A DNA stretch of 64,000 bases from Paraspadella gotoi (Eukaryota; Animalia; Chaetognatha): NCBI GenBank assembly GCA_051294375.1, contig CM119268.1:17362502-17426501 (forward strand), given 5' to 3'. The position numbers were made by a program, and so were the translations under genes. The notes below the pieces were generated by a model. The model searched no databases and was not told the origin of the DNA. It was given only the letters and a program-made list of their open reading frames with translations. This document shows, piece after piece, positions 1 through 64,000 of this stretch. How positions within the stretch are numbered: the stretch's first letter is position 1; each line of letters starts with the position of its first letter.

Positions 1-60
1 AGAGGTGACGCCTTTCTTTTATTCCGTAGTGACGGGAGTCTCATTTCACTTGCTTCTTCT

Positions 61-129
<69 letters not shown>

Positions 130-940
130 CCTCCCTTTCAACCTCTTTTCCAATTATCGACCACGAATACCAGAAAAGGACTTTTTATCCTCGTTTTACT
201 TTCCGAAGCGATTGACGATTATTCGAAGAACACACCGAACGAGAAAGCTAATTTATTTATTATTATATTTGTTTATTTATCAATTATTGCACTATTTAAA
301 ACTGTTATTATTTTATAATTAAGAATAAAAAAATTAACTACTACTATCTTTATAAAAACAAACAAAACATCATAACGAAGATATTCAACTTTACCAAATC
401 CTCTAAACCCCTTTTTTTTCAANNNNNNNNNNNNNNNNNNNNNNNNNGTTGTCGCCTCGGAACAGTTGGCGGCCGCAAGAAGGGTGACGTTGGTTATCAC
501 AGAATTGAGAGTCGAAGTGGCGGTGGTGGCGTAGGCGTCGGCGAAGTTAAGCCAATCACGCAGAGGATGCCGCCTGAGGGGGGAGGGGGGGTGAGGGGTG
601 GAGTGGGGGGCGGTGAGTGGGAGGGGGGCGTGGTGCGAGTTACGAGCGATGGTATTTGAAAAAAAAGGGGTTTAAGGATTTGGTAAAGTTGAATATCTTC
701 GTTATGATGTTTTGTTTGTTTTATATAAGAATAGTAGTAGTTAATTTTTTATTCTTAATTATAAAAATAATAACAGTTTTAAATAGTGCAATAATTGATA
801 AATAAACAAATATAATAATAAATAAATTAGCTTCTCGTTCGGTGTGTTTTCGAATAATCGTCAATCGCTTCGGAAAGTAAAACGAGGATAAAAAGTCCTT
901 TTCTGGTATTCGTGGTCGATAATTGGAAAAGAGTTGAAGG

Positions 941-1018
<78 letters not shown>

Positions 1019-1097
1019 AGAGAGAGAGAGAGAAGAAAGAAGAAGCGAGTGAAATGAGACTCCCGTCACTACGGAATAAAAGAAAGGCGTCACCTCT
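1..1097. repeat. Inverted duplication (1-422 versus ~659-1097) flanking an N-gap
   Basis: Window start AGAGGTGACGCCTTTCTTTTATTCCGTAGTGACGGGAG is the reverse complement of the sequence ending at 1097; the match continues to the gap at 423-447. Confidence 0.9.
448..574 (-). CDS. Probable internal exon of an unidentified gene, truncated by the gap
   Basis: GC-rich, preceded on the minus strand by a C-rich tract and CAG; one open frame RHPLRDWLNFADAYATTATSTLNSVITNVTLLAAANCSEAT. No family recognised. Confidence 0.3.
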
Positions 1098-1248
1098 TGC
1101 AACTTCGCTGCTCCAATCAAAAGGCGATGTGTTGAAGAGACGATATCTCGCTCTCTCTCCTTCTTTCTCGGTTGCTTTCACTTTCTCGCTCTCTGTCTAT
1201 CATTTGAAAGGTTCTCTCTAAGAGCAAGACGGTTTTGACCCCTCTCCC

Positions 1249-1317
<69 letters not shown>

Positions 1318-1555
1318 CACTCATATCCGGGGTCTTTTGCGTTCAGGGTCACGTGTAAGGCGATATAACTCGTCTTGGTCGAACGCGAGTTTTTAGTTCG
1401 GCGATTCGACCTTGTTAGAGACTGGAGTCGCGAGTTGATGGGAAGTTAAAGGTAAGGTCAGGTGGGGAGGGAGAGTGGGTAAGTGGTCAGGGTCAATTTG
1501 GTGTACAGGTGGAGTCAAATGTTAAAAAAAAGGGTCGTGGTCATTGACTGGTCAA

Positions 1556-2184
1556 TAAGGCGTAGTGAAAGTTACATACAAAAATTCTAAAAGTCAATTA
1601 TGAACAACATACCATCAGTGAACATTAATTTGTAAAAAAAATTAATTTTATGTTTTTTAATTTTCGCAGTAGGCTATATTTATATATAGTACTATCCTTA
1701 TAAAATCAAAAAATTTCAAAATAGGCTTTTCTTAATTTTATTGCAGATTTGAATTCCTCGTTAAAAGTTGATAAAAGAAAATATAAATCATTTTAAAAAA
1801 TTCTTTCATTAAGTAGGTAAAATTTAAAAAACGGTATTTAAATTAAAATTAAAATTAAAATTTAAATTAATTTTAATATATAAAAAGTTGATTTTCAGTT
1901 TAAAATATAGCTTTTTCTAATTTTTGACCCACTTAATGAAGGAATTTTCAAAAAGAGAGTTGTATTTCTTTTTATCAACTTTTATGACGAATCCAAATCT
2001 GCAAAAAAATCTTAGAAAAAACTGTTTTGAAATTTTAACTATTATTCATTTAGGCCTACTGCGTAAATTGTAAAATTTATTATAAATTTTTTTTATACAT
2101 AAATGTTCATGAGTATAATGTTGTTCGTTCTTTACCTTTAGAATTTTAATTAAAAGTTAAACTTAAGAATTTTACTACGCCTTA
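1556..2184. mobile_element. Fold-back MITE (non-autonomous DNA transposon) with 8-bp TSD
   Basis: Termini TAAGGCGTAGTGAAA ... TTTTACTACGCCTTA; imperfect inverted symmetry over most of its length (CGCAGTAGGC/GCCTACTGCG, TTGCAGATTTG/CAAATCTGCAA); direct repeat CTGGTCAA at 1548-1555 and 2185-2192. Confidence 0.85.
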
Positions 2185-2517
2185 CTGGTCAAGTAAAGTG
2201 GAAAATAGATGATAGGGCTGAGAATTCTAATATTGTAGATAAGAGAAGTCTAATATTGTAGATAATATTGAGAAAATGCTTAATAATATTTTCCTTTATA
2301 CGGGTTCGGGTTTGAAGCCGGATCTATGTTGTTGGTTGTGATTGTGTTCTTTATGGAAACTACATATTTTGCGTGAGTCCTCACGTCCTTCACCTCGGTT
2401 CCAACGCGGAATCACTTTGATATCAAAATTCCGAATGAACACATTTCTCGTTACTTTCCCGCCCTCCCTCTGCTCTCCCCATCACGGTCTTTCCGAAAAA
2501 TCTGGGTTTCACCCAAT

Positions 2518-2765
2518 GTGGTTTCTTTAACTCATTTTATTTCTTCCTTTTTCGCCGCCACCGCCGCAGCGACCGCCACCCCCCTGATCGCCGGCGTCAC
2601 CGGGGCGACCGCCTCCGTCCTCGACTACAACAACGACAAGCCGGCGTGTCATTCGGAATGTCCGTTGGACGCGGAGAGGGAGAGCCTCGTCTTCGTCTTG
2701 AGAAATGAGACGAAGACAAAGGAGAAGAAGGAGAGGAACGAGATCGCGTACAACGTCATTCACAG
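2518..2765 (+). CDS. Putative exon of an unidentified gene
   Basis: GC-rich open frame (…AATAAATATPLIAG…KPACHSECPLD…AYNVIH) ending at CAG|GTGAGA; start and partner exons unclear. Confidence 0.35.
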
Positions 2766-3455
2766 GTGAGAGAGAGAGAGAGGGAGGGGGAGGGAGAGAA
2801 GGAGGAAGGGAGAGAAGGGAGAGGAGGAGAGAGAGAAGTAGGAAGGGAGAAAAGGAGGAGGGAGAGAAGGAGGAGGGAGAGAAGGAAGAAGGGTAAATGG
2901 AATCGGGTGGATTAAGTGGAAGGAAGAAACGGGGAAAAATATAGTGAACAGTAGAAACAGAAAGAAAAACAGTCACACACGAAGAGAGATAAAAAGACAA
3001 AAAAGACGCCAAATAAAATATTGTTTTTAAAAAAAGAATCGCTCTCTTGGCACCTTTGACCTTTGACTTTATCTCTTCATAAACTTCACAATTTTTTCAT
3101 AATAAACACGAAAACTTACGGTTCGTTTTTTCGGTTGTCAGTGAGCGAAAGTAAATTTTCTGATTTCCAAATAAGCGTATTATTTTTTTGGAGGGGGGGA
3201 AGTTTCAAATTTTTGTGAGTTTTTACTTTGTTTTGCCAACAATGCAACACGTTATCCATACAATTGTCCATATAATTGTCTAAAAACCAAGAAAAGGTAA
3301 ACGGAACAAAAACAAATATTTTTTTTTTAGTTAACATTTCATTTAAACCCATTAGCTTTCTTCGCTTCAACGCTTCGTAGTTTTGTTTATTTAAATATTG
3401 TTGGAAGAAGCGCGATTTAAATTGTAGAGGGAGTCCAAGATTGATCAGCATAATT

Positions 3456-6381
<2,926 letters not shown>

Positions 6382-7017
6382 CTAGAGTGCCCAGGTGGGA
6401 AGAAAGAAAGGGAAAGGCGTTACTGACTTTGAAAATATCAGGAAAAAGGCTGAAAAAAAAGAGAAAAAGAAGAGAAAAAAAACTGAGTATCTGGGGAGTT
6501 GAAATAAAAAACGGGTTTTTAACTTAAAAAGAGAAAAAAAATACTAGGAATAAAAAAAAGAGTTGTGAATAGAGTAAAAAAAAAGTCATTAATGATAAAA
6601 ACGAGAGAAGCATAATTTTAGTGATGAAGATAAAAATTTAATATTATTCTAATGTTATTCTAATGTTATTCTTATTATGAAGATAAAAAGTAAATGTTGT
6701 TCTAACTCCATAGACGCAGAAATGACAAGATAGATGAGTCGTTTTTTCCGTAGCTAAAGAAAAAAAAAGATAAATTTCCCGCGCAAAGTCGATGAAGTGA
6801 CGAAGCGATGAGGATCATTAAACTTCATCACCGTCGATCGTTGACGGTGAATCGCCTCCAAAATATCACCGCCACAATTCCTTATGTAATAATATTACTA
6901 CTAGTTGGAAAATGCTGTTCGGACTCAACTTATAGGCCCAGGGTTCTCGGCCCGTAAGCGAGTCGGGCAGGTCAAACTATCGGTAGCATACTGCCGACTC
7001 CAGAATTTCGGTTTGCA

Positions 7018-8035
7018 AGTCAAGGGACGCAAAAATGTCACGGACCCGCCGCACAAAACCTCTTTTTAAAATGAGGTGATGGGTTATGGCCTGAATCCCT
7101 CTTACAAGATAATAACATAGCAGGACCCTTCAAGCTTCAATCAAGACTCTCTCACAGTCTCGTTTATTCACTCCCAGAGTACCTTGCTTCGATGAAGTGG
7201 TATAATATTTCAAAGAAGGTTTCAATTGAGCTTGGATCATAAAAAGGAGACAAGATATCACTTTGATTCACCAAAGAAAAAAACAAAATGAACCAATCAA
7301 TACTTGCAAAGCAATCAAGCTTGCTCACCATCTCCAGTGGCGAATTGCTTGACGGGCACGAAGTTGCTCCCGAAGAAGAGAACTGATACTCCGCAGGCGG
7401 CGAATCCGAGTCCTTGCGATATCGTGTCGTTGCTCGTCGAGTTGCCCGACGCGTAAATCGCCCAGTCGGGCGAGGAGTACGAGTGGAATTCCATTTTTTA
7501 ATAAAAATCGTGGAATTAAAAGGATAAATTGTTGCCAAGCATAAATTGGAAACTGGCTTGTGTTTATTTTACTTTTTTTATATTTTTTTTATCGTATTGT
7601 GTTTTTTGGGATCGCTTGGTTTGGTTTTGTCTTTTATTTTTAATTTATTTTTTTATTTGTAGGATTTGTTTCTGCGACTGTTTCGGAATCTCAATCCAAA
7701 TTATTTTCGGTTGTCGATTTCGCTTTCTTAATTATCTTCGATTTTTGATTTCACCCGACTTAGAGGCAGCTCTGACAATCGCGTCCATTTATCGCGTTAT
7801 CTGTTTTATCGCGTTTATCGTTTTACCACTTAATCCGTTTTATCTTTTTTCTTTCTTTGAGCCGATCGATGATGTTTGAGAATTAAGAGTATAGTTTATT
7901 TGAATCGTTTTATAATTGCAGTACGTGTTCGATAATTAAACAAGTCCTGAACGGGATTCATACGAAATATATCATTTAGTTCGTATTATACATTATCCTC
8001 AATTTCCTGGAGAAACCGGGTCCTGGTTCGTCACA
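7018..8035 (-). mobile_element. LTR (7036-8035) of an LTR retrotransposon with adjacent PBS-like site
   Basis: Minus strand begins TGTGACGAACC and ends GGTCCGTGACA (9/11 inverted match); AATAAA about 130 nt before the end; followed by TTTTTGCGTCCCT, resembling a primer-binding site TGGCGTCCCT. Confidence 0.6.
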
Positions 8036-9033
8036 TGATTATTGTTCAGAATTCAAAGCGAGACCCACGCAAAAGACAAGGATCGAGTTTATCTTTTTCT
8101 GCCCCTTTTAATTTAAGCTCTCCTTCTCTTCTCTTCTTCTTCCTCTTCCTCGAAATGTTATTCTTCTTCTTTTAGTTATTCTTCTTTATGTTTTTCTCTT
8201 CTTCTCCTTCGACACAAATAGAGTCATAACAACCGGCAGCAATCCTGCGCCGTTGAGACTGACTGCGCCGCGGCGTCCTGTCGAACTGCGGATTCAGCGG
8301 TGGTTGGAGGTTTTGGGTAGTGGAAACTGATTTAATAGTATAATTGTTTTATTGGTAGCCGAGAATAAACTATAGAATGGATGATTGGATAATTAGAAAC
8401 GCCTTCTTTCTCTCAAAAAGATTAAGTTTCTATTAAATTGGTAACAATTACTGTCTCTTCACAGATATATAAAATTATCCATACATTCAATAAATAAGCG
8501 CTCATTTACATTGTATTCATTTACTATCTAGTATTTACGAATTTACGTTGTTGTTTCCCCCATCCCAGATTTTATCTACTAAAACTAAGTTATCACATCG
8601 GACCATAATTTTACGTCACAAATAGTGCAGTAACATGCAAAGCTGATAGGTGAATTTTAAGAAATTGCACATTAGATTTTCATCGTTAGCGAAATTGTTA
8701 TGGTAAGCCGTCAGGGGAATAATTAGCAATTCTCTGGTTTAAAAAAAGTTTTTAAACGAGGCACCCCGACGCAACTCTCCCCGCCCTTAAGTTAATTCCT
8801 TCACAACGAGGAAACAGGAGAGATATTTACGGAAGTGAGACAGAGACAACGACAGAGTTAGAGTCGCGCACCCGCGATAGAAATCCATTGAGGATTGTTT
8901 TTTTTTGTGTGTACCAGAAATTGATTGTCCTTTTTGCGGAAAGCTGACGTACATACTGTATGTTAGGATGGTAAAAATAAATATTTTGAAAAAAAATCGT
9001 AAGAAATAAATACAAAAAGAAAAGAAATTGAAG

Positions 9034-9074
<41 letters not shown>

Positions 9075-9748
9075 TGTGTGAGTCAGTGTATAGAGAATAA
9101 AAACAAAATCCGAAAGAAAATATTAGCGCCTTGAAACTGATGTATGCCTGATGCCTGATGTATAAACAAGAGAAAACAGGAACAGCATCGAGTCAACAAC
9201 AACAGGACAACAAACCACAAACCACAAAGACATTCCCACAGTCTCCATTTCTCGGAAATCAACGTCGGTTTTGAACGGAGACTCGTCGAAGAACCGCGTC
9301 AAATATTTACGACGTCGAACGCCATCGAGGGCGGTGGCGGGAGTGGTCGGGAGTGGTCGGGAGTGGTTTTGTGACAGCATTGTGGTTTAGGGATGGGAAT
9401 GTGAGGGGTATGGGTAGATGGGTGAGGCTTTTGTGACAAGAATTAAATTGAATAGTCTATACTAGAGGAAAACAGGGCCACTTTGATAAACCTTTCCCAT
9501 TAGTTGTATTTTTTCTGAATTACAATAAAAAAATGTCTTTACTATCTTTATTTTATCCGTATCATTTTAAAACTCATTGACAAGTTTTTTCTCAAAAATA
9601 AAAAAAAAAATTGGTGATGTTATTGTTACGGCATTTTTTTTCCTTTTACAGTTTTTTTTATTTAATATTTTTTAATCATTTTTCTTTTGTTTTTTTTACA
9701 TTCTATCCTTATTATCTGTTCACAAATTCCCCTTAACGTCCTCCGCAG

Positions 9749-12684
9749 CATGACCTACATCGGGCCGATCCTGATGGGCATCGGATGCTTCATCATCATC
9801 GCCGCCGTCGTCACTTTTTTCGAGGAACGAGACAAAAACGTCAAACGGACGTCGCAGCCCAAAACGGACGTCGTCAAGAATCCCAAGGTGGGCGTGGCTA
9901 AAGGGTGGCTGGACTCGAGAGCGAGGGTGCGCGGTTGGATCCGAATATAAAACACTTAAAAAGAACATACAAAGTAGGTCTTACACGAATCATTAATATC
10001 AAAAAGAGTTTGGAAATCATTAAGAGAGAAATACGTAATACAGTTATGTCAATATCAATAAGTTGCAAAACTGAACCGTCGCAAAAACCTAGAAGAACTC
10101 AATTGCTTGATCATTTAAAATATATTGTTAGAGCAATTATCATCATATTTTAAATCTCTTCCTCAGGATCTCTTCTACGAAAACATGATCCATGACTACA
10201 TGGAGGATCTGAGACGACACACTGCCGTCGGCGACGCCGGCGGGGGTGAAGAGGCCGCCGACGACTACGACGACGAAGGCGACGACGAAAAGCGGCGTCT
10301 TCTGGCGGGCGCCGGCGCCGAGGGCGTCAACCGGCGCTCTCGAGAGGGAAGCAAAGACGCCGTTGGTAGCCTCGTCTTCGCCAACAATTTCGTGCCTAAA
10401 GAAGAAGCTTTTACTCACGCGGGAGCAGGTCAGTCTGGCTGTCCGTCCGTGTGTCGGAGCGTCCGGTTTTTAGTTTGGACGAGTCCTTGCGACACTTCAG
10501 ATGGGTTTTTTTTTAATCTGCCAGTATTTTTCTCTTTAGAACTGTGTGTCGGTTTGCTTTCCAATTGTTGGTCTAGCATTTTTGAACAAAACTAATAACA
10601 ACCTTTATTGAATTAATTTGGAATAGATAATGTAATAATAAACTTAACAATTTAAAAGAATACATGCGCGGATATATCGAGCGCTAAGGTGTTTTTAAGC
10701 GCTAACGTCTTTCGCGGCACCGAATACGAAACGCTAAATGGTTTTTCCACTATGGTGAGAATCGAGTGCGAAAGTCGAGGCGCGGGTGAACGGGTGAGCG
10801 GGTGAGCGGGTGAGCCCATCGCCCATGGGTTATTTGAACGTGAGGAAGAGAAGTGGGAACAAGGAGAGAAGGAAATGAGGGAATGAAAATCAAAGAAAGA
10901 AGGAAATGTTGAGAAGTGAGAAAATGGAAAGGAGGAAAAGAAAGAAGGGCGACTAGAAAAACGGAGGTGGAAAAGATAGAAGGAAGAAATAAAGTTTAGG
11001 AAAGTTAAAGAGAAAAGGAAGATAGGATAGCTGCGAGAAGAGAAATGGTTAAATAATAAGTTTAAGAAAGGAGTGGCCGACAATATGTCTTCTGTCTAGA
11101 CCCGATGCTCATTGTTTATAAAACTCAAACTTTATTTTCAGTTTTGTTTATTTTTGTTTCAAGTAATTCATTTGGTTCTTCGGCTTAAAGGAGCCAACTT
11201 GAACACTTCGATTTTTGCGCTAGAGTCCAAGAAAGAAAAAAAAAGAGGAAAGAAAGAAATGAAAAATCTTCCGCTTTTTATCCGCGGGAAAAATTTTCTC
11301 CTCTCTCTCGCATTATCTCGGTGAATTGTTTATGACCCCACGTTTGGTTCCGACGGGGGTTCCTTCTTTCCTCCTCTTTTCCTCCTTTTACCGAACCTTC
11401 GTTTTCTATTTTTTTTTGTTGAAAATCCATTTCTTCTTTTCGTCGAACCTCCCTTTCCACCATCCTCTGACCCTTCCTTTCTTTTTAAATTCTAACCTCC
11501 CTTTCCTCCTTTCTTCGAACCTCCTTTTTTTCCTTTCTTTGACCATCCCTTTCCCTTTTTTTGAACTTTCCTTTCCTCCTTTCTCCAAACCTGCCTTTCC
11601 TTTTTCGGTTTAATTCGCTCATAAATTCGTTCACCGTTCAACCATTCCTCGCCTATTCCTTTTTCATTCTCCCCCACATATTTTTTTTTCTAGCTCGTAT
11701 TCTCGACATCCATTTTTTCCTCTTTTTTTTCCATTTTTTCCTCGGCCATTCATCGTCATCCATTTTTCACGCTTTTCAATGCGGAGATGCTTTCGACTGG
11801 CGGACATGAGCTTTAAACAAGGACCCTCTCGTCGAGTCGGAATATCACCCAAAAATTTCTGTCATAGGATTTTTGCGGAGATTTAAAGAACGTCAGTGGA
11901 TTTTTTGGGTTTCTCGCAGATTTCTTGTAAACATACGTGCATATATTGGTGTTTGAAAGCTCCGCTCAATCTCAGAGCGTTTGAATTAAGCTTTAATGTC
12001 ATATAAGCGTCACAATTTATATTGATTTCATTGAGATATTGACTAATGACTAATGACTATAAATTCAATTATACACTTTTGTCTCTTATTCAACCATCAT
12101 TGATAATTGCTCTTATGTTTGCTTTCCTCTTCCTGCCCAACCATTACCCCCTCCCCTTCATCTCCTTCCCCCTCAACAGAAACCCCCGTTCGCCCCCCCT
12201 CGGCGGCGTCGAATCGTCGACCGGCATCGTCCGACTCCAGACGCGGCGTCGCGCGGAGTAAGCGCGGACGCGGCGCCGCCACCGCCCTGCCGACCTCGCC
12301 AACGCCGCCGCCGCCGCCGCCCACCGCGGCCTCATCGTCGACAGCCAAAAAACGCAGCCTCAGCGGGCAAAAAGGCGGGCGGCGCGGTGCCAAGATCCAG
12401 CCTGCCGAAGAAGGCGCCGCCGCCGACGACGAGGTCGACGACGCGGGCCAATGGGGCGTCGTTGAGTGGAAGAACGGCCAATCGGCGAGCGGGATATTGG
12501 ACCAATCAGCTGGCGCGGCGATGAATCGTCGAATGGGCGAAGCCGGGAACGACGACGACGCCGGGGACGACGGTGTGACGCCGGTGGAAGCCTTCGTCGC
12601 GCCTGCGCTGAATGAAAGAGAACGCGGAGTAGAAAAAAAAAAACAAAAAAACAAAAGGGGAAAAACAAAGAGTGAATGCGCCCT

Positions 12685-12756
<72 letters not shown>

Positions 12757-12811
12757 AGAGAGAGAAAGCAAAGTGGGTGGAGAGGAACTAATGAACCGAA
12801 AAGGAAGCTAA
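9749..12811 (+). CDS. TMEM200-like (DUF2371) membrane protein, partial
   Basis: Exons 9749-9887 (MTYIGPILMGIGCFIIIAAVVTFFEERDK, resembling the TMEM200 GPxxMGIGxFxxIxA…ExRDK motif), 10167-10428 and 12180 onward join in phase; upstream exons and exact 3' end uncertain. Confidence 0.6.
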
Positions 12812-12997
12812 TTGACTTTTACTTCCCTCTATTTTTCCACCTTTATTTCCTTTTTACTTTCTCGTAAAAACAACTCAGTTCTTTATTTTCTTTTTTTTTT
12901 TTTATCTTTGGTCCATTTTATTTTTTACTTTTCATTTTTTCCATCGAGGTTTTATTTCGTCCTCAAGCGACGATTAGCAGATAATTAATTTTATTCT

Positions 12998-13083
<86 letters not shown>

Positions 13084-14368
13084 TGTGTCTCCCTATCTCT
13101 CTCTGTTTTCCTCTTTCTCTGCTCTCTATCTCTCTTTCTCTTTCCGTTCTCTTCAATATTCATCACTCTCTTTATTTCTTTCAACAACCAAGCAAGCTTG
13201 TTAACCCCGAACTCTTTTTCCTGAACACAGTTTTTCACATCACATGATACGTATCTTTTTTCTCTTGTCATTGCGTTGTCGTCGTTGATATTATTCTTGT
13301 TTTTACCACTGTTCGATCCGCCTGCTATGCAAGCCGATATTTGAGAACGTTTGGACGGTCTTCTGTGCAAAAAAAAACAAAAACAAAAAAAGACATGATT
13401 TCTTGGATTGTAAATGGATTACAATGTCCTAATCGTCTTAATGATTTTGATTAGCCAGGTTGCCAGTATTATGGCATCGTAAACATATCATTTATTTAAG
13501 TAATAAATTTGAGATAGTTGAGCGAATTTTACGCAAAATCTAAAATTCTGATTGTGTCGATTCTTGATTATTCTAGATAATGAACAAGAGAAGGAATCTA
13601 TCGTCTTTGTTTGGTCATTAAATTTCCCTTTGTCGTATGTAGAAGTAGCACGAGCTGCAATTTTTTTCCTGAGTTGATGGTGACCAATAATTTATAGGGT
13701 AATTGCCGTGTACATTGGCAGCAACTATTAAAGCTTTCGTTGGTTTCTATAGGATCTATAATGTGACATTTTGAGGCAGGGATTGCATCGTTTTAAAAAG
13801 AAATTGACACCATTAATATGTTAAGACTAAAATTTGGAGGAAAGCATGCCATTGCTGACGTCCATCGTGCAATTATTAACATTAACTGATTAAGTTAGAA
13901 GGCATGGGTAACCTCCATCGAATGCATTAAGTATGTCGACATGGATGGCACCCTCAACATGGACCACGTTTATTTTTTTTTTCGCGCATGGTTGGCATCG
14001 TTAACGAGATCAACGGAGTCCGACGACCTTCATCCGGTTTTCACCCCAAGCGAAGATTGTTTACGAGGTCGTAGCTTTGTCCCGACGGAGAGCGTGGCAA
14101 GGGAGTGGCAGGGAATTGGCAGTGAAGTGGCGGTGGAGTGGCACGGACGTGGCGATAGAGTAATACGGAATTAGCTGTGAAGTGACAAAATGTGTGACGG
14201 AATAAAAATGACAGGCTTTGACTTGAAAGCGGAATCGTATTTTTTCAAATGAATTTACGAATGTCATTTATTTAAACGATTGACTAATCTGAAAAAAGTT
14301 TTTAGAGTACTCGGTCGGTTAGTAGGTCGGTTGTAGCGGTAGTATTTCATACCCCGTTACTCGTCCGA

Positions 14369-14615
14369 GAATCAGCAGCACCTATGGCGCCGGAGGTAGC
14401 ACGAGCTCCTCCCAACCCAAAGGACTCGGGTTCGCGCCCTGCTGATTCACACAAGTAAAAGCGGGACGGGGCGTCTAACCCACCTGTAGTGTCGGACTAC
14501 AGCCCGATCCGAAGTTCGGGACCTTGTGTGCAACGGACGGTAAACTGCTCGCGGCATCGTCTTCCACACGGTCGGTATATCTGGCCGTCGGTCTGGCCCA
14601 CTAACGCATATAATT
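14369..14615 (+). mobile_element. tRNA-derived SINE-like element carrying a predicted twister ribozyme, copy 1
   Basis: A-box-like TGGCGCCGGAGG, CTCCCAA anticodon-like loop, B-box-like GGTTCGCGCCC; collinear with 54310-54495 including tail CACTAACGCATATAATT. Confidence 0.75.
14448..14530 (+). ncRNA. Predicted twister ribozyme, type-P5 permutation, minimal P1
   Basis: P5 CACACAAG/CUUGUGUG; GA-CGGG; UAA-CCC-AC; P3 CUGUAGU/ACUACAG; P4 CCCGA/UCGGG with loop UCCGAAGU; T1 UCCG:CGGG; T2 AC:GU. Predicted cleavage between 14476 and 14477. Confidence 0.8.
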
Positions 14616-15858
14616 GGCCTATAGTTGGTTGCTCATTTGTTAAGACTGAAAAAAAAATCTCAATTCTAAGGGACTGCTAGCGCCCCCTTCAGGAAATTCT
14701 AAAACTATAAGGAATAAAAAACGGTATTTTGATGCAGTGCTTGTCATAAATACACGGGCGAAGAAAGTTAATAAGTTATTGTAGTCATGTCATGTCATTT
14801 CACGGGAAATACACGTGATAAGGCAGTCACTTCGGCGCAACACATTTGAATTACCGTTCTTGTTTTTGATATAGACAGTTTAGACACCTTCTCTGCTCTC
14901 TAAACTCTCTGCCCCTCTTTCCTTCTTGCTCCCTCAAAAAAAAAGCACACGTTTAATTCCGTTCGCCATTGACTCAAGGCAGCAGCGTCTGCGGCTGCGG
15001 GCTGCGGCGGACTTGGCGGCTGCGCTTGCTGTTGACAACTTCAGTTCAGTAATTTTTCAATGGGACTCCTCATGCGTGATCGTTTTCCATGTCTCTTCTC
15101 ATTCTCTTATTCTCCAGGTTTTCTCCGTTCTCCCGGTTCTCCTCATTCTCCCCGCGGTTATCACCGATTCTCCGCTCTATTGTTCTCCTCTGATTCTATC
15201 CATCATTCATCTCCGGATCGACGACGACGACGACGACGAGGCCGAGAAAAACAAGACGCCGCCGTCGAGAATGAGCGCCGGAGCGTTGAGCGACGATTTA
15301 GATCTTAGGCGCGCGGGAGGGGGGGCGGGAGGGGGGCGCTACTGGGAAAGCCTCTTTTAAAACCGCGCGAGATGAGAAAAATGATGAATTTTCTTTGGCG
15401 GAGGAGACGGACTTTTTGGAGCCGACGATAATCCCGATGATGCCGACGATGAAATAGAAGAATAATACTGCAAAGAAGAAGACGACGATGACAACGACGA
15501 TCACTATGGAGCTATCGATTTTTTATATTGCTCCAATTTACTATATTTTTTATTTCATACCTAAAATTTCCTAAGATTTGCCAACAAAAAAAATGAGAAA
15601 AAAAGTTACGATAATAATGACGACGATAAAGGCGACGAAAAAAAAAAATAATTAGGACGACAACGACGTCGACGACAACAACCAAGAGCGACGAGCGACA
15701 CCGAGCGTCAAAAAAGGGTGACATAGATGACGGAGATAAGAGATGGAGTGGCTCGAGTTGGTTGGTCGCTCTCGTTTTGCTTCTTTTCTAATTTTTTCTT
15801 TCTTTCTTTTTCTATATTCTTTCTTTAATTTTCTTTCCTTCTTTCTTTCTTTCTTTCT

Positions 15859-15890
<32 letters not shown>

Positions 15891-15966
15891 TTCTTTCTTT
15901 CTTTTTTCTTTCTTTCTTTCTTTCTTCTTTTCATTCTTTCTTTCTTTCACCTTATTTCCCTACCAT

Positions 15967-16058
<92 letters not shown>

Positions 16059-16252
16059 TTTTCACCTCTTCTCATACCACTTTTGGTTCCTCCGTCAAAG
16101 GACTCGAAGTAAACAAAATCCACTTGAGCGGAGATCGGAGAGGAGAGAGGAGCTTCATCACTTGAAAGAGACAGAGCGAAGAAAGCGGATGATCTTTAAG
16201 TTAATTCATTTCAAGAGAAATAGAAAAAACAAGGAAGAAAAGAGAGGAAATA

Positions 16253-16283
<31 letters not shown>

Positions 16284-17785
16284 GAAAGAACTGATCAAAA
16301 ACGAAACACTAAAGAAAAAAACAAAAGCAAACAATCTCGACCAAAATACAATTATTATTCAGAATAAACAAAGTTAAAAACGGCTCTCAATGAGTTTAAA
16401 ATTACAAACAGGCATCACAACCCATGAAGAAAGACATGAAGAAAAAAAGAAGCAAGCAATACAAGCAAGCGATTTTCCATCCCATTATCGATACGTAAGG
16501 ATCGTATTACCATCCCGCTTTTACTCTTTCAACAAAGGCGGTGATTAAAGTTGAGTCTTTGTTTATCCATGAGCGGGAATCCCAATGAGGCCACGCCCCA
16601 TTTTTTTCCTACTAGCGTTGACCAGGTTTTTTTTTCTATGGAAAAGAATCCATTTTGATCACCTCTTTGCTTCGGAATCCACTCTCACTTTTCCTTGAGG
16701 GAAAGTGATCACTCTCGCTCGCTTAGAGTTTTTTAGTGTGAATAAATATTGATTTACCTGAAGCGATACGAAAACTGGATTTCTGCAGCTTAAAGAAATG
16801 AAAAAAAAGGGTAAAAAATGTGACAAAAAGGGGATAAAAAATGACAATCATTAAAAGAAAAAAAAACGGGACGAAAATTAAGCGAAAGTACAAAAAGTGA
16901 ACTAAACAACTTCCTCTCGACCCAAGGACCACTTTTTTTTTTCTTCCAAAAACCAACTTCATTTGCCTTTTGTTTCCTGCTCCGCCTCAAGGTTGCCATC
17001 TGGTGAAGAAAGAAAAGAGGGAGAGAAAAAACTAAGAGAAAAAGATAGTTGAGCAAAGGATAGGAAATGAAAGGAGAGGAATTGAAAGACAGGAAGGAAC
17101 AGGAAAGGAAAGGAAAGGAACTGAAAGACAGGAAGGGGCAGGAAAGGAAAGTAAAGGAAAGGAATTGAAGGGACAGGGAAAAAACGAATAGAAAAGGAAA
17201 TGAAACGAATTGAAAGGATGGGAAAGAAAAAGAAAGGAAAGGATAGGANNNNNNNNNNNNNNNNNNGAAAGGAAAGGAAAGGAAAGGAAAGGAAAGGAAA
17301 TAAAAGTCACTGAAAGGAATTGAAAGGACACGAAAGGAAAGAAAAGGAAAAGAATTAAAAGGACAGGAAAGGAGGGAAATGGATATGAAAGGAATTGAAT
17401 GGACAGGAAAGAAGAGGAAAGGATAACAAAGAAAACAATTTTAAAAGACAGGAAAGGAAATAAAAAGAGAGGAAAGCAAAGGGTCTAACCAGTACCATCA
17501 CCCTTGAGTTGAGAGTGAAACCGGGCAATAAAAAAAGAGGAAACTTGACACGATATGAGTAAAAGAAAAAGGGATGAAAGGAGAATGGATTGAAAAGGAG
17601 TTAAAAGGGAGTAAAGAGAGAAGGAGAGACGTCAATAGAAAAAAAGGGAAGAAGAAGAGGAAGAGTGACGATGAAATGATTTTTTTTTCTTTCTCTCTCT
17701 CCATCGAATTTATTCATGAGGCTTTACATCGAGAAAACATTGTTTTTTTCTTTTTTATCGCGTCATTCTTTCTCTCTCTCTCCCC

Positions 17786-17833
<48 letters not shown>

Positions 17834-18300
17834 TCTCTTCTCTCTCTCTCTCTCTTTTGAAAAGAATCCATCCAGACGAAATCAGCGTCGGAATACATGT
17901 TTACCATTTGGGCGATTTGCATCTGATAATCCGTTTGTAAACATTTGATCGCGACGCGTGGATTGAAATGAATCGAGGGAAATGAGCGACGCATCCGACG
18001 ATCAGCGTCTATCTTGATTCTTGTTTTACTTAATATTGTTGTTGTTGTTGTTATGGGTCTTATTGTTACTCTCGGCTAACCCTTTACTTCTGTTTAAAAC
18101 GACTAGTTTTCATTACAATCCAAACGCTTCGGGTAAACAGACCTCAATGATTGAATTTTATGCCTGAACTTCATCATTTTCGAGCCGAAATACCTGTTTA
18201 AATTTTTATTTTATTACTAAAAAGTTATTTAAACATAATACGATTAATTAGTTATTAAGCATAATTTGTCATTTTTTTTAAATTTGACTTTCCTCAACAG

Positions 18301-20030
18301 AACCGTCTACATCCTTTGCGGCGCTGGAGTCGACTTCCCTCAACAGCTTCGATCTCCCGACGCCCCCGACTCGGCCTTCGTCCAAAGCCTCGCCCGCGCG
18401 GGCTCTGCCGGCGCGTCTCTCCTCTCACTCTTCCCTCTCCCGACAGTCCGAGGCTTCTTCGAGTCATCCCGCCCTCCAAGACCCTCGACCCTCGTCGAGG
18501 CCCCCGTCGAACCCCCGCTCACGGCCGTCCTCGATGTTGCAGCCTCGACCCGGCAGCGCAGGACAGTCGGAGCCATCGGGGGCGCAACCCGCGCTCTCTC
18601 AAACTCCTGATTCTTCTCAAGCGCCGACGATTTCCTCCCAGCAGCAAGAATCTTTCTCTCATCCTCTTCCTCCTCCTCCATCCTCTCGTCCTCCACCTTC
18701 CTCCCCTCCCCCCCAAACTCGACCCCTTCCTCCTCCGATCCCCTCGCCCCACTTCCCCCCACTTCCCAACCTCGCCCCACCTCTCAACCCCGCTCCCCTT
18801 CTCAACCGTCTTCATCGCGTCCTCCTTCGAAAGGGATCAACGTCTTCGGCGAAGAAGCGACCAGCGACGGACGACGCCGCACCCTCCGCCCCAGCCGCCG
18901 CAGCTTTCTCCTCCGCGGCGGCCGATCCTCCTCCTTCCCCTCCGCGTCCCCAACGACCCTCCAACGTCAACAGGATCTACACGGTCTCCGTGGACGAGCG
19001 ATTCGGGCCGAGGGGGTCGCGAGGCTCGACGGGCGACTCCGATCCTCTGCTCGACTTTTTACGGACGAAGGAGACGGAGGCGGAGGAGTCGGAGCCGGGC
19101 GGAGGCGACGGTCCGTCGGGCATTTCCGAACTCAACGCAAGAAACCTCGAGCGGCGGACGGGACCGTCGGCGGCGGCCTCGGCGGCGAAGGCCGGAAAGA
19201 AGACCGGGAAATCTGGAAAGGCCTCCGTCGCCGAGAAGCGGCCGCCGGCGTCGGCGTCTCGTCCGGCTGCCGGAAGGAGAGAAGCGAATAAAGAGGGACG
19301 CGTCATCCCAACCAAAGTAATTAGGACTCGAGTCGATGGATTCCCAGTGACGACGACTGCGACAAAGACGACGACAAAGACGACGACGATAACGACGACG
19401 ACGGAGCCTCCACTCACCGACTCCCATCGTCCCTCCTCCGAAATTCTGGGCTCCTCCGCCGACGCCTCCGCCGATCCGCTCGACGACTCGGCGCCTGAGG
19501 CCGGAGCGGTCGCCGGCCTGCCCCGGTCGAGGAGCTCGTCTCTGGAGACTCCGGCTCCGGAATTCGTCCCCGACGCCTCCAACGCGACGATGATGCGAAG
19601 CAACGCGATGGAAGATTTGCGTTGCCTAGCAACGACGACGACGGAGCGACCCAAAACCGCTCGACGCGGCGGTCCAACGGTGGACGCCTGTAGCAGCGGA
19701 AGTAGCAGCGTCAACAACAACAACAGCGTCAACGCTCCTTCGCCTATGGACACGTATTCCTCTTTCTCCTCTTCCTCGCGACCCGGCTCCGTAGCGGCGC
19801 CGGTTCGAAGCGCCGTTACCGACAAATCGGTCAAACCGACGCTGGAGAGCGTCGTCGACGGAGGCGCCGGGGAGGGCGGCGTCGATGATGTAGTTACGAC
19901 GACGACGACGCCGACGACGAAGCGAAGAGTGATGGTGACGCCTTTGATGTCGAGCGAGGATTCTCCAGCAGGATCGACGGGGCTCCCGGATGTGGAGAGT
20001 CCCGTCAAGATCGCGGAGACGAAGACGTGA
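18301..20030 (+). CDS. Large terminal exon encoding ~575 aa of Pro/Ser/Thr-rich disordered sequence
   Basis: Acceptor TTTCCTCAACAG at 18300; frame open from 18303 and continuous with ORF 18534-20030; GC-rich island in AT-rich DNA; no domain recognised. Confidence 0.7.
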
Positions 20031-23000
20031 CGGCGTGGGTATAGGAGGAGGAGGAAGAGGAGGAGGAGAAACATGAAATTGACAATGACTTTTAATTGAG
20101 AAGATGACGAATAATGACAACAAAGACTAAGACTGCGAATTCCATCATCATGACAGTGAAGGAAATAAACAAACCGACTAATTCCCTCGCCCCAGTTCAC
20201 CACATATGAAAAGAAAAACAATGACGAATCTTTGACGATTGCGTGTCTTCGCTCCTCGAATGTTTGGACCTATCAGTGCCATTAGCTAAGTGTGATTCGA
20301 GAATTAATAACTTTCAAATTATTCATTATCTTTTAATCAATACAAAATTTATTCGTTACTTTATTCGGTTCCCTGGCAATTTTTTTGACCGCCGCCGCTT
20401 TGGCGGGCCATGCCATCCTTAAAACGTTTTCGGTTATACTTCGATTTTGGCGATAGTTATCGAGGATAGCTATCGACGAAACCGGTCAGTGTCTTTCCCC
20501 CAATTTTTTCTGTGTTTTTTTTTTCCTCCCACTTCAGTTCACTGAAAACTTGGCGGAGCAAATTAGAATTATTGTAAAATAAATCCTTCTTTTTTATTAT
20601 TTATTATTTGCTGAATGAAAAAAAATGTTATTTCAATGCTCCTATCTTCGCTTCCTTTGTTTCTATTTTTAATTAATTTTTTTGCCTTGCTCTTCTCCCC
20701 GATTTTTGCGACAATCTGGATTTTTTCGACAAGAAATTTCTCATTTTTTGTCTCCAGTTTTGGCGAAAATCTTTTTGCGTATTTCCATCGGAAAACAAAA
20801 TAAATCCCCTCTCAAAAAAAAAAAAAAGAAAAAAAAAGTGAAACTAAATTTAGTGATCGTTCGTTATTTTTACCGGATGATGGCAATTGAGCCAAACAAA
20901 TAAACAAAACTAGTCCGTATTATTTTTATTGTAACACAATGTTACACATTTTCCCGCCCCATTTCATCTTTCTCTCTCTCTCTAGTCATCTTCTATATTT
21001 GCGTGTTTTATTCATTCCATCTATAAATAACTATTTTATGACAAAAACAATTATTAATTACTATTACGCTCGAGCGACGGAAAAAAAAACGTTTCGTTGT
21101 AATTAATTTGTTTCGGAAAACAATTTCCGTAACGTTTGATACCAAAAAGTGAGCACAAATCTGTTTCACAAACCGACAACTTTTGTTTTTGTTAAAGTTG
21201 AGAATTGGTGACCATAAACAATCATTTAAATAACATAATTACTAATAACAAACGTATTAAAGATTTTTACCTTTATTATAAGTTTTTTTCTGGAAATTTT
21301 GTGATTACGAAAACGTTGATGAAGTGAACGATATATGTAACTGTTATTTCCCCTTTTTTGTATGCGTATTGCTGTGTATTTTTGTCATAAAAAGTTTTGC
21401 ATTGGATGAAACAATTTTTTGAGCGCGCGGCACAAAAATATTAGTTGAGTTAAAGTAAAATTATTCAAGCTACTAGTTCTGTAAAACGAATACGGGTGAG
21501 TGTAATCGCTACCAAAAAAAGAGGACACTATGAAAATAAATCAAGTTAGTTCCTTTTAAAATGAACGATATTATAAGTGGAAAAGGGAAATATTGGTGTA
21601 AATTTGTTTAATATGTGGTTATCCGTTTCTAAGCAGTGATTTTTTAAAAGTAACTACTCAAACAAAAAATTACAGCATCAGAAAATTGATGTATTTTTAA
21701 ACTCTTGTGTTTAAGGAGCTGTAGCTCTCTATTGACCGAACCGATTTTCTTTTAAGTTACACATATGGATTCTTCTTTCAAGGGTCCTTATTTCCCATTC
21801 ATAATTTTTTTAGAAAACATAAATACAATGACCATAAATTAAGGCCAAAAAGTATCCTTGGTTTTCATCTTCAAAAATGTTTCCCCCCCCCCCATTTTGT
21901 TGTTGACCACTTTTCTTTCGTGAGCTATAGCTCTTGAATTCGTGGACCGAGTTTCTTTTTACTTATACAAGGATTTACCATTTCATCTTTCATAATTTTT
22001 ATAATATGTGCGTAAAATGTGCGCAATTTAAGTTTGAAGAGTGTCCTATTTTTTTGGTACAAGTATATATATAAGTATATACAATTGTATATATAAATTT
22101 TCTGACGACAGAGCCGAGATTTTATTTCAAATCCCGTTCGAAACAAAAGTCACAAGACACAACGTACCAGGAGTGCCTCCTATAAAAATTTTTAAAAATC
22201 TAAAATTCTAACAAAGGAACATAAAACCGAAATACGTTCTAAAATTAAATTACGTTCTTAAAGATGATGGGGAAAATAAGCTCTTTTGAGTGCAAATACT
22301 TTTTTCAGCGGCTCTCCATAGCTCTACAGAGGTGAAACGCCAATCTCCTAATAAATCGGGTCCTCGATCCTAACATGAAAAACAAGTTTAAATGTACCTT
22401 TCCTATAATTTATTATAGGAAAAAAATTATATATATATTAAAAAAAAATAAATCTCGATACTCTATATTCGAATTTGACACATCGTTCCTCACAAGTCAC
22501 AACATTTATCACTTACAATTGTTTTACTTTTCATTCTCGGGAACATATAAAATTTCATTTCTTTCCAGAATCAAATCTAAATTACAAAATTATTCAATCA
22601 AATGCTTAAAGAAATTTTATTTCATATAATTTAAAATATTTTTCCTTAACCATTATTTATGTTTAAATAAAAAAGTGTTCAAAGAACGAACGAATATCGG
22701 GTTCTTCATGTAGAAAGAATTCTAAAAAAATTACCAAAGTTGGTTAAATTCAAAGTGTAACTTTGTATCCGCTCTTCCGTTAACTCACATCCCCTTAAAA
22801 GTTCTCCTCCTCTGGTTTCAGTATCCAAAGAAAGAGGCGATTGTTTTTATTCCTTCATCGACCCCCACCCATTTCGGTTTTAACTCCAGCGGCTCATTCT
22901 TCAACACCGACTCTATCCTTCCAATAAAACTTTGTAAACTCCGAGACCTTTCTTCTCTTTTTATTGCACCAACCACACCACTCGATCGAATCCTACATAT

Positions 23001-23697
23001 CTACCGACAACCTCATTTCATATTTTCTCTCAACTTATTAATTTTAGTTGGGCCAAAAACCGGTTGATAAGTTCATTCTACATCAAAATATAATTTTAAT
23101 ACAATTTCGTATGACGGGCCTGCCTGGCAAATTCCCAACCTCATCCCGGCGTCACTTAACATTCTCCTCCTCCCTCTCCGCTCTCTCTCTCCCCCACCCT
23201 CTCGTTCAAATCCTCGACACCCTCGGGCGACATTCAATTCCTTTTCTGTTTCTCGCTCCAAGGATGAAGGGAGAGATCAAGTATTTCCTTTCTCTCCAGA
23301 CAAAATATTTCTTTATTATCAATTTAATCTTAATCCAGAGACGATTGTTCAAGTTCGTACACCTCGACGAGAGTCTTAAGAGCCGAACCGATTCGTCTGT
23401 CTGTCTAAATGTCTGTCTGCGTGTAAGTCGTAGTATCTGGAGAAGTTAGATTTCAGTCGAAATATTACTCTTCTCTATATAATATAAATGCAGAGTTTAC
23501 GAAAGAAAAAAAAAATATTACTCTCGTTCGATTATTTTTGCTTAATTTTCTTGTCCTTTATAATCGCTAATCGTTATTTCCGATGTATATTTTTAAAAGC
23601 GATATCTTTACATCTCCCTCCCCGATCGGAGATAGATATGTGAAGTTGCACCAAAAATCCGAAGTCTCTCGTCGCAAGAAATCTGACGTATAGCACT

Positions 23698-23813
<116 letters not shown>

Positions 23814-24573
23814 ACGTCGCGAAGGACGCCAGACCCCGATCTCTAATCCCCTCGAGACGATTCGAGAAAAGTGGCACACCCTTAAAGTCTTAGACGATCC
23901 CCTTTTTGCTAAAGTCGTACGATTCCTCAACACCCAGCAACCCATCGCCCACTTTCCAATTGAAAGAAGTATTTCCGTACATTATCAGTATTTCACAGTA
24001 TTTCACTACATTATCCTAACTCCCTGTTTCACTTTTAAGTGCAATAGGTTCAGATAAAATTCTTCACTAAATTTCCCAAACCCCCACATAAATAATTTCT
24101 TAAGACGAAGCAAACTTCGGTCACACCAATTCAAATCTCTCGTCTTATGTTCTCGCCAATTCGTATTTCTCTTTCCCCAGCTCTCATAGAAAGTACAAAT
24201 TCGTCTTTCCCCACCACTCCTTCATAATTCCCAACTTCCCTCGCCAATCTCCTTCACAGCCCCACTGATACCCAGCTTTAATCATTTCTCTTTCCCCACT
24301 CGAGGCGTCACTCATGACTTCATCCCGGCAGAGGGCGGCGATCCGGTCGCGAGCGAACGCGCTCCGTCGCCGCTCCAATCCAATTGTCATCGCGACTCGG
24401 CGCCATTATTCATCCGCGATGCCCCTATGGCCACGATCTCCCAGATCACCCCGTCGACCCTCACATCCTTAAATACTGCATTGTTGTCTCGAGATTATAA
24501 ACCCTTAATTCTCCTCTCTGCTCTCTCCTCTGCGTCGTTCTCTCTCTCTCTCCTCGCCTCTCTCCTGATCTCT

Positions 24574-24615
<42 letters not shown>

Positions 24616-25832
24616 TTCATCATGCTCTCTCTCTCTCTATCTCTCTCATCTATCTCCCTCTCATCTCCTACTTCGTTTTACGCTTCGAGGCGATGTTTCG
24701 GCTCGGATCGTGGATTGTCTGTACTCTTTCTCACAGCCAGTATACGTACATAATACAGGTTCCAATATCTTAAATTTTTTGCAGTCCTTACTTTTTCCAG
24801 GTAATAGCGATTCGCAACAGGGAATCGTCAATCAATAGATGGTATGCTTTGTTTTTTAGCAATATCGGTCGATGTGAGCGATACCAAATTATATTATTTA
24901 ATTTACATCCTACCCGAAGCCCCCTTTTCCTGCGACATCTTCTCCTCCCCCCGTAACCCCCATCTTCCTTTCCCCCTTTCATCCTCTCATTTCTTTTAAT
25001 GTCTTTCTCTTCTTTTTTCTTTTCATCGAAAACACTTCATTCCTTATCATCGCCGAAAGAGTATTTAAAAAAAAAGGAGAGAGAGAGAGGGGATTGTTTT
25101 TTTCCTCTCTCTCCTTTTAAAATAGTAAATAAAAAAAGGAAAAAAGTGAGAGTGAAGAATCGATCAAACGACTCACATTTTTTCGTCATTATTTTTCCAA
25201 ATTTTTCTTACAAATAATAATAAAAAAAAACCCTAGATTGTGACGGTGAGTAAAAGTTTAAGAATTCGTGGCTCTATCAACGCCTTCAATAGCTGTCATT
25301 ATCGTCATCGTCGTATGTCATCATTCTCATAACTTTCAGGTCTTAAAATCTGCAAATTTTAAAAAATTCCGGTGAATATTCGGATTTTGAATGAAATGAT
25401 ATAAAGTTAAACCAGCCAAGGTTTTTTTGTTGGTAATATTTTTCGTTAAACTCTTTTGTAAAATAAATCGAGTATAAAGAATACGTCGCCCTTAAATTTA
25501 AAACCCTGAATAAAGTTCCCCGAGTTTCTTTTTTTTTTCAAGCTTCAACCATGAAGAAAAACACATCCTTGTCCGGTTAAGTTTGTCACTTTATAACCAT
25601 CCTAAGTTTCAAACAACCACTTCAGATAAATGAGCACCCAAATTAAAAAAAAAAGTCTTGAACGATCCTCCCGCCAAATTCCGTGGCCAAATTCGTTCGT
25701 CTTCGTTTTTTATCAAAATAAACGAACAAAAAATGAAAAATAATAACTAAAAGAATTAATAAAAAAAGATTTACGACTGACTACTTTCAGGCTTGACCAC
25801 GTTTTTCTCACCTCTCAATCTCTCAATCCAAG

Positions 25833-28057
25833 ATGCCGTCCATCGACCTTACCTTAATCATTCTCTTCGTTTTCACGGGTAAGGAATTACCTAAAGCGTT
25901 ATCGGCCCCGACATTCATTTCGGGAATCCGTTTTAATTCACTATTTAAATATAACTGACATGTTTAATAATAGCTATTCCGTCGCGACTGTTTTTTTTTT
26001 TTTTTAATTTTCCATAACCCTACTCAACTTTTTTTCAAATAGTGCCGGTATTCAAAACGATTATTATTTAACTTTCCTTATCCTACTCCCACCATGACTT
26101 AAGCTATCGTCGTGGTCAGCGCCACCTGTCCCGAACGACGTCCCTTCGAATGCGTCGATTATTGGGACGAGAATTTCTCGTCGGCGACAGATTGCATCTC
26201 GAACGATCAGGTTTCTGAATTGGGCGTAGTGATTGGTTTGGGACGGAGTGATTTGCTCAAAGTCGCGAAATTTGTTTGATTTATCATTGAGGTCAGATTT
26301 TCCCTTAATCAAAAGCCGGATATTAAAAATTATTAGAATTTAACGATCAAAGTTGCTAATTAATCGCTCTGATTGGAAATTGGTCTATCGTCAATGACTT
26401 CAAAGAGCGGCTGTTTGGTTAAATAAAGCCAACTGGTTGAATAGGATAACTCGTAAAAGCATATCTTAACTTCATGAGTTCATCTTTTACTGGAATTTTT
26501 TTTTTCTTTTTAAGAAAGGATGTAAGCGTTTCCTTATTTCAACCAACTCGTCTCTTCTTACCGACAAAGGAATTCGTTCATTGAATTTTTCCTTCACCGG
26601 CTATAAATCCTTTATTCTCCTGAGCTATAAATTTCTTTAAAAAATAATAAGTCAGATGTCGCTTGAATTTGAACATAAAGAAAAATCCGGTAACAAGAAA
26701 ATATTTTAAACTTAAATTAAAATTTATACTCAGGGAAGACATAAAATTCCTCAGGGAACCTGGATCTGGAGGCGAAGAATCTCTGTGTTTCATTCATTTC
26801 GTAAGAAAAAAAAAGTTACTTTTAGTTTTACACAAGAAACTCAAACAAACGCGAGTAAAACTCACTCACTCAAGTTGGTTTATTTCTACAAGAGGGGTTG
26901 AAATGAATTTTTTTTAAAGAAAAACAATTTAAAAAATATTTTTTTCCTGATTGAGGCAAGACAGTAGACAGTAGACCACTTTCGTTTTAGATAAACAGAC
27001 AGCCATACAATCATTACAGGCGAACCTAAAAATATTTCATTCAGTTGACTTGGAAGAAAACCTTTTTGTCAGAAATAACATGCACATATGTAGTTTTTAT
27101 CATTATAATCTGAAATTCGCTGTCTAATATTATTCCTTCCTAGGTATAATCTATCGCTATGTTCCCTGTCCGCAGGTTTGCGACGGAATCAACCACTGTT
27201 ACAACAAAAAGGACGAAAACGAATGCACGGAATGCAAGAACGATGCTCACCTTTGCAGGAGCGATTGTAAGTAAGATTGTTTTGAATTGTTACTATTGAA
27301 TTTAAAGAATAATATTTGAATCCATTTAGTATTTGGCTGTATGATGGACAGTTACAATTGACATTCATTTCTTGTCTTTTTCTCATGTTTTGCTCGACTC
27401 TCTTATGAGACTAACGGTATCGTTTTAATTCTATTTTTAACGTTTTCCTCTCTTTCCTCTCTGTCATGTTCGCTCTTACTCTTAGCGGTTAGGATACCTC
27501 TTCATCTCTCATTGATTTGCGTCATTTAAAGTCGGTTTTATATCGTTTTTCTGCCACTGTCTCTTTCTTGTAATTTGATATCATTCAAGTCATTCTTTTG
27601 TCATTTTTGTACCTATATAAATCATTGCAGCCTATTGGTCCTCCGCTGCTCCCTGCATCTCCCCCTCTCGAGTCTGCGACGGACGAAAGGACTGCAAGTT
27701 GGGAGACGACGAAGAAAAGTGCGAAGAATGTCCGGCGGGAAGATCGGGCTCCAAGGACGGGTCAACCTGCTGTTACGACGGTATATTCTCTTTTAATTTA
27801 ATTTAATTTAATTTCTGGTAAATTTACTTTATATTGAGGCAAAGGATTCGACAGTGAGAGATTGTAATCTGGCCGAAGTAACTTCGACCATCGAATATAA
27901 TTTTTTTAATTTAAAACTAACACTATTAACACTTAATCAAACTACGACAATATGCAAATTGGTTTTGAGGTTTTATAAAATAATTTCGACATACATATTA
28001 TGTAATTTCCTTTCTTTTTCGTTGCGTTTTGGAATTCGGGTACAAAACAGAGTTTTT

Positions 28058-28110
<53 letters not shown>

Positions 28111-30991
28111 ATATAATTTGGTCTGAATTTTTTCAAAATGTTAAAAGCGCTCATGAAGACTCGAAACATGTCCGTTAAACAAATTTATCGTTTTTTGTTA
28201 AAATAGAAAACTCTCTCCTTTGTACACGAACATACATATTAATAGTATTATTAATAATTGTCTTAGGCAATCTTCAGTGCAACGGGTTTTTAGACTGCGG
28301 CGACGGCGCCGACGAGAAAGACTGTAGCAGATGCAACAACGGAGCATTTCACTGCAGCAACAACAACTGTCGAGAGGAAGTTGTGCTGTGCGACGGAAAG
28401 GTGGGTCGATGGCTATTGGCTCGCCGTTACTGCCGCTATAATATCTATTAGTCATTTAAAATAAAAACCAAACAAAATATTTTATTAAGAGCAATAATTA
28501 TGACAAAAATTTTGAACACGGGTCCTTCCCAATCTCTGTCTGACTGATCGCCGTAACATCTGTGTCACCTCCAACTCGACCGCCATCACCTCGACCGGCA
28601 CCTCTACCACCCCCACCTCGACCACCGCCACCGCCGCCACCCTTTTCCATTTCGACCTCCTCTCTTCCACCCGTCATAACGAAGACAACGACGCCGACGA
28701 CGACGATGGCGACGAAGTGAGCGACTCCCGCTCGAGCGACGTCGCCGCCGCATTTTCCGCCGAGTTCGACGCAGCCATCGCACTCGGCGCAGCACGTTCC
28801 TTCCGAGCTCCCTTCTGCGTATAAATCGATCAATCAATAAACCGAAACAATGAATCAATCAATGAAACGATGTACTAATAAGTCAATAAATCAATCAAAC
28901 GAAAAAAAATAAATAAAAAAATTAAAAATTAATTAATTAATTAATTAAATAAATAAATAAAATATAAAAAATAATTAAAAAAATTAAAAAAGAAAATATT
29001 TTAAAAAAATTTAAAAAATTTAAAAAATTAAAAATAGAAAAATAAAAAATAATAAAAAAATAAAAAATAAAAAAAATAATAAAAAAATAAAAAAATAAAA
29101 CAATAAAAAAATATAACAAAAAAAATAAAAAAAAAGAAAAAAAGAAAAAAAGAAAAAAGAAAAAAAGAAAAAAAAAAGAAAAAAAAGAAAAATAAAAAAA
29201 AAGAAAAAAAAAGAAAATAAAAAATTTAAAAATAAAAAAATTTAATAAAATAAAAAAATAATGAATTAACTAATTAATTAATTGATTGATCTATCTGCGA
29301 ATCAATCAATCAATCTATCGTAGGTCTCTCACTTTCCAAAAAGCAGCAACCGTCGTCGAAAGTCACGTTTCCTCTCTTTGGTTTCTCCGTTTGACAGAAA
29401 TAATTGGATCTGCAGTTGAATTCGCTCTCGATGAAACTCATTTCCATGAGAATAAAACACAAAATGACTAAACAAAAAAGCAAAAAGATGACGAGGGTCA
29501 ACTTCATTCCCAACGTGGGAACCAAGTTGTTGAAAAAGGCCGGCATTCTTTTTGTTATTATGTAAATGACCGATTTTAAAGGGAAAAAGTAAAAAGGGAA
29601 AAATTCGTAACGACGTTTTTTTTTTTTCAATAGTCAATTCTAGCTTCGAGTTGTATTAAATCAATTATTTTTGAGACGGTTATTATGATCTATATAATAA
29701 AGTTTATCAGAGCCTGAGATAAAATCCTGTTTTACCAAAACCTCTTTTGCCTCATAGGGACATTTTAATTCCCTTCTCCACTGTCTAAAATTGATACCCC
29801 AAAGGCCGGACGTTTTTAATAATTAATCATCATCAATCATCATCATCTTCATCATTATCATCTCCTCCATCAGGACGACTGCGGTGACGGGAGCGACGAA
29901 TCTCCCTGCCGCGACTCCTGCCGCAGCGACCTCCTGCGTCCGTTCAAATGCTCTAACTCGACCAAATGCGTCGCGGAATCCAAGAAATGCGACGGAGTTC
30001 GAGATTGCAAAGACGGATCAGACGAAAACGGGTCAGTGGGTGGGGGTGTGGACTTTGTGGAGGGGGTGTGGTTTGGCCGTTTCTTAGTTTGTTTGGTTTT
30101 GGACGGACGGACGGACGGACCGTCAAGGATGAAGACGGACGGACAGAAAGGACGATAGACAGGACAGATAAACGGTTAGACATACATAATGTCAGACAAA
30201 CCGGACCAAAAATAAACAAACGGACAGAAGGAGCGGTGGACAGATTTAACAATGTAGAGCATCTATAATAGGGAAAGGTAAGTCGTTCAACTTGTCCCTC
30301 CCCCCTCCAGTTGCCCTGGAGCTTCCTCCTCCTCTTCCTCCTCCTCCTCCGCCTGCCCAGCGAATGCACCCATCAGGCCGAGAGGCGACGATGTCTGCTG
30401 CGTCGCCCCCGAACAAATGTGCGACGGAAACCACGACTGTCTAGGGGGCGCCGATGAAGACACCTTCGAAGACTGCGAGAAATGTCCCGACGACAGGCGA
30501 GTGTGGTCGGGATGCGGTTTTGTGGGTTTGTGGGCAGGATTTGGAGATAGTGAGCAGGTTTTGCAGAGGGTTGTCCCTGGAGGTCGAGTGTAAAGTAGAA
30601 GAAAATAATTTTGCCAGCGGTAAAATTATTTTATCAGGGGAAGCCGGCAGTTAGGCGGTCTATCCGAGTCTTTTCCGCAGGATTTGTGGCGGCTACTAAC
30701 TGATCAGTCAATCAATCAATCGAGAATTTAGTACAAGTTACAGATGGTACTGTAGTTATCAGCTCAAATAAAATCGTAACGTAATATTCTTTCTCAAGGG
30801 ACCGATGCCGACAGTTCAAATTTTGTCCCGTTTTGGATTTATCGATCAATCAGTCAATCATATCTATCAGGCCCGTCCGTTGCGACGCGACTCTCGCCTC
30901 AGCCAAATGCATCGCAGCTTCTCTCCGCTGCGACGGACGCCGCGACTGCGACGGCGGCGAAGACGAAAACGACTGCGGCGGCGGCGTCGGT

Positions 30992-31022
<31 letters not shown>

Positions 31023-31149
31023 GCGTCGAGGACTGCCCTTCCGAAACGCATCTTCAGTGCAAAGGGTCTTCGATCTGCGAGGATAAGAGCAAAGCCTGCG
31101 ATGGGAGAAAAGACTGTCCTTCGGGTCAGTGGGGGAAGGAAAAAAAAAT

Positions 31150-31224
<75 letters not shown>

Positions 31225-31514
31225 GGAAAGTGAATTAATTTCGTTGACGTATTTCCCGATGATAACGTGACTACACAATTATCAAAACACTTGCAAAACA
31301 AGCTTCGTTGATTGTGAAATTTTGAAAATGTGAAATTTTAACTAAAATTACCATTGTTCTGTTGGTTCTTTACAGTTTTTTCTTTTTCAGGCGATGACGA
31401 ATCCGATTGCGATTTTTGCACCAACGACGCTTTTCTCTGCAAAAACGGAAATTGCGTCTCAAAAGGAAGAATTTGCGACGGAGTTGACGACTGCGGCGAC
31501 GGAAACAGGTTCAC

Positions 31515-31549
<35 letters not shown>

Positions 31550-34500
31550 TCTCTCTCTCTTCTCTCTCTCTTTGTTCTCTATCTCTGTCGAAATATCTTT
31601 TAAAACATTTTTTTTTGCAGATCCGACGAGCAAAACTGTGCCGGCAAACCTTCAGCTCAGGTTTGTGTTTTTTTTAATTTGATCTTTAAATTATCAATTA
31701 TATTATTTGACTTTTTATATTTGAAACATCTGATGTATTTTCTTCATGTTTTTGAAATTTTCAAAAACTTAGTTTTAATCCAATGCCTTAGAATTTCAAA
31801 AAAATTTTATTTGATTTTGTAAAGAAAATAAAATTATTTTCTGAAGAAAATAGTTTTATTCTGATTTTAAAGGTAGTGTCCTAGGCTAGTATAAACAATA
31901 AATTTAAATTCAGGCTCCAGCCAGATTACCGCGGTTATGAAAAATATTAAGGGATTGGTAAAAAAGCAACGTTTTTTTTTATTCACAGATCTGATTTAAC
32001 GTAGTTCCATCCCTTAATATTCGATTAATTTTAAAAAGCCGCTTATAAAAATAAACATTCCTTTCGTCATTATAAATATTTTTTCCCCTGCTCCCAACCC
32101 TCACTTCCGGAAACAAAACAAAACAAAAAAGCATCGAAAAACGAGAGAACAAATCCCGGGGATTCGAAATCGAGGAATAAGAACGAAAGTTCTTCTCTCG
32201 TTCCTTCTCGGAGTTTTCTCCTTGTTCTTCTCATCCTGTGAGATTTTCTTCACATTATTTCCAAAACTTCAGTTTCGAGTCGAAACGTATCTTTTTCTCT
32301 TTTTTTTATCAAATTTTATTATTCGTCTCTTCGTTGTACTTTTGTTTCACAGTGCTCACTCGTTATCTCACAATTTTTTTTTCCGGACACACAGTGAAAT
32401 TCGGATTTAACTCAGCGCGTCTTTTTATTGCGCGATATTTTTCGACAAGTTTGGATTCAAATTTAGCTGGAACGTTAAAACCGAGTTTCGCTGTCGCACG
32501 TTAAATCTATCTCTGCTGCAATAGAGTTTCATTTATCGAATAAAAAAAAAACCCGCGTACATGAAAACATTTATATTTGGCATCGAACGCGCAGACGACA
32601 ATGTCATAAATAACTCTTAAACCCATAGATAATATTTTCTTTTTAATTTTATCCAGGCATGCCCTTCAAAAACGGCCCTCTGAAAGAAGAAGAACCGACT
32701 GCATCTATTCGCGCCTCAAGCTACGCATGACTTACCAGCTCATCTCGACGCTGTAGTATCTTCACGACCGCTAACAAATTTCATAAATGATGTTCTNNNN
32801 NNNNNNATCTCGACGCTGTAGTTTCTTCACGACCGCTAACAAATTTCATAAATGATGTTCTAAAGATTGATTCAAGAATTGAGGATAAGAAAAAGGCTAA
32901 TTTGAAAACCAATTTGAATAGACTTAGATTCGTAAGAAGTCCGTCGGAAGATGAAGCGTCGTCTTCATCGTCCCCAGGAGAGAGATTATTTTATTAAGAG
33001 CATAATTATGACCAAAAATTTTGGAACCGGGTCCTTCCCAATCTCTGTCTGACTGATCGCCCGTAACATCTGTGGCACCTGACATACTCGGACCACATCC
33101 AGCCACACTCCAAGACGCCACCTCTAACCACCCCCACTCTCGACCACCGCCACCGCCGCCACCCTTTTCCTTTTCGACCTCCTCTCTTATCCACCTCATA
33201 ACGAACGACAACGACGCCGACGAGACGATCGCCGACGCAAGTGAGCGACTCCCGCTCGGAGCGAAACGTGCCGCCCGCATTATTCCGCCGAGTTCGACGC
33301 AAAGCCATCGCACCCGGCCAGGCACGTCCCTTCACGAGCTCCCTTCTGACGTATAAATCGATATCATAAGACATACAACAATGAATCAATCAATTGAAAC
33401 GATGTACTAATAATCAATAAATCAATCAAACGAAAAAAAAATCAATAAAAAAAAATTTACAAATTATAATTAGATTATTAAATAAATAAGTTAAATAAAT
33501 AAATAAAAAATAAGTAAAATGAATTTAAAAAAATTAAAAAATAACAATTTTTAAAAAAATAAAAAAAAAAATAAAGTAAAATGAAAAAAAAATAGATAAA
33601 AAATAAAAAAAAAATAATAAAAAATAAAAAATAAAAATAAAAAAAAAAAAAAGAAAGAAAAAAAAAATAAAGAAAAAAAAATAAAAAAATAAAAAAATAA
33701 TGTAAAAAATTTAAAAAAAATAAAAAAAAAAAAAAAAAAGATTAACGTACATTAATTAATGAATTGATCTATCCTGCGAATACATCAATCAGATCTATCG
33801 TAGGCTGGCTCACTTTCCAAAAAGCAGCAACCGTCGTCGAAAGTCACGTTTCGCCTCTTTGTTTTCCGTTTGACAGAAATATTGGAATCTGCAGTTGAAT
33901 TCGCTCTCGATGAAACTCATTTCATGAGAATAAAACACAAAATGACTAAACAAAAAAGCAAAAAAGACTGACGAGGGTCAACTTTCTTCCCAACGTGGGA
34001 ACGCGAAGTTGTTGAAAAAGGCCGGCATTCTTTTTGGGTTATTAATGTAAATGACCGATTTTAAAGGGAAAAAGTAAAAAGGGGAAAAAATTCGTAACGA
34101 CGTTTTTTTTTTCAATATGTCAATTCTAGCTTCGAGTTGGTATTAAATCAATTATTTTGAGAACGTTATATGATCTATATATAAAGTTTATCAGAGCGCT
34201 GTAGATAAAATCCTGTTTACCAAAACTCTTTTGCCTCATAGGGACATTTTAATTCCCTTCTCCACTGTCTAAATTGATACCCCAAGGCGACGTTTTTAAT
34301 AGATTAATCATCACAATCATGCATCATGCTCATCATATAATCTGCTCTCCATCAGGACGACTGCGGTGACGGGAGCGACGAATCTCGCACTGCGCGACTC
34401 CTGCCGCAGCGGACGCTCCTGGCGTCCGTTCAAATGCCTAACTCGACTCAAACTGCGTCGCGGGAATCCAAGAAAATGCGACGGAGTTCGAGATTGCAAA

Positions 34501-35624
34501 GCGGATCAGACGAAACGGGGTGCAGTGGTGGGGGTGTGGACTTTGTGGAGGGGGTGTGGTTTGGCCGTTTCTTAGTTTGTTTGGTTTTGGACGGACGGAC
34601 GGACGGACCGTCAAGGATGAAGACGGACGGACAGAAAGGACGATAGACAGGACAGATAACGGTTAGACATACATAATGTCAGACCAAACCGGACAAAAAA
34701 ATAAACAACGGACAGAAGGAGCGGTGGACAGATTTAACAATGTAGAGCATCTATAATAGGGAAAGGTAAGTCGTTCAACTTGTCCTCCCCCTCCAGTTGC
34801 CCTGGAGCTTCCTCTCCTCTTCCTCCTCCTCCTCCGCCTGCCCAGCGAATGCACCATCAGGCCGAGAGGCGACGATGTCTGCTGCGTGCGCCCCGAACAA
34901 ATGTGCGACGGAAACCACGACTGTCTAGGGGGCGCCGATGAAGACACCTTCGAAGACTGCGAGAATCCGACGACAGGCGAGTGTGGTCGGGATGCGGTTT
35001 TGTGGGTTTGTGGGCAAGGATTTGGAGTAGTGGACAGGTTTTGCAAGGGTTGTCCTGGAGGTCGAGTGTAAAGTAAGAAGAAAATAATTTTGCCAGCGGT
35101 AAAATTATTTTATCAAGGGGAAGCCGGCAGTTAGGCGGTCTATCCGAGTCTTTTCCGCAGGATTTGTGGCGGTTACTAACTGATCGGTCAATCAATCAAT
35201 CGAGAATTTAGTACAAGTTACAGATGGTAACTGTAGTTATCAGCTCAAATAAAATGCACGTAATATTCTTTCTCAAGGGACCGATGCGACAGTTCAAATT
35301 TTGTCCCGTTTTGGATTTATCGATCAATCAGTCAATCATATCTATCAGGCCCGTCCGTTGCGACGCGACTCTCGCCTCAGCCAAATGCATCGCAGCTTCT
35401 CTCCGCTGCGACGGACGCCGCGACTGCGACGGCGGCGAAGACGAAAACGACTGCGGCGGCGGCGTCGGTGGCGGCGGCGGGCGGCGGCGGCGCAGCAGCG
35501 TCGAGGACTGCCCTTTTCCGAAACGCATCTTCATGGCAAGGGTCTTCGATTGCGAGGATAAGAGCAAAGCCTGCGATGGGAGAAAAGACTGTCCTTCGGG
35601 TCAGTGGGGAAGGAAAAAAAAAAG

Positions 35625-35668
<44 letters not shown>

Positions 35669-35679
35669 TATAATAAATA

Positions 35680-35710
<31 letters not shown>

Positions 35711-36026
35711 TATATTAATATAATACCGGAAAAGTGAATTAATTTCGTTGACGTATTTCCCGATGATCAACGTGACTACACAATTATCAAAAACACTTGA
35801 AAACAAGCTTCGTTGATTTGGAAATTTTTGAAAATGTGAAATTTTTAACTAAAAATTACCAATTGTTCTGTTGGTTCTTTACAGTTTTTTCTTTTTCAGG
35901 CGAGACGAATCCGATTGCGATTTTTGCACCAACGACGCTTTCTCTGCAAAAACGGAAATTGCGTCTCAAAAGGAAGAATTTGCGAGACGGAGTTGACGAC
36001 TGCGGCGACGGAAACAGGTTCACGTC

Positions 36027-36074
<48 letters not shown>

Positions 36075-37515
36075 CTCTCTTTTTCTCATCTCTGTCGAAA
36101 TATCTTTTTAAAAACATTTTTTTTTGCAGATCCGACGAGCAAAACTGTGCCGGCAAAACCTTCAGCTCAGGTTTGTGTTTTTTTTAATTTGATCTTTAAA
36201 TTATCAATTATATATTATATTGATTTATTTATATTTGAAACATCTGATGTATTTTCTTCATGTTTTTGAAATTTTCAAAAAACTTAGTTTTAATCCAATG
36301 CCTTAGTAATTTCAAAAGATTTTATTTTGATTTTGTAAAGAAAATAAAATTATTTTCGAAGAAAATAGTTTTATTCTGATTTTAAAGTAGTGTCCTAGGC
36401 TATATAAAACAATAAATTTAAATTCAGGCTCCACCAGATTACCGCGTTATGAAAAATATTAAGGGATTGGTAAAAAAAGCAACGTTTTTTTAATTCATAA
36501 GATCTGAATTAACGTAGTTCATCCCTAATTAATTTTATTTTAAAAAGCCGCTTATAAAAAATAAACATTCCTTTCGTCATTATAAATATTTTTTCCCTGC
36601 TCCCAACCCTCACTTCCGGAAAAAAAACAAAACAAAAAAGCATCGAAAAACGAGAGAACAAATCCCGGGATTCGAAATCGAGGAATAAGAACGAAAGTTC
36701 TTCTCTCGTTCCTTCTCGGATTTTCTCCTTGTTTTTCTCATCCTGTGAGATTTTCTTCACCCATTATTTCCAAAACTTCAGTTTCGAGTCGAAACGTATC
36801 TTTTTCTCTTTTTTTTATCAATTTTATTATTCGTCTCTTCGTTGTCTTTTGTTTCACAGTGCTCCATTCGTTATCTCACAATTTTTTCCGGACACACAGT
36901 GAAATTCGATTTAACTCAGCGCGTCTTTTATTGGCGATATTTTTCGACAAGTTTGGATTCAAATTTAGCTGGAACGTTAAAAACCGAGTTTCGCTGTCGG
37001 CACGTTAAATCTATCTCTGCTGCTATCGAGTTTCATTTATCGAAGTAAAAAAAAAACCGCGTACATGAAAACATTTATATTTGGCATCGAACGCGCGAGA
37101 CAATGTCATAAATAACTCTTAAACCCATAGATAATATTTTCTTTTTAATTTTATCCAGGAATGCCCTTCAATAAACGGCAAACCTCTGAAAGAAGAAGAA
37201 CCGACTGCATCTATTCGCGCCTCAGCTACGCATGACTTACCAGCTCATCTCGACGCTGTAGTTTCTTCACGACCGCTAACAAATTTCATAAATGATGTTC
37301 TAAAGATTGATTCAAGAATTGAGGATAAGAAAAAGGCTAATTTGAAACCAATTTGAATAGACTTAGATTCGTAGGAGTCCGTCGGAAGATGAAGCGTCGT
37401 CTTCATCGTCCCCAGCACAGCCGACACTCCGCAGCCTTCTTCTACATCAAGATCCGATACTTCGCCTGTAACTACGACATTNNNNNNNNNNNNNNNNNNN
37501 NNNNNNCAACATCAA

Positions 37516-37546
<31 letters not shown>

Positions 37547-39330
37547 GTCGTCAACCACCCGTCACGTGACCAGGGACGAAAGGAGGGAAGAATTGAGAGA
37601 TAATCGCAGACCGCACGGGTTCAGGGACGAAAGGAGAGAAAGACCCTACGATTCGTATCCTAGAGACGGAAGGAGGGAAGAGAGAAGAGATTATCCCAGA
37701 GATGATAGGAGAGAGAATTTTAGAGATGGGAGGAGGGAAGATTATAGAGATGGTAGGAGACAGGAGTCAAGAGATTATCCGTCATACGACCGGCCCGGAA
37801 GACCTGGCAGACCAGAATACGCGAGGCCGTACTACGAACGGTACGACGATCGATATTACAGCTACGATTATCCGCGAACTGGAGAGTACGGTCGGCCAGA
37901 GTACGGACGCCGAGATTACGAGAGAGACAGATTTCGAGAGTACGACTACAGAGAAAGAGATCGCGGTGATAGAACGCGCGATGATAGAACGCGCGATGAT
38001 AGGTTACGTGATTATAAATCTCGTGATTCTAAGGATGTCCCTTCAACTACTCTCAAGATTCAGGTCACTTCCGTAAAACCCAGCGTGACCACAACAGTAA
38101 GCAATGCTACCAGCCCAACGAAATCCAGCCAACCGGTCAAGTCGACGCCGTCTATGGACGTGGGCGTCGCCGCTAACGCCACTAGCGGTAACGCGGATGG
38201 CGAGAGCGAAAGCGTTGGGTCCAACGTGACGACAGTAACTCCGCCGAGCGACGCGACGACGATTAACGCAACGAAAGCGTCCATCGTTGAGGACAATGAC
38301 AACAACAACAACAAAACGAAAGAGACGGTCGCCGGTTCGAAGGTCCTTAGTAGCGTCAAGAATAACAACAACAACGATGGCAGCGGCGAAACTTCTGCGG
38401 CGCCGAAAAATGAATCGAGGTCGCGAGAGAAGGAAGAGGAAGAGGAGGAGGAGAATGGGGCGGAAGGCGGGGGGAAGGAAAAGAAGGAGAGAGACGTGGA
38501 CAAGAATAAGGTGAGGTTAAATAGAGAAAACAGGTTAACATGAAAAAAGTTGAGTGAGAAGAGAGAGAGAGTAGGAGAAGAGGAGAAGAGAGAGAGGAGA
38601 AGAGAGAAGAGAGAGAGAGAGAGAGGAGAAGAGAGAAGAGAGAGAGAGAGAGAGACAGAGAGAAAGAAAAGAAAACAGTGAGAATTAGAGAAAGAGAGAA
38701 CCCAATCACCTGGAACCCACCCCTCCCAAACCTCCTCCCCCACCCCACCTCAGTCCACCACCATCTTCTCCAAGCCCCTCTACGTCGTCTCCATCCTCGT
38801 CGCTCTCCTCGTCGTCTCCGCCTCTTCTTATCTCCTCGGCTTCTTCATCGGCGCCTTCTCCTCCTGACGGTTTCCTCGCCATCTCCCCCGAGAGGGCGGG
38901 ATGGCGGCGGGGGCTCTAGGAGGTTGGATCGACGAGCGGGTGGAGGGGAGGAGGAGGAGAAGGAGGAGGAGGAGGAGGAAGAGGAGGAGGATATTACGGA
39001 GCGAGCTATGGAACGGCGACGGTCAATAGATATCAAAGTAATGCCGTTAGGGATAATTTTTACATTGTTTATTGATTTACATGCGTGTAAATATTTAAAA
39101 AAATGCTTACTCTAAAACAACGATTGAATAATAAATTGATTTTATTTCATTTTAATTTAATTTATATTTTTTTAACATAATTTTTTTTTCTTCAGAAACC
39201 GGCGAAGGAAGAAAGAAAAGTGTCGCCATCAAAGGCGTCGGTCATCCTCGTTCTTTTCTTCCTCTGTACTTTGTCTTCTCTCATCTTGGGTCTAATTCAT
39301 GGTTTTATTGTCGCGCTTAATTTCAAATGA
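25833..39330 (+). CDS. Signal peptide + 9 LDL-receptor class A repeats + Arg/Asp/Tyr-rich and mucin-like stalk + C-terminal transmembrane helix
   Basis: Phase-consistent exons 25833-25878 ([15 protein letters not shown]), 26104-26210, 27176-27266, 27631-27780, 28267-28400, 29874-30031, 30311-30496, 30871-31124, 31391-31508, 31621-31660 encode CDGxxDCxDGxDExxC repeats. Link to the large exon ending 38510 and last exons 38754-38867 / 39196-39330 crosses a duplication and gaps and is inferred. Confidence 0.8.
28498..29507 (-). CDS. Nested antisense two-exon gene: signal peptide, Cys-rich ectodomain, TM helix, Gly/Arg-rich tail (~163 aa)
   Basis: Exon 1 29507-29333 ([39 protein letters not shown]…DDGCCFLE; donor A|GTGAGA) joins in phase to exon 2 28814-28498 (acceptor CGCAG; [21 protein letters not shown]…[16 protein letters not shown]). 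An upstream in-frame ATG lies at 29546. Confidence 0.7.
32985..37415 (+). repeat. Indel-rich tandem copy of ~28477-32976 (LDLa exons and nested gene); probable assembly artefact or pseudogenised duplicate
   Basis: Collinear second copy of all exons and introns with many 1-nt indels that frameshift the exons; lies between N-gaps at 32797 and 37482. Confidence 0.85.
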
Positions 39331-39528
39331 TATTTGTTAATTTTTATACTTTTTATCGTTTACATTTTCCTGTCTTGCCCCACGTCACGGAGCGTCATCT
39401 TGACATTGCCCGCAAACGATATTTATTAACAGCTTTTTAATCACTAAATATTACGGCTGCAATCATTATTTTTCTATACAAATTTTCGGTGTGTTGTTGT
39501 TACTAAGTTATTCATTCTCGCATAATTA

Positions 39529-41434
39529 CACTGTTTTTTTTAACAATGCAGTCGAAAATTTTCCAAATCCTGTACAGTTTCTAGTATAATTTTAAATGCT
39601 TAAAACGATTAACAAGGTGTCCTCAATTCAGATTTGCGTTAGACCTACGCACAATTGACCGGAAGTTGACGTTGGCTACAACATGGAATTTTTCTCTTTT
39701 CTTTAATTGCAAGATAAGAAAATAGTTTTATAAAAATATAATTGCCTAAATTTGAAGTTATTCTCATTATTTAATAAGTTTTACTTAAATTTTTTTATAT
39801 AAAAGGTTCTTACCTATAGTGGGCGTGTCCATAACCGGAAATGACGCTCAAAAACTGATAAAATACGCAATAGAGAGATAAAGAGAGAGAAGCAAAATAC
39901 AAAAGAACTGCCTTGAAAAAATGATTTGTTCATAAGAATCAAAATATTAGCATGAAAGTAATAAAATGAACTAAATATTTGTTACCTTATCAAACAATAA
40001 AATATTTAATAATTTTATATTGCTGTATTATTTATTATAATGAAACTTGATATACTCAAGGTTTGAATAAGAATCGTTTTGGGACTAAAGTTAAATGAAA
40101 CTAAATAGAAAAAAAACTGATTAATAAAGTTTATACAGCTTATTAAAACTGATCTTATATTTGTATCAGATTTTAAACAGTGAACATGTTTAACTTTAAT
40201 TCAAGTCTTCATCCACATTTATGAATGTCAACAGTTTTTTACTTCACAAGAAATATTTGGGAGAGAGAGGAAGAAAGGACAGAGAGTAAGAATTAGGTGA
40301 GAGTAAGGGAAGAGAGAGAGAGAGAAAGAGAGAGAAGAAGAGAGAGAAAAAATGTTCAAAAAAAATTTGTGAAAAGGATAGAGGTCAAGGTGAAGACAGG
40401 TTAGGTTTAGGCCAGAGAAAGAGAGATAGAGATAGGTATTGAAAAAAAAACATTTTCACTGTTTAAAGAAAATTGTTGCTTGAACTACTTCAAACTCTTT
40501 CCAATTCAAAAACGCGACGAAAGAAAGGATTTCACATAATGGATATAATGATAATTTTTTTATTGCTGGATTGAAGATTTTTTTAAGGAAAAGAAAAGAA
40601 AATTATAAATCGGATTAACTTTATGATGCATGGATATTGTTTCTCTTCTCCTTCACTTAGAAAAACTTAAAAACAGGGTATTCCCTCTAAAGATTTACAT
40701 AAAACTTTATGAAAAAAGGGTCTAACTTCCGGCTATAGTTTTTTAAATTATAGAATTAAATTAAAAATTAGCAAAGTCTCATTAATTGAATGAAATTGAA
40801 ATGAAATTTTAAATATTTACAGTTATCGTTATTTCCTTTCGTTTCGTTGTGTTTGGATGATAGAAAACGTTTTTAGATTGATCAAAATTAATCAAAATCG
40901 TTGTTTGATCAATCTAAAAACGTTTTCTATAATATTTACAGTTAAAGTTTAAAAGTCCTTTGGCTATTAAAAAACAAACCTTTTTAAGATGTAATATTTG
41001 ATAAATATGATAAGATTTTTTTATGATATGGATGATAATCCTTTGTTTATAAAGCCGTCATATAACAGTAAAAAACCATTAGCAGTCAGAATAGATCAAA
41101 AACTTTTAATAATACATATTTAATTGATTATCGAGCACTATTTCCGGTTTGGGACACGCCCACTATTGATGAAAACCCTTTTTTGAACATTTTTTGTCTA
41201 AGTCTACTTATTAATAATTATACTAATTGCAGGATAAGTAAAAACAACTGCCTAACTTTTCATTGTAGTTAAATTCCATATTGTAGTCCACGCCAACTTC
41301 CGGTAAATTGTGCGTAGGTCTAATGCAAAAATCTGATTGACGACACCTTGTTAATCGTTTTAAGCACTTAAAATTATACTAGAACTGTACAAGGATTGTG
41401 AAAATTTTCGAATGCATGGTTAAAAAAAACAGTG
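39529..41434. mobile_element. Non-autonomous DNA transposon with ~320-bp TIRs and CACTG termini (CMC/EnSpm-like)
   Basis: TA|CACTGTTTTTTTTAAC ... GTTAAAAAAAACAGTG|TA; inverted similarity extends to ATAGTGGGCGTGTCC/GGACACGCCCACTAT; no internal ORF. Confidence 0.85.
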
Positions 41435-41532
41435 TATCGCATATTGATAAAAAAAACTAACTAAAATAGAGTAAACAACTATTTACAACGAAGGAAATCT
41501 ATAACCTCACATTTTCTGAATTAACAAATAAT

Positions 41533-44500
41533 TCATAAAAAATCTTCTAAAGATTTGACTGAATCGAACAAAATCCTTTTCCCGTCAATGATTCTGTTTT
41601 CCTTGACTGCGTTGGCCACAATCGACTCCAGTTCTTTCTCGAATTCGTTTTGTTGTTGAGACGAAAGTTCCTCTTCGACTCTGAAGCTCATAAAGAGTCT
41701 GGCTTGCGTGATTCCAGAAGTCAACACCGAGACTCTCACGAAGTCCAGGTTAACCAGCTTGGTTTCCGCTGTGTAAAGTTTGACTCGAGTGTCGGCTGTA
41801 AAATCAAGAAAAGGAAAAATAAATCAAGTTAAACGAAAAAAATTGAATTTGAAAATAAATGTTAGCTTTAGACAAGTCATCGTCCGATGTACAAGCATCG
41901 CGATAATAACGCCATAAAATTAAGAAGCACAGTGCGGTGAGGGATGTCATATTAAATTACTCTGAATTAAGGAGTTATATCGCTTTTAACTTAAATTAAA
42001 TTTAAACAACAATGTGATCTTTTCAACTTAGTTAACATCTCTTATCACTGGTATGTTTAAACCGGTGCAGTGATTCGTTATACCCAGGGATTATACCTGG
42101 GTCGTACCGATGGGACCAATTGACCAATTGACCAATTGAGCCGTACGACCAACCTGACCAGTCAAAGAGTGTGAACATCTCCACCTCTCCTCACCATTGA
42201 AAAATCGCTTGGCGGCGAAATCCGTGATTTGGCGACGAAGCAAGTCGAAGTCTGTGGAGGCTGGGTCGGCCAGGCTGGACTTCCAGACAGAGTCGAGGGT
42301 GAGGAGGACGACGAAACGGAGGGTCGGATTGCTGAAAGGGTAGGTTGCTTGAGGGTAAGGTAATAATGACGCATAGATGTTTAACTTTATCGCAAACTCA
42401 TCGAAATTGAATTTGAACTCACTTCCGGGTAAGTTCTGATATCAAACATCAATCATTGACTCTTCTACCATTTTTTACGATTAAGGAGCTAAAGTGAAAA
42501 AACCATAATTTCGTTTTCTATTTCTGACATTCATCATTCATTCAAAAACTATGATCCTCATCATTTGTTATTCACCATCCATCAAGAAATTATGAACCCT
42601 TTTCATTCAGTCTTAATCTTGGACGTATTTACATCTCCCAACCTTTTCCCGTCGTCATTTCCCCATTTCTCTCTATTCAAAACGACGACCGTCACGATGC
42701 CGGCGAGAAGCAGCGCCACGAAAAGAGCGAAAATGACGCGCCACGCCCACACGATGACGCCGCTGCTCGATGACGACGCCTTTTTGACGCCGTTTGAATT
42801 CGCGGCGCTGTCGTCTTCGGGAGACGGAGCTTGAAAACAATAGGAGAACGATTTAACGTTCGTTCGTTCGTTCGTTCGTTCGTTCGTTCGTTCGTTCGTT
42901 CGTTCGTTCGTTCGTTCGTTCGTTCGTTCGTTCGTTCGTTCGTTCGTTCGTTCGTTCGTTCGTTCGTTCGTTCGTTCGTTCGTTCGTTCGTTCGTTCGTT
43001 CGTTCGTTCGTTCGTTCGTTCGTTCGTTCGTCGAGATACAGAATAATAAAGTTCCATGAGGCCCGAGTAATGTTGATCGCTGACAACAAAACGTACCGCG
43101 TCTATGCATCGTCGACCACAACCAGCCGGGGTGACGCCAATTCAGGTCATAATTTTCGGCGTCTTCAGAGGTTCCCCCTGTGGTGCCGTTTACAGGTACA
43201 TGAGGGGAGCCGTCCTGGTTTTCGCTGCACCGCGCGGCGCCAAACTCCAGATCGACGTTGGAGTCTAAACTGGGTCGTTTGCTGAAGTGAAAAAAAAGTG
43301 TTGGAAGGGTAGGAAAAAAAGAAAAGGAAAAAAAAAGATAGGAAAGTAAAAAATTTAAAAAAAGAAAAGGAAAGGAAAAGAAAAGAAAGGGAGAAAAAGA
43401 AAAGGAAAAAAAGAAAAGAAAGAGAAGAAACGAAAGTAAAGGGAAAAAAAGGAAGGGAAAGGAAAACAAAGATATGAAAGTCGTTAAAAATGAGTGGGGT
43501 GATACAGGCACCAAATAAAATGAAAGGGGATTTGTTTTGGAAAATAAGGTAAAAAAAGTGGCACCCACTGCCCCCAGTTAGAAGATTCCCCTTGCAACAC
43601 CTCACCTTCCCTCTAACCCTTCTTTTCCTTACCCTCCAGCACGGACGATCGTCGACAAACTCCTGAAAAACTTTGTTGACAATTTCGTCGGCGCGGGAGA
43701 GAGAGTCGGCAGCCAATCTTCCATCGGGGAGTTACTCTCACTCATTCGCGGCGTCTCCAGAGGGGGCGCGGAAGGCGGTGGATGCTGCGATTGACGAGGT
43801 GACTTCGGTTGCAGTTGATCTTGTTCATTACAAGTTAGTTTCTGCAGTTTCTGCGATTTCGAAGACGCATCGGGCACTTCCGATTTTTCTTTCCCAGTTT
43901 TCATTTTCTCCTCCAATTCCTGTCGAAACTGCTGCTGCGTCATTCGCTGCAGTCGCTGATTTCGCGGAGGGACGGGCGGTTTGGGCGTGTCCCGCGGCGT
44001 CGCTGGGACGTCGCCGTCGACGAGGATATCGGGGTGACTCCAGAATAGATGCTTGGAATCTTTGAGTCGGACGCTCGCCTTCTCCTCCCACTCGCGCCAC
44101 GATTGGACCGCTGGGCTGCTGAATGAGAGGGAGGGATTAGAACGTCAGCATTGATTGAGTAGTAGTTATTTGTTGTTCATGTCGTTTTACTGTTGTCTTG
44201 ACTGTTCGGCTGGTACAAGCTGGACAGTATTATAATAAAGAAATAAAAATTTACTTCTTACATAGTACTCTAAAAAGCTAAAAAAAAAACGTAATACGCA
44301 ACAAAATGTACTCGCCTGGACTTCTTTCGCGGACGAGGTTTTGGACCTTCGGCCTTCCCCAGGGTGGAGAGGTCGTCCATCGTCTTCGAACGAGACTTTA
44401 AACCTTTGAAAGGTACTTCGGGCGATCGCGCGGAGGACCTAATTGGAGGCGTGTTACCTCGAGAATTCACACTTGTCGTCTGATTAATCACAAAACTTCA

Positions 44501-44877
44501 CAAAAAACAGTTTTTCTCGAAGGTTCTCTCGAATGTGATTCCACTTACCCGGAGAGCGTCGTGAACGGCCGTTCTGGCGAATTTCTCGCCACCGCTGTTG
44601 CATCTCTCGACGGCGACTTTGCCTTTGCTTTCGCCGTCGCATTCGCCTTCGTCTTCGCCTTCGCCTTCGTATTCTGATACTTCGCCTCCGACGGCTCCTC
44701 GTACAAATCTTCGTGAACTTTGAAGGTGGCTCCTCTTTGAGGAAGAGTACCACGATCTTTTGTTTCCATTGGGTTTTTGTCGTCGGCGACGCTAGCGCCA
44801 GATGCGTCCCGCGGGAAAAACTCGTAAGTGAAGGAGCCTGAGCGATTTTGGGGTTTGGGTGGCACCGGAGGGGGCAT
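41533..44877 (-). CDS. Type II membrane protein (~580 aa): disordered N-terminus, TM helix, C-terminal SEA-like domain
   Basis: Exons 44877-44549, 44471-44316, 44118-43633, 43281-43097, 42829-42643 (TM VIVWAWRVIFALFVALLLAGIVTVVVL), 42331-42195 (LRFVVLLTLDSVWKSSLADPASTDFDLLRRQI, SEA-like), 41795-41533. All phases fit if one AAG acceptor and one GC donor are used. Confidence 0.75.
42857..43030. repeat. (TTCG)n tetranucleotide microsatellite, intronic
   Basis: Perfect CGTT/TTCG run of about 43 units. Confidence 0.95.
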
Positions 44878-45336
44878 TGCTCGGTTTGGGTAAGCTTTTT
44901 GAAGGGTCGTAAATTGTGTACGGATTTTAACTCTTAATGTTCAATGTGATACATGTGGTTTGGTTCTTTTGCTTTGTTTTTGTTTTTTTTTAGTTGGGTT
45001 TTCCTGTTGTTTTTTTTCGGGTTCAATTAAAGACGAATCAAATTTTGTGAAAACATTTTTGGAAATAAGAAAGGCATTGAAATTAAAATTAAATTAAAAA
45101 TTAAATAAAATCAAAATGCACTTTTGAATTAGTAGTCAATATAAATAATAAGAAATCGAATAATTTTCGTTTGTTTCGTTGACTGAGTCTGAACAATGGC
45201 GCATAAAAGAAAACGGAAAATGGGAAAACCTGAGAATCATATTGCTAAGCGATGAAAGTTTAATCTTGAGTAGAGAAGCTAATAATAACCACGAGCAGAC
45301 TTCATCAAGTGATTGGCATCGGTTTGGTATTCTTTG

Positions 45337-45482
<146 letters not shown>

Positions 45483-45773
45483 TTCCTCTCTTTCGCTTTC
45501 TCTCTGTTGAAATCTTTTTCAATCTGACAGAAGAATTTTGCATTATTCGTGAATTAATAACAAAAACTATGCATTATTAAAAAAAAATATGACATAATTT
45601 GTAACGAATGGTTGACTAAGACCTAGTTGCCTCTTCATAACTGAATCATAAATCTAAATCATGTGAGTTTACCTACTGCTAGTGAGATTATTTAGTCTTT
45701 GCTAAAAATTTCCTTAATGTAATTGAAGCCCCTAAACTTTCAAACGTTAACACTCTACGAAAAGTTACAAGGA

Positions 45774-45857
<84 letters not shown>

Positions 45858-46885
45858 TTGATTCTTTCTTCCGTCCTTCCGTCCATCCGTCATCCGTCCC
45901 ACCGTTCCTCGCTCTGTTTGTTTCAAAGAAATGAAAAAAAGAAGACGAGGTCTCGATTTTCGCGTGTGTCCCTGGGTTTCCATATCTGGATGTCCTAGTA
46001 ACGTATCGTCTTTATCATTATTTTGAGTTTGGACGAACGTATTTTGCCCTGCGTTGAGCTTAAGATATAACGGAATACCGTTACACAATTGGGAAGGCAC
46101 GAAATGAAAGGCCGAAACCCGCGGGCCGGTTTTTGGGATAAATTTTTTGACATGAAGGAAGTGGGAAGGAATGATGGAGAAAAAAAATTCAAAAAGAAAA
46201 AAAAAATGAAAGTCCGGAAATAAACAAAAGGATTTAGAATTAATATTGTTCGCGCTAATTGGCTGGAAATTAAAAAGAGAACAAAAATGGGAGATCGAAA
46301 CAGGTGAACTTCATCATTTAAGCGATTTTAATTTAAATTCAAACTTAAATTTAATCAAAACTTGATAAGAATTACTATAATTTATAACTTTATAATTAAA
46401 GTTTTTTTATTTAACAGAATATTTACCTTCAAGCCGGAAGAACTCATGTCTCCCGGAAAGTAAGTCTGGCCCTATAAATATTAAAAAGTTAAAACGATTA
46501 TTTAAAAAAAAAATACTAATAATTTTTTTTTTGTTTGAAATATTTCATTTTTTTCCAAGCTCAAGCTACGATGCCATGAATCATTGGCTGCCGCAAATTT
46601 ATCGAAAACCTCCCGTCGAATTCAAGAACAAAATAAATCCCCCAGTAATTAAAATCTATTAATAGAAGGCTTACATTATAGCGTAAACATGTCCGAAATT
46701 TATGTTTCATAATAAAAGTCGTTGTATGTTAACAAACAATTCATTTTCCACCTAAAATAGAAGATTCACATGAAAAAAAAAATATATGGATAAAAAGTGA
46801 AAACTATTCTCGTTTCGAATCCAGTTTCGAATTTAATTTTGTTTAACTTTTTTCATATTTGACAAGTTGACTTTATTTTGCCCAG

Positions 46886-48737
46886 GACTCCAAAGGTCGA
46901 CTGAACAGACTCCCGCCCCTTACGAACACATCGGAGAACAGCAACGGACTCCTCGACTTTGGTTACTTCGGCAAACCCTCGCAGAATCGACGGGACCCGG
47001 GTTTGCCAAGGTGAGGTCGATGAAGCGCGCTGCTGGGGTGATATCGAATACTGCTACAGTCTTTGCGTATTATTGACGTTTAACTTAGATTTATTACTTC
47101 CTGTTTACCATTCTAAATAACAAAATAATAATCTTAAATGCGACTATCGCAAGATCTTCGGTTTTTGATGACCCTTTACAATTTTGGTTTGGATGATTCA
47201 GGATGCGAACCGGTAGAATCGGATCGAGTTGGAGAAATATCACTCAAGTCTTGGGAAATCGTGGCAATCAAGTTCTCTTCATCGACGGTAATTTTGATCA
47301 GAATAAAACCCTTTGTTATTTAAATATATTCAGTTCAACATTGTCATTTAACATTGTCTTCTTCAACATCTTTTATCATTCAATGTACAGTTTTACTCAA
47401 TATATTTATTTTTTCATATTTTTCATAATAAACTATGTTTGTCTCTTTATTTTAAATAGTTTATACGGTTCTGATTAATCTCGAGATCTGGATACAAAAA
47501 TAACTCATGACCTCATCCTCTTAATAGCGATACGCACTTCGAGCAAAACTAATACAGCGTTCGCCTTTTGTTCTCATTTTAAGTTTTAGACTTTGTTTTT
47601 TTAAATTGTTTTCCTTTCGATCTTTACTTCTCGATCACTTTATTCGCTCAGACGAAACGTAAACAAGTTAAATCACATGCAAATTCGAATCACAATAGTC
47701 TCTCGCTTTCTCTGTTTGATTTTGTATTAAATGAAATGTCGTAGTGTTCCTGTTTTAGCCGGGAAGGAGTGGGGATTTATCGTCTGACTCGAAGTATTAT
47801 TCCTTCAGTATTAAAAAACAAAAATGTTTAAAAACCTTTTTTTTATCAACTTGATATTATAAGATTATAAAAAATAAATAAAATTTGGTTAAAGAAAAGA
47901 AATGCTTGTTTGCGAAATTTGTAATTTTGTAGTGTCATATCAAAAAAACAATGATCCAATCTTTTCAAAGTTTCCCTCCTCCAACGTACCCTCCCCTTAA
48001 AAAAGGCTCCGTCAAAACGAGCGACAACATCCGTTTCCCGTGGGCCATGGGAGAGTTCGGCCCCATGGAGTCCGAATCCAGCGCCTCCTACGTCGCCCCG
48101 CGTCTCTTCAGCTCCGATCAATTCGCTTACCCGTCGGCGCCGATCAATTACGACTTTGAACCCGATGGGGTGCAAGCAGGTGGGAAAATGAGAGGCAATC
48201 AGTTGAGGAAGTTACGGGCAAGCCGGTGGGAAAAAGGGATGCAAGGAGGTGGGGAAATGACGGAAAATCAGGTGGAAAAATGTGGGGCAAGCAGGTAGGG
48301 AAGTGAACGGTAAGGAAGTTTGAAAATGTGGAGCAAGCGGGAGGGGAAATGAAGGATATGCATTATGCAAGTAGGAAAATGAGGGGCGAGCAGGTGGGGA
48401 AATAAGAGGCAAGTGGTGTAGGAGATAAAGACCGAGAAGGTGAGAAAATAAGGGGCAACCAGTTTAGTGGCAAGCTGATTACCAGATGGGCGAACTGAAA
48501 GGGCACGCAGTTTTGGACTTTAATGGCGTTTTGGAGTGCCAAGGAGTATCCGAGCTCAGGCAGAAAAATTAGTCTCACTCCAGACAATTTTATCACGTGA
48601 TTATTCACAATTTTAAAGGAAACGGATTCGGGGAAACGAATGGCTCATTTGGTCCGACAGACGTGGCTGCCGGGGTTGACGCCATCGGCGGGGCGTCGGC
48701 AACATCGCGCCGGAAATTCATCATCCGCCGGCGATGA
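46886..48737 (+). CDS. Fragmentary multi-exon gene of unknown function
   Basis: Exon-like segments with AG/GT ends at 46886-47010, 47202-47287, ~47971-48179 and 48661-48737; model incomplete, no family recognised. Confidence 0.35.
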
Positions 48738-48811
48738 GAGACGAGGCTCACAATCCGACGCCGGATCCCAGCTCGACACAACGAGAGTCCGCCGATCCAG
48801 GTTTTGTGCTC

Positions 48812-48868
<57 letters not shown>

Positions 48869-48900
48869 CTCTCTCTCTCTCTCTCTCTCCTCTCTCTCTC

Positions 48901-48931
<31 letters not shown>

Positions 48932-49070
48932 TTTCTCTTCTTCCCTGTCTCTCTCTTCTCTCTCTCTCTCTCGCTCTCTCTTTCTTTATTTCCCTCTCTA
49001 CCGATCTGACAAAAAATAGTTTTTTCAATATGATTTAAGAGCAATAATAGACGAATATAAAATTTGATTC

Positions 49071-49110
<40 letters not shown>

Positions 49111-50118
49111 TCTGTCTCTCTCTTCCTCTCCCTCTGTTTTCACAGATGGAACCAATCTCGCGGGATCAGTCGTGGGATCACGAATCTTCTGTCGATAATT
49201 CTTAGATCGAACCTTTTGGAAAATGAGATGTCCTTTGTCCGTTTATCAGATAAATTCATTGTTAGTAACTTTTGGCTCATTTTACTACATTCGTTGCCCA
49301 ATGGCCCGTTTTTGATTTCGTAGATTTCCAATATTTTTTTGAAGAATTTATAGAAACTATTTAATCACTTCAATATGCTTGTTTTCCCATAAAATATTTA
49401 ACGCTTGCTTATTAGTATTTTTTTCTGTTTTTCATTAAAAAAATATGATAAAATATTGTTTGCGCAACCGTAATACGTACATATTTACGTGTATACTTCC
49501 GCTTTTCTTAGAGTTTTTCTTCCTTCATAAAACATTTCTTCTTTTATAGGCTCCGCGGAAACAGTAAAAAGTGCGGATGTAAAAAAGTTATTTTCAAAGC
49601 GTATAATTTAATTTTGAAATAAAACCCAAAAAAAACCTGTGCACTAATTTGTTTTTCTTCTCAGTTTCGTTTGAGCCTAAAATAAAAGTTAATTTCGTTG
49701 GTTTCCACAACACTGAGGACGACGACGACGACGACGAAGACGACGACGACGACGACGACGAAGACGAAGACGTCGGCTTTTCTAATTCCAACCCGGTTAA
49801 AAAAAGATAGAAGAAACTAGAATTCCCAAAAATCACTTTGATTTCAAATGTTACAGAGATACATCATTCAAAGGGTACTTTTAACAAAAAAGTACTGAAC
49901 GACAATTAGCCCGACATTAAAGAAGTCTAATGAAATCAAACTGCTCCTGTTCGACCCTGATAAATGTATGCATATGCACATCTTAGGATCCACCAGAAGA
50001 AAGAAATTTCATACACGCAAAAGAACAAACTTTGTGTTTGATCTTTTGTCCGTTTTCTTTTTTTCTTTTTCGTTTTTTTTTTTCTCCGTCCGGTCGTCGT
50101 GATCGGATTACCTCTCTC

Positions 50119-50151
<33 letters not shown>

Positions 50152-50896
50152 CTTCTCTCTCCTCTCTCTCTCTCTCTCTCTCCTCTGGAATAAGAATTTC
50201 GTCATTCCTCTCGTGTAACAAAAAAGAGAGAAAATGCAACAATCTTTTTCGCTTATTTAAAACGATTTCTTTTCACACAGTAGTGTCTCACAGCTTTTGC
50301 GCGTCTTCATCAAGATTGGGAATCGTCCTTCGCTTAATTTAAATTGACAAAGAACAACCTTTTTCGACGCTTACTTAATCAGACTCTGTTTAAAATTTAT
50401 ATCTTACCAACGTTTTGATTTAAAAATCTTTTCTCAAACAAAATGGTTTAAAGTCCAGTTAATTCCTTAAAATTGGATTAAGTGTTTCCAATCGTAATAA
50501 ATTTATCGTGGGACGTCCTTTTTGTCTCTTGCCACATAAATCCTTGACAATCGGTAATATATTTTTTTATTTGATTAATTTCTTTTACAATCGTCCAGCC
50601 ACCCTATATCTCTTTCTTCCAGTTTCGAATGAAAAATGAAGAAAATAACGAAATCGCGAAGATTGAAATTCGCTTTTTTCGCATTTCTTTTATTCGTCGT
50701 CAAGAAAAAGAATTTATTGTGATTATTTCTTTTCTTATCCGTCCGATAATCGATCGATGCATCCAATTTATTCAATCAGTAATTTGAATCATTTAAAAAC
50801 TAAAACAAACAAAAGCGAAAACACCGGTCTCACAAATTGGCAATAATTTTACGAGATTCTTGCGACATCCCCGGCACCAACCAAAAACACAGCAAA

Positions 50897-50974
<78 letters not shown>

Positions 50975-51402
50975 CTCTCACTGACAGTTAGAACGGTTTT
51001 TTTTTGGGTAATTTTGGAACTTTTTCCCTAAGTATTTTGGACCGAAAGAAGATTTGCATTAAATTTCGCCTTAATCACAAATTGTTTTAGTTTCAATATA
51101 CATAAAAATCTTTTTTAAAACTAAATAAATGATTTAAGAAAAAAAGTAAACTAAAGTAAACTACACGCTGTTACTCTAGATGCAAGCCTGGCGCGTCAAA
51201 TGGTAACGGTTGAAAAAACCTGACCTTCAAAGAAAGAAAAAAAAGGAAGGAAATAAGGGAGGGAAGGATGCGAACTCGATAAGGAAAAAAAGAAAAAAGA
51301 AAACATAAAGAAAGAAAAAAGAATGAAAAGAAAGAAAGAAAGACCGATAAGAAAGAAAGAAAGAAAGAAAGACCGATAAGAAAGAAAGAAAGAAATACCG
51401 AT

Positions 51403-51486
<84 letters not shown>

Positions 51487-52580
51487 AATAAAAAAAATTA
51501 AAAGATAAAGAAAAAAAATACAAGAAAAAAATAGCAGATTTCCGCAGCTTGGAAATATTTAAAGAAGTTTTTCCAACCTTCGATCCGCTTTCATCAATTT
51601 GTGTTAGAAAGAAAGAGGCAAAGTAAAACAATCTGAAAGTAGCAACCGATTAAAGGAAAACTAACAATATCTCGATGACTTTTTGGCGATTGTTTTTTGA
51701 GCAAACGTAAACGACATTATTATCATCTACTCTCAATCTAATATCACATTATTATCTTCTAATATATCTATTATTACTGAAAAAAACCTGAAAAGTTGAA
51801 AACCAACCTTGGTTTAATTTATTCAAATTCTCATATTTCCTAATTTCGTCGTTTGCATTTGGACATTGTGTAATCTTTTTCATCAGTTGTTTACAACTAC
51901 TTTTACATTTACTAATAAGTGATTGACGACGAGATAATTCTGTGATTCCCTGACTCTGTGATTCGCGCCCTTCTTTCGTCTCACGCGGGTGTTTGGACTC
52001 TCCCTCTTTTCTCCGCCCGTCCCTCTCAGCTTTAAAAAAAAGTGAAAAATCGATCGAACGATCAAACTGTTGTCGTCACGTGACCATAAAACCGCAACTT
52101 GTCTTTCAAAACTTTTGTTTTCTTTATGTTTCTTTTTACATACGCTCTAAAGAAAGAAAAATTGTTTTGTTTTTCTTCAGAACAAACCGCAGCGTTCAAC
52201 AAAAATCGATTACCTCGATGGAAATTTAATCACCTGAACTTATTTTTTATCTTTCCCCGTTTCACTTTCACGACGAGATTCTAGGATTCACTCAGAATTG
52301 GTTCTTCCACTTTTTATCCTCATTTTAAATCGTCGCCCGCAGACATCCGTCAGATACTAGTCTTCTTAAGATAACCAATATAGTCCTCTGTATCCATCCC
52401 ACAACTTCAATCATCGCACCACGCACAATTCCGAGCCACATCATCCCCTTCTCCGCCACGAAGATCTCTTAGCTTTAAAACAACCAACCTCGTCGAGCCA
52501 CTCGACGCTCTTTACTCCCACGACCTCCTTCAAGCTCCCATCTCTCCGTCCACCCTCGCGTCTCCACCGGCTTCGTCGCC

Positions 52581-55895
<3,315 letters not shown>

Positions 55896-56785
55896 AGAGA
55901 GGTCTCGCGATAGATTGTCGGGTACTACCCCGAGTTCGTTAAGAAAAATTAAATTGACAAAGAACTTGTACTTAAAAAAAAAATGAGACCTAAATTGATA
56001 TAAATATTAATTGATAATTAGAGTACGCACTAGGATTTTATTTTTTTGAATCTATTATAAAACCGATAGAAAATTGTCGACTACCCTTTGCAATGAAATA
56101 AAATTTTGTACGTGACAATTGACATTATAATACCGAAAAAGATTTACGAAATAAAATGAAACCTAGGTATAAAATGAAATGTAGAATCAATCCATTCTCA
56201 TTTCTTAAATTCTGAGGTGACCTATGACAATGCAGTAAATATGTTGTATGAGCTAACATGCATCACAGAAATCTTTTAAAAATTAATCTGGATAAGAAAA
56301 AAAAACAGGATTTTATACCTTCAAAAATGATTTATTTATACAGCCCGAACATTGTCAACTCATCTCTGAATTTATATCTCAAATATTGGTTGATTTGTTT
56401 TCTTTTGGATATGTTTTTTTTTTAATTTTGCTTATTCGCATGCTTTGAAAACGCTTAATCATTATTAAATAAATATACCTGCCTTAAGTCAATCTGTCTA
56501 GATGCTTTCTGATAACTTTATTGCAAAGTAGTCTAACGATAATGAATCGGAAACTAAATCTAAGGACTTTATTGTATTTCTTTTGAAAGAAGTGAAATTG
56601 TTATATTTGATGAACACGAAAGTCGGAGCAGATTAAAGAAAAAAGAACGAAAAATGAAAAATAATAAGTCGCTCTTAGTACGAATTCCATTTGAGAAATA
56701 AGATTTATAAGTAATAATTCTAATAATGCTACTAGTATTAATAGTAATCAAATTAAGTTATCATTGGTGAAACGAGTTTCAAATA

Positions 56786-61217
<4,432 letters not shown>

Positions 61218-61436
61218 GGCGTTGAGAGGGGGAAGGCTGAAATTGTGAGACGACGATGAAAACGACGATGAAGACGACGACGAAGACGACAACGAAGATT
61301 TCTTAGGTTTCGGCTTTATAACCGCGAAAAAATAGGAAGTCTTTTCTCTTCGCGCATCTTTGCGGCTGAAATGAAGAAAAAGTGGATAGGAAATCGGAAA
61401 TCGAAAATGAAGATTCAAGACTTGGAATTTTAATCA

Positions 61437-61534
<98 letters not shown>

Positions 61535-62075
61535 TGCGTAAGTCCATCAGTAAGTCCTGGTTGAAACTTCCGATCCCCACCGTCCGATTTCGTGACGGTT
61601 AAAAGAAAAAATAATTTTTTTTTGGAAAACTTATTTTAAATTTTATAGTTTTGGGTAAAATGAAGATGAATTTATTCAGTTAGACTGGAGCTACTTAAGA
61701 CGCCTCAGGATGCGTTGCCAGGTCGCGTGCAGGAATCGAGTGTTGGGTGCTCATGAAACGACGACGATGACAAGAACCAGGACGAAGATAATGACGATCC
61801 GCATGTCATTCTTAATATTTGCTTCTTTTAAATAGACATTAGATTTCTAGGTCTCAAGACCATGTACGTACGTTAGCAAATGATTTGAAGAATACGAAGA
61901 AATGTTTTGGGTATAAATACTTATTTTTAAAAACTATGTAAAATAAAATATTCGGATATGGTGTATAAAGACTCGACATACAAAATATCAAGTGGAATAA
62001 CTACCTTTAGAATTAGAGAATGAAGCTTAAGATAGCGATGGAAGAAGTTAGGTTATAAGAGAGAGAGAGAGGAGA

Positions 62076-62145
<70 letters not shown>

Positions 62146-62399
62146 CTTGGCTCGATTTTTTAATTTTCTCTAAAAAACGAAAAAATCCAAACTATTTTTC
62201 CAAACCCCGGATCGTGCCAAAATTCTGTATTGATTTGTAGAAGCCAAAATATTTTTCTGTTTTTAAGTCTAAGGTATTTCAACAATTTTTTTTTTTTTTT
62301 TGTGAATATTTTTTACGGTTTTTTTAGTATTTTTTTTTGCCTAACCTTCAAGATTGCATGATCTCTCGCCTCTCCTCTCTCTCTCTCTCTCTCCCTCTC

Positions 62400-62432
<33 letters not shown>

Positions 62433-64000
62433 AACCTGAAAAAAAGGGATTTGGCGGGCGGAACGGTTCCGCCTCCTCAGTTCTTACTTTTTCAGATTCT
62501 CTTTTTTGTTTCGATATGTAAAACCAGAAATTCTTCGGCGCCGAAAACAAAGCGCCTGAGCAGAGAAATTATCAGAGAAAGAAATGCGTAGCTCTTTAGT
62601 TTTATTTATTATTGTATTTTTTTGTTTGTTTTTCGCTTGCAAAGGTATTTTCAACCACCGAGAATTTACGAAATAGATTATGACGAAAAAATTCTTGTTG
62701 TTACTGATTTTATAATTTATTTTCCGGTCGAAACAGTAGATTTTGAAAATTAGTTCAGAGATATTTATTGAATAGCTGAAAACATTTAGTAAGACATTAA
62801 GATATTACTTTTTTTCATTTTTTAAAATTTTTTGTTGGTAACAAGAGGCTTCAAGTCATATTTAGTACATTAAGATCGAGGTTAACACGCTTGAATTAGA
62901 TTTAAGTCACCGTCGTTATCCTTGGGAGCAGTTTAAACAATTATCGGATTATTCATCACGTTCAGATGTGAAAAGATTTACGAAACATTTATTTTAGCAT
63001 AAATTCTTCATAACCTTTTTTTCAATAAATTCAAAAATATCCACAGTTATCTTTTTATTTTGATCCACAGGTCGCAAAAGCGAAGCGGAACGATTTGAAT
63101 CTCATGGATGGAAAATAATTCGAATTTTGAGCCAAGAGAGGTCTCTTTAGGTCCGATAGTTTTGTCACATAGCCGGTTTAAAACAAAAGAATAGTAAAAC
63201 CAATAAAAAATGCTTGAATAATAAAATATCCATTTTCTCGTTGTCGAATTAAGTCTTTGAATTTTTTTGGCAGTTATTGCAAGTAATATTTTCTTTTAGA
63301 ATCCAATATGTTATCCAATATTTAGTCGGTACTCATTAAATCTGGACGTGAGACATATGTGACACAAAATAGCACTTTGCAGTATATTAAGTCATTTCCA
63401 CCAGAGGCTTATAATAAAACAAGCATCCAGCGAGTTTTAAAAATGTTTTACCTCGTTGTATTTATGTCTATCTAGGCCTATCATTAAGACTTTTACTTTT
63501 AAACAAAATAAAAACTTATTCCCTGTGACTTTTAAGAACTCAAAGTAAGGAGCTGAAAAATCAGTCAAACATCAAGTATGTAAAAAAAAGTAGTCTTTGA
63601 ACTATCATGCTTTTAATTTTAAATATTAATATTTTTAACAATATAATATTGTAATTCTCGCTATCCGTTATCCGATACTTAATATCTAATACCACGAACG
63701 CAAAACGGCTTTTTTTCGGGATCTATGGCAGACGCGCAGGGGTCCCATTTACCAGAGCAGACGAAGATCCCAAATTCTTATTCAACGGATCGACCCTCTC
63801 TCTCTTCTTCTCTAAAAAAATGGCGGATCGGAGAGAAATGGAAGAAGTGAGATGGAAATGAGGAGGTTGAAGTGATAAAGGTGGAGAAGTGATGGGGAAG
63901 GAAGTGATAGAAATGTGGTAGATCGTGGTGTGTCAAGAGGACTGTTGGTTACGGTGGAGTGATGAAAAGATTAAGCGAGTTAAAAATATTTTTTGCTGAC

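What the first reader, a model, noticed from the sequence alone, without database searches (positions are those of the whole stretch)
14369..14615. tRNA-headed dispersed element carrying a circularly permuted (type-P5) twister ribozyme
Seen: two divergent copies (here and 54310-54495), each a tRNA-like head immediately followed by P5-[AA(AA)]-GNGG-GA-CGGG-5 nt-UAA-CCC-RC-P3-P4(loop UCCGAAGY)-P5'. Differences are compensatory: P5 CACACAAG/CUUGUGUG vs GCAGUU/GACUGC; P3 CUGUAGU/ACUACAG vs CUGUAACA/UGUUACAG; P4 CCCGA/UCGGG vs CCUGA/UCAGG; T2 AC:GU vs GC:GC; T1 UCCG:CGGG invariant. Known: twister ribozymes have UAA at the cleavage site, GA before the T1 strand, an L4 of form UCCNAAGC and two pseudoknots; P1 is dispensable in mini-twisters; Schistosoma Sm-alpha is a tRNA-related SINE with a hammerhead. 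Inference: a Pol III-driven, self-cleaving SINE/retrozyme-like family under selection for ribozyme structure. I do not recognise this tRNA-head plus P5-twister combination as described. Caveats: P1 is a 5-nt linker and P2 is only 2-3 bp, possibly bulged.
Basis: partly seen in the sequence, partly recalled or inferred. Interest (0 to 1): 0.92.

Follow-up and report, generated by a model that had tools for sequence, protein, structure and literature searches.

The report
Twister ribozyme inside tRNA-headed solo LTR
A roughly 235-base repeat in an animal genome has the ends of a retrotransposon long terminal repeat (LTR), a tRNA-like head and a twister-type ribozyme motif; it is likely the lone LTR of a small retrotransposon whose RNA is predicted to cut itself, a combination my literature searches did not find described.

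Summary
In detail: two ~72% identical copies carry a tRNA-like head followed by a type-P5-ordered twister motif. A twister descriptor hits only these two sites in the window, against 2 hits in 1274 shuffled windows. Catalytic U^AA and GA and both pseudoknots are intact, and 8 of 31 compared pairs change on both sides (1 is broken).

The SINE reading is not the best one. Contigs of public runs set copy 1 at 14332-14568, with TGTAG...CCACA ends and a CGGT 4-bp direct repeat. Copy 2 (54277-54510) has the same flanking repeat. This is solo-LTR anatomy, closest to Helenus TRIMs (tRNA-like LTR, 4-bp TSD, no ribozyme reported) and plant LTR retrozymes (hammerhead in the LTR).

Likely mechanism (inferred): Pol III transcription, twister cleavage in both LTRs, circularisation, then Gypsy-type integration.

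Against: no Rfam twister or tRNA hit, a vestigial P1 (6 nt versus 14-25 nt in 84 of 84 phage P5 twisters), A-U where P4 normally closes with G-C, and a competing hairpin. No two-LTR element, PBS/PPT, cleavage or transcript was seen. New variant of a known kind.

The parts
14328..14331 (.). left copy of 4-bp flanking direct repeat CGGT (likely target-site duplication)
   Evidence: sequence; abuts the read-defined left end
14332..14568 (+). copy 1, 237-bp solo-LTR-like element, ends TGTAG...CCACA
   Evidence: laid contigs start at 14332/3 and end at 14567/8 with variable flanks; summed depth 3.6-6.9e5 versus 189 outside in run X2
14333..14360 (+). 5' hairpin upstream of the tRNA-like head
   Evidence: 2 double-sided changes and 1 single-sided change against copy 2; pair probability 0.44 in copy 1, 1.0 in copy 2
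14362..14367 (+). 5' strand of closing stem P0 (pairs with 14534-14539), enclosing head and ribozyme
   Evidence: 6 of 6 pairs kept, 2 double-sided changes; probability 0.95
14369..14448 (+). tRNA-like head: A-box-like 14385-14396, B-box-like GGTTC at 14429, 44 nt apart as in tRNA; folds as a long stem with two invariant arms rather than a cloverleaf
   Evidence: sequence; arms 10 of 10 pairs identical in both copies; no ARAGORN or Rfam tRNA hit
14448..14530 (+). twister-type motif in P5 order; predicted cleavage U14476/A14477, general-base G14465
   Evidence: activity untested
14534..14568 (+). 3' strand of P0, 3' hairpin region and CA end
14569..14572 (.). right copy of CGGT
54273..54276 (.). 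left CGGT of copy 2 (the direct repeat can also be read as 5-6 bp)
54277..54510 (+). copy 2, 234 bp, diverged subfamily; ends TATGG...CTTCA; boundaries inferred from the window alone
54310..54381 (+). tRNA-like head of copy 2 with acceptor-like stem; A-box-like at 54318, GGTTC at 54362
54385..54458 (+). twister-type motif of copy 2; predicted cleavage U54408/A54409
54511..54514 (.). right CGGT of copy 2

Best explanation
Both copies are likely solo LTRs of a small non-coding LTR retrotransposon family whose LTR carries a tRNA-like, likely Pol III, promoter and a twister-type motif that is predicted to self-cleave at U14476/A14477. Shown: defined TG...CA ends, a 4-bp flanking repeat, very many copies, the twister sequence and pairing pattern, and compensatory changes from the 5' hairpin to the P0 stem. 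Inferred: in a two-LTR parent, Pol III starts in the 5' LTR and the twister cuts in each LTR. This gives a unit-length RNA with a 5'-OH at A14477 and a 2',3'-cyclic phosphate at U14476 of the other LTR. The open P5 helix and P0 would hold those two ends together for ligation by a host tRNA ligase, rebuilding one whole LTR in a circle. A Gypsy-type partner would reverse-transcribe and integrate it, and LTR-LTR recombination would leave solo copies like these two. My odds by step: twister-derived fold 0.85, still cleaves 0.6, LTR-type element 0.7, circular intermediate 0.4.
For: Boundaries from contigs of four public runs coincide with TGTAG and CCACA. TGTNR is the Gypsy LTR end pattern (PMC2836005 passage). 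The same CGGT flanks both copies. Animal Helenus and plant retrozymes make 4-bp TSDs and leave solo LTRs. Descriptor: 2 hits in the window versus 2 in 1274 shuffles. Of 31 pairs in the 5' hairpin, P0, P3, P4, T1, T2 and P1, 20 are identical, 8 change on both sides, 2 on one side and 1 is broken; P5 keeps 6 of 6 pairs with unrelated sequence. The T1 variant (L4 UCCGAAGC with GACGG) occurs in phage twisters: 13 of 31 distinct matches have a perfect P2 and strong P1, and 7 of 7 tested pass Rfam's Twister-P5 cut-off. A 3-nt P2 strand is also natural: 52 of 56 distinct matches are fully paired, and 8 of 8 tested pass the cut-off. Type-P1 twisters tolerate P1 and P2 imperfections but not loss of the catalytic A or G (PMC11662667), and P1 is dispensable (PMC5408937). 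The model from 35 phage twisters ranks the two copies first and second in 64 kb. The 5' hairpin and P0 covary although they lie upstream of the A box, which fits an RNA that contains the LTR's 5' part.
Against: No Rfam twister or tRNA hit. My own model scores are weak (22.2 bits, E 0.002, in a wrong register for copy 2; 10.8 bits, E 0.8, for copy 1). The P1 linker is 6 nt against 14-25 nt in 84 of 84 structured phage P5 twisters; a short-linker scan gave 1 pass in 48 distinct matches, near chance. P4 closes with A-U where G-C is 'essentially invariant', and no convincing phage example of A-U was found in 18 matches. The third P2 pair is a mismatch or needs a bulge, and the structure review describes P2 as four pairs. 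A competing GGG/CCC hairpin dominates the pseudoknot-free ensemble (0.65 and 0.99; P2 0.01 and 0.0). No second LTR, PBS or PPT lies near either copy, and no two-LTR or tandem joint appears among the 15 of 43 joints shown. Copy 1's flanks hold 6 CGGT in 120 bp, so its repeat could be chance. Copy 2's ends were picked from 11 candidate repeat pairs because they are in register with copy 1. Copy 1's B box lacks the A58-equivalent. One contig end in run X5 has a T6 run just before the terminal ACA, which would stop Pol III inside the LTR.
Confidence: 0.5

Rival explanations
1. The element is LTR-like, but the twister is an inactive relic or is normally masked. The conserved structure is a four-way junction (P5, GGG/CCC hairpin, P3, P4) that serves packaging, stability or recognition by the partner retrotransposon.
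For: The hairpin fold is 7-12 kcal/mol better than the twister secondary structure when pseudoknots are not counted and dominates the ensemble. There are three departures from the twister consensus (P1, third P2 pair, P4 closing pair) and no Rfam hit.
Against: The hairpin does not explain the invariant UAA, GA and L4 bases or the T2 double change. In copy 1 it shrinks to 3 bp because of the very change that keeps T2 paired. Plant retrozyme hammerheads are also predicted in a blocked conformation yet cleave.
Confidence: 0.25
2. One reading: a tRNA-headed SINE or non-LTR retrozyme like Schistosoma Sm-alpha, copied by a LINE or Penelope-like element, with twister in place of hammerhead.
For: tRNA-like head with A/B spacing, very high copy number, and precedent for ribozyme-bearing Pol III SINE-like repeats. 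Twisters occur at 5' ends of RTE non-LTR elements.
Against: Fixed TG...CA ends and a 4-bp repeat; non-LTR retrozymes are tandem and have larger TSDs. About 50 conserved nt lie upstream of the A box, there is no A-rich or tandem tail, and neither copy is tandem.
Confidence: 0.12
3. A non-autonomous DNA transposon of the Ginger1 kind (Gypsy-like integrase, GC-rich 4-bp target) or another unit that moves as a single monomer and carries a structured Pol III RNA as cargo.
For: Ginger1 has TGTNR ends and specific GC-rich 4-bp TSDs (CCGG, CCGT/ACGG). Both copies here share CGGT, and only single units were seen.
Against: Ginger1 has 40-270 bp terminal inverted repeats; here the terminal inverted match is only 2-3 bp. 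CGGT is not one of the listed targets.
Confidence: 0.08
4. The twister resemblance is a chance product of a GC-rich, tRNA-derived structured repeat.
For: The descriptor was written after seeing the sequence, the two copies are related and so not independent, and Rfam is silent.
Against: 0.0016 hits expected per shuffled window; an independent phage-derived model ranks both copies on top; variant positions match those of natural twisters.
Confidence: 0.05

Closest known systems
Helenus TRIMs / TRIMp3 (Kojima 2024, PMC10886601)
   Same: tRNA-like sequence inside a 104-323 bp LTR with TG...CA ends, GGTTC in box B, 4-bp TSD in animals, solo LTRs, some families known only as LTRs, up to thousands of copies
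   Different: In the Helenus LTRs I read the tRNA-like part sits near the 3' end before a T-run; here it sits in the 5' half and is followed by a twister motif. The paper reports no ribozyme (0 occurrences of 'twister'). No internal region, PBS or PPT was seen here.
Plant LTR retrozymes (Cervera et al. 2016, PMC4918200)
   Same: self-cleaving motif inside an LTR, 4-bp TSD, solo LTRs, non-coding and highly structured, ribozyme predicted in a blocked fold
   Different: type III hammerhead, plants, 300-400 bp LTRs, no tRNA-like promoter in the passages read; here an animal genome, a twister motif and a tRNA-like head; circular RNA not shown
Type-P5 twister ribozyme (Rfam RF02684)
   Same: order P2'-GA-T1'-linker-UAA-P2-T2-P3-P4/L4; catalytic A and G; both pseudoknots; T1 swap and 3-nt P2 also seen in phage members
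   Different: P1 reduced to a 6-nt linker, A-U closing P4, imperfect third P2 pair, A-U in T2 of copy 1, an actual long P5 helix; below Rfam detection
Schistosoma Sm-alpha SINE-like repeats and metazoan non-LTR retrozymes (PMC6765202, PMC7229834)
   Same: animal repeat with a ribozyme and, for Schistosoma, a Pol III/tRNA part
   Different: type I hammerhead, tandem arrays, larger TSDs, no LTR-type ends
Twister variants of Perere-3/RTE non-LTR elements (PMC8501958)
   Same: twister with reduced P1 in an animal retroelement
   Different: type-P1 order at the 5' end of a coding non-LTR element, with the TSD next to the cleavage site; here the site is internal to a non-coding LTR-like unit

Membership tests
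Twister ribozyme (type P5) | U^AA cleavage motif and general-base G followed by A | tested here: met
   both copies
Twister ribozyme (type P5) | 8-nt L4 forming pseudoknots T1 (3 bp) and T2 (2 bp) | tested here: met
   T1 CCG:CGG in both; T2 AC:GU and GC:GC; T1 variant natural in phage twisters
Twister ribozyme (type P5) | P2 helix | tested here: inconclusive
   2 pairs plus a mismatch or bulge; a 3-bp P2 is natural; competing hairpin
Twister ribozyme (type P5) | P1 hairpin capping the active site | tested here: not met
   6-nt linker with at most 1 bp, versus 14-25 nt in 84 of 84; P1 reported dispensable in open-ended constructs
Twister ribozyme (type P5) | G-C pair closing P4 | tested here: not met
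   A-U in both copies; no convincing phage example in 18 matches
Twister ribozyme (type P5) | Rfam RF02684 score at or above 37.6 bits | tested here: not met
   no hit at E<=10; positive control 17 of 20 phage loci
Twister ribozyme (type P5) | site-specific self-cleavage | not testable with these tools
   needs an in vitro assay
Helenus / TRIMp3 | LTR-type TG...CA ends | tested here: met
   copy 1 TGTAG...CCACA at read-defined ends; copy 2 TATGG...CTTCA
Helenus / TRIMp3 | 4-bp TSD (animals) | tested here: met
   CGGT at both copies; no empty site seen, and local CGGT richness weakens copy 1
Helenus / TRIMp3 | tRNA-like A and B boxes in the LTR | tested here: inconclusive
   GGTTC and YGG present and 44-nt spacing; TRGCY not fully matched; no ARAGORN or Rfam hit
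Helenus / TRIMp3 | two LTRs with internal PBS and PPT | tested here: inconclusive
   absent at these two loci; no genome is held for this window, so parents elsewhere could not be sought
LTR retrozyme | hammerhead ribozyme in the LTR | tested here: not met
   no hammerhead hit; twister-type motif instead, so 'would work like', not 'is a member'
LTR retrozyme | abundant circular RNA between cleavage sites | not testable with these tools
   no run on record as RNA was listed
tRNA-derived SINE | element begins at the tRNA head and ends in an A-rich, repeat or LINE-like tail | tested here: not met
   conserved 5' hairpin and P0 upstream of the head, sharp CA end, no tail
Ginger1 DNA transposon | 40-270 bp terminal inverted repeats | tested here: not met
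   ends share only 2-3 inverted bases

The most novel reading that the evidence does not exclude
This is the LTR of the first animal LTR retrozyme: a Pol III-driven TRIM that uses an active, minimal type-P5 twister, with its own P5 and P0 helices clamping the cut ends for ligation, to make a circular RNA intermediate, so joining the TRIMp3 and retrozyme strategies in one element and giving a eukaryotic twister a concrete job.
Probability: 0.35. Interest if true: 0.85.

Novelty: new variant of a known kind. Interest (0 to 1): 0.68.

Why it matters
The biological role of twister ribozymes is largely open; the cases I read concern 5' ends of non-LTR elements. The ribozyme-bearing LTR elements in the papers I read are plant hammerhead retrozymes, and the tRNA-promoter LTR elements (Helenus) were described without ribozymes. 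A high-copy animal family joining both would extend the circular-RNA route of retrotransposition to animal LTR-type elements. It would show a natural P5 twister working with almost no P1, and it would mean that standard Rfam scans miss a class of eukaryotic twisters. The claim is cheap to test: one ~95-nt transcript and one predicted bond.

Tried and rejected
Rfam scans of the window and of both copies gave no twister or tRNA hit; ARAGORN found nothing. No genome is held for the window, so no genome-wide copy set could be built.

Relatives elsewhere: a head-plus-core pattern gave 0 matches in metagenome contigs. A core-only pattern gave 14 loci there and 1 in viral contigs; none has the tRNA-like head or the P3/P4 arrangement, and I judged all unrelated.

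Expression: no RNA holder was listed. Run X9 is only guessed to be RNA and covers the neighbouring repeat too, so it is not used. Copy 2's boundaries and copy number were not checked with reads.

Host identity: a TMEM144-like exon and LDL-receptor class A repeats point to an animal; a homologue search and an atlas search gave nothing narrower.

An HDV-like or hammerhead reading of the head was considered by eye and rejected. A 21-nt match of copy 2's 3' end at 8442-8462 (E 0.09) and a B-box-like match at 7390-7415 (E 0.03) were not accepted as copies. The two head-arm rows were misregistered by my indexing; they were dropped and redone. The P5 rows were left out of the 31-pair count because their register is arbitrary. 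L257 (6-nt linker, A-U closing P4) is one weak phage parallel near chance level and is not counted as support. Earlier scan findings held nothing on this element. The supplement of PMC11662667 could not be read; it may hold tested twisters with the same variants.

Full report
OBSERVATION. The two segments are in the window as described. They align at 71.6% over 141 columns (E=4e-12), and nhmmer finds no third copy in the window. I wrote a twister descriptor (P4-closed L4, T2, UAA, GA plus T1, two P2 pairs) after seeing the sequence. It recovers 25 of 31 phage pattern matches, hits only the two copies in the window, and hits twice in 1274 block-wise dinucleotide shuffles. Both copies fold better than shuffles (z -2.9 and -3.3), as do their reverse strands.

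TRUE EXTENT. I laid contigs of 4 of the 9 listed runs on 14200-14800 at 80% likeness. Depth is flat and low up to about 14325 (189 in X2), then 3.6-6.9e5 across most of the element. Several long pieces begin at 14332/14333 and many end at 14567/14568, where the flanking sequence is variable (agreement about 0.4-0.5). The tool warns that summed depth is no copy number; I take it only as showing a very high-copy family, of the order of thousands by ratio (inference). These ends read TGTAG...CCACA and are flanked by CGGT on both sides. Copy 2 has CGGT on both sides of a 234-bp unit, 54277-54510, whose 5' hairpin is in register with copy 1. I chose that pair from 11 candidate direct repeats, and it was not checked with reads. 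Copy 1's flanks are CGGT-rich (6 in 120 bp), which weakens its repeat taken alone.

STRUCTURE UNDER SELECTION. Over the 5' hairpin, the closing stem P0, P3, P4, T1, T2 and the one-pair P1, 31 pairs were compared: 20 identical, 8 changed on both sides, 2 on one side, 1 broken. P5 is kept with unrelated sequence (6 of 6 pairs; register arbitrary, so not counted). The two arms of the head are identical in 10 of 10 pairs. Covariation therefore starts within a few bases of the element's 5' end, upstream of the A box. Two sequences cannot give a formal covariation test. In the read table (40 of 85 rows shown), the only change inside the ribozyme that is common in the two deep runs is in the P3 loop (14492). 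A P2 change (14464) and a P3 change (14496) are rare there, though one contig in X5 carries both. None of the rows shown touches UAA, GA, T1, T2 or L4; this is weak because 45 rows were hidden.

IS IT A TWISTER? Rfam does not detect it, even on 85-91 nt stretches, whereas 17 of 20 phage control loci pass the Twister-P5 cut-off. I tested each departure against natural phage twisters. The T1 swap is natural: 13 of 31 distinct P5-order matches have a perfect P2 and strong P1, and 7 of 7 tested pass the cut-off. A 3-nt P2 strand is natural: 52 of 56 distinct matches are fully paired, and 8 of 8 tested pass. Two departures have no good phage precedent. The P1 linker is 6 nt against 14-25 nt in 84 of 84 (1 of 48 short-linker matches passes). 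P4 closes with A-U, with no convincing case in 18 matches. The third P2 pair is mismatched or bulged, and a GGG/CCC hairpin outcompetes P2 in pseudoknot-free folding. In the literature, P1 is dispensable (PMC5408937, passages and section 11). About 94% of tested natural type-P1 twisters cleave and tolerate P1/P2 imperfections but not changes at the catalytic A and G (PMC11662667, abstract and sections 31-33, 35); P5 permutants were not tested there. I judge the fold twister-derived (0.85) and activity likely but open (0.6).

THE HEAD. Neither ARAGORN nor Rfam calls a tRNA. Both copies have GGTTC 44 nt after the start of an A-box-like motif, the spacing of positions 8 and 52 in a standard tRNA (established knowledge), and copy 2 has an acceptor-like stem. 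Copy 1's B box lacks the A58-equivalent. A resemblance to initiator tRNA-Met is recalled only and was not tested. Promoter function is inferred.

WHAT KIND OF ELEMENT. TG...CA ends, a 4-bp repeat, ~235 bp and a tRNA-like segment match the LTRs of Helenus TRIMs (PMC10886601: parts 1-4 of 6 of the text, supplement parts 1, 7, 8, 11 of 11 and two motif searches). Animal Helenus families make 4-bp TSDs, are thought to depend on Gypsy elements, and some are listed with an LTR only. That paper has no occurrence of 'twister', and the motif passages shown revealed no twister core in its consensus set (line breaks can hide matches, and not all occurrences were shown). A ribozyme in an LTR with a 4-bp TSD and solo LTRs is the design of plant LTR retrozymes (PMC4918200, passages). 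Animal retrozymes are described as tandem, non-LTR and with larger TSDs (PMC7229834, passages). Neither copy has a second LTR, PBS or PPT nearby, and no genome was available to look for parents. Membership of Helenus is therefore unproven, and membership of retrozymes in the strict sense fails on ribozyme class. The host is an animal by a TMEM144-like exon and LDL-A repeats, not resolved further.

MECHANISM (inferred beyond the anatomy). In a two-LTR parent, Pol III would start at the head of the 5' LTR and the twister would cut once in each LTR. The unit-length RNA then begins with the 3' half of the LTR and ends with its 5' half. Because this twister is opened at P5, those two halves pair through P5, P2, T1 and P0. 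That would juxtapose the 5'-OH and cyclic-phosphate ends for a host ligase; RtcB circularises animal retrozyme RNAs efficiently in vitro. This also accounts for covariation upstream of the promoter. A Gypsy-type enzyme set would copy and integrate the circle, and recombination would leave solo LTRs. One difficulty: a contig end in run X5 shows a T6 run before the terminal ACA, which could terminate Pol III. The two window copies have no run of four or more T after the ribozyme within the element.

NOVELTY. Ten literature searches listed no paper describing a twister in a tRNA-headed LTR, TRIM or SINE. The library covers only open PMC and bioRxiv texts, and Repbase and Dfam could not be searched. 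Other papers seen: PMC8501958 (parts 1 and 3 of 9), and passages only of PMC7761336, PMC6765202, PMC11933835 and PMC2836005. No relatives were found in metagenome or viral contigs.

VERDICT. A real, selected RNA structure in a high-copy LTR-like repeat; a new variant combining two known designs; cleavage, transcription and the two-LTR parent are untested. Interest 0.68.

Noticed in passing
window ~14585-14790: A second, unrelated high-copy repeat family starts just after copy 1 (summed depth similar to the element's), with short GTCAT repeats near its 3' end; class unknown.
   Followed up: no
window 14389-14441: In runs X5 and X9 a few very deep contigs match only the tRNA-like head with several fixed differences and other flanks, suggesting another tRNA-related repeat or gene sharing this head.
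   Followed up: no
L189-L239 (IMG/VR contigs): Type-P5 twisters with a 3-nt P2 strand are common in phage contigs (52 of 56 distinct matches paired), often several per contig (five in L229), although a structure review describes P2 as four pairs.
   Followed up: partly
L047-L188 (IMG/VR contigs): Many phage twisters of both P1 and P5 order carry the swapped T1 pair (UCCGAAGC with GACGG); 4 of 5 P1-order ones tested match twister-P1 below Rfam's cut-off.
   Followed up: partly
L257 61-95 (-): Possible phage P5 twister with a 6-nt P1 linker and A-U closing P4, like the window's motif; near chance level.
   Followed up: partly
L003, L004, L007-L010, L012, L013: Eight metagenome loci share a conserved palindromic element bordered by short TAACCCC/GGGTTAG-type repeats, like a bacterial REP-type repeat; unrelated to the finding.
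   Followed up: no
window ~29800-31700 and ~34600-36200: Near-duplicate blocks of LDL-receptor class A repeat exons; the second copy looks frameshifted (recent duplication or assembly artefact).
   Followed up: no
window 14094-14175: 11-bp tandem GTGGC-type repeat about 160 bp upstream of copy 1.
   Followed up: no
window 8442-8462 and 7390-7415: Weak matches to copy 2's 3' end and to copy 1's B-box region; possibly decayed fragments, possibly chance.
   Followed up: partly
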